From: Phoronis australis
Lineage: Eukaryota > Animalia > Phoronida
Length of the DNA: 64,000 bases
Direction of reading: 5' to 3'
Assembly: GCA_002633005.1 (NCBI GenBank)
Contig: NMRA01000208.1
Location: forward strand, 214,867 to 278,866
The translations under genes were made by a program, and so were the position numbers. The notes below the pieces were generated by a model. The model was not told the origin of the DNA and made no database searches. It worked only from the letters and a program-made list of their open reading frames with translations. How positions within the stretch are numbered: position 1 is the stretch's first letter; each line of letters starts with the position of its first letter. This document shows positions 1 through 64,000 of this stretch, one piece after another.

Positions 1-377
1 ACAGACTCGAAAACACTAAAAATGGCCACTAGGTGGCGCAAACTATGTCGAATCCATCTGAAAACGGCAGGATAGCGTCATCTCACTACTAGGTGCCTAC
101 ATACCAAATTTCATGAAAATCCGTTCAGGACTTTTGAAGATACAAAGGTAAGCGTAAAAAACTAAAATTGCCACTAGGGGGCACACCGGTAGTCGGATCC
201 GTCCGAAAGTTCGCACATGCCGTCCCATTCATGAATGGAACATATGTGCCAAATTTCATGAACGTATGTCAAATGGTTTTGGAGATAGAGCAGCGGACGC
301 CGGACGCCGCCCGGACGGACGGACGGACAGAGATGACGGCATAATGCGTCCACATATAAATATGTGGGCGCATAAAA
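1..377. mobile_element. End of a Helentron/HINE-like non-autonomous element (cut by window edge)
   Basis: Highly similar to 20550-20930: core subunits, (GGAC)n microsatellite, terminal hairpin GCGTCCACATAT..ATATGTGGGCGC, then A run. Confidence 0.75.
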
Positions 378-599
378 AGTAGGAACAGTTGGAGCGGCCA
401 TTGCTTACTTAACAGTTGAATTTGAGAAATAGTAACACGCACCAACTTCTACTGGAATATGACCCAACTTTATATGATATCGCAATAATAGATCCGAAAA
501 TACACAGTATCAAAGTCTGAAGAGACTTCCACTAAATTTTAGAACCCCACACAGGACGTGGGCTTTCGACCTACATGCAATGCCCTTGCCTACCTCAAT

Positions 600-955
600 G
601 TGAGCAAGGCAGAACGTTGAAATACTCACGAATGCACCGCAAACAGCGTGCTTCTAAGGGGTGCATTTGGTATCATAAAAATGGCAATTAAATGGCACAG
701 AATTCATTGAACCCATCCAAAAATGGGAAGGCATTGCTCTCAAAAGCTACTTGCCATTTCATGAAAATCCATCTAAAATCTCCAAACATACCAACTTAAG
801 GCAAATTGCCACTAGAAACCACAGCCACAGACATAAAATATGCACTAGGAAGCACCACCGTGTAGTCGGCACCATTAAAAAATTATGGTCAGCTATCCTC
901 CTCCCAGTAAGAACTTGCACAACAAATTCCATAATTATTAGTGTTCTCCATGACC
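600..955. mobile_element. Diverged fragment of the same Helentron/HINE-like family
   Basis: Terminus-like GAGCAAGGCAGAACGTTGAAAT..CACGAATGCA and decayed GCCACTAG subunits. Confidence 0.5.
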
Positions 956-2659
956 ACTGTCGCAGCGTCCTGTTTGGCTGAACGCGCGTCCTGTTCAAAA
1001 ATCCCGCCACCAGTTTAAAAATATAGGGACTATTTTCTAAAAAAGGCATCCTCGTCATTAATAAGGTCTTCACTGGTTCAAATCACACTTGGCAGCAACT
1101 GGCCATAGCCCACTGAAACTGAATGAAGGCCAAGTGGTCAGTCATGGACAGCCTAATCACTGGTCTCACTCAAACCACAGACAGGTCTCAGTCTCACTCA
1201 AGCCACAGACCAGGCCACTAGTCTATTTATGGTGTAACAAAGCATGTAAATAATCTCTCAATTATCTATTTAATTAATCTCCAACAACTAGGTATAGTCA
1301 ATTGAATTTAAACAAAGGCCCAGTGGTACCTATACACCTAATCCACTACCTACTCACTGGAGGTGCAGTCCAGCATGAAAGTCGCTAATCCTTAGGCCTA
1401 TGCTAGGCCTATTCCCTTTTTAAGTCACCTTGTTGAGTTCCACAGACAAATGATCATACTACCAATTGAAAATAATGAACACTTGGTGGTTACTTCTGCG
1501 AAGTATACGTTGTCAGCGAAGTATATGTTGTCGGCAAAGACACCGCTGCGCAGCAGTTTAGACTACGGTCGTCTTCTGGGAGGCCAGAATTTGGTTTTCG
1601 TAGCACATTTTTCAATATTGGGTGGGCCACATGACACAGACTTTACAGATACCAGTCTCAACAAACATTTGCACGAAACTGCTTTTGATGGTTCTCATTG
1701 GTTGTTGTTTGTGTATATCTCACTTAGATGAATATTATTGGTTACTTTTGGTGCCACAGACCATTGAGATTGACCGAATTTGTCTCGTTGCCTTATAAGG
1801 AGTTTCGTAGCGGCATGAACAATACACCTGTGGCGCATACTCCCTCTAAAAATCTGCCAATACTTTCGCTAACTCAACTTCGGTGGCCGAGATTTGGGAC
1901 AGCGGATGACGTCACTGAGTGAAGTTCAAAATATATGTCTCGCGCTGAGAAATTGTAGCCAAAATCACGTGCTCTCTTTGAAGTCACACGGTAATATCTG
2001 GCGTAATCTCACAGTGTCTTGTTTACCTCACGTGGTCCTTACTTTAGTAAATTCTATCCTGGCTTCCATTACCAATTGACATACGCATTCTACATACTTA
2101 GAAATGTTGTCTGCCGCGGGAAGGCGAAGGACCGCTAAGCTGAAGGATTATTTTAAAAACTGAAATATGTTTCAGATACTGACGTTGACTCAGATGCAAA
2201 TACGACAGATAATCCAGGACCGGATGGTGGTGATATTGTCGGGCTCGGTCAACGAATTGCAAATATCCGTGTCACGAACGGTACCAACCAAATTTTTGTC
2301 GACAACGTCATATATCAGCAATACAAATGAAAAAAAGTTGAATAAACAGTCATTTCGTTGCACTACTGTGCTTTACAATTAAAATGCGTAAGTAAAAATA
2401 AGGTGCTCACTAGCTTATGGAGAAGGATGACCGCTGCGCGGTTCCGGCACGTTGCAGTTTTACGCGTGCGACCTGTTTAGATTTTCAGATGTGGAGAACA
2501 CTGATTATCCTAAAAAAAGACTAAACGTAATAAAAACAGCTACTATGTGGCGCGCTTTATGTCCAATCCGACTGAAAACAGATTGAGGAAATTATAACGA
2601 ATGACATCAAAACAAAGACTGTTTTCGGGAAAACAAATGCATATACAGAACTGAGGGCT

Positions 2660-3325
2660 GTTCGTTAGCTTCATATAAATACACTTCCTAAATTTAATTA
2701 AGAACGTGCAGATACAGCTATGGGCAAAATACAAAATTAAACTAAACTACCACTAGCAGACGCCACAGTAGTCTAAGTCGTCATTGTTAACCGTCCTCTT
2801 CACACTGAGAATGCAAACGCCAATTTTCAAAACCATCCTTAGAATGGTTTGGTTGACAAGAGGGTAGACACTAAAAAAGACTCAAAAACAGCAACAATTG
2901 CCACTAGGTGGCACAAAATATCTCAAATCCATCCGAAAACGGGAGGACAGCGACATCTCATGAATAGATGCTAATGTGCCAAATTCCATGAAAATCCGTT
3001 GTGGACCTTTGAAGATAGAGGTAAACAAAACAAGAGCAACGCAGAGCGTTGAAATGCACCCACTGCCACTACGAGGCGCCACAGTAGTCGAAATCATCGG
3101 AAAATCATCGTCAACCGTCCTCTACATAGTAAGCATATACATGCCAATTTTCACAATCATCCTTTGAGCGGTTTGGTTGATAGAGGGGTGGACGCACAAA
3201 AACAGACTCGAAAACACTAAAAATGGCCACTAGGTGATGCAAACTATGTCGAATCCATCTGAAAACTATGTGCCTACATACCAAATTTCATGAAAATCCC
3301 TTCAGGACTTGTGAAGATACAAAGG
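2660..3325. mobile_element. Fragment of the same Helentron/HINE-like family
   Basis: Subunits matching 19230-20650; internal terminus with CAACGC-AGA-GCGTTG hairpin near 3037. Confidence 0.65.
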
Positions 3326-3453
3326 GTTTCTTTTTTGTAGCAAAATGTATCAACGTTAAATCTTCACAAATTACAAAGTAGCCGATTGAACATGCCTTTT
3401 AGTTCAGCAAAATGAGATGTCCAAAGGGAATTGTGAGCACATTTATCACTTAA

Positions 3454-4551
3454 CTCTTTCAACTCCAAGTAACTGTCGGCCATTGTGTCCCTGAACCCCA
3501 AGTAACTTAGCACACATGGGTTGAACTGAGGTGCTTGTTTTCAAAATTCCATAAACAATCCATTTATAATTGAATTTCAAAGTGTAATACACCAAAATGT
3601 AGAGAACAGAATGAACTTTATCTACAAATTCACCAAAATTAAAAAATCCCACTCTCACGTGATGCAGGTAACACCTGAAATGCCGGTGTTTGTTTGCCAA
3701 TTTGCCAATTCAATGTATCGTTTAAAGAATAAAAATGATTTATGAGTAACAGTGTCGTCAATATTCTTCAGTAAAATTTCTTAAGATACATTTTCGATCA
3801 TATTTCACATCTTCTATTTACATTTGAAGTTCATAAAGTGACTTAAATTTGGCGATCGTTAAGTTCAACGATTCAAATTTGTCCACTTCCGGTTGTGACT
3901 CACGCTTCGTTTGGGCGTTCAAATTAATTACCCTGACAATTTCACCGAATATTTCATCAACATAGAAATTTTTAAAGTACTCAACTTGCTTATCAGAACC
4001 ATCGTACACTCTAGAAGACTCCACATGTTTAGAAAATTTTCGAGGTTGTTGGAGTTAAACGGCGTTTGTTTGACCCAATTGCAAAATTCGCGACCTGTAA
4101 AGTTTTCCTCCGGTTCAAAGCCATGTAATTCAACTTCTTTGTCGTAATAGTCAACAAAATCTGGCCAGATATATAAGAATTCCTTTTTGGGTTATCTTGT
4201 ATATTAATTAAGTAAAAAATATACAAATTATTGCCAATTTCGTCATTTGAAAAGTCTACGTCTGAATCGCCGTCAGCCGACATTTTGTTTTCGCGAGTCA
4301 TCGATCTAAATTCTTGGAAAACCCCTTCAATAACTCACGTTACCTCTCAGCAACGAATCAGAAAAGCTGTTAGAAATGAAGGTAAGGCTATATTTAAATT
4401 TGTGACGTACACAAAAGAATTCCCCTAATCAACCAATCAAATATTCTGTTGCTTGGAAGTTCGGCATATCGTGAGACCGATAAAGTGGTCCACGGTGTTG
4501 AATGGAGGTAAGTTTCAGAGACCGCTTAAGCGGTCTGCGGTGTTGAAAGGG
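3454..4551 (-). mobile_element. Internally deleted piggyBac element with transposase remnant
   Basis: TTAA on both sides (3450-3453, 4552-4555). TIRs CTCTTTCAACTCC / GGTGTTGAAAGGG (11/13 match). Minus-strand peptides MSADGDSDVDFSNDEI and EYFKNFYVDEIFGEIVRVINLNAQ resemble the piggyBac N-terminal F.LF..DE....IV..TN.YA motif. Confidence 0.8.
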
Positions 4552-5442
4552 TTAATGAGTAACAACTGCGAGGCTGAAATTTGGTGAACACTGTTAAATC
4601 ATGCAGAATAGTAAGTAAAGATATGTCTAACTAAATTTCACCGTAATTTTTTGGCGAAAACAATTTACACAAACTTTAAACTCGTAACTTATCCCGCTGT
4701 CTTATAATATGGCCGACGCGATCCAAACAAAGTGACCCAAATTTCGCCACAAAACTTGAAATAACATTACACTGCTTGCCCCAATTTTGATACTTTTTTC
4801 ATTTTTACTGAGTAGAATGCAATACCTTACCGATGATAGCAATTACTTTTTCAAAATGAGAAAAAAATAAAACCAAAAAAAAAATAGGTTCGACCCATAT
4901 TGGCTCCTAGGTTCGACCGGCCTACGTAAGGAACTAAACACCAATGCTATTTTAACATACTAAGTACGCGTAACATTCCAAAAAACATCAACGACCACTA
5001 ACTACAAACTACAAAATGCTCTTTTTCAAAGAGCATTTCCTCCTTTCTTAAGTTGCACGCTTTGCCAATCTATGGCATGTGTCAGACAGAGAGCAGTGAT
5101 TCAACTTAACGTCAGCAACTAGCCTTGAATGGCGGTAGTGAAGAACGGTAACACCGTGCGTGCATATAAGAACTAAATTTTGCAACCCAAAATTTGGGGA
5201 TATTTAACGCAACAGGTAAGAGCATACCCTCGGCATATTCTCAATGACCTAAGATCAATTTTGGGGCGTAAAAATGGTAGGAAAATTTTGCAACCTGGAA
5301 TTTATGAATGCAAGCTGGATTTTTAAAATGTAGAGTGATGTTTGTAGACTTAGATTTTTACCAGGTCATCAAGCAAAACCTGAGGTTGCATGGCCCTGAA
5401 CTGATTGTGTACATGGTTACGAAGTTCAGTACCTAGATTTAA

Positions 5443-5828
5443 GGCCCTTTCATATTGACTTAACTCCGGTCTGAGCGGAGCGTCGACGTAAACAGCGCAG
5501 TTAACTGGACCGTTCATACTGGCTTTCGTAGTTAATGACCATGCCGCTGTCGTCATCGAAGTTATCGCAAGGTTGCGTTGCACGCTGAGATTTTTTCAAT
5601 GTTTCAATTTGGAAAGAATTACATGCGCTAAGTAATAAAAAACTTACTTTTAAATAGATTGGTTATTATTAGAGCAAAATATAAGCAACTATTAGTGACG
5701 GCACTACCCTGTAACTGTTGACGATAACAGTGGCACCTGACGTTAACTTCGATTGGACCGAAGTTAAGCGTTCATACTGACCGCAACTCCCCAAACCATC
5801 GACGCGTCGACGTTAGTATTAAAGGCCC
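5443..5828. mobile_element. MITE, PIF/Harbinger-like
   Basis: Imperfect TIRs GGCCCTTTCATATTGAC / GTTAGTATTAAAGGCCC; left flank TAA; CpG-rich internal palindromes. Confidence 0.5.
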
Positions 5829-6721
5829 AAGGATTCTAGAGAAGTAATTTGATATTCCTTCGCTTCAATAATGAGATGCATTGTTCATGGAGCCAGACCA
5901 CAGTATTACGTAACTAAGTAACGAGATTATTTAACTTTAGTGCTTGATAATGCTGTCTTTTTTCAGTTAAATTTTACCTCAATTCATTGATGCAATAAAA
6001 TTATAAGTGGATAAAGTTGTGTGCGTTATATCACAACATATCTATTGAGTTTCTATCTATTGAGAACATGAACTGAATAGCAAACAGGTAACAGAAATGT
6101 TTACCGATATGATAAACAAAAGGTGGGGCATTAAAACCAAACTTCAACAGAATTTTGTTATTTTTACATATTGGTCTAACCAGATAGTCCTAGCAAAGCC
6201 TTAGTAAAATAAGAAAACACTAGTTCAATCATGCAAATGTAAGTTTGTCAAATGATAGGTGAAGCTGTCTTTTCCTGAGATCCCAGCACAAACAACAAAA
6301 GGCAGTTGTATTGAATTGAGGTCTGAATAGCACCATTTCCTATGGGTGATATTCCCAGCTGTTTGAATTAAAGATAATTCCTGAGGTGAGGTAGACAAAA
6401 GCAAACCAATAACTCTAAAAGTTTGTTTGGCAATTTATGGAACTAGTGAGCTCAGAGTTATGCTCTTAACATACTGTAGGAAGCAAATTTACAGGTGTTA
6501 CAGATCAAGATAAGCTTTAAGCTTTACTGCTTATGTTAAACACAAAGCAGTGCATTAAGGTGACCAAGACCTATAAAAGCAAGTAAATAACACACAAGCA
6601 AATATAATGAGAAATACACAGAACAGCTACAACTGCCAAGAATCAAAAGCAGCATTTACAGGGAAGACAGTTGTCATGGTGCACTTAATAGGGAACATGT
6701 AGAGAGAATTATGACATATAG

Positions 6722-7352
6722 TAGGGTGAGCAAACCAATATGGCGGAAATTCAGCAAGAGCGAAATTTTGCCATTTTTCATGATTTTCACAAGCTCATAT
6801 CTATTAGCATACTAAGTGGTGGAAAATGAAAAGTATGCCAGTAAAATATTTAATTTTTCTTCTTTCTAATGATATCCATTACAAATAAATTGGACATTAA
6901 TGAGTATTTTTAAAAATTGAAGTAAAGCGAGCACTTCACNNNNNNNNNNNNNNNNNNNNNNNNNNNNNNNNNNNNNNNNNNNNNNNNNNNNNNNNNNNNN
7001 NNNNNNNNNNNNNNNNNNNNNNNNNNNNNNNNNNNNNNNNNNNNNNNNNNNNNNNNNNNNNNNNNNNNNNNNNNNNNNNNNNNNNNNNNNNNNNNNNNNN
7101 NNNNNNNNNNNNNNNNNNTATGGATTCCCAAATATAGTTGTCTAAACTTGCCATTTTCTGTGACCTGAAATTTCTGGGTGCCGTTTGCTGAAAAAAAGGC
7201 CATTTTTGAGGCTCTAAAATTCAAATAACTCGAGAACCACCGAACCGATTTGAAAAATTCAAAAAGTTTTATAAACGGCATGTCAAAAGCTATCATTTAA
7301 CACTCTTTTCAAGTGTTTCTGATGAAATTTGTATTTGGGTTTGCTCACCCTA
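6722..7352. mobile_element. Non-autonomous DNA transposon (TAGGG termini) spanning an N gap
   Basis: Perfect TIR TAGGGTGAGCAAACC / GGTTTGCTCACCCTA; direct repeat CATATAG at 6715-6721 and 7353-7359. Confidence 0.8.
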
Positions 7353-7703
7353 CATATAGATGGCGCTGACTGTTCGTCCTAGACCCATGTTCCTTTTGTC
7401 TTCTAAGTCTATTATTTAATCAGTGGTAAGATTCCCTCATTTATAGTAACTTTAGTACATGTCTCTAGCCATGTTATCCTATTGTAATCATACATCATAT
7501 ATCGACGACCTATTATTTACTCCGTCTCTGATCTTACAGGTTACGACAATTCGCAGTTTACTGACATCAATAAACGGTGAAGAAACACTTGCGAGTTATC
7601 CTCTAATGTATGAGTGTGAACATAACCGACAGGGAGCAAGTTGACACCACAGCACTTTGAGAAGTAGAGCAAGCACTTGTTAAGTTGCTGGAGCGTCAAC
7701 TAC

Positions 7704-7858
7704 ACACAAACTTGGGCAGGGCAGAAGGGATCATCCCCGTTACTGTCTAAACACAAACTGGGGGCAGGACACGGGGGCAGGGCGGAAGGGATCATCCCCG
7801 TTACTGTCTAAACACAAACTGGGGGCAGGACACGGGGGCAGGGCGGAAGGAATCATCT
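7704..7858. repeat. G-rich tandem repeat, about 61-bp unit, about 2.5 copies
   Basis: ACACAAACTGGGGGCAGGACACGGGGGCAGGGCGGAAGGGATCATCCCCGTTACTGTCTAA repeated. Confidence 0.8.
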
Positions 7859-10723
7859 CTGGTATGCTTACACTAGAAAAACTGTTGTTTATGCATGCAG
7901 CATAACACTGATACGACTGGTGAGAACGTGTTGCCTGGAAACGAGTTTGCTCCAAGTTTTAAAGAAGTGGCATGGTGGAAATGTCTAAAAAGTTAATTCA
8001 GCGGCGGTCTAGAGGAGGAAAAAAATTATCTTCACTGCATACACCTGAATGGTTTTAGGCTACTGAAAAACAGTTCCAGTTCCTTAAAATTCGCTAGAAA
8101 AGAGTGCGGTAGGGTTTGGCGCCAAAAAAGTTTCCCAAGCTCTACTAAAGTCTTGTAGAACGTGCCAAATATTGTATCGAATGAGCGTGTTCATAATTAT
8201 CGCGAAAAGCGTTAAAAAAGAAAACACAGTCCAAACGACTTGCCAGGAATAGGTATTCGGATAGAACAACAAACACTTCGACGCCAGCTACATACATCAC
8301 CACGTGTACGTTGCCACAGCCTCAGGCCGTCAGGGGCTATCACATTCACTTGGCCATACTGAAAAAAATTTCCTACTTAAATCTTAGCATACAAAGGCGC
8401 AACACGGTATGCAATCTCATGGAGCACTTTCACCAAACATAAAGAGCAACTGCACTTACCTTTCTGTGAAATTGCCAAGACCATCCACTCATCTAACGTG
8501 ACACTCCGCCATGCTTTGCAAACCATGTGCTGCTGCATCACTGAAACACTGTCACTTTCACACAGACCAAGTTGATACAATTTATGTTGACATATGTAAA
8601 TTAGACTACAGTCTGCAACTGAATTGGTTCGATTCTTGGGGGAGGGGTGACATCACGAATATCTTATGCTAATCAATCACGTGAGATAGCATGGTCACAG
8701 CACGACTGCAACCCTGTACAAGAAGATGTAACGATGCAAAATCTAAAATCCGTCTGTCCAGGAAGAATAGCACATTGCATTGCATTCCACTGAGCGACTG
8801 AAAACAACTTTCAACACACTTTTCATCGTTTATTCCAAGGGGTAAATGTCCAAATTCGGCTAACTTCGGATTGTCATATTCAGAAATGACTGGTTGGATT
8901 TTTATGAGACTTGCAGATACTTTATGCTTGAACCACTGTTCTCCAGCACGCTATAAACAATTGTTTTTAAAATGTTCCACTTTTTCATGAGAGATTATCA
9001 AAAAGTAGGACACTGTATGATGCTAATGGAAAAGATATAATTTCACTGAGTTAAAATCAAAACCTTTGTAGATATTCGGCTGAATGTACATACTTCTTGA
9101 TAAGGCCCTACAGAACTAAAAAGGTGAAGCCTTCAATCAGCAATGCTGTTTTATTGTGGCATTGTTGTCTTTTGATTGTACCCATGTACATCTGCCAGTC
9201 CAGTAGAGTGTGGTGGCAAAGGTACCATTAAAATGATGTTTATTCTCGACAGAAGTAAAGAAGTAAAAAAATGCAGAAATAAACGATATCCAGTGGATTA
9301 CAACATCACTGACAGTTTAGGACGCAAAAATACAATTGAGGCCCTGAAAGAAGGCTGGTGAGTCTAAATTCGGGGGGCAAGTGGGCCAATATTAGGGAGC
9401 CTGTTTACGGAAATTCCTGGTATGAAGAATATTTTAATTCAACCACTTTGTCAATAAAAATAAAATGCTCAGAATATTTATAGTTTGTTACAACTCTGAT
9501 TTATACAGCTGACAGGAACAGTAGCAATGGAGTTAGTTTTGGAAAAAAAGAAAGTAAGTTGGATTTGACAATTTTTGTTTAGAACAGCGAGGATTTCCTA
9601 ATAATTGATGTAAACATTACTTTGAAGCACGGAAGTATGTTAGTGTTGGCATGTTTTATTCAAAACCAACAGGGCTAATGGATTTTAGTAAAAAAAATTA
9701 TTTCTGTTATGGGGGCCTGGGATACTAAAAAAGTGCATGTTTTGCGCATTTCTAGTAAAAAATGTTGAAAATTGCAAACAGTCCCGCGAGCTCTCTTACT
9801 ACAGACAATACATAATAAAACCCTGCATAATTACAACACAGCACATAATTACAACACAGCACATAATTACATAACAGCAATATTAATTACACCAGTCTGA
9901 GAATAGAAAGCTACTACCTGTGGTCTGTACACACTCTGCAGAAATGACCAGGAGACTGAAGAACACTGAAAACGCGTCGATGCAAAAATCCTCGCAAACA
10001 ACGAATTGTCCAAAAGGTCGCGGAAGAGTTATACCATATGGCAAAAGTTGATGGTTAAGGTAACAGAGAAAGGCCACTGAGTACTGATTGGATATGTGTG
10101 TATACATTCGTATGTATACACATATACACATATGTATATATGAAATCACGAAATCCATACAGACAACAACAAGGGTCTGAACCGTATCAGAAATCGTCTC
10201 CCCTGATGGACACATTTATTCTGTTACTCACACTGGATAGGAAGTCAAAGGCAACGTTTTCCACAACATTCTCGCATCATCCAAACAGAAAATCCCACAA
10301 AATCCTTAAATACGATTAAAGAACATAACATTCACTGATAAGGCAAAAAAGCAAATAATGTGGCATCTATACTTTCCTACAACTTATTTTGAAACCTGCT
10401 TCACAAACTAAGAAAATACAAAAACATGTTCGCCTTCATCAACCTCAGTCATGGCCTGTATGTAAGGTTTGAAATGCCATTACTTGCCAAGGTGCCAGAC
10501 ACCATTTTGGTCATCTTAAGTGAATTTTCTTTATTGGAAAAGTGAGCGACTAAAAAATTTGCTACTACCGACTCATTTTTCAAAAAACAGAGACCAGAAC
10601 CAACTATACTCTTTTTTCCTAAAATAGAATGCATTAATAATGATAGTCTTCACCCAAACTTGCATTAGCATTACCGCACATTTCACACGACACAACCACA
10701 CAGAACCAGAGCACACAACTCAC

Positions 10724-10901
10724 CAACTTTGGCTTCGGCTGGTCCTCACTGTCTCCATGACCAAGACGGCCATAACGACCTTTGCCCCAGGTGAACAGCT
10801 CTCCACTAGTCGTAATACAGGCGCTATGTGCACCACCGGCAGCTATGTCGCTAACTTCCTTTCCACGGAGTGATTCAATAATCCGAGGCCGATCACAAGG
10901 A
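10724..10901 (-). CDS. HERC2: HERC2 exon, RLD3 (last exon found in window)
   Basis: [13 protein letters not shown]...AAGGAHSAC...[23 protein letters not shown]; GTGAGT donor. Confidence 0.95.
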
Positions 10902-13900
10902 CTGGAGAGAAAAAAAAATGATTTGGGCAACTGAACGAAGGACTGTTCAAAAAAACATTCGACGACAAGAGTATTTCTGCGAGGTGGAAGGAATTAAATT
11001 AAAGACATCAACACCCTCCTAATGAGTCCCTCCATGTGCAAAAGGTAATCATAGTAACACAATGATTTAATAAATGTGAGGCATAATTTGCTGAAAAGCA
11101 TTTGGCGTATGGAGGGCCTACGGTATGACTACCGTCTCTGTTGCAGCCAGTTGAGATGGTGGTAGTGTCTACAATAACCCATAAGTTTTCGTGGACACTT
11201 GAGTCAGCCATTGTACTAACCTCCTATTGCCATGACCCAACTTGCCATCCTCGGCCTCACCCCAGGAGTACACCTCACCATCAGCAGACAGAGCCAGGCA
11301 GTGCTTCCCTCCAGAGTTCACTGCAACTTTCTTGATAAACACATGCTGTATGGACTCCAACAGAGTAGGTGATGACACAGAGTCAGTGCCACCAATACCT
11401 AGCCGACCACCTGCTCCATAGCCAGTTGCATACACCTATGGAACACAAACCACATTTGGTTAACTTTCTAAGGATGCCCTTTGATGTACAAATGTTGTTG
11501 ACAAGCACAGCCAACCACTAGAGTGCTGGTGGCACAACAACTGTTATCTTCTTGAAGGGCAGTGAGGCATGCATGGACCAGTATAAACAGTGGTCACTGA
11601 TTGACACAGGAAGACATGAATGAGCCTCCTAATTGGATAGGCCCCCAAATTGGACAAAATAAACCAACCATACATATACCCTGTTAATAAATGATGGACA
11701 GTTCAGAATGAAGGGTCTGGACAATGTCTCTCATAGTGTAGCCACACCTTCCTGACAAGTACTCAATTTGCACTGAGGGGTGTCAATCTTGCATTAGTTG
11801 TCAAACAGGGGTCAAATTACTTGTTCAAAACCCAACAGGAAATAAAGTTATTTACTTTAGCGTATGCAAAACTGCAAAAATGTATCCGCACACATTGCAT
11901 AACTTTTTCCACCACTGCAAGAGATTCATCAGGTTGAAAAACTACACAGTGGAAATTTTCAGTGAGGCCAGGGATGGTACAACCGTGGCGGGTCGTCTGA
12001 GCGAGATGTGCACAATAGAAAATGAGAGAAAAGGAGATTGATTGGATTCTTTGCATTCTTTCAATAAGTAAGCATCCACAGCAAGTATCAACACACCTGG
12101 TGAGGAATCCTTGATCAGAGCATAGAACTACAGGTGGAATGTCAACTTTGATCACGTGTGGCTGAGTTTGCGCCGCGCACGCGTGAGGAGTTGCTTGCAT
12201 TCCAGTGCTGTTCATTGCCATGGAATAGAGCTTAGGGTGAAATTTTAGAAGACTTCTTCCAAACAAATTTCATTTATATTTTTGGAATATTTTGTTCTCT
12301 AATGGCCCCCAACTTTGTCAAACGGACGATCACTTGCTTGCAGCAATGTAAGGAGGCTCATAAAAACATCAAGATGAAATAGAATTTTCAAACGATGTGA
12401 TAAACTAATTTAAATTATTCCAAATACCTCAGCAAAATTTGCTGATAACCTAAGGGGCTTCTTATAGATAATTATGGACAAACACGTATTGAGTAGCTTA
12501 GAAATGTACAGTGGATAGCTTATTACATAGGCCGCAGTTTAGGACCTTACGTACTAATTGATCAATAAAATCAATCCTCCACAAAGTATAAATTAGTGAA
12601 ACTGGTAGATGTGGCGTGTGTCCCCTTAAACCAGAGACTCGGGATTGCAACACATTTTTATGATTGTTATGTTGCTAAAGAAAGTGGACTATGGTAAATA
12701 ACAATATTAATAACAAACAGAATATGTTATATGCCTAGTTGTCAACATATAACAAGACACCTTCCTGGATTGCATGAAAAGTGGGACATAAAGATAGGTA
12801 TAGAAAGTGGTACGTCTGGTCTGTGCCATAATGCCAGGTTGAAATGTTCATCACAACACCCACCAATGTACCTGACAGTATTTTTTCTAAAAAATGGAGC
12901 ACCCAAAACTGCCAGACAACTATTTGGGGGAAATTGCAGGTGGGTCACAGCTGGTTAGAATGCCCAGAACAGCCACATTTAGTTCAGTGAGGTATTACAT
13001 AATCACTGGCCACAGTTACTAAACTAACACTTGCTTTGCAGCTTGGGTTTTAAGACTTGAGTTTACTTGATTTTAACCTTCCCTAGAAATGGCTGTAAAG
13101 TACTTAAAAGGTGATGATATACCATTTCATACAACAACTAAATTACCCAAGAATGAGTAGGAGTCATCTCATAGCATAACTCTCAGTAAATCAGTTCCTG
13201 AAGAGAGTTCATGGAAGATGGTCAATCTGGAGGTTCAGTAAGTGAAGGTTAATTAGACAATTAATAAAATACTTTTGGAAGTTTTCCTTGAAAAACGACT
13301 TATGTGTATCAAATAGCCAAAGTGATGATGTCTTTTTATTAAGTTTGACAAAATTTTCTGAAATTTAAACCTGTTGGATTGTTAGTTTAGCTTGTTTACT
13401 GTTATAAGACCAGCCAACATTTAATAATGTATTCCCAGTCAGACAGTGCAGTCTCCAAGTATTTCTAAAGTCCCTTTGTTAGTATTTCAGGTAATTGTGT
13501 TTACTTATTATCAGATTAGATCATCTCATTAACACACACCCATGAAGTAATTTGCTTATCAACACTTTATTACATGCACCTGGGCCATTGTTGTGAATTC
13601 CTCTATTGTATACTCTGATTTGTTAACAACATTCTTTATGCTGCACTGTGATTGGCTGATTGGTTTGTTTACTGTTTTGTTATGATATCTGTATCACTGT
13701 AATTTCATGTAGTTGCAAATAAAACATTGTCAATTGAGGTTGTCATTTAGGGAACAACCTCAAAGCCATCAGTGCTCTACCCCACAGTGCCAAATGGTGT
13801 ATGAGTGATATCCAAACATGCATTTTATTAGTATCACATGCAGTAACATGAGATTATTTGCTATTTGAATGTTCAGATGGTAAATAAAAGCTAAGTGACT

Positions 13901-16900
13901 TCCCATAACTTGTTGCAGTGACTGGGTTGAGGTTCCTTGAGATTTGAAGGAAAGCATGCTCTACCATACTAATTTGACAAAAGAATCAAGATTTCGAAGA
14001 ACGGGTTAACACAGAGAACTAAGTGATTTTTATTTAAACAAGTTAGAGAAAGGCAATATTTTTGATGTATGATAACAGATTCTCTGCGAAAGTTTCCTCT
14101 CCACGAGAAAATGACGTTTGCAATGGTTTCATTAAGTTAGAAGCACGAAACTGTTGATTTATTTCAACATCAAACTTCATTCTTTACCCCCCCATTTACT
14201 GAGTGGACCAACCAAGAATGTTATTACATGCTCTAGGTATCATTAAATTAAACCTGCCATGTAAAGTTATCAATGTGTTAAATTCAGTAGACCTTTGAAC
14301 CTACCTAGGTATATATACTGTAAACTCACGGGTTAACGCCCATGCCCGGGTAATCGCCCATCCCGACTTTTTGTCAATTTTCGGTTTAAGCGCCCACTGC
14401 TTAAGTAATCGCCCTACTTTGTGCAAATTTTCACTTTAACACCCACCTGTCGGGTAATTGCCTATCCCTCATTTACCACTTACTGAACTTGAGCTTGAAC
14501 TCGTGCTATAGTTCAAAGCTTCACCTCAGGCTCAGATTTCCGTGTTTGTGGAAACACGGTGTGCTTGCACCTTTTTTAAACTTATCAACTGATCGTTTGT
14601 TAAATTAATATAGGCCTACTCAGTAGATTTTTATAGAAGTGGTGCTAGTCTACTACNNNNNNNNNNNNNNNNNNNNNNNNNNNNNNNNNNNNNNNNNNNN
14701 NNNNNNNNNNNNNNNNNNNNNNNNNNNNNNNNNNNNNNNNNNNNNNNNNNNNNNNNNNNNNNNNNNNNNNNNNNNNNNNNNNNNNNNNNNNNNNNNNNNN
14801 NNNNNNNNNNNNNNNNNNNNNNNNNNNNNNNNNNNNNNNNNNNNNNNNNNNNNNNNNNNNNNNNNNNNNNNNNNNNNNNNNNNNNNNNNNNNNNNNNNNN
14901 NNNNNNNNNNNNNNNNNNNNNNNNNNNNNNNNNNNNNNNNNNNNNNNNNNNNNNNNNNNNNNNNNNNNNNNNNNNNNNNNNNNNNNNNNNNNNNNNNNNN
15001 NNNNNNNNNNNNNNNNNNNNNNNNNNNNNNNNNNNNNNNNNNNNNNNNNNNNNNNNNNNNNNNNNNNNNNNNNNNNNNNNNNNNNNNNNNNNNNNNNNNN
15101 NNNNNNNNNNNNNNNNNNNNNNNNNNNNNNNNNNNNNNNNNNNNNNNNNNNNNNNNNNNNNNNNNNNNNNNNNNNNNNNNNNNNNNNNNNNNNNNNNNNN
15201 NNNNNNNNNNNNNNNNNNNNNNNNNNNNNNNNNNNNNNNNNNNNNNNNNNNNNNNNNNNNNNNNNNNNNNNNNNCCCTCTCGTAATTGCAAATAGTTTAT
15301 GTCAGCCGGGAATGAATCGCCAGTGTTTTTAATCCAGGAAACGAAATGTAGTCTCGTTTACTGATCTGAAACAGTACATGCTGATACGGTAAGTGGACTG
15401 CAATTCGAGTTTCATAAAGCTCTGTGGTATGACATTTTGCAGCGTGCTAATATATTTGAAAACACCTGAGTTTTTAGCAATGTTCTCGTGAAATCACCCG
15501 TTCAAAGTCGAATTCCTGTTTCTGTTTGGGCAGTGAGAAACTTTACGCTGTTTGACCGAAGTTACAAGTTCCGTGCTTGAATGAACACCCCGTGTCCTTG
15601 CCCAGTTCAGCTAAAACTTGGACGTAACAACCCACTGCTTGGGTAATCGCACACCCCTGATTTTTTGCCAATTTTCGGTTTAAGCGCCCTGCTTGGTAAT
15701 TGCCCATCCTCTGCATCAGGGTTTCCCAATTTAAACACCCAGGGCGTTAACCTGTGAGTAAGGAGAGAAAAAACAAAGAGTGAGACAGTCCACCAAGAGC
15801 GAGACAGATGCTGTTGGTGACACAAAGTATTGAATTCTTTTACAAGGTCAGCGAGGGCTACAGGTCAGTGCGCCTAAAGAATGAATACTGGAATTGACCG
15901 TCTTATTGACAAATTTTGCCAAAAAATCAGTGGTTGTCTGGAACCGCACCTCAAGAGTCTCCCTTGTTGATTCCATTATGAATAAAATGAAAAAACAAAC
16001 TGAAGCAACGAAAATTGATAGCCAAACAGATGGACAACAGGAAATTCACAGTGCCAACTGTCACCGTTAGTCCTGTGTAAGTTTGGGGCAGCAAGCTCTA
16101 ACACTAGAATGCATGGGTCGTGCGCAGACATACCAATCCTCTGCTTCTATGATCAGAGGTGCATATTCTTGAAACTAAATCATGGCCAATCATGAACAGG
16201 AAACACTGAGTAGTTATAATCAATAATTACAGGAACAGTTTTCCACATAAAGGCTGCGGGATTATAAAGTAGAAATAATGAAAACAATTCTGCGAAATGA
16301 TGCTAACGTGTCTCAGCAAAGTCAAGAAAAAAGCCTGGAAGAAACAAAAAGTCCCCAAATTTATGGAATGAACAATAGCAAATCCGGGAAATTATAATAA
16401 ATACAATTGATAAAGTTTGCAGCTGACAGTATGAAATCCATTTCATCCACATGTAATCCTGTATTGACAGAGACAAGCAACTGAAGAGAAATGTATTTAA
16501 CTACAGCAACTAAGTTACTCACTTAAATCAAAGAAAATCTAGTATGATTTTCCATCAAACAGGCGAATCAGTGAAAGAAATGTACAGTCCCCAGCTAGAT
16601 TATTTGTAACCAGTTTACAAGGTAACTATGCAAACAATTCTAATTCACTATGTCCACCACAGAAGGTAATTACCTTTACATAAAAGGAACAGGACAATAA
16701 ACCTTAGGTATTATGCAGGCAATCAAATCACCAGCTCACTATTACAATGTAAACAATTGGGGGCAATATTGGTGTCTGCAGTAACAATTGTGAACCAAAA
16801 GAAAATGGAGCAGAGCAGATCTGGATGAGAATAAAGCAGTCTACCCATCAAATGTCCTCTAAATAAAATTAACATTGTTTTGATGAATGTATCACTCATT

Positions 16901-19636
16901 TATTAGTTGAAACAAGTTGTTAAAGCAAGCACAGGGTAAATTGTTGTATAACTATGTGAATTTAGCCATCCTACTTGAAGTGCTCATCTGCTTATTTAAT
17001 TAAACAATTGATTCCACCTCATGTAGTTAAATCTCAAGGGCAGTTTAGTGGACAGCCTACTTTGATGTCTGGTAATGAACTGGGGAAATGTAATTAACGT
17101 TTACCATGAAAATAAACAAGAACAACAGGGAGCATTGAAATGCACCCACGAATGCATCAATGCATCACAAATGGTATGCTTTCAGGGTTGCTTATTTGTG
17201 TCATAAAATGGGCACTAGATGGCGCAAAAACATACAATCCGTCGGAAAATGGGAACATGTCATTGCTTCTTTAATAGAAAGCTATGCACCAAATTCCAAA
17301 TTTCATAGAAATTCGCCAAGGAACTTCAGAGAAACAAAGGAAAACAGAATAAAATGAAATTGCCACTAGGGGGCATAGTGTTCATTGGATCCGCTAGAAA
17401 GTCGTCATTGTCTGTTGTTCGCTTCATATAAGTACACTTACTAAATTCAATAAAGATGCTCCAGNNNNNNNNNNNNNNNNNNNNNNNNNNNNNNNNNNNN
17501 NNNNNNNNNNNNNNNNNNNNNNNNNNNNNNNNNNNNNNNNNNNNNNNNNNNNNNNNNNNNNNNNNNNNNNNNNNNNNNNNNNNNNNNNNNNNNNNNNNNN
17601 NNNNNNNNNNNNNNNNNNNNNNNNNNNNNNNNNNNNNNNNNNNNNNNNNNNNNNNNNNNNNNNNNNNNNNNNNNNNNNNNNNNNNNNNNNNNNNNNNNNN
17701 NNNNNNNNNNNNNNNNNNNNNNNNNNNNNNNNNNNNNNNNNNNNNNNNNNNNNNNNNNNNNNNNNNNNNNNNNNNNNNNNNNNNNNNNNNNNNNNNNNNN
17801 NNNNNNNNNNNNNNNNNNNNNNNNNNNNNNNNNNNNNNNNNNNNNNNNNNNNNNNNNNNNNNNNNNNNNNNNNNNNNNNNGTGCCAACTGTCACCGTTAG
17901 TCCTGTGTAAGTTTGGGGCAGCAAGCTCTAACACTAGAATGCATGGGTCGTGCGCAGGCATACCAATCCTCTGCTTCTATGATCAGAGGTGCATATTCTT
18001 GAAACTAAATCATGGCCAATCATTAACAGGAAACACTGAGTAGTTATAATCAATAATTACAGTAACAGTTTTCCACATAAAGGCTGCGGGATAATAAAGT
18101 AGAAATAATGAAAACAATTCTGCGAAATAATGCTAACGTGTCTCAGCAAAGTCAAGAAAAAAGCCTGGAAGAAACAAAGAGTCCCCAAATTTATGGAGTG
18201 AACAATAGCAAATAGGAAATTATAATAAATACAATTGATAAAGTTAGCAGCTGACAGTATGAAATCCATTTCATCCACATGTAATCCTGTATTGACAGAG
18301 ACAAGCAACTGAAGAGAAATGTATTTAACTACAGCAACTAAGTTACTCACTTAAATCAAAGAAATGATTTTCCATCAAGCAGGCGAATCAGTGAAAGAAA
18401 TGTACAGTACCCAGCTACATCATTTGTAACCAGTTTACAAGGTAACTATGCAAATAATTCTAATTCACTATGTCCACCACAGGAACAACAAGTACCTTAC
18501 AGAAGTAATTGTCTTTACATTGAAGGAATAGGACAATAAACCTTAGGTATTATGCAGGCAATCAAATCACCAGGTCACTATTACAATGTAAACAAATGGG
18601 GACAAGATTGGTGTCTGCAGTAACAATTGTGAACCAAAAGAAAATGGAGCAGAGCAGAGCTGGATGAGAATAAAGCAGTCTACCCATCAAATGTCCTCTA
18701 AATAAAATTAACATTGTTTTGATGAATGTATCACTCATTCATTAGTTGTTAAAGCAAGCACAGGGTAAATTGTGGTATAACTATGTGAATTTAGCCATCC
18801 TACTTGAAGTGCTCATCTGCTTATTTAATTAAACAATTGATTCCACCTCATCTAATTCAATCTCAAGGCAGTTTAGTGGACAGCCTACTTTGATGTCTGA
18901 TAATGAACTGGGGAAATGTAATTAACGTTTACCATGTAAATAAACAAGAGCAACAGGGAGCGTTGAAATGCACCCACGAATGCATCAATGCATCACAAAT
19001 GGTATGCTTTTAGGGTTGCTTATTTGTGTCATAAAATGGGCATACAATCAGTCCGAAAATGGGAACATGTCATTGCTTCTTTAATAGAAAGCTATACACC
19101 AAATTCCAAATTTCATAGAAATTCGCCAAGGAACTTCAGAGAAACAAAGGAAAACAGAATAAAATGAAATTGCCACTAGGGGGCATAGTGTTCATTGGAT
19201 CCGCTAGAAAGTCGTCATTGTCTGTTGTTCGCTTCATATAAGTACACTTACTAAATTCAATAAAGATGCTCCAGAAGGTTTATGAGATACAGCTATGGGC
19301 GCAAAACAAAACTATCACTAGGAGGTGCTAGAGAAGTCAAAGTCGTCATCATCAACTGTCCTCTTCACACTGAGAACATATACGCCAAATTTCAAAACCA
19401 TCCTCAGAATGATTTGGTTGACAGAGAGGTGGACGCCAAAAAATACACTCGAAAACAGCAAAAATGGCCACTAGGTGGCGCAAATTAAGAATGCTGATTG
19501 TTTTGATAATTTCAGACACCACCTCATCAGTTACCTGCAGTCATCATAGATGTCCCTCCTTCTTGTCTTTCCAATATATTTACCAAAATTTTTTATTTAT
19601 TTATTTATCTTTAATTCAATTTGTTTATCCAATTTG

Positions 19637-19693
<57 letters not shown>

Positions 19694-22600
19694 AATTACC
19701 TTGATTCCATCCAAAAACAGGAGGATAGCGTCATCTCATCAATAGATGCCCGTATTCAAAATTTTATGAAAATCTGTTGAGGACCTTTGAAGATACAGAG
19801 GTAAACGTAAAACTTAAATTGCCACCAGGGGGAATACCAGTACTCAGATCCATCCCAAAATCATCGTTGTTCGTTGTCAACAACATATAAAGACACTTCT
19901 TAAATTTAGTAAAGAACCTACAAACGGTTTAGCAGATAGAGCTTTGGGCGCAAAAAAGAAACAGCCATTAGGAGGTGCCACAGTGATTGAAGTCATCGGA
20001 AAATCATCGTCAGCCGTCGACTTCATAGTAAAAACATACATGCCAATTTTTACAATTATCCTGAAAGAGGTTTGGTTTATAGAAGGGTGGACGCTTAAAA
20101 GCAGACCCGAAAACAGTAAAAATGGCCACTAAGGTGGCGCAAACTAGGTTGAATCCGTCTGAAAATGGAAAGATAGCGTCACCTCACTAACAGGAGCCTG
20201 TACACCAAGTTTTATGAAAATACGTTGAGGACCTTCAAAGATACAGAGGAAAACGTAAAAAAATAAAACTGCCACTAGGTGGTACACCAGTAGTCAGATC
20301 TGTCCGAAAATCGTTGTTGTCCATTGTCAACATCATATAAATGCACTTATTAAATTAAGTAAAGATGCTGCAAAACAGTTTAGGATAAAAAGCCATAGGC
20401 GCAAAAAAAACTGCCACTAGGAGGCGCCACAGTAGTTGAAGTCATCGGAAAATCATCGCCAACCATCCTCTTCATAGTAAGAACATACATGCCAATTTTC
20501 ACAATCATGCTTAGAGCGGTTTGGTTGATAGAGGGGTGGACGTCAAAAAACAGACTCGAAAACAGTAAAAATGGCCACTAGATGGTGCGAACTACGTCGA
20601 ATCCATCCGAAAACGGGAGGATGTTGTCGTTTCACTAATAGATGCATATATACCAAAATTTCATGAAAATACCTTGAGGACCTTTGAAGATACAGAGGTA
20701 AACGTAAAAAAACTAAAATTGCCACTTGGGGGCACACCGGTATTCGGATCCGTCCGAAAGTTCGCTCATGCCGTCCCATCCATGAAAGGAACACGTGTGC
20801 AAAATTTCATGAGCATACATCAATCGGTTTGGAGATAGAGCAGTGGACGCCAGACACCGGACGCATGCGGCTTGACAGATGCAGATGACGGCATAATGCG
20901 TCCACATATAAATATGTGGGTGCATAAAAATTAGGATTCCAAACACTAAAGGTAAATCCTATGACATTGCAATCATAATAAGCTAAGAATAATACAAAAA
21001 ATTCAATACTTCAATCTGTGAAACAATGCAAGCTCCAACACAAACAAGCAGCACACTGTCACAACAGTACAATCCTTCAGTTTCCACACGCACTTTAGAA
21101 CCACGACTCACTCTTTCTTGTTTACCTCCATGATATCATTTTCAACATGATTATTTTGATTAGGCAAAATATTATGTTATAAATACTTTCTCTACGCTTC
21201 AATAAGTTTCTACAGTCTAACTTCAGTCACCGGCAAAACTTAATTTGGCTAAGCATTGGCACCCTAAAAAAGCTACATTAATGTATGTAGCAATCACCAT
21301 CGGGAAGAATTACACTAGAAAAATAGACAGAAAAGGCAATAACGGGCAATTGTCAGGTGATACCTCTAGAGTCTGCCAAGATTCCTAAAGATCTATTAAG
21401 GGACACCGCAGGTGTTTCAATTCTTTAGGTTCAGATACACCGACTACATGCACAGAGCATGATTACCAACTTCAGCCCGAGAACTAGGGGCAAAATGGAC
21501 ATAAAGATCGGGAGAATAGAAATAAGTCCTTGAATTTTTTAATCATCAGTGTTTCCCACTCGTATCTCTATCCCTTGCTTATTTCCTTAACATTTTTTAC
21601 ATTCATATTTTGCAATTCTAAATAAATTAATAATTGATTTGCCTTACCTTGCCATCTCCAGTGACACAGAACAGAGTCTGTTCCCCACCAACAAGTTGCA
21701 CAGGTCGCAACGTGGCCAGTGCCTCACAAGTCAGAGGTAACTTCACTTTGGCCCCCTCGATACCTCCCAACTGGCCACGGTGGTTGTGTCCCCAGCCCCA
21801 GATTTGCCCACTGCCACCCCAGGACAGAGTCCAGTCATCTGGGCGTCTGAAAAAAAACAGATGTGCAGAGAATGTTAATCGACAACAGGGAGCTCTGAGG
21901 ATACACATGACCGTTGAGTGCTAATGCACGCCTCAAAATCTGATTGGCTGGCACATTTCTTGCCTTCATATACTACTTGCATGAATTCCCTATTATACTT
22001 GAAAACAGGGTTTTATGTCCAAACTACAATCGATTTGCATGTTTGGAACACGCGCGTTTTCATGCTTGCATTGTTAAAACTGATGATAAAATAGGGCATT
22101 GTGTCCCAAACAACAATGCACAACAATCATTTTGCAGCGCTGCCAAAAGTGTGCAAGTAGTGAACTGGCTAACAGGTGTCACTTTTCTTTGAATAAAAAC
22201 TGGCAACAGGTGTCAAACGTTTTGTGAGTCATTGTCAAACAGTTCAAATATTTTATTGTAATCTTCCAAATGAAACATCTTCATGGAATGCATAACACAG
22301 AAAATTTTCCAGTTAGCATAACTTTAATTCATGAACAATTATTCAGTTCTATGCAAATTTCAAACTTTTTACGGACAGACTGTCAGACATATTTGTAGAC
22401 AAAAAGTCCACTTGGAACTGCAGGGAGTAGGATCTCTTTGTCGGTCATGATGGTAAATGACAGTCCACACTCAAATGGTCTCCCTTCTTCATCAATGCAT
22501 GCGATATCATAGAGATAAACTCCGTTGTACGAGAACACCTTAATGACACCAGAACACAGACAAAATATTCGGTCATCACCATCAAAAGCAACGCAGCTCA

Positions 22601-25600
22601 CAAAATCATCACACGCAAGTTTTCGTTTGAACTTGAACGCACCGTCAAAGATCATTACATTAGGGCTGGTATCATCAGAAACAATGATGTCGCCATCAAA
22701 GCCAAAACAAATGCCATTGGGTGCCACAACGCCATCTGGTGTTCTCAAAGTAATCTTCCTTTTAATTTGACTAGCTCTGTCATACAAAAACGCACTGTCA
22801 TGACCAGTCCAAAATAATTGTTCCTTGTTCATAACACAGTAAAAGATAGCATCATTATGAACCAACTCCTCTATCAGCTTCCCATTTGCTGTCAAGATCT
22901 GTATTCTCTCGCCCACAATTTCACTGTATTCATCATCTACGCCATCAGTGCTTCTGTCTGAGGAGCCAAACACGCCTCCAACGCTGTCATTAGTCAAATC
23001 ATCCGCGCTGTCCACCTCGGTTTTGGTTGTCAAGTCTTGACCAGCTGATTGCTGGTTATTATGGCGGCCTGAAGATACACTACAATAATCACCATCGCAG
23101 GACACGTCCCCATCAGCTGAACTACCACTCTCATCTTCGTCATCTGCCTCTCCTCCATTACCGCTCGTATTTGCATTGGCTGACTTATTGGCAGTCTTCT
23201 TGTATCCATTGTGCTCACTTCCTTCAAATGAGATATCCTCCTGCAACATTAGCCCGAGAATCTCCTCGGCGTTTCTCTCTAAGCTCGCATCATCCTCAGT
23301 CTTGTTACATGCTCTGCTAGTGATCTCCCCTGACTCACTGCCAGCGCTCACGTACTTGTCGTCACTGTTCTCACTCGATGATGAACTAGTACTTTGAACA
23401 TTAGAACTGACGTCTGTCTCAGCACTTCCACCCGCACTTCCTGAAGATGAGTCATCACAACTTGGACTGGCCAAATTGAAGCTGTCAGCAGCACTGTCTT
23501 TGATAGGTGTGCTAGTTCTGAGAGCGTCATTATCTTGGAAATACCCCACTTCAGACAGCATTCCTTCTCCAGGATCAATGGAGCTGAACAGGACATCGTT
23601 CACAGTGTAATCACCAAGTGTAGCTAAATCAAGCTGGGAGACATGAACATCACCCTTGGTGTATCGATCCTTGTCAAAACAGCCTTTCCAAATGCAGCAG
23701 TTCTTTGAAGATGCGTAGTGAAACGAGAACTTCTCATGGAATGCAATGCAGGACTTGATCATGGCAGCGTCTTGTTCAGAGGTCTCTCCAAAGTGAGACA
23801 CAGACGGTATTTTGTTGCCCATCACTTCTGCGACTCTTAACAGAATTCTCAAGTGAGTGATGTCAGACGCGTCCATGTCATCGTTAGGCTCACAGTTGAG
23901 TATCTCCTCTACACTGCTCACATTTAGTTTCTTCATCAACTCTTGCATACACTCCTCTATCTTGTCCCACTCAATATTATCCCAGTCCCAGTCTTTACAT
24001 GACAACATGGCTGCATAAAGTGACCACCTCATGCTGGTGCTGGTAACCACGGCAATCTCAGGCTCCTCATCCTCAGTCACACTGAGGCACAGCGGTGCGC
24101 AGTCGTTGGCAACGGCCAGTTTACAACCCAATTGCCCATCTGGTGTATACTTGTTGATGGTACAGTCTTTTGGATTAGACAAGTACAAACATCCAGATGA
24201 GTCCCTTGCAGCCGACATGAACAACAGGGAGTCTTCTCGGCATTTTTCTGATGACTTCCTGACTGGAAAATTGGGCAGCACGTTCCAGCGACAGATGTAG
24301 GCTGTGCCTTCAGACATGGTGAAAGCAGCAGCAACACTACCAAAGCTCTGCGGTCGAAATGTCAGCACATATATCCTACTGGTCACTTTGTCAAGCCTAC
24401 TCTCCAGAGTTCTTTTCTTGCAGTCTATAACATTCGCAGAGAAGTCAACATCTGAGGCAAACAACAAGACAATTTCAGCCTGATGGCCTGCGATGAGGCT
24501 TGAATTCTGGATTTCAGTGAGCAAGGAAGCCTGTTGTGAACTATCTGTGTTCTGAGTTGGAAACTGAAATGTACTAGGAGAGAAAGTACCGGCCAGCTTA
24601 GGTTCGCATTCACCGCCTGTCTTTTCACCATTTGGGTTCTGAGGAGACTTGCATGAAAAATCCTTTGAGAAGAAGTCACCGCCAGCTATATCTGCTTCAT
24701 CACTGTCAATCAAAAGGCTGACGCTGTCAGTGTACTTAATAAAACTGTTGTCGCTCCCTTCACCAGCGTTTTGAGCGCTAACACTCATAACTAGAAAACC
24801 CCAAGATGCTCAAATAAATCAAAGAGAAAACAAATGTTATGCACATGCATAACACAGTCACACCTGACATGCATGACGTCAAAAAGTTTGGCGCCAAATT
24901 TTAATACTATTTCTTGCTACAAGTAGCGTGTGCACTGCCAGTGTCATCCTCAAATACAGTTAGCCACCTTGTACAGTCATGTGGTTGCTGTTTTGCTTTC
25001 TCGAGCATATTTTGCACATTTGGTGCCGTGACCCTTACTTATTATGGATTCATTACACATTATATCCACCAGAGGGCGACGGGTCACCATCTCAGAATTG
25101 CATGAAAATTAACTGGGACAATTATCATGATACACAATGATTTCCCAAAAATTTTCATTTACCTCCGTCAAAGGGTCTTCGAGACATGGGTGTAACACCA
25201 ATTTTTGCCCTCGCGAGTTGAAACTGATTTTTTTAGATTTTGGAGGTTTCTAGCTTCAAAATTAATCATTGGATTGTACTGAAAATGCTTGTAAGTGGAT
25301 TAACATGAAACCAGGTTGTTAGAATATGTCACCAGAATTCATCCAGCAAATGTTGTAACTGAACTGAGGGGGCCCAAAAATTATGATTGTGAATCCTATA
25401 ATCGCCTTTTGACTGGCCTCAAAATATTAAATAAAAGCAAGTAAGGCACTTTAAACAGTACACACCATGGATTTTTGCACATTTTAAATTACCGGTGGCC
25501 ACAGACTAAATGTATGACGGACAATTTAGCTAAACCCATGTTTATTTTGTGTAATTAGCTCTAAATTTTGATTTTTCTTTCAATTTTGCCAATTTTCACA

Positions 25601-28600
25601 TTTCCCGCCATGTGACGTCATGGGTTGAACACAAGATATCAGTGACTAGCCTTGAACAATGGCGGAGAGCAGGGAATTTGAAAGTGACGACGATTATGAG
25701 CAAGAATTGAACGAATACTATGAAGAAACGTACGGGAATGATGGCCAGGATGAGGAAATGGGGTTGCACGAAAGCGAGAACAAGTTTAATGTGCTTCCGG
25801 CTGCGTACTTTTCTACTTTGAGCCTTATGAACTGGATCCTCCCGCGAGAGAAGCGGCCTCGGGCTCGGCGAGTCANGCCCTCGCGAGTTGAAACTGATTT
25901 TTTTTAGATTTTGGAGGTTTCTAGCTTCAAAATTAATCATTGGATTGTACTGAAAATGCTTGTAAGTGGATTAACATAAAACCAGGTTGTTAGAATATGT
26001 CACCAGAATTCATCCAGCAAATGTTGTAACTGAACTGAGGGGGCCCAAAAATTATGATTGTTAATCCTATAATCGCCTTTTGACTGGCCTCAAAATATTA
26101 AACAAAAGCAAGTAAGGCACTTTAAATGCCATTAAGTATACTCCTTGTTTCTGTTAAATTCAAAATGTAAAAAACAATTTTATTTTGGTGATCAGTGTTG
26201 GAGTTGTGTGGCAATAAATGCATTGACAGAAGTAACACAATTTCTTCAGTCATTTTTGGTACACAAAAACAGTGTCTGCAGTTTTCAATGATATTGAATT
26301 TCTTTTCATGTAATGACACATGTATTATGATTATATTACCAAAAACCATATAATAAAGGAAAAAATGTCATGTGACCCTGTATGTTCCGATGCCTGTTTC
26401 TTAAAAAGTGACACTGGGTATAAATCCTACAATATCACGTGTAAATATTATGTTATAGACCCTTCTGACCACACTCAAGTCATTAATGGTCAAATGTAAC
26501 AAGTGGTTAAACTTATTGCATCACAGCCAGTAACACAGTCACCATCAACACCCAATCACAGTGGTGTTCTATTCAATCTACTGTGTTACCCGTGGCAGAA
26601 ATACTTCTACCAGTGGATCTTTAAGAATATTGCTATTAGGCATTTTTGTTAGCTATTTTCTTGCAGTGACACAGTACTGTGCAAAAAGGCCACTTCACAT
26701 TATTAAGTGTTGAAATTGTGTTTTTTGTGTCGTTAAATTACATCCATGCACTCATAGGGTATATGTTTGTAACCTGAACTTTGAATTGTGAACAGCTGGA
26801 TAGATCTGTGAACAGCTGCATAGATTTGTGAACAGCTGGATAGATCTGTGAACGCTATCAATTGTTCAAACCACTCACGGTGATCCAAGCTACTAAACGT
26901 GATAAATAGTGACGTTTCTACCAACTTTTAAAATGACCAACCTACCAAACTATGGTAGAAAAATACTTATTTCTCATGTAAGATGTCCAGACTATCCATT
27001 TATATTCTATTAGCGTCTTGAAATTGAAACTTACGCAGTCTATAGTCAGTTATAATCAGTTTCAGACTCTTACTCTGCACAACAAAAAATTCATTTTTAA
27101 AAAGAAACCATAATTTCTTGATGTTCTTAAAAGTCAAATGTTTTATACCTCCGAAGAAGCAGTAAGTCACATGCATCACAGGGTCAAGTAAGATATCATG
27201 GGCAACCTATTTTTTCCCATATATGGCACGTTTTTAGTGCCAATGGAGCAAACTCAAATGACTCGATAGTGGAACCCAGCACCCAAAAGCATTGCGATGA
27301 TTTTATTAACCGCAAAATCTATTTTCACACTGTTGATGCAAAACGCTGTGTCTGAAATTTGATAAATATAACAAAGGCCAAAATCCCCACTCTTCAGAGT
27401 CAAGGGATGGTTCTCACAAGTTTCAAATCAGGTACTTTGTGTAAAGGGCCCAAGCCACGTGGCCTGTCCACATCTAATGCAATTAGACATTGGACCACTT
27501 GCAATCTTTCTACTCATTCGCACGATATTTTTAAATCTTTCACATGATAATATTTGTGGGATGTCAAAAATTTTATGACTGATCTAGGCAATACTCGTCG
27601 ATATCCAAATCAATATACCAGTCTTTCAAAGTCCATCAAAGCATGAATTGTGCTTTGGCCCAGCCTTCCTGAGCTTTAATCCAGCCTACCTCTTCAATCA
27701 CCATCAAGGTATGAAATGTGCTTTAATCCAGCCTTCCTGTTCAACCACTATCAACGTATGAATTGTGCTTTAATCCAGCTTACCTGTTCAACCACAGTAA
27801 CAGCTGTTCATCCTGTTCCTGGCGAAATATCTCGTGTTTCAGGTGATCATCACTGACGGCCTCCTCATCTGAGCAGATCTCGTGTACCTTCTTGCGCACC
27901 TCCTTAATGAAGCTGGCGGGGAACACAGTGCGCTGTTCCAGGGCTGTCGCCACTCGTGCTGCCATGCAGTACCGACGGAACCACGCCCACTTGTGCGATT
28001 CAAGACAGTGTGCCAGTGAGTCGAGACCGAGATCAGAGGCGAGGGCCACCAACACCTGAAATGAAAGGCGAAATAATTTTCTCAAAGAAATTTAAAACAC
28101 AATATATTACATTTTATAATTACCAAATTTGGAAACTAAGAACTGGAAAATAGAGCCACTTATTTTTGCGTCATAACCCACCACGTAACATTATTTCACG
28201 AAAACCAGTTGAGACTTTTCTGTTTTTTGTTCATTGTATAAATTCATAGTTCATAAATTCATAATTTATGTTCAGTCAACAGCTTATCCATCAATTACAA
28301 AATGGTCGTTTCAAAAAAACAAGGGAGTCATATCCTAGTCCTAGCAGCACTTTTGCACTATTAACTCACCTTGAAGAAGGGACTGTGCATCAAATGTTTG
28401 CCACTACGTACAATGGGGTCCTCATACTCGTACTGTCTTTGCAGTGCCTCAGGAAGTCCCTTCACTAGAGACGCCAGCGCTGTACCACTCAAAGACTAAA
28501 ACAGACAGTTGAGGAGAAACGTGCAATGTAGTTAACACTGCGTAGTTATAATGTATTTAATCAGCATACATCTAAAGGTAAGTGTTAAAACAGAAAAACT

Positions 28601-31600
28601 ACACTTTCATATGGCACAAATAAAAATACAACAGACAGAGTCAATAAAATGCCAAAGAAAAGTAATACAATGAATGATGTACTACTTGCTAATTCGAGTT
28701 TATTCAACGTTTACAACACAGGCAACGCACCATAGGGCGCTGGGGGGCAATAGCCTCCCCACCCCATTTTTTTCAGTGCTGTGCCGCCCATGGTCTACGG
28801 GCGGTGCACTACAGGGGGGCTGGGGGACTATAGTCCCCACTTTTTTCTGTGCTGCGCCACCCATGTACAACCATTTGTAGACTGAAGATGTGTTCTATAA
28901 GCACTGTGCAGTAAAGTGTTTTTGGTAAGAAGTATTTAACTGTTTAGTAAAATTCACTGTTTTGATTGCTCTACAGATAACATTCTTTATCAGACTTTAC
29001 GATTCAACAAAATTGTAATTGTTATAATTGTTTTTTATAAAAAAATGATACAGAAAAAGAATTGTATCCATAAATGATTTTCTTGACAGTAATGGTAAAT
29101 TCATGCTGTGTAGTTCACTTTGTGCAAAGTAGGAGTTTTCTCCACCTGTCTCTGTCAATCTGCATGTGGGCTTGGTAGTTGCTTTTTTAGTATTTGGAAA
29201 AAGATTAAACACTGTGGTCTTATTCGTACATCGCTCGCTATGTCAAAACTAGGCATTTTAAAGCAAAATCCTAACAGTGCGACAATGATAAAGACACCGT
29301 AGCAAGAAACATATTTTTAGAATTATCAATCTTTCTCCTTTCAAAAAATATATACTTTTAATGGTTGCAAAGCATATTTTTTCAATATTTGACTTAAGAG
29401 TTGAGGTCGTTTACTAAGATCCTAGAAATGTAATTTATGTTCGAACTTCTTGTACATTTAAACTTTAAAAACCATCTAGCTCTTACCACTGGGAAAACTT
29501 TGGAGGCGTTGTCAATGTCGGTGTCCGTAGACATACCCATGAATGCACTGATGTTTATGCCACTGCCAAAATGGGTCATGATCAGCTTTCTCAGTTTCTG
29601 CAACGCCCACATTCTCTGTACAGCTCCTGAACAGTGAAGCAACAATTGAATAAACAACAATGAATCACCCAGCAATAAATCAACAGTTCTGGGTCGTATT
29701 TCCTAAGACAGATCTTAAAAATTTCAGTCAATTTTAAAATAGAACGTAAATTTGTCTCAAGCCCGTTTCCAGAAAGAGCTAAGTTTTTGACTGAAGTTTT
29801 GCTTCAATTTTGATTAACTTACTGGATGTGGAAGTTTTAAAGTTTGGAAGTTGAGACAAATCTTAGACTTCAGTCAAAAATGAACTTAAGTCAGTTTCTT
29901 GGATAGCACCCCTGAGTTATTAGTGACGAGCACCAAGATTTAGAACAAATTGGAAAATGCAATCCACCAAGACTGAGACAGGAGTCACAAAGATGTACAA
30001 GCATGGCACAAACAGTAACATGAATGTGAAGTGAGTTTGTAATGGCGGAATTTTGTCTGGATCAAAGGCATCCTGCATTTTATTGTTCTATTGGGAAAGG
30101 TAGAATAAGGTCAGTAGCTTCTTACAGGGTTAAGGATTTTAAGAACCAGTTTGATGCATGTTATTCGCTGGAGAAAACTGGTTCTTGAAATGCAGGACCC
30201 CTAGTTAAGTGTTCATTCTCATCAGTGGCTTATGGATTACAGGCACGCATAAGTCACTTAAAGTTGTGGTTAAAAAGCTAATTTCTTACCTCTCACCACT
30301 TCATGCATATTGAAACTCACCTAAAGAACTCAACTGAGCGCAAGCCGCCAGTGCGGCTGCCAGCCTAGGTATGATGTTACGGTCCGATGACGTCTCCAGC
30401 TTGAAGTCTAGCAAACACGTGACTAGATCAATGGATGGTCGAGAGAGTATTGTGCGATCAGATAACATATCCATAGGCGCTGCGCCAGGCATGATGGGAT
30501 AGACGGTAAATCGCCAGCCCCATCCATTAACGGAGCCATCGCTTGTGAACTTCCATTTCAGTTCATCGCCACTCACTCGTAACTCTTGCGACCAATCAGA
30601 CCATTCACGACCTAGATAATGGAGGACCAAGTAATTTATAGTGACAAATGACGACGTTTTAACGAGTCATAAATAAACTAAACTAAAGCAAGTGTTAGCT
30701 TATGAACAGAATGTTAACCACTAAACAAGGACTATGAATCTTTGCAATCAACATCATGGGTGTAAAATTAGACGGGAACATCATAACTTTTATAGTAGAG
30801 CAGCTGTAACAGTTTTTAATTGCTGGGTTGACTTTAATTCAATGACAATGTAATCACATATTACCCTAAGATTGACAAAGCAGAATCATAATAGTGTTAA
30901 GATTGACTTTCAAAAATACAAACCCCCGTTATAGCTGGATTTACTTCAATCAACTTGCTCACATAGTGTCAATCCACTGTTGAAACAAGAAGACACTCAC
31001 CTGACCTAGTTGAGATGGTTCTACCAGAAGTGTCCATGATGGTCAAGGGGTCGTGCCGTCGTTCAGTTGAACACTGGCGGTCAAACTCAACCCTCAGTCC
31101 TTCGGCACCACTAATCTTCACTGACCCCGTCAGGGACGTGTCATCTGTGTATGGATGAGGACTCTCGACCACTTTTGGCTGCGCAATGTTCCGCCCTGTC
31201 TCTCCGTCTGCTGCTACATCTTCCAGTTCTGTCACGCACAACTCCAGCAACATTTCCGCCACCTGGTGGTGACTCTTTCCCAGGGCAGTGAGGACAGAGG
31301 ACAGCGCCTCCTTACCATGAGTACCGGCTCTCTTAGCCACAGCAAGTTTAAGTAGGTCAACAAGGACACGCGCATCGTCTGCAGTCAACTTTGAGGTGAA
31401 TTCATCCAAGTCCTGACAGTTGAACACAGGAGCAGACGGACTGGTGCTGGTGACCTGCAGAAGGTACAAAGTTTGATGTCAATCAAAGCAGGATTATTTA
31501 AACTAATGAATACCTGAAGAGCATATGGAATACAGCTAACTAATGCTGCGCTAAGGAAAAAGCAATTTTAAGAACTTTAGATTTGAATCTAGACAAGTAA

Positions 31601-34600
31601 GACTTGTTGGACATAAAGTTATACTCAGTTTTGCACAACTTAATGAGAATGACAGGCAGACGTATTGAGCCTGAAGTGGACTTAAAATGTACTGAACTGT
31701 CAGTTCACCCTTTGTTCATAACTCAACACCAGTCTGAGTAAGGAGCATGTTGGGAACAGTTTTATAACAAAATGTGCTCAAATTAACACTTATTTGTGAC
31801 TCAATGTAAGCCTATAACAGATCTAACTCAACTATACTCTCTCTAACAACTGTTCAAACACTTTCACATCCCTATACTTCAGGCATCTAATATGTGACAG
31901 CGTGTAAACATTCGTCCACTCAGAAAATAATATGACAAAAAAGGGGAATTATAGAGAGTCAAATCACGTCGAGCTGCATTACGCTATGTATGGCTAAATA
32001 TGAAAATTAATTTGGGGTTTTAACTTCATGACAGGAGTCCATTTCCGTGATCATTTCTTGTGTTGCTGATGGTTTCCATGTTTTTTTGTTGGTAAAGGAA
32101 ATAGAATCTATCATTGTAAGGAATATCATGAGACTTATTTTATGAGAGCAAAATGCCTGATTCATTTTAGTCAGCTGCACAAGGGGGCATGCAGCTTTAA
32201 GAAAGTATTACTTTATTAACATGATGTGCCTGGTACAGCTGCCATCAAAAGCATAGGGCAACTTTGAGTATTTGAAGCAACAGAGAATGTCTATTCAACA
32301 TGTACATTTGCCATGACAGGAATGCTGCATTTACACAAATTACTACAGATGTTTAGCAGTCCCTCCAGACCGTTACCACATTCTTTGTCTTCCGAATCTT
32401 AATTAAGAGGAAAGTATTGAATGCAGATTATATGAAAGCAGTTTAAGCAGTGAAAATGCCAATAACACAGTTTGTAGTGCTCAATTAACTCAATGATCAG
32501 GCGACACAGTATGGACCAATCTGACAGAGACTTCGGTGTACAAGTGTACGTAATGGTCTGGAATTGAAGTATCTTTTAAACAGAAAGCCTTCTCACCACT
32601 TCCTCAGCTGTAATAGCTTCAGCGATCAGACTGGTGGCAGGAGATGCCATGGCCAGCTCATGCATGCTGGGAAATGTGCCTGAGTGGAGTGAGACCACGC
32701 TCTCATGGCCAGATGTTGTCATAGGGATCACTTGTTGCTAAAAATAAATTACAACAGTTGAACATATTTAAAACACAATGTTCAATTTATTCAATGCATT
32801 TCCATAGCTTACAAAGTAAAAGCACAAAAATGTGAACAATATGTTGATGTACCAATTAGCCAGCTATAAATTCCCATGAGAATTCAAACATTTGTCTCGT
32901 GCCATCATGAAAGAACTCAACACAGGTATGGCACGATAGTTTTTCCATACACAAGTGCCCTTGAGATTCTGAATCAAAAGCAAATATGGTTAACCTAAAT
33001 GGACGGCAATTTGTTTCCTTACATCAGATGACGAAACTGTGGCAGGCAGCAGTTCCAACATGGCGTCCATGTCGGTAGTTTTATGAACAACATGAGTGGT
33101 GGTAGTGCGAGGACTCTCAACAGGGCTCTCTGTAATACTCATGCTGGTGATGGGTGAGAAGGCCAGTCTAGTGTCACTGGCTGACGTCACCATCAGCTCC
33201 TTCTCTTTGACCAGAGACCCAACAACAGCATCCCTGGAAATGTATGAACAAGGACGTGAAATGCATGAACAAGGATGGGAACACTAATATCTAACTTTCT
33301 AAGTCAACTAAGAGTGAACAAACACGAGTGTGTCACTGTTTACATTCAGACCACACTACGTGAACAAAATGGAATATGCTCTCTTATAACATACCTGGCA
33401 TAGATGATCTGAAGAGCAGTTAGTATGTGTCGCAGTGCTTGCTGTCTGGCTGTGTTACTCTCAAGAGACAGGACTATCTTTGCCAGGGACGGTCGCGTAG
33501 TCTTCGTCTGATTAGAATTATTTTGGCTGACGATCTCGCCGTCTTCTGTTGACACCTCTTCACCTCCTACACAAACACATTGAAGTCACGTGAAAATATC
33601 TAATGGCAAAAGTTTGAACAGACAAGCAAATATTGCTCACAAAAACAATGTTCTTCAGTTTAACAACAGTAGTTATTTGGAGAAGATACTTTAAAGTTGA
33701 AACAAGGTAGTGCAGAAATACAGCGCACACAAAGACATGAAAGACACAGAAAGGTACATCACAACTCGACTATTATTCACCATATAACCACAACACAATA
33801 CCAAAATCTTTTAATAGTAAATCTTTACAAGTTTTCTTTAATTCATGAACAAATATTGCCATGTCTAGACAGGACCACTAGGTCACACATTACTCTACAA
33901 AATATTTACAAAACCACACAAATGTTGGCGAAACAGGCCATGTTTGTACTCACCCAATAACGTGGATCCTAGTGGGTCACGTGACGTGCCGAACATGACT
34001 GGCTCATGTGTCGTGGGTGTTGACAGGTCAGTGGTTGACCAAGCCACAGAGTGTGAGGAACCGCAGGCAACGCGTGTAATCTTGTACCCGTCCAGGCCGT
34101 GGACAAGCGCAGGCTTGCGATTGACTGTTGTGGTGCCATTACCCTGTTGGCCGTGGTCATTATCTCCCCATGCATATACCTGAATGTCAAGGTCATACCA
34201 TCAAACCATGTATTTATACAACTGTCTTATCAACAAACAATGTATCAACTTGCTTCCACAGTATGTATATACTCATATCAAATAAAGTCATCTTACATTC
34301 TGAATAGTTATAAACACCTTTACCAAGAATATGTCAACTACTTTCATCTTAAACACCGTGTCTCTCAAAGAAAGAGCAAATTCATTACTTTTGACACAGC
34401 TCTTTAGTTACCTTCAGGTTGGTGTGAACTTATCTTTACACTTGATGTGACTGGACAACAAAGCTCAGGCAATACCACAGTAATGTACAAAACACATTAG
34501 TTCAGTTGACAAGCAAGCTCTAACAAAGGACAAGTTGTGAATAGATTTCCTCAGCCTCACCCCTAGTCTACCACAGATTACTGTGGCTAGTATGGAATGC

Positions 34601-37600
34601 CAAAGCGGCAAAAAATCAAGAATGTATTTGATTTTCAAGACCACGGTAAATCCATGAAGACTTTCCAAAAATCCTGCCAAGCTTACTTTTGGAAACTTTT
34701 GAAACCTTCACAAGATTTTTTAAAATGTTGGCAAAATGAACATAGTTTTAGAAATCTCGGCAAGATTATTTTAAAATGTTGAGATTTTTAGAAAATCTTG
34801 TCAAGAATGGTTTAGTAAGAAATTCTTGGCAAGATTACAGAGGTACAGTATTGTAAAAATTTTCAACAAATATTGGAAAGATTTTAATACTTGACGAATT
34901 TACTGAGGCCTTGAAGTGAAAATATCGTCTTTTGTCTTGATTTTTCACAGCTTTGGCATCCCTAATAGAATGTCAAAATGGGAGATATTCAAAACAGATT
35001 GATGCTTCATGATGATGATTTTAAATGTTGAAAACATTTCAATAAAATGTTGACAAGCTTTTTCAAATACTGTCAATATTTTAATTGTTGATGTTAATAT
35101 TTTCATGACCTTGGAGTGTAAATCCTACAAAAATCAACATCACGTTAAGCTCAGGCAGAAAGAGCACAAACAAAATCACGGTCATTCTGATCTAATGGCC
35201 ATACATAACCATTGCCTTATAGGCAGATGATGTGCCAATGAAAGGCATGATTTGGCCGTTAAGACTTCATTAAAATGATACTAAACCATGTTTTTGTGAT
35301 TTCAACTAATCCTTGATCTGTCACCTGGCGTCCCACATGAATGAAAAAATAAGATTTAACTCAAAATTCACTCTCTATCTCTCTATCTCTCTCTCCCCTC
35401 TCTCCCTCTCTCTCTCTCTGTCATAGATTAGATGCTAATAATTTTTTATGGTGGGTGGTCTTTCCCTACAGTTGTCATGTATCTGGCCTAAAGCATACTA
35501 GGTTATGCTTGCCCGTTTAGCAGACTTTGTGAGGAAATTTCAAAAATTTTCTCCATTTTCTCTTATCAATGGTTACAGAGTATTATTTTGTTTCAGGAAA
35601 ATGGATGGTAAACTCTCCTTTTAATTGGGCAGAACCAAGTTTGGTATCCTTTTAAATCACATTAAAATATAACTAGGCAATAACCCTATCAGTTATCTAA
35701 CCTGCCCAGTATCAGCCACAGCCAGACAATGCAGAGCACCAACAGCCACATGGATAATCTTCTTGCCTTTCAATCCTTCCACCAACTGAGGCTTACGGAC
35801 ATGTGAGTCTGTGCCATGACCCAGGCGAAAGTAGTCTCCTTTACCCCTAGAAATAAACACGTAACGTAAACAACGGCAAAGTCAGGATGGTATTATTACA
35901 TCCATCTGAATGAAAACGTAAATTGAGACAAAGATGGCAGATGGCAGCACCAAAAAATCCTCCAGCTCCTACTACATAGAATCTATAGCATTTTTTAAAC
36001 TATGATATATTTAGAAAATGCATTGAGAAAAGTATTTTGAGAGTGACATTTACCAATAACTGCTGCAATAGAATGTAAGATTTATGTTGGCATAAATGAC
36101 TATGAACTTGATGGCCTGTAATGGAATTACCTGGACATCAAAATCTCTTAAAATTTCAGGAATAAGAACATGAAACTCATAAGGTTCTCAGAGTCTAAAG
36201 AACAGTACTGTTATAAAACAACTCATTTGCATTAAAACTTACCACGTCCACACTTGGCCAGATTTGGTAAGAGCCAATGAGAATTGAGCTCCACACTCAA
36301 TTTGACAAACATTCATCCCGTTGAGTCTCTCAATCTGATGTGGCACATTACAGCCCTCACTGCCACCCCGACCCAGTTTACCAAAGTCTCCGTCTCCCCA
36401 AGAGAACACACTCCCCTCGTCAGTGAGTACGATAGTCTGAGCATCACGACTACCACATGCTATCTGCACAACACGCTGACCAGCCAGAGATTTCACCTGT
36501 AAAACAACAAGGAAATAACAGATCCACTGTTTGATCAGGTGTAAATATTGTGTGCCTGATGCTCCATGAACAACCGTCACTTCTATTTTGACTCAAGTCT
36601 ACGGAATGTTGCTGACAAGGTCTCAAAAAGGAAAAGTGCTGGACCATTGTACTGTAATTAGGTTGAGATGGACTATTGAGTGCCATGCATACTACTTATA
36701 TCATGTTTTGTGCAACTGATCAATGCTTTAAAACTTAAAGCAGGCCTTGATTAAAACCATTAAGGTCAACTGAAATATCAAGACAAAAAACTTATGCTAA
36801 CAATTCTCCAATTTAGGACAGTCTCTGGAATTTGGGACACAGGAACTGTAAGTGCAAAATTTTCTTAATTCTAGAATTTGGGACAAGGGCAATTTTGGTG
36901 CACACCATATTTCTCAAATATCAGACGTGTTTTCAATGTACAGAGTGCATGATTTCGTCACCTTTCGAGTTATATTGTCTATTTCTAGAATCTGAGACAA
37001 GCTCAAACTTTGAGCAAAATAATTATTTTTTTGCTGTCTCACATTGGAGAATTTTTACCGTAATCCGAATATCAAGTAAATAAATGTCTAAATACCTGTT
37101 TGGGTCGCAGCTGAGTTGTATTGTCGCCATGTCCAAGACGGCCATATTCCCCTAAGCCCCATGTGTACAGGTCTCCATTAGATACAATGGCTGCACTGTG
37201 TGAACTACCACAGGCTATGTCACGCACACGCTTGGACCGCAGGGCTTCAATCAGACGTGGTTTGTCACAGTTCCTGACAAATGCAGTAATTAGATATTAC
37301 ATTTGTCCGTGGAACCAGGAAATGAATTTAAAAACAAAGAAATGAAAAATCATTTTATTTGTTAAAGAAGCATAAGAAGAAACGATTTTCAGCATTAAAT
37401 TTGAAATCTCGTGATTCCCATACTAAAAACTTACTACAGACTCTAACACTGAAATTTGTACAACACAATTTCAACTGAAATCTAGGCAACTCCATTTACT
37501 GAGAATACAGGAATCCACCATTTTCAAAAGGGGAACCCTCAGCAAAACCTGTCACTGAAGTCCATTTTCGTAAGTCAGCAAAAATGTGCAAGAAAGTTGA

Positions 37601-40600
37601 CATTTCCAATTTTATGCAGCAAATATCCAAAACTGGCTCAGGTACCTAGTGGACAACTTTCGACCATGCTCCAGGTATTACTCACATTCGACTAAAGTGA
37701 CCCAGTTTTCCATCATCGCCTTCTCCCCAGGAGAACACCTTGCCATCAACAGTGAGCGCCAACGCGTGACGACCGCCCGAGTGAACTGCAACCTTCTTGA
37801 CCACATATTGGCTGAGAGATGTAAGCTGACGTGGCACTGACACGTTGCCAGAGCTGATACACAGACCCAGTCGACCATTGGTTGCCTCGCCACAAGCATA
37901 CAATTTGCCATCTTGAGTGACTAGAAGGGAAATCATCTAGTGCATGAATTAAGGAGCCTCACTCTGCACTACTCGGTTAGGGAGGTGAGTCAGCACAAGT
38001 CAGTGTTACAAGTGAATGGACTCGATTATTACAATCACAGCATCACCATTTGGTACCGAGACAGAAGTAAAGACATCAAATCATTTCAAAGGAAGTGCCT
38101 ATGGCAGTATACAGTTCAACTCACGCCAAAACAAAAATGCTAAAGATACCTTTTCTATAGAGACTTTTTTGGATGCAAACAAAGAGAAAAGAAAGTTCAA
38201 AGTTCATAATGACACAATAAGGATTTTAAAAACTGTTACCTACCACAGAATAAGCTCTTTGATCCTCCAGCTATTTGGACACACTTAAGAGTAGATAATG
38301 TCTCATTCACCATTGGGGTCTTGATCTGGAAATAATACAATAACACCAAATGTCAAACACAAAAAGCCAATTTCTAATGGGAATATCTGGATGAAATAAC
38401 AACATTATAGACCATGCTGGGTCGAAGATAACAGGCTAAAATGTAGAAACAGTGAAACACAGTGTGACTGAAGGCAGGTTGTCATGACGATGCCATCTGT
38501 TACGTGTTAATTTCCATACAAGTTTCACCTACGCCACCATAATAAATATCAAATACCACACATTAAAGTATCGCCCACGAAACCAGAGAACACACAACGA
38601 TGAGTATGAACAACTAAAACAGAAAAGTACCAAATGGGGGAATGGTCAGATATAACATGCCTGAATATTGTGAACCAGTTTTCTCTCCTGGCATCAACTG
38701 GTTCTCAAAATGTGAGCACATTATATCCAACTATTGCCCAACATGGAGCAGTACATTGTGGACATTTACTGAAATCCTGAGTTTCAACTCAGATTTCTGT
38801 AAATTGTCAATTTACAGTAAGAACTCTTCAGTTTGAGAAACAATATGGTGAACACTAGGTGAAATTTCATTTTGTCAAATTTCTCAACAGGAAAATTTAC
38901 TGTGCTTTTAGCATGGCTTGTATGGTTTACCTATTACCAAACAACATTTCGTAAAATTTTGAGCATTTGTAACAATGTCGATGGACTCTGAAAAACAGAA
39001 ATATGGCAATTTTGCAACTATTTTTGTCCCAAAATTGAAGAACTTTTTATGAAAGTAGCTATAAACCCATGAGTGTCATACAAAAATGAACTTTTCAATA
39101 AGACCACATTCTCGGTTTGCAAGGAACTGATGCTTCGTTACTCCTTGGTACCATGCACAGGGCATAAAATGACACGTCACAAGCCAATGTGTAGAGCCTG
39201 GTCAAGTCCTGAAATCACTTGGCTGTGTTACTCTCTATCCAACATAAGTGGTCTTGTTTTTGTGACTGAAAACAAGATCATTGCCACTTTACTTTAAGGA
39301 AACGTGTCTGACCTTTGAACCTTTAGGTCCTCCCAGTTGATCCTTGTCATTGAGTCCCCAGACAAACACGTGAGTCTGTATCTCTTTGCTAGTCGACTGC
39401 CTGGCCTTCTTTCGAGCTGTTGCTGCCGTCGCCGCTGACATTGTTGTACTCGTGTCATCTTCATTGTCGGAGGCCAGGAAGGTGAAGGTCGTTGGCGAGT
39501 CTTCCTCGTCAGTTCTCATTCGTCCAACCACGGAGAGTCCGTGCACTTTGCAGTCAATGCCACTACTCTTGCACTGTTTTATGTTGAGCTCGATGAAACG
39601 GTAAAACTGAAGAGCAACAATGTTACATAATTATGTCAGAAGAAACAAACTGCAATTACTACATGCAGAAGAGTAGACTTGCATATCACCAAATAATATT
39701 TTGAACAATGTGTAATAATGGTCTTGAACAAAATGTTGTAATAGAAGATGTTAATCTTCCATAACCTGGACTATCTTGCGGTCCATATTCAGGGGCCAAA
39801 ACGCACCTTTCCTCATCCTCAGAAATTAACAACTGCAAAAACGCTGACAAAACAATTCAAATAAAAGTACAAACAACACAAGCTACTAAACAGCTGCTGC
39901 CCATCACAGTTTGTAAGTCAGGTGAGGTTTGATCAAAATTATAAAGTTGTGATGATCCATCCTTAATGAAATTGTATAGTGAATGACAGACTTGGTAAGA
40001 GTAAAATGTGTAAAATCACTCCCCTTCTGGTTAATATCTTACCTCATTAACATCCTGTAGGAGTAGAACATCAGTATCCATGGTTGCTATGGTAACAGTG
40101 CAGATCTCTTTGGTAGACTGCAGGGAGTCGCCTCCCCTGATCTCTATCAGAGATGGCATGTAGCTGGAGTCAGACGGCTCCACACGCATACTGAGACGAG
40201 TGATGAGAACGTCGCTCATCATTTCTATTCTAATCCAGTGCTGAAAGATGGCGATCGTCAGTCAGCGACAACAAAAATTTCAACTTAAAACCAAAGTTCA
40301 AGATATTATCATATCCAATCAAGAATTTTCATTCAAGTCTATTAAAAAAAACGCAACTCAAAACTAGAGTAATGGCTGCTCTCAATAACCAATAAGGTGC
40401 TGGGGCATTAAATAAAACATTCCAATTTCAGAACTTTTTATTCAATAAATAATATATAGATACTGCAAAAAAATAGAAATAAAATATTAAAAGAAATAAA
40501 AAACACCCACCACGTACAAATAACAATGTCGAAAATTGAAAGGAGTTAGTCTTCAAACCAACAACATGTCTGCACAATTTCATAAACTTTTTGTTCAGCT

Positions 40601-43600
40601 GATTTGAAATGATGCTGCACACAGCAAAATTTTGCCTACTTAAGGTTATCTAGTGTACAGTCAGTCAAATATGGCAAAGCTACACAATTTAACTCAACAA
40701 AAGTATAATGTTTTCTGAACGCAGAAATTCCATAGAATTTGATTATTTGTTTTATACCAATCTGCTAGTAACAGGGTCACATGACCATGCTTTTTAGTAA
40801 ACTTCAGCAAAAAGAAAGGTATGTTCATAGCAAAACAACATGATTGACCAAATTTTGTATCATAATATAAATGTTTTGAGATAAAATCTCAAAAGAGCTG
40901 TTACAGTTTTATAAATTATTGTTTCGTTATTGTTGTAAGCAGCTTTATTTTTTTCACAAAACCCACGTAAGTCCCGTTATTTGAGCGTCTTAAGCAAGAA
41001 TGGAGCATTTGAAAAACAAGTCCTGACAGTTTCACGTGACTCCGTTGACCTACTTCTGAGATACAGATGTTCTGAAGTCAGCCAAAATTGACACTTTTTA
41101 GGGACCGACATAAGATATACAAGATTAGTACAACAGATAATACAGACACGTGACTCACTTTGCCCTGAGATCCAGAACTTTGCCAATAGCCACCACTTCC
41201 ATCAATCAGCCGATGCGCCTGACTTTCACGAGACGATACTGTCAAGTTCTTTACACACTTGTGCCAGTCGTTAATAATACTCGAGCAACCACCAGAGGGC
41301 AGCTGCTTCTTCTTGTAGCGACCAGGCTTCCCCGCATACACAGCAGCACTACCTGTTGGACAGAAAACTTTGTTTAACATTTATTTTGAACAGATACAAC
41401 AGACTCTAATAATCTAAACCACACAAGTTCAATAGGCAACATTAATCAATAAACATGCCCTGATAATTATTTCGTTATTTTCCAACAAAGTGCACTGCAG
41501 AAATCAGTAAAAAAAACTTGCAATATTTGGAGACAGTCAATTAAAGGGGCCAAGATTTTGAGAACCAGTTTGATGCCTGTTACTCAGTGGAGAAAACTGG
41601 TTCTCAAAATGTAGGACCCCTGTCAGTAACTATTACTCAGTATTCCAATCGGCAACATGACTCATCTCAATACCTGGATCCGTTATTCTGTTGAAGGAGT
41701 GCTTGTGTGACCGTTTAGTCTTAAAGCAGGTCTCACAGAAGTCAAAATCATCGCACTGTTTACACTTGTACCGGGGCCCTGTCAGAGGCTGTAGTCCACA
41801 GCCCAAGCAACTGTAGGAAACAAGCAAAGCTTTCTCAATATAAACAGTCAAACAATTCAGGTTATCAACAAACAAATAATTGGAAGAAAATTTTCCTTCC
41901 GGTATCAGTAGTTTGTATTGTACAGCAGCAATTGATGAATATATAGTGAAATTTTGAGCATTTGCACAATGAAAAATTTGGAAAATTATTTCAGCAATTT
42001 ACTTTTGATTAAATTTGAAAATTTTGCAATAATTCCCGGACAATTAGATATTCTTAAAGAGCATGTTCATGGCAGATACAGCACTTGGGAACAGGACGTT
42101 CATGTAACATTTTAATATGTAGTCAAATGTACTGTCTAATAAATGTGAGATTTTCAATTGCACGACGGACAAACTGAAGACACTTTCTTACTCTTTAAAT
42201 ACTCATCCAACTATAAAGGAATCAGGGCAGGAGTCCCAGATTTTGAGAACCAGTTTGATGCTTGTTCTTCAGTGGAGAAAACTGGTCCTCAAAATGCGAG
42301 ACACCTGTGACTGTTACCTGAATCTTGCTTCAAGCTAAGCTAATCGTAACCAGTGGGGCAGGAATAATTGCAGATTGTGCAGAAATGCAAGCATACAAAA
42401 GGGCAACATGCGACATTGATATGTGCCCATCAAGTGAATCGCAAACAGTAAAGATATAAGTGTGCTTATTTTTAAAATATTTCCAAGACAGTCCAATCCC
42501 ATAGACAATCTCGACATCAGTTGTGCTCCCCTTATAAGGAAAACGTAGGGCAAATTTCAAGAAGATTCGTTGAAAAACTGCTGATTTCAGAAGACAACTT
42601 CTTTGAATGGCCTCCGTCTTCAAATTGGTTTGCCGACATAATTTGGATATATTCACACACTTATGAGTTCACAACAGATGCAACTATGCAGGAACCTCGT
42701 TCACACAAACGCATGCTGCAGCCAATTCCCACCTGACTCCCGGATGTTTGCTGGGAACCAGTTCCATCTCAGCCACCAGCCCTGTCCAGTGAGCTTGTTG
42801 GGGGAAGTCAACGGTGATGTCCTTGCCATTGGTACTGATAGCTGTCACAGTGCCCACACTACGGTGTGTTACGGAGCCCCACTTGTACTTGGGGGTGCCA
42901 ACGGAGGGGCGTACACGAACCTTGTCCCCTACCTTGATGGTTTGACCAGGTGTGCCTGAAACAAAGAGATAAGGTAAGAACTAGTGAAGGATCACAGTTC
43001 ACAAGTGGCTGAAATCAATCCAGTTTCCCTGAGGGTGTACCCTTCAAAATCTTTTTCTTAAAAAAAGACTTCTTCAATGAATGTTATAAAAAAGGACACC
43101 AGTGGGAATATGTACTGAACCCCTCTGATACAACAGACTTGTGGACGGTAGCTTTAGTAAACAGTCAAGTCATCCAACAATAAGGCATTCTCTTCTCCCT
43201 CTCTTGTTTATTATCATTAACAAATGATTAGTTTTAGTTGTTTTACAACCAGTTTCTCACACAGGGAAGCACAGGTCTGTCCACAAATTGTTGTAGTAGG
43301 ACACAGAAAAACATTAGCTGGACAGAACATTCTAAGCTGAGGTTGAGCCCCGCCACACAACCAGATAGGGATCCCACTTCTTCACTTCTTAGTTATCTCA
43401 CTCAGATGTTGTCTGTCATGCCACCTACAGGCCTGTGTGACACACAACCTTCATACACTTTACCTTATTAAAAGTTTCTACGTACAACATCATTCAGAAT
43501 GAAATTTGTAGTGAAATGAACACCGGGGTCACAAGATATCTTTCTTCATTAATGAACTCAATGGGAACCATGATGATGAAATATGATGAAATGTATTGTG

Positions 43601-46600
43601 CATAGAAAGTAACGTACTATGTGGACATAGAACATATTATATATACGCTGATTGAAAGTTTAATGTTGAAAATCACTAGTGAGCAAATTATAGAAAAAAT
43701 ATGAAAAAAACACAATTGGCATATAATAGAAAATAATGCGGACAAATCTGAACTTGAATGAGTCTTAAGAAATGATCAAAATGACTTTTTGTTTAAATTA
43801 TATGAGAAGCAGAAGTAGACATTGACAAAAAGACACGTCCATGAAATCTCATCAAAGTTGATATAACTACAAAGTATCTGCAGGCAAAATTTCAAAATGG
43901 ACATACTCGTCTGAACCTCGAAAACTTCCCTACATGCAGAAAAATTCAAAAATCCCTGAAACTCTAGCCTAACTAGTCCAGTCCATCCACCCTAATGGGC
44001 AACAGAAACTGTTATAAACAAAGGTATCAACATAAAAATAAAAACAAAGAGCAAAGTACCAATGCCCTGGTGACACCGACTTGACTTGTCTTCCCTATTT
44101 ACTTACTATTTAATCTCGGAGACAAGCCAGGATAGACTAAAAGTAGAATGCAAATCATTTAAGGCCGAACAAACAAAACGACGACGGGGATGAGAGGTAG
44201 TAACAACCAAGAAAGAGTAGGAAACAACACTGACGTGCAGACATACAGCACAACACGAAGGTGGTAACGTACATCAAGAGGAATCAGGCCAGACAGGTTA
44301 ATTGACAGCTTGGATCTAATATACATCAAGAGGGATCAGGCCAGACAAATTATAACGAAAGCACAGATTCGGAAAAGGCAGCCAAAGTTGGAAGAAAAGT
44401 TTATAATTTTGCTAGGTACAACATGCAGAATAACTCAGCTAAAAAGTCAAACCAAATTGCATGCATAAGAATGGTAAAGACATAATGTGCCAAACATTTG
44501 CACCAACCAAAAGTTGAAACTTTATTTTTATTAACACGCTTTAACCACATTCAGGTAACAACAACTACCACATACAACATCAGAACTACCACATCTTGTA
44601 AGAACAAAAGCACAACTGTTTTTTTCTGATAAGTTCTAAATGACTTGTGTATAGTGAGAACAGGTCATTTACATATGAATCTACATTCCATGGTTTATGC
44701 TTGCAGCATTCAATAAACCATAAAATACAAGATACTGTCAAAGTAAACAACACCAAACTTTGAAGTGTTTAGAAGCTGTGAAAATTATTAGACTTAAATC
44801 AATACAGCACAGCACTGAACTATTCAAGGTCTTTTATTTATGGAACCTTTATAAAAATTACTTGTTAATATAAAATCATCTCAGGATTATATGTGAATGT
44901 GTTTGGAGCCGGTGAAACAACTTTCTCATATTAGTGTTAAAGAGAACAAGATGACTGTCTTAAATGACAACAGCAAGTACCCATCTGCTTGTCCACGTGA
45001 GAATGTTCCCAATTGTTTTGAAACTGAAGTCACAACGTCAAATTCATGACAAGTAATATGTTAATTTTGTCGGAAATTACAAACTTAAGCTGTTACCATA
45101 ACTCATGAAGGAATTAAATGAAACAAATGCACCAACTTATCAGCTGTCTAGCACAATCACTTACCTGCGTGGGCACTAGTGAAGCCAATCAACTCCACAT
45201 GAATGTAGCGTACCCAGTAGGTACCGCCCTTTCTCTGCCAATCAGCCTGTATGTTGAGGTCATGAAGACTATCTCTGTCAAGCTAAACAGAAATAAGACC
45301 ATCTTGGAAATTAGATCTGTCAATATCAATATCTCTCTAACTACATGTCAGCACATTCCTATTTTCAATCAAGGTCAGTGCAGTATATTTCAGAAAGAGT
45401 AGTTTGTAAACAACATAGCCATATTCTACTGGAAAATCTTCTGATCCACGTCGATTCAACAAGAAGCTTAATACAATCAGTGCATCACATTATTTTTAAT
45501 GCTTATTAAAAAAAACACAATGTACAATATAATGGGAGTTAAGCTCAGAAAGTGCTAGAAGGCATTATTTATATCTGTGCTTCATAGATTAGTTTCAATG
45601 CTACAATTTATAAATAATCCATAACAAACTTCAGCCTTCAATAAGTCAACACTAAATACCACAAAATAATAGTCAAGTACACATTAAGCTGAGACACTAA
45701 GCTGTTGAACTCTCTAAAAACTTTGCCCATCTTGTACCACCCATAGAAACCAAACCCGCGTAGGACCACCCGGTACAGTATGTGCTACAGACTAATTGTG
45801 GGTGCGGTCCATGTTTGCCATGTCTCACCTTGATAACCTTGCCAATGTCTCCGTCATGAACCTCTTCGTAAGAGCGACAGCAGCGTACAGACATTCCCAC
45901 CTGGATGTTGTCTCGTACATACATGGCGTATTCGTCATTACTGACAAAGCCTCCACGCTTCTTGTAAACAGAGTCACCACAAGACTGTAGAAACACAGTA
46001 AACCAACATGACACACTTGAAGCACTAATAAATAATACTAATCCTTAGCACCGTGTGTCACTTGCATACCATGTTCTACATGTAATGCATTTTTCCTATT
46101 GGCTTATAAACTGTATTGCATTATGACTGTGCCTCCATATTCTATAAGCATAAAGTATTGGAAAAGAACAGGTTCGACACATACCCACACCTTACCAACG
46201 CACGGGCGCTGCACTGGATTATTCCGAATTAAAGAAAAAATCAATATACTTGGATTGGTGAACAAATCCCTGCCTTATCATGGATGTTTCAACTCCTCCA
46301 TAGTCCTTTACACTGTAGTGCTTAATATGCTTTAATAAATGTAAGAGAGAACGTGACAGTACGCACATCCAAAAATGCATTTGTAAATTCATTTGAGTCT
46401 GAAAGTCATCAGCTTTGCTCCACTTTCCTTAACTTGGCTTTGTTAATAACATTTGAGATGGGGACACGAAAGCACAGCCACGGTGACTTTGTGAGAGGAA
46501 AATGCAAAATAACTACAGCAAAAGTAATGTCCCAACAACATACAACCAAAATGTTTGTAAGAAATAATTCAGGAACACACACCAGAGGGCGTACGTAGTC

Positions 46601-49600
46601 AGAGTCTTCATCACTTTCACTGGAGCTGTCAGAGTCAGTCATGTAAACATCTGAAGAGGTGTTGGATTCTGACTCAGACAGTTCCTGACCTGGTGTATCC
46701 TGGTTCTCTATAAGCCATCCGACCAATGAGTCAGGACTGGGTGGGTCACTGCTGGTCGCTCCGGGGGTACTACCTGCAATTAACAGAAAGGTCACCACAG
46801 TGTAGACTTGAAATAGTGCTTAAACACTTGTCTGCTTCATAATGTTACTGTTATTTTGATGGATGAAATGAAGTTGATCAATGCAAAGCCGTGCAGTGGG
46901 TAGCAGCACAAATAAAGCTGTGTTTTGAAAACTGAAAAGCATTTTGTTAATCACGCCTTGTCTTTTTACTCCCAAACTGGTCTTCATCATGACCAAGATT
47001 TATAGAGTGTAGAGGATCAGGACCCTTGAGTGGGCTTCTGACCAAATATTCGGCCTTAACGACACACCATAAGTCAAAGGGTTTTCACCATTGTATGTTA
47101 ATCAAATGAACATGATGTTGCTTAATCAAATTTCAAACCTATTTCTATTATTACCAGTGGATTTTAACTGACAGATATTGGCAATATCAGTAACTTTTGA
47201 TAAATTTCATCAGCAATGCTTGTCCAATATTAAAATTTATGTACACGCTTAGTGTAAATAGAAAACAAGCTATTCAACCACCTGACAAGTTTACATACCC
47301 ATACCAAACTTTCAATAAACCTACTAATTAAAAAGCAGACCTGGAATATTCAAGTTTTCCATTAATGAGAAGGAAACCTATTTAAAGCATAATATGTGTT
47401 TGTATGACTTGTTTTTCATTAAACTCCCAAGGCACCAAATAATGTATCTTCAGCTCCTTAAACAGAGACTTAAGCTCTAAGTGCACAATACTTACTGACA
47501 CACTTGAGTGCTAACTCCACTCTCTTCCTAGGGAACCCCATCTCCACGAGCTGCGCCACTATAGGCAGAGGGGGTGCGGTCACCGGTTTGGCCTTCTTGA
47601 CGCGGTAGACCTTTGTGACAGAAGGTGGTGGAGAGTAGACCAGCACAGGCGTTTTGGAGGCTGGTGATGGCTCACTGATGGCGCCACTACCCTCTTCCAT
47701 CACAGGTTGGTAAGCATCGGCCGTGAGATGTTGACATATAGCCAAGGCAGCCGCCTAGGGAATTAAACAAGGGTAACGCAAAATTAAGAGCAAAAGCCCA
47801 TACGGAATGTAATACAAAATGTCTGAAAATTTCGCTGAGTGCAGGCAAGAGACCAGCATAAGAATCATAACAGAATAACAAACCAGCCAGTAGCACTTTA
47901 GAAAGGAATTTCTTGCATACTGAAGTACTGTTATATAAGATCTGATAAGTACAGCTTGCTCCAGTCATTATTGTTCTTCAAGAAATCATTAAAAACCGCT
48001 CTTTATGATTTCTAACACTCTTTTCTGAGACACTATAAAATGCAATAACTTGTTCCAACCATGTAGAGTAGTAATAGCAGCGTAACTTGGCACAAATGTG
48101 CAAGGAAGTGTGACAAGGAGGAATGATTCAAGCACAGAACAACATCCTAAGTTGGTTAAATGTTGAATTTTGTTCATTGTAAAATTGGCTACAAAAGAGA
48201 AATCTAGTAACCAACTGAGCATTTACTTATTGCTAAACCATTTGCGAGGATAATAAAAAAGTAACGCTTTATTCCAAACAGAAGAAGCTTCACAATACCT
48301 CTAATGTGAACAGTAACTCAGTTGAAGAGTCTCATCTCTCACCTGAACATGGCGGGGTCTAATCTCCAAACCCAAAATTGTACTCAGATATCATTATTGA
48401 TTTATTAGATTGTTTAAATAAATAATAATAATAAATGTCTCTTACTCTGTGCATGAGTGCATTTAGGTTTGTGCAGATGAGTTAGATGACACCTAAATTC
48501 AAATTATAAACTAGAGTGAAAACTCAGTTACAGCTTGAAATTTAAAATTTCAGACACAAACTAGCTGGGGTCATCAAGCGCAAGGCACACTGTCATAAAG
48601 GCACACTGCCATAAAGGCACACTGTCATAAAGGCACACTGTCATAAAGGCACACTGTCATAAAGGCACACTGTCATAAAGGCACACTGTCATAAAGGCAC
48701 ACTGTCATTCGGGTGAATCGTGCATTAGTCAAGCACAGAATAATGGACACTTAACCTGAATTATAATAGAATGAAAAAGTCAAAGATTAGAGCATGAGTC
48801 TAGTGGTTACCTCTAACTCTTCTCGTCCAAATATTGCCTTGACTGGAGATGGTTGTGTTGCTGCTATCATTAAATGCTGCATAAGCATCAGTTGTGATGG
48901 GGTCTCTGCAGTTGTCTCCCCCTCATCACCAGGGGGAGCTGATGAGGCTTGGTCACCAGATGCGCCATCTGCAAAATATGCAAGAAGTTGTTAACAGTGA
49001 CAAAGAATGCATCACCATCTAACAACGAGTAATTTGGCAGAGTGAATTTGATGATACTGGCAGAGTTACATCACAAAATTTGAGGAGTCCCCACCACAAT
49101 GTTCAACACATTGCAGACATAACTCTAAAATTGGTATCCTGTTGTTTCGGTTTTTGTAATGTCCGTCCTCCAAATATCATAAATACTAAACTCTGATAAT
49201 GAGCTGGACACGTATGTCGCCATGGGTTACTCCCACTGTCTGAGTACACAAGGATGTGCATTTGATAAGAGCCACTGAGAGAATGAAAACATATCTAATT
49301 CAGTAAGGAAATTCGCATTAGAATTATATTGTACACGAAATTCTATGGTAATACCAACAATTCCAGAAAACCTGCCTAGAAGTGCCACATTTGCTGGTGC
49401 ATACTGGGAAAAGGAGTACACTTAATCATTCAAGTTCTCAGTCGCACATCCCCCATTCAAAAGGTCCAAATTGTAGTTAACACATGGCACCTCACCTGTA
49501 CTCTTCTCCAAGGTGCTACCAGTCTCCAATAGCGCCATCTGTGAGAGGATCTTCCTCAGGTTATCCTGTCTACTGAAGAGTACACGAGCTGCCTTCAACA

Positions 49601-52600
49601 GACCCACACGGATCTGCTGCTTGGCCAACAGCTGAAGGCCATCTAGGGAATTAGTATATATCAGTTATACAACAGTGAAATAGATTGACTGGAATAGGTT
49701 GGTAGCTTATTAGTCACTACCTTATGCTTGATAATCAAGAAAACTGTTACTGACCAATGAGAGATAAGTCAAACAGGCAGCATGATAGATTTCTACGCAA
49801 GTTGACGATAAGAGGGAATTAGGTACTAAATCAATGTTTAAGACTACTAAAGGTGTCTCTCTATGACGACTCAAGTGATTGTAACATTAGAAAAGTGACT
49901 TAATATGACTGACTGCAAGTGTGAAGTTTAAGTATGTCTGCAACACAAACCTTCCTTATGCCCATTTACTTGTTGTTATACAATGAACAGCGTCTTGAGA
50001 TTCACATTGATTAAAAAGCCATACATTCAGTTTCCAACGGAATTTTTTTTGAATAATGTGTTTTCTTCACACTGGAATGGCTTGCTCTTTAGTGTTTGTG
50101 TTACAAGTAATTCACATGAATGCATGGAGGTTAAACAAGTGAATATCTCTCAGAACAGGTTGGATGGACATCACACCCGCACTTTTTCAGCGATAAGGCA
50201 TACACTTCAAGTAAAGCTTACTTCCAGAGTCTTGACTAGAAGATCCATTTGAAAGCCGTTCACCTTTGAACCCTGACCCTGCCAAGCTCACAAGCGCCGC
50301 CCACATGCCTAATATGGGTTCAGGAAGGGGCATCTTATCCACATCAAAATGATGATCTACAAACTGAAATGAATGAGTGGATCAATTATAAAATAAAGAT
50401 CTGACCAACTTTTAACTTCTAATTACCATAAACTAATACTGTAAAATACCATCAATAATTGTGAAATTTGTTTTTCTTTCATTTATCATAGGTTTTCAAC
50501 AGCATCATGAATGCCCACAATTTCCCAGCTTCATTGTTTGATGGTAACCGTGGTGTGGATCTTGAAAAACGTAAAACAATTATTTGGTGCTAACTATGTT
50601 AGATGAAAAAATGAAAAAATTAAATTTCACTTGTCGACTATACTGTGTCCTATACTGGCTATACTTAGCACACCTACAGCTCTAAATGGTTTTCTTTAAT
50701 AATACAGTTATCGCCAAAAGCAATAATCAACCAAACATGTGCTGCGTAATAAAAATACATAGTTACTGACTTAAAAAGGCTGACTTAATGCCAGTACAAT
50801 TATTATTACCAAATACTAAATCAACTCTTAAACACTTAGAAGTTATGAAGTAAACCAAGGCAGTTCCTAAACACCTACATGTTAATTTATGAAAACTAAG
50901 CCAGTTCCTGAACGCTTAAACATTAGAATTACAATATCAGAGTCAGTTCCTAAACACTTACACGTTAGTATAATAAAATTGAAGCCAGTTCCTAAACACT
51001 TACAAGTTAGCATAATAAAACCTAAGCCAGTTCCTAAACACTTACATGTAAGCATTATAAAACCTAAGCCAGTTCCTAAACACTTACATGTTAGCATTAT
51101 AAAAACTAAGCCAGTTCCTAAACACTTACATGTTAGCATTATAAAAACTAAGCCAGTTCCTAAACATGTACATGTTAGCATTATAAAACCTAAGCCAGTT
51201 CCTAAACACTTACAGCAGTAATGTCTGTCAACCTGCATGTGGTAGTCGCATTGCTATCATCACACTGTGCGACTATGCGGCCATTGGGAGATATAGAGGC
51301 AATGGTTCCCACTCCCCACTCCTCGTTGGAGACCCGCCCACCAAGGCGTGGCCTAGCATCAACTCCACCAATCAGAGCCAAGACTGCCATGACTGTTGAT
51401 TGTATCTCAATGGTGCTGCTGGAGCCAGTGGTTGTTGGAGATGCTGACTGGTCACCGTTTCCTGAAGTCTGCAGGTAGATAATATTTACCATAGAATATA
51501 TTTGCACAGAAAATTATGCATGAAAGCCATTTCATAAGTTGGAGATTTTTCCAAGTTTGCCGAAAACAGAAGATAAGCAATGAATGAATTTTAATGAAAA
51601 GATGCCTCAAAGCAACATACTAAACCCTAGATCAATCTGACTATCATCAAAATATGATCATAATAAAAAGGGGAAGGCAATAGGGTTTAGCGGTAGATTC
51701 TTTGTATCCCAGTCTAAAGATTATGGGTTCAAATCCCTTAACTAGCTTAATTTAGGTCTTACAGTCACAGCTCCAATTATTTATAAAGGTTTCCACACAG
51801 AATCACTTACTTGTTCTTTAGTTCCGGCATCGACCACTAGGTTGCCTATGATGGCAACATGGCGGTAGATGTATTTATTGACACACGGGTTCCATGCCTC
51901 ATGAGAATGCAGTTTCCTCAGCAATGTGACAAGTTCTTCAGCTACTGTACTGGAGTAAGAAGCAGTCAGAGACACGTTGGCCTTGTTAGACTTCTTACCA
52001 ACCTGACCACCATCTACAAATATGAGACGACAGTAACCATAATGAACAACCTGTACACCACCTACTGATGACAGTGACTTAAACAGCATAATGAGCCAAT
52101 AAAACAGTGCTACACACACATGTGCTTTATACAATATTGATGGTGAAATTACAGAGCAATGGCTGGTCACTTCTATCCGTACACGCAGCAGATTTGAAAG
52201 AAGAGTGTCATAGCATTCCTCAATTGACATGATTTCAGCAATTACTTAATACATTAATTTAACTTTCATTATTTCAAATATATTGAATGAAATACAAGGT
52301 ACCTAGACTACACGGTCAACGGACTCATAAACACAGGTCACGGACGCATAAACACGACTCACGGACCTGCAAACACCGGCAACTGACTCACAAACACGGG
52401 AACAGACTCACAAAACACCATCCACGCACCCAAATACAAGGGACACGGATTCATATTCCCGAGGAAACACGGTTAACGGACCACCAAACACGGGTCACGG
52501 ACAAAATGGAGATGTCAGCTGACCCAGAAAGCCGATGAGTCCGTGACCCGTGTTTGACGGTCCGTTAACCGTGTTTCCTTGTGAATATGAGTCCGTGTCC

Positions 52601-55600
52601 CGTGTATTTGGGTGTGTGGATTGTGTTTTATGAGCCCGTTCCCGTGTTTGTGAGTCAGTGGACGGTGTTTGCAGGTCCGTGAGTCGTGTTCATGCGTCTG
52701 TGCCCCGTGTTTATGAGTCCGTTGACCCTGTAGTTTAGGTACCTTGAAATAGAGCCTATTCAAAGAAAATAATTAATAGTGTAAATATGAGAACCATATC
52801 AGAAATGGTTTCCTAGGCACCTTATATGAGTGTTTAAACAGAGAATGTCACGCACCAAATGTTGCAAGTGTAGGGTCAGACTTGCATGTCATCAGAACTG
52901 TGCCCAATACAGAGAATAGCTTCTCCACGAGTTGCGTTATTCTGTTGATGTTTGTCGACTTGTCCCAAGAGGGAAGCACTTGTTGCAGCATACGCAAGAT
53001 CAAAATCTGAAAGAATCAAAATCAGATACTCAATTACGGTTAATCAAAGACTTAACATATGAAATGCTACAAAACTGAGCAACACATGCAATTGATGTTT
53101 TTTTTTCTTAGCTGCCGGTTTATCATATTGGAAAGTACCTTTAGCATAGTTTGTAAGCCATTTAATGTACCTTTAGTATAGTTTGTAAGCCATTTAATGT
53201 ACCTTTAGTATAGTTTGTAAGCCATTTAATGTACCTTTAGTATAGTTTGTAAGCCATTTAAAGTACCTTTAGTATAGTTTGTAAGCCATTTAATGTACCT
53301 TTAGTATAGTTTGTAAGCCATTTAATGTACCTTTAGTATAGTTTGTAAGCCATTTAATGTACCTTTAGTATAGTTTGTAAGCCATTTAATGTACCTTTAG
53401 TATAGTTTGTAAGCCATTTAATGTACCTTTAGTATAGTTTGTAAGCCATTTAATGTACCTTTAGTATAGTTTGTAAGCCATTTAATGTACCTTTAGTATA
53501 GTTTGTAAGCCATTTAATGTACCTTTAGTATAGTTTGTAAGCCATTTAATGTACCTTTAGTATAGTTTGTAAGCCATTTAATGTACCTTTAGTATAGTTT
53601 GTAAGCCATTTAATGTACCTTTAATGTAACCACAAGCCATTAAATTTTGTTGCAATAAATAAGAACTTATTTCGTTAATTTATTCACTAACACATAACCG
53701 TTAGCCGCCCATAGAACAGTGGTCTGTTTGATGATAAATGACAAAGATTTAAGTCAGATTTTGACTTCCACTTCCACTTATAATTAAAGAATACAAATTT
53801 TGCCAAGACATGTAATTGATAGCACATAACCAGTTTAGAAATAATAAACACAAACTATCTGAAAAACATGAAATTATGGGTACATTGTCATACGACCTTA
53901 TACTTTTGCTCAGGTGAGATATTTTTTGGGGACATAAATGTGTGGAGCGTAAAACGAAATTTCTGAGGTAAATCAGTATTAGGTAGCAGACCTGTGTGTG
54001 TAGATTGTTGTACGGCTCCACCTCATTTGTGAGCACCTTTAACAGCAGGTTGATCCAGCGAGGTGTGCTCAGTGCCAGACACATAGTGCGACTGTTGGCA
54101 ATACTAGTCACAAAGCCAAGAGTCGCCCACAGGTGGTGCTGCTCACGAGAAATCATCACTGATGGAGATTGTGCATCTATAAGAATAATAGTAGCATTAG
54201 GTGACACTGAACAAATAAACACTAGACAAATATAAGTAGGGTGATAAGTATTATTAAACAAAATATATATATATATTAAGTATATCATAAAAGTTCGTAA
54301 GTCAGAGTACTCTGAACAAATGAGGATTAGATTCCTCAAGAAGTGCAATAATTTTGAATTGAATGTGACATGATCAGCATTATGCAGCCAATGTATACAT
54401 TTAAGATATCAAATAAACACCAACAGTGTGTGACTACTTACTTAAACTACTGCTACAGCCACACTCCACAATAGTTCTCAGCAGACCACACAGTGTCTCC
54501 ACAGCCTCGGTCTGAGCATACTCTGCGTATATACCGCCACATATGGTGATCGTGCTCAACAACTGAACAGTGGCCTGACGCAGCAACGCTGTGGGGTGAG
54601 TTGTCTTCTTAGGACTTGGGGCCACAACTGAAGAACAAAGCATTTAGAAATATATGGGTCACCTTAATTTAAAAGTACGCAAATACAATAAAGGTGGCTT
54701 CAACCACAAAAGCCAACTCGTATCTGTTTTGTATGGCTTTAGACTCTTCACTTTCTTCCCCAAATTCTACCATTTTCCTCACAAAACACTCAATAAACAG
54801 CACGCTGTACATCCAGCAAGTGACACAGTAACAAAGTTACGCAGGTTTCTGTAGCACAGCAGACACTTGGATTCATGGCAATACTCGGCTCGGCATACTG
54901 AGATTTAACAATTTTACGCTGAGGCTTATAAATGCTTGCACAGTGGTAACGATTCTAATTCTTAATTGGAACCCAGGGGGCGCATAACCTGAAGAATCAT
55001 GGTAAATTTGCATTCAACTCATTTCAAATTCCTCATTTGACTGCAAAGCCTATCATTAGTATCCTTGACAGTTCACACCCTTACCCATAACCAATACACT
55101 TAACAGCTCCCACGCAGTACGCAACACTCCCCCCCCCTCACTAATCACTCTCTCACTCCTTCTTACCAATCACATCTTCCTCTTCTCCCTCACTCTCATT
55201 ATCAGGCAGGGCTGGTGGGTCGGCTAGTTTCAGGTCATACTTTCCCTCTTTACCCATTCGGTAGGAGTTAGTGCTGCCTGTGTCCCATTGGACACGGATC
55301 CATCCGTCCTCACCCAGCTCACCAATCACACGGCCAGTACTGGGAGGTGGGCCGTCCTATAACACCAACACGGAGCATTGATATGCGCCCACTGAGTACA
55401 TAGCATACAGTGCAAATACACTGAATCTTCATTATTTCAAACATTCCCACTACAGGGAGCAACACAAGTAAGTTTAAAATAGCATCCAAGGGACACAAAA
55501 TGAGTCAGCAATGATTTGAGCAGGAACACACCTGCCACCTTTCATCATGATTTTTTTTACAATTAGAAGGATAGGGAGGTGGACGATAAAGAACAGCCAA

Positions 55601-58600
55601 ACATAATAAAAAGGCTACTAGGAGGCGCAACATACATTATGTTCATCTAAAATGGACCAAGTGCAGATATTAAGTGATGATAATAATACTTTCATGAAAA
55701 TCCATCAGCTGAATGGAACATGGTAAATATCAAGGCAAAGAAAATCAAAATTGCCTGTAGGGGGCTCCACTGTAGAAGGATTAGTCCCAAAATCCATGAC
55801 AGCTGTACCCTCCTTAATAAAAATACATAATAAATTTCATGAAGATCCATCAAGGAACTCTGTAGCTATTGAGCCACATGGAAAAATATATTAAAAAAAT
55901 TGTCACTCAGGGGAACCACAGCAGTCACACCCATCCAGAAATTGTCAGGTGTACTGTTCCCACTAGGAAAACATGGCAATTTCCATGTTTTGGCCAATAA
56001 AGAGATGGACGCCACAACCCTGCTTCAAAAACAATAAAACTGACCATTAAGTGGTGTACAGTACCAACTCCTTAACAGAAACCCACTTACTAAATTTCAT
56101 GGAAACTTGTCAAGGAACTCCAAAAACTCAAGAGAAAACAGTAACATTTACTAATAGGGGCCACAGTGGTAGTCTGAAACATCCAAAAGTCATCATTATA
56201 ATGTTCATAGAAATACACATAACTAATTCAACAATTAGATTTTGCAACCAGCTGAAGCAAGCAAAAAAACTTAAATTGCCACTAGGAGGCCCAGCCGTAG
56301 TTGGATCCATACGAAATTTTGGTCGTGCGATCCCATAAACAACGGGAACAGCAGACACCATTGGCAGACAAAAAAGTCTGCATTGTTCAGACAAGAGTTG
56401 AAGACCATGTATACCGAATACACGATAAGTTGCTCTTAAAACTGATAACCTAATATCGTCCGCAGCCTACCTGATCACCCCACTTCCAGTCGTTGCCCCT
56501 GACAACACGTGTCCCAACCTTCATCATGGCCGCCAGCTCTGGACCCAGCATGGGTACCTGCTGAGTGACTTTCTTAGGCTTGCCTTGTTCAAGGACAGCG
56601 CATATTGCATTGGGTGGGGACGGGACTCCCTCGGGGTCAGGACCTGAGCAATCACAAACAGCAAGTGGTTATATGGCTGTGCAATGTAAGATAGGTATAT
56701 TGTGACAATACGTAACATAACTATAACTATAACAGGTATACTGTGACAATACGTAACATAACTATAACAAACTCAGAGTAAACTGACAATTTAGCGCACT
56801 TTTTGCATTTAGATTTCCTGAATGTACCACGACAGATGCAGAGAAGAAAGTACAAAAACATAATTTGTAAATAAAAATGAGCATAGACACTGGTACTGTT
56901 GGTACACACAGTAGATGGCGCTACAGTGTCATAGATGGTCACACCACATGACCTAATATAATTACAAGAACAGGACTGGAACCTAGGACCATCCAAACAT
57001 ATACAGAAGGTCATGAGTCTCTACCTTGGGGGACTGTTTCATGAAAAATGACTTGAAGACTTAAGACAACTTTGGTCAAACTTTGGTCAAACTTTGGTCA
57101 TACGCTCCTAATTCTCAAATGTTGGAGAAATGTTTAGCTAAGTAATTACGAGCGCATCACAGTCTAGAAATAATTGATAGAAAATATATCAGCGACTATC
57201 AGCCACGTAGACATTCTCAGACTTGGCAGCTTTGCTCACTGGTAATATGTAATTATTTTTCAGAAATAGTTGTGAGGACAATAAGAAGAAATTTCAGTCT
57301 TAAGTTATAAGTCACAACAATCAAACCATGGTGACCACAATAACTTACCAGCCAGGCGAAGAATTGTCTGACTAAGTCCCAGAATGCCAGAGTTCAGAAG
57401 TAGACTGATTCCATTTGCCTGGTTCTCAGAGGTCAGTATAGCTAGTGTAGCCAGCATGAATCGGGCCTGTGGTAGGGCTCCAAGGGTGATGTTCTCCTGC
57501 AAAGTAATGATACTAGGTGTGTACTGATATCATAATCAGAGTCAGATGTGAATATCTACACTCAATGATACTTACTGTGTACTGATATCATAATCAGTCA
57601 GATGTGAACATCTGCACTCAACATATGCAACAACTTAAAAAGATGGGAAAATGTGCTGAGAAGATAACCTGTGAATATTTGAGAGACAACAATGGAGAGA
57701 GAAAATAACAAAACCAATCACCTAGGCACTGCATAATTCCGTATGGTTGGGAGACAACAGGGACATCTAAATGTGATTCTCTGACAATAAAGAATGTGTC
57801 CTACATACCTTGGTATTGTCTTGTTGCCCAATGGTTGGGTTGACTCCACGGGACTTGAACAACATCTCTGCCTCCAGGATATAGTAACGTAACCTGGCAA
57901 TAGCCCACTTATGAAGCTCCATGTATGACATCTCCAACAGCACACGGTCACATGGTGGAATCAGGCCAACATCATTCAAACAGTGGGGCATTGAGCTAGT
58001 GAGTGAAGAGAATGAAATTTATGATAAAGGATTATTAACTCTCAAAAGGATTTTGACTAGTATGAAGAGCCCTGATCACAAACAAACAAATAAGACAATG
58101 CCCATGGATAATTTTCTAGATTTCTAATAAGGTACTCTTTCTGGTAGCTAGCTACAAGATTGTTATAAATATGACTGGAAAAAAGCTACGATTCAGTGTG
58201 GGAAAATGGGGGAATAAGCAAAATTTGGCTTTTTCAGTCCACTGAAACTCAATTTGAGGTTGACTAGTTATGAAATCTAGATCCAAACGTAGAGCACCCA
58301 ACGCCCTAGTAAGTAAACCAACCCTCAAACAGGGTTGGAAGTCCGCTCATGAAAGTGTAGAATCACACTCGAATTGCACGTCAAACATTAACCTGCATGC
58401 ATCGAAATTGTGACTGCTTGAACACATTAATTTTATCTTAATAAAACGGCAAATATAATTGCACAGAAATAAAGCCCTTCGAAAGAACTTATTCACCCTA
58501 AGATTTGACTTTTTACATGTCACTCCGCCATTTGCATTTTTTTTACCTACCAGTGAACTCATGGACTAAACCATTCACGGAGCTCATTGGCTTGCGTTCA

Positions 58601-61600
58601 GGTCACCATATAAAGTCATTAGGTCAAAAATTAAACTCACACGATGGCAGACGATTTGATTCGCTGTTATTAGAAGAAGGTAAAAAAAGAGTGAAAAATA
58701 ATGAGTATGACTGCGTTTTTCTAAATGTGTCAAGGGAATTTGATTTGGTTGGAAATAATACACTGAACAAGAACTTTCCATCCATTCTTTGGGTTTACAT
58801 CCATTTCATTCATTGGTGATCAGCCCTCCAGTGAATATTCAGCTCTGTTTATTAGTACTGACTACCATAGCCCTTACTATATATAATCCCAACGTTCAAA
58901 TGACACGTCGCCACTCTAGCACTTTTGTACTAACTGTATAAACTAGAAAACTGAAAATTCGTAACACTCATTTGCTCCATTTTTAGTGATATGTGTCGGG
59001 AAACACTTTGCAGAAATTCTCTCAAATGCAGATAACTGGAAATTAAATGTTTACAAGAGCAACAAAGAGCGTTGAAATGCACCCATGACTGCAATGCAAA
59101 TGGTATGCTTTTAGTGGTGTTGATTAGTATCATAAAAATGGCCACTAGATGGCACAGACAGCGTCTGAAAATAGGAAGCTGTTGTTGTCTCCCAAACAGA
59201 AAGCTATTTGCTTAAAATTTCATGAAAATCAGTCACGAATTACAGAGAAGAGGTGAATGTGAAAAAAACAAACTGTTATTAAGAGGCGAAGCATTAATCC
59301 AACCCTACATCTGTTAAGTTAATAGGAATACACTTGTCAAGGTTCTAAATACTTAGAAGGCACAGCAGCTTCAGATGCAAAAATGTCACTAGGGGGCACT
59401 ACAGTAGTTGGACCCATCTGAAAAATCCATGTCAGTTGTGCTTTTTCATAATGATCCTTTGTGTGGTTTGGCAAATACAGAGGCAGACAACTAAAGAATA
59501 ATAAAAGAATAATAAAACTAGCCACTAGGTGGTGCAGAATACACTAAATCCATTGCGAAATAGAATGCTGCTATCGCCATCATAACAAAAATTTGCTTGC
59601 CAAATTTCATAAAAAATGTCAAAGAGCTCTGAAGGTACAGAGGCAAATGTAAAAACTAAATTTGCAATTGGGGGTACAGCTATATTGACAACTGTCCAAA
59701 AGTCATAGGCGGCCATAGTCACATAACACTTGCAAAATTTCACAAAGATCATTCAAAGCAGTAATGAGATAATCACCACTAGGGTTGCCACAGTTGTCAG
59801 ACTCGTAAAAAATCAGTGTCAGTCATAGTCTTCTCATTACGAACAAATCTGTCAAGTTTTTAAATGATCCTTTAAGTGGTTTGAAACAGAGCCCTGAACA
59901 GCTTGCATGAGCAGAGAATCATTACACATAGTACTTACCCAACTTTGTTGCAGCCATGATTCAACAAGCCCTGCCAGCCAGACAACACAGCATGGATCAC
60001 CGAGGGAATCAGAAAGTCTTTATGCACCAAATTCAGCATGCTCTGAATTCCCTTGAGCCTTGTTTCCGCTCTCTCCACTTGGTGGTGCAACGATCGCCGC
60101 AGCTTCTCAATGTCTATAGGGTTGTCATACATGACAAATTCCATAATTTTATTGATGAGGCTGGTGTCAGCAGATGAACCAGTCATTCTCTGTTTCAGAC
60201 ATTGAAGACGAGCCGGGTTGGACACAGCCTGCACCAGAGGGAGCCACATGTCCTGTTCACAAAATAAAATCAATATAACCAACTTGAAACTATTATTAAA
60301 CTAAAACCACTACCATTGAAAACATTTTAATTAGAAATTTTAGTTCAACACCAGATTGAATCTTTCAAGAGTCACGTCTTGTCAATTTCTGAGAAAGCTA
60401 TTTGCAAGTTAGTATACATAACATTTCAGACGTAGGTGGCACATTTAAATACACAAGAGACTAATGCAGCCTTTTGACAGGCTTCTGTAGTAATTTCTAC
60501 CCAGTACCTTTTGTTCAGTGTCGCATCTGTCTCGACCGCATTTCGAAGGTCTCCTGGCAACAGAGGGCAAAGGGGAAGCCTCTTCATTTGCTGAAATCTT
60601 GGCCTGTAATTCCTCATCTCCGCCCACAGCCTCATCTTCAAATCCGACAACAACTTGTTCCAGCTGCACTTCATTCATCTCCGTGAACACAGTAGACTCT
60701 GCAAATGAACACATGTTACAATGGCAGGTCAATCCAACTATCGTACTTTAATATAATTGAACAGTCATGACCACAAAACAGGGACCACCATGACCCTCAT
60801 ACAAAAGTGGAACACCTTGAAAAGAATTTCTAGCAACATTTTGGAGAGCAGTGCACAAAGCATAGTAACCATAGTAACCTAATAGCTAAAGGAAGGCTTA
60901 TTTGTCTTGATAGAGAGTAGAGAACATGGCCCTGTTGCAATAGTGGAAAGGTGCAATCAGAAATACACTGTCTTCTGGAATGTAAGTTATATTCTGATTT
61001 GCGCAGTTTTTGCCTATATTCTACAGGGTGGACGAAGCAGTATACAGGGTTCTCCTGCAGACCCATGATTTAAATATCTTGAGAAAAATGGTAAAAATTT
61101 AATTAATGGTTAGAAACGTCGAAACAATTTTGGTTTAGATATCCTGTACTATCTGTTTATTTTTATGGGCCAAAGGTCTATTGACGTGAAATTATAAATT
61201 TATATAATCAGTCAAGATATGAAGTTTCGAAGTGAGTGAAATTTGGACATTTCTCTTGGTTCAACATCAACTTAAAGAGAAAATAACTTACAAGAAGTTT
61301 GTGAACGCAGAACTTAAGAAACAGAAACAGTATTGAAAAAATCAGACTTGGCACAAAAGTTCCATAACTCACTGACTCTCTCTTTCCGTTTGTCTTGAAT
61401 TACTTTCAATATGGCCTGCTTCCATCTTGGTGAACTCTTCAGGAGTCGTGACCTCTTGACGGCATTAGCCTCATTTCCAATGGCCGGTCCGAGCTCATTG
61501 AACAGGAAATGACATCGCTCAATGACTGGTGCACAAACTTCTTTGTAAGATCTGCTTAGATCTTGATGAGCCTAAAAAATTCCATGCAGTTTTAGATTAA

Positions 61601-61977
61601 TGTTTGCTCGACCCGACATAAAAATTATGAAACATGCCAGAATAAGGAGTTGCGTTTAACCAAACCTATTACGGAAACAGCTTCAAAATTCAAATATTCT
61701 ATTAATTTAGGCATTTCACAGCTACGTTGAGAAAAAATATTGACATCACAACTCGCATCAATAGAGGACGCCAATATCAGTTAGACACAAGAATGGAACA
61801 AGTGAACGCACCTTGACAAGAGCTCTCTTAGCCTGGTAAACAACACGGCACACCTCGGCCAGTGACTTGGGGAAGATGTGCTTGTGGTGTCCAATGTCAT
61901 GTTGAAGGCCATGCTCTACAAGGCCCAATGCAAGGTGGGCCAGATCATGGTGTTTGACTAGGACGGCTGTCAACAGT
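10724..61977 (-). CDS. HERC2: HERC2 E3 ubiquitin ligase orthologue, partial multi-exon gene (42 exons traced; 5' part and HECT not in window)
   Basis: Exon translations match recalled HERC2 sequence and domain order (MIB/HERC2, UBA-like, CPH, ZZ, DOC, RLD2, RLD3). All 41 introns are GT-AG and all exon phases join into one reading frame. Confidence 0.97.
11221..11435 (-). CDS. HERC2: HERC2 exon, RLD3
   Basis: [16 protein letters not shown]...[12 protein letters not shown]...[14 protein letters not shown]. Confidence 0.95.
14316..15759. mobile_element. Tc1/mariner-pogo-like non-autonomous element spanning an N gap
   Basis: Left end TA-CTGTAAACTCACGGGTTAACGCCC, right end GGGCGTTAACCTGTGAGT (inverted, tip truncated); subterminal TAATCGCCC / TTAAGCGCCC repeats at both ends. 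Confidence 0.65.
16031..19274. repeat. 1.4-kb direct duplication (16031-17464 vs 17881-19274) flanking an N gap
   Basis: Both copies start GTGCCAACTGTCACCG and are colinear with scattered SNPs and indels; probable uncollapsed haplotype. Confidence 0.9.
18943..20927. mobile_element. Apparently complete Helentron/HINE (DINE-1/pearl-like) element with ~150-bp core tandem subunits
   Basis: Subterminal IR ATGCACCCAC (18968) / GTGGGTGCAT (20916); terminal hairpin 20896-20925; GAC(G/A) microsatellite remnant; A-rich flanks with no evident TSD; subunits carry GCCACTAGGnGGC. Confidence 0.75.
19639..19692. repeat. (TAT)n microsatellite
   Basis: Perfect ATT run of about 18 units. Confidence 0.95.
21648..21846 (-). 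CDS. HERC2: HERC2 exon, RLD3 start
   Basis: [35 protein letters not shown]...[14 protein letters not shown]. Confidence 0.95.
22252..22257 (-). terminator. Candidate polyadenylation signal AATAAA of the nested ORF
   Basis: TTTATT on + strand, about 125 nt downstream of the stop codon at 22383. Confidence 0.45.
22383..24788 (-). CDS. Nested single-exon 801-aa ORF: filamin-like Ig plus split NHL-repeat beta-propeller protein (TRIM-NHL-like, no RING/B-box)
   Basis: 2.4-kb uninterrupted ORF in AT-rich intron. Filamin-like segment (...[13 protein letters not shown]...). NHL-like blades ([26 protein letters not shown]; [16 protein letters not shown]...VMIFD; [10 protein letters not shown]...IKVFSYNG). 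Long D/E/S-rich tract. Domain calls are by eye. Confidence 0.8.
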   Translation of the reverse strand: MSVSAQNAGEGSDNSFIKYTDSVSLLIDSDEADIAGGDFFSKDFSCKSPQNPNGEKTGGECEPKLAGTFSPSTFQFPTQNTDSSQQASLLTEIQNSSLIAGHQAEIVLLFASDVDFSANVIDCKKRTLESRLDKVTSRIYVLTFRPQSFGSVAAAFTMSEGTAYICRWNVLPNFPVRKSSEKCREDSLLFMSAARDSSGCLYLSNPKDCTINKYTPDGQLGCKLAVANDCAPLCLSVTEDEEPEIAVVTSTSMRWSLYAAMLSCKDWDWDNIEWDKIEECMQELMKKLNVSSVEEILNCEPNDDMDASDITHLRILLRVAEVMGNKIPSVSHFGETSEQDAAMIKSCIAFHEKFSFHYASSKNCCIWKGCFDKDRYTKGDVHVSQLDLATLGDYTVNDVLFSSIDPGEGMLSEVGYFQDNDALRTSTPIKDSAADSFNLASPSCDDSSSGSAGGSAETDVSSNVQSTSSSSSENSDDKYVSAGSESGEITSRACNKTEDDASLERNAEEILGLMLQEDISFEGSEHNGYKKTANKSANANTSGNGGEADDEDESGSSADGDVSCDGDYCSVSSGRHNNQQSAGQDLTTKTEVDSADDLTNDSVGGVFGSSDRSTDGVDDEYSEIVGERIQILTANGKLIEELVHNDAIFYCVMNKEQLFWTGHDSAFLYDRASQIKRKITLRTPDGVVAPNGICFGFDGDIIVSDDTSPNVMIFDGAFKFKRKLACDDFVSCVAFDGDDRIFCLCSGVIKVFSYNGVYLYDIACIDEEGRPFECGLSFTIMTDKEILLPAVPSGLFVYKYV
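24874..24898 (-). promoter_or_regulatory. CRE (TGACGTCA) plus palindromic E2F-like site (TTTGGCGCCAAA) upstream of the nested ORF
   Basis: Exact motifs at 24874-24881 and 24887-24898, about 90-110 bp upstream of the ATG. Confidence 0.4.
25070..26125 (+). mobile_element. Probable DNA-transposon 5' fragment with acidic ORF start; ~250-bp segment duplicated across a single N
   Basis: 25207-25455 is repeated at 25877-26125 after the N at 25876. TTTCCCGC and TGACGTCA precede [28 protein letters not shown], which is cut at the N. Family not determined. Confidence 0.4.
26788..26852. repeat. 20-bp tandem repeat x3
   Basis: TGTGAACAGCTGGATAGATC. Confidence 0.8.
27643..27795. repeat. Degenerate ~48-bp tandem repeat that includes the exon 3' end and donor
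   Basis: ATGAATTGTGCTTTAATCCAGC(T/C)T(A/T)CCTGTTCAACCAC recurs about 3 times. Confidence 0.7.
27784..28055 (-). CDS. HERC2: HERC2 exon
   Basis: [12 protein letters not shown]...[16 protein letters not shown]...[12 protein letters not shown]. Confidence 0.94.
28370..28495 (-). CDS. HERC2: HERC2 exon
   Basis: [42 protein letters not shown]. Confidence 0.93.
29487..29626 (-). CDS. HERC2: HERC2 exon
   Basis: [15 protein letters not shown]...; ttcag / GTAAGA. Confidence 0.88.
30321..30611 (-). CDS. HERC2: HERC2 exon
   Basis: [39 protein letters not shown]...[14 protein letters not shown]. Confidence 0.95.
31001..31454 (-). CDS. HERC2: HERC2 exon
   Basis: ...[14 protein letters not shown]...[17 protein letters not shown]...[10 protein letters not shown]...[14 protein letters not shown]. 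Confidence 0.95.
32597..32737 (-). CDS. HERC2: HERC2 exon (linker)
   Basis: [10 protein letters not shown]...[12 protein letters not shown]; tttag / GTGAGA; phase 0-0. Confidence 0.78.
33023..33233 (-). CDS. HERC2: HERC2 exon (low-complexity linker)
   Basis: [13 protein letters not shown]...ATVSSSD; tccag / GTAAGG. Confidence 0.85.
33395..33566 (-). CDS. HERC2: HERC2 exon
   Basis: ...[34 protein letters not shown]. Confidence 0.92.
33954..34179 (-). CDS. HERC2: HERC2 exon, RLD2 end
   Basis: [23 protein letters not shown]...[11 protein letters not shown]...RDPLGSTLL. Confidence 0.94.
35371..35419. repeat. (CT)n microsatellite
   Basis: Imperfect CT run. Confidence 0.9.
35702..35846 (-). CDS. 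HERC2: HERC2 exon, RLD2
   Basis: [48 protein letters not shown]. Confidence 0.95.
36243..36496 (-). CDS. HERC2: HERC2 exon, RLD2
   Basis: [21 protein letters not shown]...[17 protein letters not shown]...[19 protein letters not shown]. Confidence 0.95.
37096..37273 (-). CDS. HERC2: HERC2 exon, RLD2
   Basis: [28 protein letters not shown]...[24 protein letters not shown]. Confidence 0.95.
37686..37920 (-). CDS. HERC2: HERC2 exon, RLD2 (RCC1 repeats)
   Basis: [19 protein letters not shown]...[17 protein letters not shown]; tctag / GTGAGT. Confidence 0.95.
38244..38325 (-). CDS. HERC2: HERC2 short exon, RLD2
   Basis: [27 protein letters not shown]; tccag / GTAGGT; 82 bp, phases fit. Confidence 0.9.
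39313..39606 (-). CDS. HERC2: HERC2 exon, DOC end and RLD2 start
   Basis: [24 protein letters not shown]...[19 protein letters not shown]; ttcag / GTCAGA. Confidence 0.93.
40043..40240 (-). CDS. HERC2: HERC2 exon, DOC/APC10 domain
   Basis: [37 protein letters not shown]; ttcag / GTAAGA. Confidence 0.93.
41159..41352 (-). CDS. HERC2: HERC2 exon, DOC/APC10 domain
   Basis: ...[31 protein letters not shown]; aacag / GTGAGT. Confidence 0.93.
41545..41621. repeat. ~75-bp hairpin mini-element (also at ~30130-30202 and ~42230-42306)
   Basis: TTTTGAGAACCAGTTT...AAACTGGTTCTCAAAA 16-bp inverted repeat with conserved loop; 3 dispersed copies. Confidence 0.75.
41674..41810 (-). CDS. HERC2: HERC2 exon, ZZ zinc finger
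   Basis: [39 protein letters not shown]; tacag / GTATTG. Confidence 0.94.
42733..42955 (-). CDS. HERC2: HERC2 exon, Mind-bomb SH3-like repeat
   Basis: [29 protein letters not shown]...[19 protein letters not shown]; ttcag / GTGGGA. Confidence 0.93.
45165..45282 (-). CDS. HERC2: HERC2 exon, CPH domain C-half
   Basis: [33 protein letters not shown]; tttag / GTAAGT. Confidence 0.93.
45829..45984 (-). CDS. HERC2: HERC2 exon, CPH domain N-half
   Basis: [46 protein letters not shown]; tacag / GTGAGA. Confidence 0.93.
46595..46773 (-). CDS. HERC2: HERC2 exon (UBA end, acidic linker)
   Basis: ...[15 protein letters not shown]...SDEDSDY; tgcag / GTACGC. Confidence 0.85.
47496..47754 (-). CDS. HERC2: HERC2 exon, UBA-like domain start
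   Basis: [10 protein letters not shown]...[22 protein letters not shown] (UBA MGF motif); cctag / GTAAGT. Confidence 0.92.
48582..48708. repeat. 16-bp minisatellite, about 8 copies
   Basis: GGCACACTGTCATAAA. Confidence 0.95.
48811..48968 (-). CDS. HERC2: HERC2 exon
   Basis: ...[26 protein letters not shown]; tgcag / GTAACC. Confidence 0.9.
49496..49642 (-). CDS. HERC2: HERC2 exon
   Basis: [34 protein letters not shown]; cctag / GTGAGG. Confidence 0.9.
50222..50363 (-). CDS. HERC2: HERC2 exon
   Basis: [30 protein letters not shown]...; ttcag / GTAAGC. Confidence 0.88.
50855..51213. repeat. 42-bp minisatellite, about 9 copies, abutting the exon donor
   Basis: Unit TAAGCCAGTTCCTAAACACTTACATGTTAGCATTATAAAA(A/C)C; contains GTAAGT on the minus strand. 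Confidence 0.95.
51214..51468 (-). CDS. HERC2: HERC2 exon
   Basis: ...[20 protein letters not shown]...GVGTIASI; tgcag / GTAAGT. Confidence 0.9.
51811..52013 (-). CDS. HERC2: HERC2 exon
   Basis: ...[23 protein letters not shown]...WNPCVNKYI; tgtag / GTAAGT. Confidence 0.9.
52295..52746. mobile_element. Foldback element/MITE with ~208-bp inverted arms
   Basis: CAAGGTACCTAGACTAC... / ...GTAGTTTAGGTACCTTG; arms 52295-52502 and 52539-52746; 5-bp direct repeat AAATA on both flanks. Confidence 0.9.
52856..53006 (-). CDS. HERC2: HERC2 exon
   Basis: [16 protein letters not shown]...[22 protein letters not shown]; ttcag / GTGCGT. Confidence 0.9.
53135..53622. repeat. 32-bp minisatellite, 15 near-perfect copies
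   Basis: GTACCTTTAGTATAGTTTGTAAGCCATTTAAT. Confidence 0.97.
53992..54176 (-). CDS. HERC2: HERC2 exon
   Basis: [26 protein letters not shown]...[12 protein letters not shown]...; tatag / GTCTGC. Confidence 0.88.
54442..54627 (-). CDS. HERC2: HERC2 exon
   Basis: [17 protein letters not shown]...[12 protein letters not shown]; ttcag / GTAAGT. Confidence 0.88.
55167..55356 (-). CDS. HERC2: HERC2 exon, MIB/HERC2 domain C-half
   Basis: [45 protein letters not shown]; tatag / GTAAGA (hand-translated, not in ORF track). Confidence 0.93.
55600..56380. mobile_element. Old, diverged copy of the Helentron/HINE-like family
   Basis: Decayed subunits with AAATTTCATG(A/G)A and (G)CTACTAGGAGGCGC / GCCACTAGGAGGC motifs. 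Confidence 0.5.
56471..56643 (-). CDS. HERC2: HERC2 exon, MIB/HERC2 domain N-half
   Basis: ...[25 protein letters not shown]; ctcag / GTAGGC. Confidence 0.93.
57349..57496 (-). CDS. HERC2: HERC2 exon
   Basis: [18 protein letters not shown]...[19 protein letters not shown]; tgcag / GTAAGT. Confidence 0.9.
57809..57995 (-). CDS. HERC2: HERC2 exon
   Basis: [21 protein letters not shown]...QDNTK; actag / GTATGT. Confidence 0.9.
59052..59900. mobile_element. Diverged copy of the Helentron/HINE-like family
   Basis: Terminus ACAAGAGCAACAAAGAGCGTTGAAATGCACCCA followed by subunits with GCCACTAG motifs. Confidence 0.65.
59939..60252 (-). CDS. HERC2: HERC2 exon
   Basis: [10 protein letters not shown]...[25 protein letters not shown]...; aacag / GTAAGT. 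Confidence 0.9.
60508..60698 (-). CDS. HERC2: HERC2 exon (acidic linker)
   Basis: [14 protein letters not shown]...DRCDTEQK; tgcag / GTACTG; phases fit neighbours. Confidence 0.8.
61373..61571 (-). CDS. HERC2: HERC2 exon
   Basis: [30 protein letters not shown]... (conserved HERC2 motif); tttag / GTGAGT. Confidence 0.92.
61812..61977 (-). CDS. HERC2: HERC2 exon (first complete exon in window)
   Basis: [17 protein letters not shown]...[17 protein letters not shown]; ttacag acceptor, GTGCGT donor. Confidence 0.92.
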
Positions 61978-63733
61978 CTGTAACAATGAAGGATTTGAGA
62001 GAGGGCTGTTAGCAAGACGGTCAAGCACCAAAGATGACACAAATAACGATGGAGACTGTGGCTCTAGAGGCGCCATCTGCACACCCAGTTTGTCAACAAC
62101 AGTCCGCAATAAAGGAACAGCAGTGAATTTTGGTATGCAAATTAATACATATTATTTATTTCCAGCGCATACAATTCTGCGTTTACAAACGATTCTCAAT
62201 CATAAAAACATGAGAAGTATAAGTGATATCCATCAAATATTAGGGCCAACAAATATACTTCTTTACAAACTGCTTGATGCTCACAAATCTATACAAAATA
62301 TTCAAATGGGAAAGGCAACGGAGCAAGACAGATAGTCAAAGCACGGCACTGCAGATGTGGGTCACTGTGGACAAGGCATCTTCAGTGCAGTTTTGCATAA
62401 TATGTGACTATTGCATCTATTTATAAAATACCCAAAGATTGACAAGTAATTCAATGATACGATAAACGTTTTCTGAGTTTCTAAAACATTTTTGGTAAAA
62501 CGGCATTGATGAGCATAGAAATTTCTGCACATTCAGCAGGGCAAGAATTTTTCCCCACGCGACATTCTTGAGCAACAAGACTTAGTGCTTTGCTCAAATA
62601 TCACAAAAATTTCAACTCCAAACTTCCATTAATAGTTGCATTATGTGCAATGATATTTACATGTCAAGTGAACAGCCCTGTTGGGATGTAGTGAGTAGTT
62701 CTTAAAAGAACTGTTGTTTTTTGGCTCATGGTGTTAATTCGCTCAAAGACAACGCAAAAGTCCCTATCAAGTGATTATATTCGCCAGCACAATAAACGCA
62801 AACGGTCTACCAACATGGACGCTCTGGAACGCTCCTCCAGCTAGTGGGGAGAGGTGAAACACCAGAGACGCCTGGCGGCTAATACAAAGCTTAACACCAA
62901 CANTGAAGGCCATGCTCTACAAGGCCCAATGCAAGGTGGGCCAGATCATGGTGTTTGACTAGGACGGCTGTCAACAGTCTGTAACAATGAAGGATTTGAG
63001 AGAGGGCTGTTAGCAAGACGGTCAAGCACCAAAGACAACACAACTAATGATGGAGACTGTGGCTCTAGAGGGCGCCATTTGTACACCAAGTTTGTCAACA
63101 ACAGTCCGCAATAAAGGAACAACAGTGAATTTTGGTATGCATACTAATACATATTATTTATTTCCAGCACATACAATTCTGCGTTTACAAACAATTCTCA
63201 ATCATAAAAACATGAAAAGTATAAGTGATATACATCAAATATTAGGGCCAACAAATATACTTCTTTACAAACTCTTGATGCTCACAAATCTATACAAAAT
63301 ATTCAAATGGAAAAGGCAACGGAGCAAGACAGATAGTCAAAGCACGGCACTGCAGATGTGGCTCACTGTGGACAAGGCATCTTCAGTAATGTTTTACATA
63401 ATAGGTGACTATTGCATCTATTTATAAAATACCCAAAGATTGACAAGTAATTTAATGCTACGATAAACGTTTTTTGAGTTTCTAAAACATTTTTGGTAAA
63501 ACGGCATTGACGAGCATAGAAATTTCTGCACATTCAGCAGGGCAAGAATTTTTCCCCACGCGACATTCTTGAGCAACAAGATTTAGTGCTTTTGCTCAAA
63601 TATCACAAAAATTTCAATTCCAAACTTCCATTAATAGCTACATTATGTGCAAAGATATTTACATGTCAAGTGAACAGCCCTGTTGGGATGTAGTGAGTAG
63701 TTCTTAAAAGAACTGTTGTTTTTTGGCTCATGG
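61903..63733. repeat. 830-bp direct duplication (61903-62731 vs 62904-63733) across a single N, including part of a HERC2 exon
   Basis: Colinear copies with SNPs; the exon portion 62904-62978 is identical; probable uncollapsed haplotype. Confidence 0.9.
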
Positions 63734-63759
63734 AACACGCCATGTTTGTGATGAGACCA

Positions 63760-63999
63760 TCACTCATAGTTGAGGTGTTCAGTGTAGCCAAACGCATCAC
63801 GTCTCAACTGAAACACTTCAACAGCCTTCCTCTCTGCATACTCTTCATACATCTTCTTTATACCGATAGTCACAGAGTATCGATTATACAGTTGACTGGC
63901 TCGCATTGTGTGATTGGCCTTCAGCGCTCGCTCTAACCTGACAGTTGTATCCTTCACTTCCCGATCAATCACCTTTATCTGTTTATAACACCTGAGGTA
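63760..63999 (-). other. 3' end of an ORF open to the window edge, not recognisably HERC2
   Basis: YLRCYKQIKVIDREVKDTTVRLERALKANHTMRASQLYNRYSVTIGIKKMYEEYAERKAVEVFQLRRDAFGYTEHLNYE*; the stop lies about 25 bp from the duplication breakpoint. Confidence 0.4.
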
Positions 64000-64000
64000 C

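What the first reader, a model, noticed from the sequence alone, without database searches (positions are those of the whole stretch)
22383..24788. Intact intronless gene nested in a HERC2 intron on the same strand
Seen: an 801-codon ORF with no stop or frameshift sits in the 5.9-kb intron between HERC2 exons 27784-28055 and 21648-21846, on the host strand, while the host's own exons are all under 460 bp. It has no recognisable transposase or RT motifs. Known: nested genes are usually antisense to the host, and intronless copies often arise by retroposition. Inference: this is a functional, lineage-specific gene derived from the TRIM-NHL family (E3 ligase and RNA-binding relatives such as TRIM2/3/71), lodged inside another E3 ligase gene and possibly co-regulated with it or interfering with it.
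Basis: partly seen in the sequence, partly recalled or inferred. Interest (0 to 1): 0.8.

Follow-up and report, generated by a model that had tools for sequence, protein, structure and literature searches.

The report
Split NHL propeller gene inside HERC2
An animal carries, inside an intron of the ubiquitin-ligase gene HERC2, a separate intron-less gene that is transcribed and under purifying selection, and its protein is predicted to fold as a six-bladed NHL propeller whose usual RNA-binding face is interrupted by a 377-residue insert, so it likely works as a protein-binding adaptor rather than as a ligase or RNA binder.

Summary
An 801-codon ORF (22383-24788, minus) lies in a HERC2 intron confirmed by RNA joints. 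It is transcribed on the host strand without splicing, at 4.5 to 8 times host exon depth in two RNA runs, and is absent from a third. It is single-copy by DNA depth, linked to the HERC2 exon by overlapping contigs, and under purifying selection (7 replacement against 19 silent variants, pN/pS about 0.14). Same-strand, intronless, sample-restricted nested genes are a described, ordinary class, and nothing ties this gene functionally to HERC2. The unusual part is the protein. It has no RING or B-box. Its NHL blades lie in two pieces, residues 188-249 and 627-800, which a structure predictor joins strand to strand into one propeller (score 0.84, best control 0.00). A 377-residue insert (helical domain plus acidic linker) therefore sits in the blade-2 b-c loop, on the face that binds RNA in Brat and TRIM71; here those loops are acidic. 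No homologue was found. A 13-bp repeat flanking the gene hints at retroposition. Verdict: a real orphan TRIM-NHL derivative with an undescribed split propeller; its function is inferred only.

The parts
22383..24788 (-). Nested intronless ORF, 801 aa
   Evidence: RNA depth 30-90 in X6 and X7, no joints inside; pN/pS about 0.14
24507..24788 (-). aa 1-94, Ser/acidic low-hydrophobicity N-terminus; no RING, B-box or coiled-coil pattern
   Evidence: composition; only 2 Cys and no His in aa 1-94; no Pfam hit
24273..24506 (-). aa 95-172, probable filamin-type Ig domain (by eye only)
   Evidence: resemblance to the recalled filamin repeat pattern and position just before the NHL; Pfam and PDB searches gave no filamin hit, so inconclusive
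24042..24227 (-). aa 188-249, NHL blade 1 and strands a-b of blade 2
   Evidence: NHL repeat match at aa 193-221 and 195-218; predicted pairing with the C-terminal blades
23544..24041 (-). Insert part 1, aa 250-415: predicted helical domain, no fold match
   Evidence: models (pLDDT about 53-67 over aa 270-350); fold searches unclear; 1 replacement and 4 silent variants
22911..23543 (-). Insert part 2, aa 416-626: acidic, Ser-rich, probably disordered linker
   Evidence: 21% D/E, 20% S, 18% hydrophobic; 4 replacement and 7 silent variants
22386..22910 (-). aa 627-801, strands c-d of blade 2 and NHL blades 3-6
   Evidence: PDB hits Mei-P26, TRIM2, Brat, TRIM3 at E 2e-6 to 2e-5; pLDDT 87 in the complex model
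24845..24857 (.). 13-bp direct repeat, upstream copy (candidate target-site duplication; overlaps a palindrome at 24835-24854)
22288..22300 (.). 13-bp direct repeat, downstream copy, just after an ATTAAA signal and a short A run
22252..22328 (-). Two polyadenylation-signal hexamers (ATTAAA at 22328, AATAAA at 22257); RNA tapers out over this region
21847..27783 (-). Host HERC2 intron (phase 2), just before the RLD3 domain
   Evidence: RNA joints; HERC2 identity

Best explanation
This is an independent, single-exon, transcribed gene inside a HERC2 intron that encodes a ligase-less NHL-repeat protein, likely derived from a TRIM-NHL gene, whose two sets of blades are predicted to close into one six-bladed propeller around a 377-residue insert, so that it likely acts as a protein-binding adaptor or decoy and not as an E3 ligase or RNA binder. 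Shown: the ORF, its nesting, its unspliced same-strand transcript, its on/off pattern across three runs, single copy number, purifying selection, NHL similarity and the lack of a RING/B-box pattern. Predicted: strand b of blade 2 (aa 244-249) pairs with strand c (aa 628-633), which puts the insert in a b-c loop, by definition the top face. Inferred: the basic RNA-binding face has been replaced by an acidic surface carrying a new helical domain and a long acidic linker, which recruit protein partners, while the bottom face and the probable filamin domain keep ancestral contacts. Also inferred: the gene arrived as a retrocopy and is tolerated on the host strand because it has no introns and is expressed in only some tissues or stages.
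For: Transcript: X6 and X7 cover about 22200-24840 on the minus strand, mean ORF depth 61 and 47 against 7.7 and 10.6 on the adjacent HERC2 exon; no joint inside the ORF or between it and a host exon. X8 has depth 0 in 11 of 11 bins over the ORF, where about 160-190 reads were expected from its HERC2 level. Copy number and place: one X1 contig at depth 40 covers the ORF, against 34 on the HERC2 exon; contigs 21601-22140, 22111-22245 and 22216-25200 overlap by 30 bases. Selection: 26 listed ORF variants, 7 replacement and 19 silent, p about 2e-6; folded parts 2 against 12; worst case with all 10 hidden rows as replacements p 0.001. Fold: aa 168-252 with aa 622-801 scored 0.84, best of 3 controls 0.00; runs agree in at least 69% of contacts, partner pLDDT 70-74; the mark was reached by 51 of 78 solved complexes and 2 of 108 mismatched pairs (eukaryotes: 71 of 105 and 2 of 126); best contacts 244-249 with 628-633, and 189-196 and 775-782 both in the interface. 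Top face: b-c and d-a loops form the electropositive RNA face (PMC4015489); here these loops hold 11 K/R against 20 D/E by my strand assignment. Origin: a 13-bp repeat flanks the gene 57 nt before the ATG and 82 nt after the stop (20 of 2000 shuffles, 67 of 2722 real window pairs).
Against: NHL propellers are solved structures, so the complex pass may come from memory of the fold; it was run on two cut pieces, without the insert. The expected closing strand (aa 174-178) is not among the confident contacts. The full-length single-sequence model failed (pLDDT 35). The filamin call has no tool support, and no Pfam NHL hit was obtained, so TRIM-NHL ancestry rests on weak PDB hits. No partner, localisation or protein-level evidence exists. 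An intact 13-bp duplication implies a young insertion, yet no parent copy at 92% identity or more was laid, so the repeat may be chance or regulatory. The zero in X8 could be a gene absence in another individual rather than tissue specificity.
Confidence: 0.6

Rival explanations
1. The protein still regulates mRNAs like Brat, Mei-P26 or TRIM71, binding RNA through a remodelled or lateral surface, with the acidic linker as an RNA-mimicking autoinhibitory lid.
For: Best solved relatives are RNA-binding TRIM-NHL domains; NHL domains use different solutions for RNA recognition (PMC5908797, abstract and passages); the insert sits on the RNA face.
Against: Propeller 25 K/R against 37 D/E and whole protein 65 against 132; top loops 11 against 20; PMC4015489 ties RNA binding to a positive top face. 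No electrostatic surface was computed.
Confidence: 0.15
2. The nesting matters functionally: the gene is co-regulated with HERC2 or dampens it by interference or intronic polyadenylation.
For: Same strand; poly(A) signals lie on the host strand inside the intron; both genes are higher in X6 and X7 than in X8.
Against: HERC2 is spliced across the gene in all three runs; its exon depth is 7.7 and 10.6 where the gene is on and 1.6 where it is off, so no repression is visible; the gene is off while HERC2 is on in X8. In Drosophila nested pairs diverge in expression (PMC5174743, PMC3814207). Only three runs.
Confidence: 0.1
3. The ORF is an alternative last exon of HERC2, giving a fusion that replaces RLD3 and HECT with the NHL module.
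For: A weak acceptor entering at 24783 would be in frame with the phase-2 host donor; an earlier unchecked note proposes such a case elsewhere in this genome (e1-10416579).
Against: No such joint is listed, against 18 canonical joints in three runs; no loose ends at the 5' end among those shown; ORF depth is 4.5 to 8 times host exon depth. The stronger acceptor at 24808 is out of frame with the host. About a fifth of each run was read, and joints need 3 reads to be listed.
Confidence: 0.04
4. The ORF is cargo of a multicopy mobile element or virus, or was placed here by mis-scaffolding.
For: A multicopy element end and a single-N seam lie 660-1100 bp upstream of the ATG; a MITE-like repeat lies downstream.
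Against: Flat single-copy DNA depth over the ORF; overlapping contigs link it to the HERC2 exon; no long terminal repeats around it; nothing in viral or metagenome contigs. The link runs through a repeat at 22111-22245 and is contig overlap, not one long read.
Confidence: 0.05

Closest known systems
TRIM-NHL proteins, class VII / subfamily C (TRIM2, TRIM3, TRIM71/LIN-41, Brat, Mei-P26; PDB 7nyq, 7qrv, 4zlr, 6fpt)
   Same: NHL blades with best PDB matches in this group; predicted six blades ending at the C-terminus after strand c; a probable filamin domain just before the propeller, as in LIN-41 (PMC5908797).
   Different: No RING, B-box or coiled coil; the propeller is discontinuous, with 377 residues in a top-face loop; top loops acidic, not basic; similarity only at E about 1e-6 in PDB and below detection in Pfam.
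TRIM-derived genes that lost part of the tripartite motif, such as malin/NHLRC1 (PMC3503706)
   Same: Arises from a TRIM-NHL gene by domain loss; a malin-fragment cluster was among the nearest Atlas look-alikes (0.83, a lead only).
   Different: Malin keeps its RING and a continuous propeller; this protein has neither.
Same-strand nested genes of Drosophila (PMC3814207, PMC5174743)
   Same: Single exon, narrow expression, often of retroposed origin, inside a long intron of a large broadly expressed host.
   Different: No difference in kind; only the host (HERC2) has no such report in my search.
Beta-propellers with inserted domains in a blade loop (integrin alpha I domain, recalled; paper search seen as listing only)
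   Same: A separate domain looped out of a propeller that still closes.
   Different: Not reported for an NHL propeller in my searches; the insert here is longer, partly disordered and has no fold match.

Membership tests
TRIM-NHL | N-terminal RING finger | tested here: not met
   2 Cys and no His in aa 1-94; no Pfam hit; no upstream exon joined in RNA
TRIM-NHL | [quoted passage not shown] | tested here: not met
   Same Cys/His count; no Pfam hit; N-terminal 94 aa low in hydrophobic residues
TRIM-NHL | Six-bladed NHL propeller at the C-terminus | tested here: met
   PDB hits, blade-1 match, complex model 0.84 against 0.00; met as a prediction, and the propeller is split
TRIM-NHL | Filamin-type Ig domain before the NHL (optional in the family) | tested here: inconclusive
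   Pattern seen by eye at aa 95-172; no Pfam or PDB hit; not folded alone
RNA-binding NHL domains (Brat, LIN-41, Mei-P26) | Electropositive top face | tested here: not met
   Top loops 11 K/R against 20 D/E by hand strand assignment, and the insert sits there; residue count only, no surface potential computed
Retrogene | Intronless copy of an identified intron-bearing parent | not testable with these tools
   Intronless shown; no genome is held and no parent was found
Retrogene | Target-site duplication and poly(A) remnant | tested here: inconclusive
   13-bp repeat at both ends, p about 0.01-0.025, found post hoc; only four A's before the downstream copy
Nested gene | Whole transcription unit inside a host intron that is spliced out | tested here: met
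   RNA span about 22200-24840 inside intron 21847-27783; host joint seen in 3 of 3 raw-read RNA runs
Mobile-element cargo | Multiple copies, terminal repeats, transposase or RT | tested here: not met
   Single-copy depth, no long flanking repeats, no such Pfam family

The most novel reading that the evidence does not exclude
A retroposed TRIM-NHL fragment was rebuilt into a new protein: its RNA-binding face was replaced by a 377-residue insert holding a helical domain of no known fold, giving the first split NHL propeller in an animal. It is made only in some tissues (possibly germline), where it would act as a ligase-dead decoy or adaptor that diverts partners of the canonical TRIM-NHL repressors.
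Probability: 0.3. Interest if true: 0.65.

Novelty: new variant of a known kind. Interest (0 to 1): 0.42.

Why it matters
The nesting is ordinary. The protein is a clean natural case of an RNA-binding propeller whose functional face has been taken over by a large insertion while the fold is kept under purifying selection. It shows one way orphan genes arise from recognisable parts and why they escape Pfam and whole-protein searches. It also offers a simple test of whether an NHL propeller can be switched from RNA to protein ligands. The audience is specialist, and no function is shown.

Tried and rejected
Homologue searches found nothing: whole protein (7991 candidates, none at E 0.001), aa 95-415 among shorter proteins (428, none at 0.1), aa 626-801 (198, none at 10); proteins longer than 1402 aa were not searched. 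The 1.84-billion representative search gave one weak bacterial-type NHL repeat protein. Metagenome and viral contig scans: 105 and 7 pattern matches, none confirmed. These libraries are poor in animal proteins, so the blanks do not prove the gene is an orphan. No genome is held, so paralogues and the orthologous intron could not be checked. Full-length AlphaFold2 without alignment failed and its fold searches were uninformative. The helical insert alone (pLDDT 48) gave best Z 5.5 and no Foldseek hit; the Atlas gave no usable hit. A sequence-profile test of the blade-2 junction was confounded by blade 1 and is inconclusive. No Rfam match in the intron. X5 (RNA by guess, contigs) had no ORF contig, which is no evidence. 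The run search listed no RNA holder; the RNA evidence comes from runs added by species label. The 5' end could not be resolved: depth fits an abrupt end near the acceptor at 24808 or a taper to about 24835 equally, so a very short leader exon or spliced leader is not excluded. Paper searches with no relevant hit: HERC2 nested gene, NHL large insertion, TRIM71-like expansion; the library lacks most subscription papers and I read no supplements.
Full report
Observation. The ORF is as described: 22383-24788 on the minus strand, 801 codons, open throughout, with a chance probability near 4e-24. The surrounding gene is HERC2: the exon after the intron matches the start of human RLD3 (E 5e-40) and an upstream exon matches the DOC domain (E 2e-16). 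RNA reads join 27784 to 21846 with canonical ends in all three raw-read RNA runs (9, 8 and 1 reads), so the 5937-nt intron is real.

Is the placement an artefact? The intron has a single N at 25876 with a 250-bp near-identical duplication around a multicopy element end, which looks like an assembly seam or a heterozygous transposon. This does not affect the ORF. In DNA run X1 one 4285-base contig covers 22216-25200 and runs about 1300 bases further, and it overlaps by 30 bases with a chain of contigs reaching the HERC2 exon at 21648-21846. Where the extra 1300 bases lie was not shown. Depth is 40 on the ORF and 34 on the exon (7.3 and 5.2 in X2, same sample), flat across the ORF, which fits one copy and no close paralogue. 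X1 and X2 may be the source of the assembly, so they are not independent of it.

Expression. In X6 and X7 stranded reads cover about 22200-24840 in the same orientation as HERC2, with no joint inside the ORF or to a host exon. Mean ORF depth is 61 and 47, against 7.7 and 10.6 on the adjacent exon, so the transcript is independent of HERC2. In X8 the ORF has depth 0 in 11 of 11 bins although HERC2 is read at 1.6; about 160-190 reads were expected. The tissues are unknown, and X6 and X7 share the same two alleles, so they may be one animal or one pool. X8 may be another tissue or an individual without the gene. About a fifth of each run was read.

Selection. Of 40 variant rows shown, 26 lie in the ORF (10 further rows were not shown). 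Seven are replacements and 19 silent: pN/pS 0.10-0.16, p about 2e-6 at a transition bias of 4; folded regions 2 against 12, linkers 5 against 7. If all 10 hidden rows were replacements, p is still 0.001. The insert is itself constrained (helical part 1 against 4). Four of the variants seen in about half the RNA reads also stand in the X1 contig at this locus, which argues for alleles rather than a paralogue.

Protein. Pfam gives nothing at cut-off. PDB sequence search places aa 626-801 with Mei-P26, TRIM2, Brat and TRIM3 (E 2e-6 to 2e-5), then TRIM71. A separate NHL blade is matched at aa 193-221. Reading the strands by eye gave blade 1 (188-218), two strands of blade 2 (232-249), a break of 377 residues, the other two strands of blade 2 (from 627) and blades 3-6 to the C-terminus. 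I tested this by folding aa 168-252 with aa 622-801 as two chains: score 0.84, best of 3 controls 0.00, at least 69% contact agreement, partner pLDDT 70-74; the mark was reached by 51 of 78 solved complexes and 2 of 108 mismatched pairs. The tightest contacts are 244-249 with 628-633, the pairing predicted beforehand, and 189-196 and 775-782 are both in the interface, as ring closure needs. Because NHL propellers are solved, the pass may reflect likeness to them, and the closing strand at 174-178 expected from LIN-41 (PMC5908797, passages) was not confidently placed. By the definition in PMC4015489 (passages), b-c and d-a loops form the top face, which is electropositive and binds RNA in Brat. 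Here the insert is in a b-c loop and the top loops carry 11 basic against 20 acidic residues. The insert has a predicted helical part (aa 250-370) with no fold match and an acidic Ser-rich part. Residues 95-172 resemble a filamin repeat by recalled pattern only. There is no RING or B-box pattern.

Mechanism. Most likely a ligase-less adaptor or decoy: the propeller is kept as a platform, the RNA face is replaced by a new protein-binding module, and expression is restricted. The steps after the fold prediction are inference; no partner is known. Rivals are retained RNA binding with an acidic lid (0.15), a functional link to HERC2 (0.1), mobile cargo or mis-scaffolding (0.05) and a HERC2 fusion exon (0.04).

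Origin. A 13-bp direct repeat, found only twice in the window, lies 57 nt before the ATG and 82 nt after the stop, the second copy just after ATTAAA and four A's, and RNA coverage starts inside the first copy. Such a match arises in 20 of 2000 shuffles and 67 of 2722 real window pairs, and was found post hoc. It suggests a target-site duplication, but an intact one implies a young insertion and no close parent was seen, so retroposition stays plausible, not shown.

Comparison and novelty. Same-strand nested genes are 28.7% of nested genes in D. melanogaster, 71.5% intronless, tissue-specific and enriched for retrocopies (PMC5174743 and PMC3814207, passages), so the arrangement is ordinary. TRIM-derived genes that lost tripartite parts are known (malin; PMC3503706, passages); class VII architecture was checked in PMC8251876 (passages). 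The protein fails TRIM-NHL membership on RING and B-box but is built from that family's C-terminal module. I found no paper on an NHL propeller split by a large insertion or on a gene nested in HERC2, and no homologue, in libraries that cover animals poorly. Verdict: new variant of a known kind, interest 0.42.

Noticed in passing
window 25450-25875: End of a multicopy element inserted at a TTTAAA site, with the start of a plus-strand ORF at 25659; RNA depth 100-200 on both strands with many different flanks. A single N at 25876 and a 250-bp duplication (25207-25455, 25877-26126) suggest a heterozygous insertion or assembly seam.
   Followed up: partly
window 22016-22250: Short, very high-copy repeat between the nested gene and the HERC2 exon (X1 depth about 1700 in bin 22081-22200).
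   Followed up: no
window 27625-27810: 47-bp tandem copies that duplicate the HERC2 exon end and donor region; the reads seen use the first donor at 27784.
   Followed up: partly
window 24835-24854: Palindrome (two 9-bp arms, 2-nt spacer) at the 5' edge of the transcript, overlapping the upstream 13-bp repeat; possible promoter element. No TATA box in 24790-25200.
   Followed up: no
window 2885-3287, 15979-16899, 17329-18738, 19355-20958: Several decayed copies of one repeat family with similar translated pieces in downstream HERC2 introns; two plus-strand frames tested had no Pfam hit.
   Followed up: partly
window 3821-4334: Broken coding-like fragments on the minus strand, one with a weak DDE_Tnp_1_7 transposase hit (E 0.049, below cut-off).
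   Followed up: partly
window 6940-7118, 14657-15274, 17465-17880, 62903: Assembly gaps (N runs) inside other HERC2 introns.
   Followed up: no
window 26783-26853: 20-bp tandem repeat, about three and a half copies, in the same intron.
   Followed up: no
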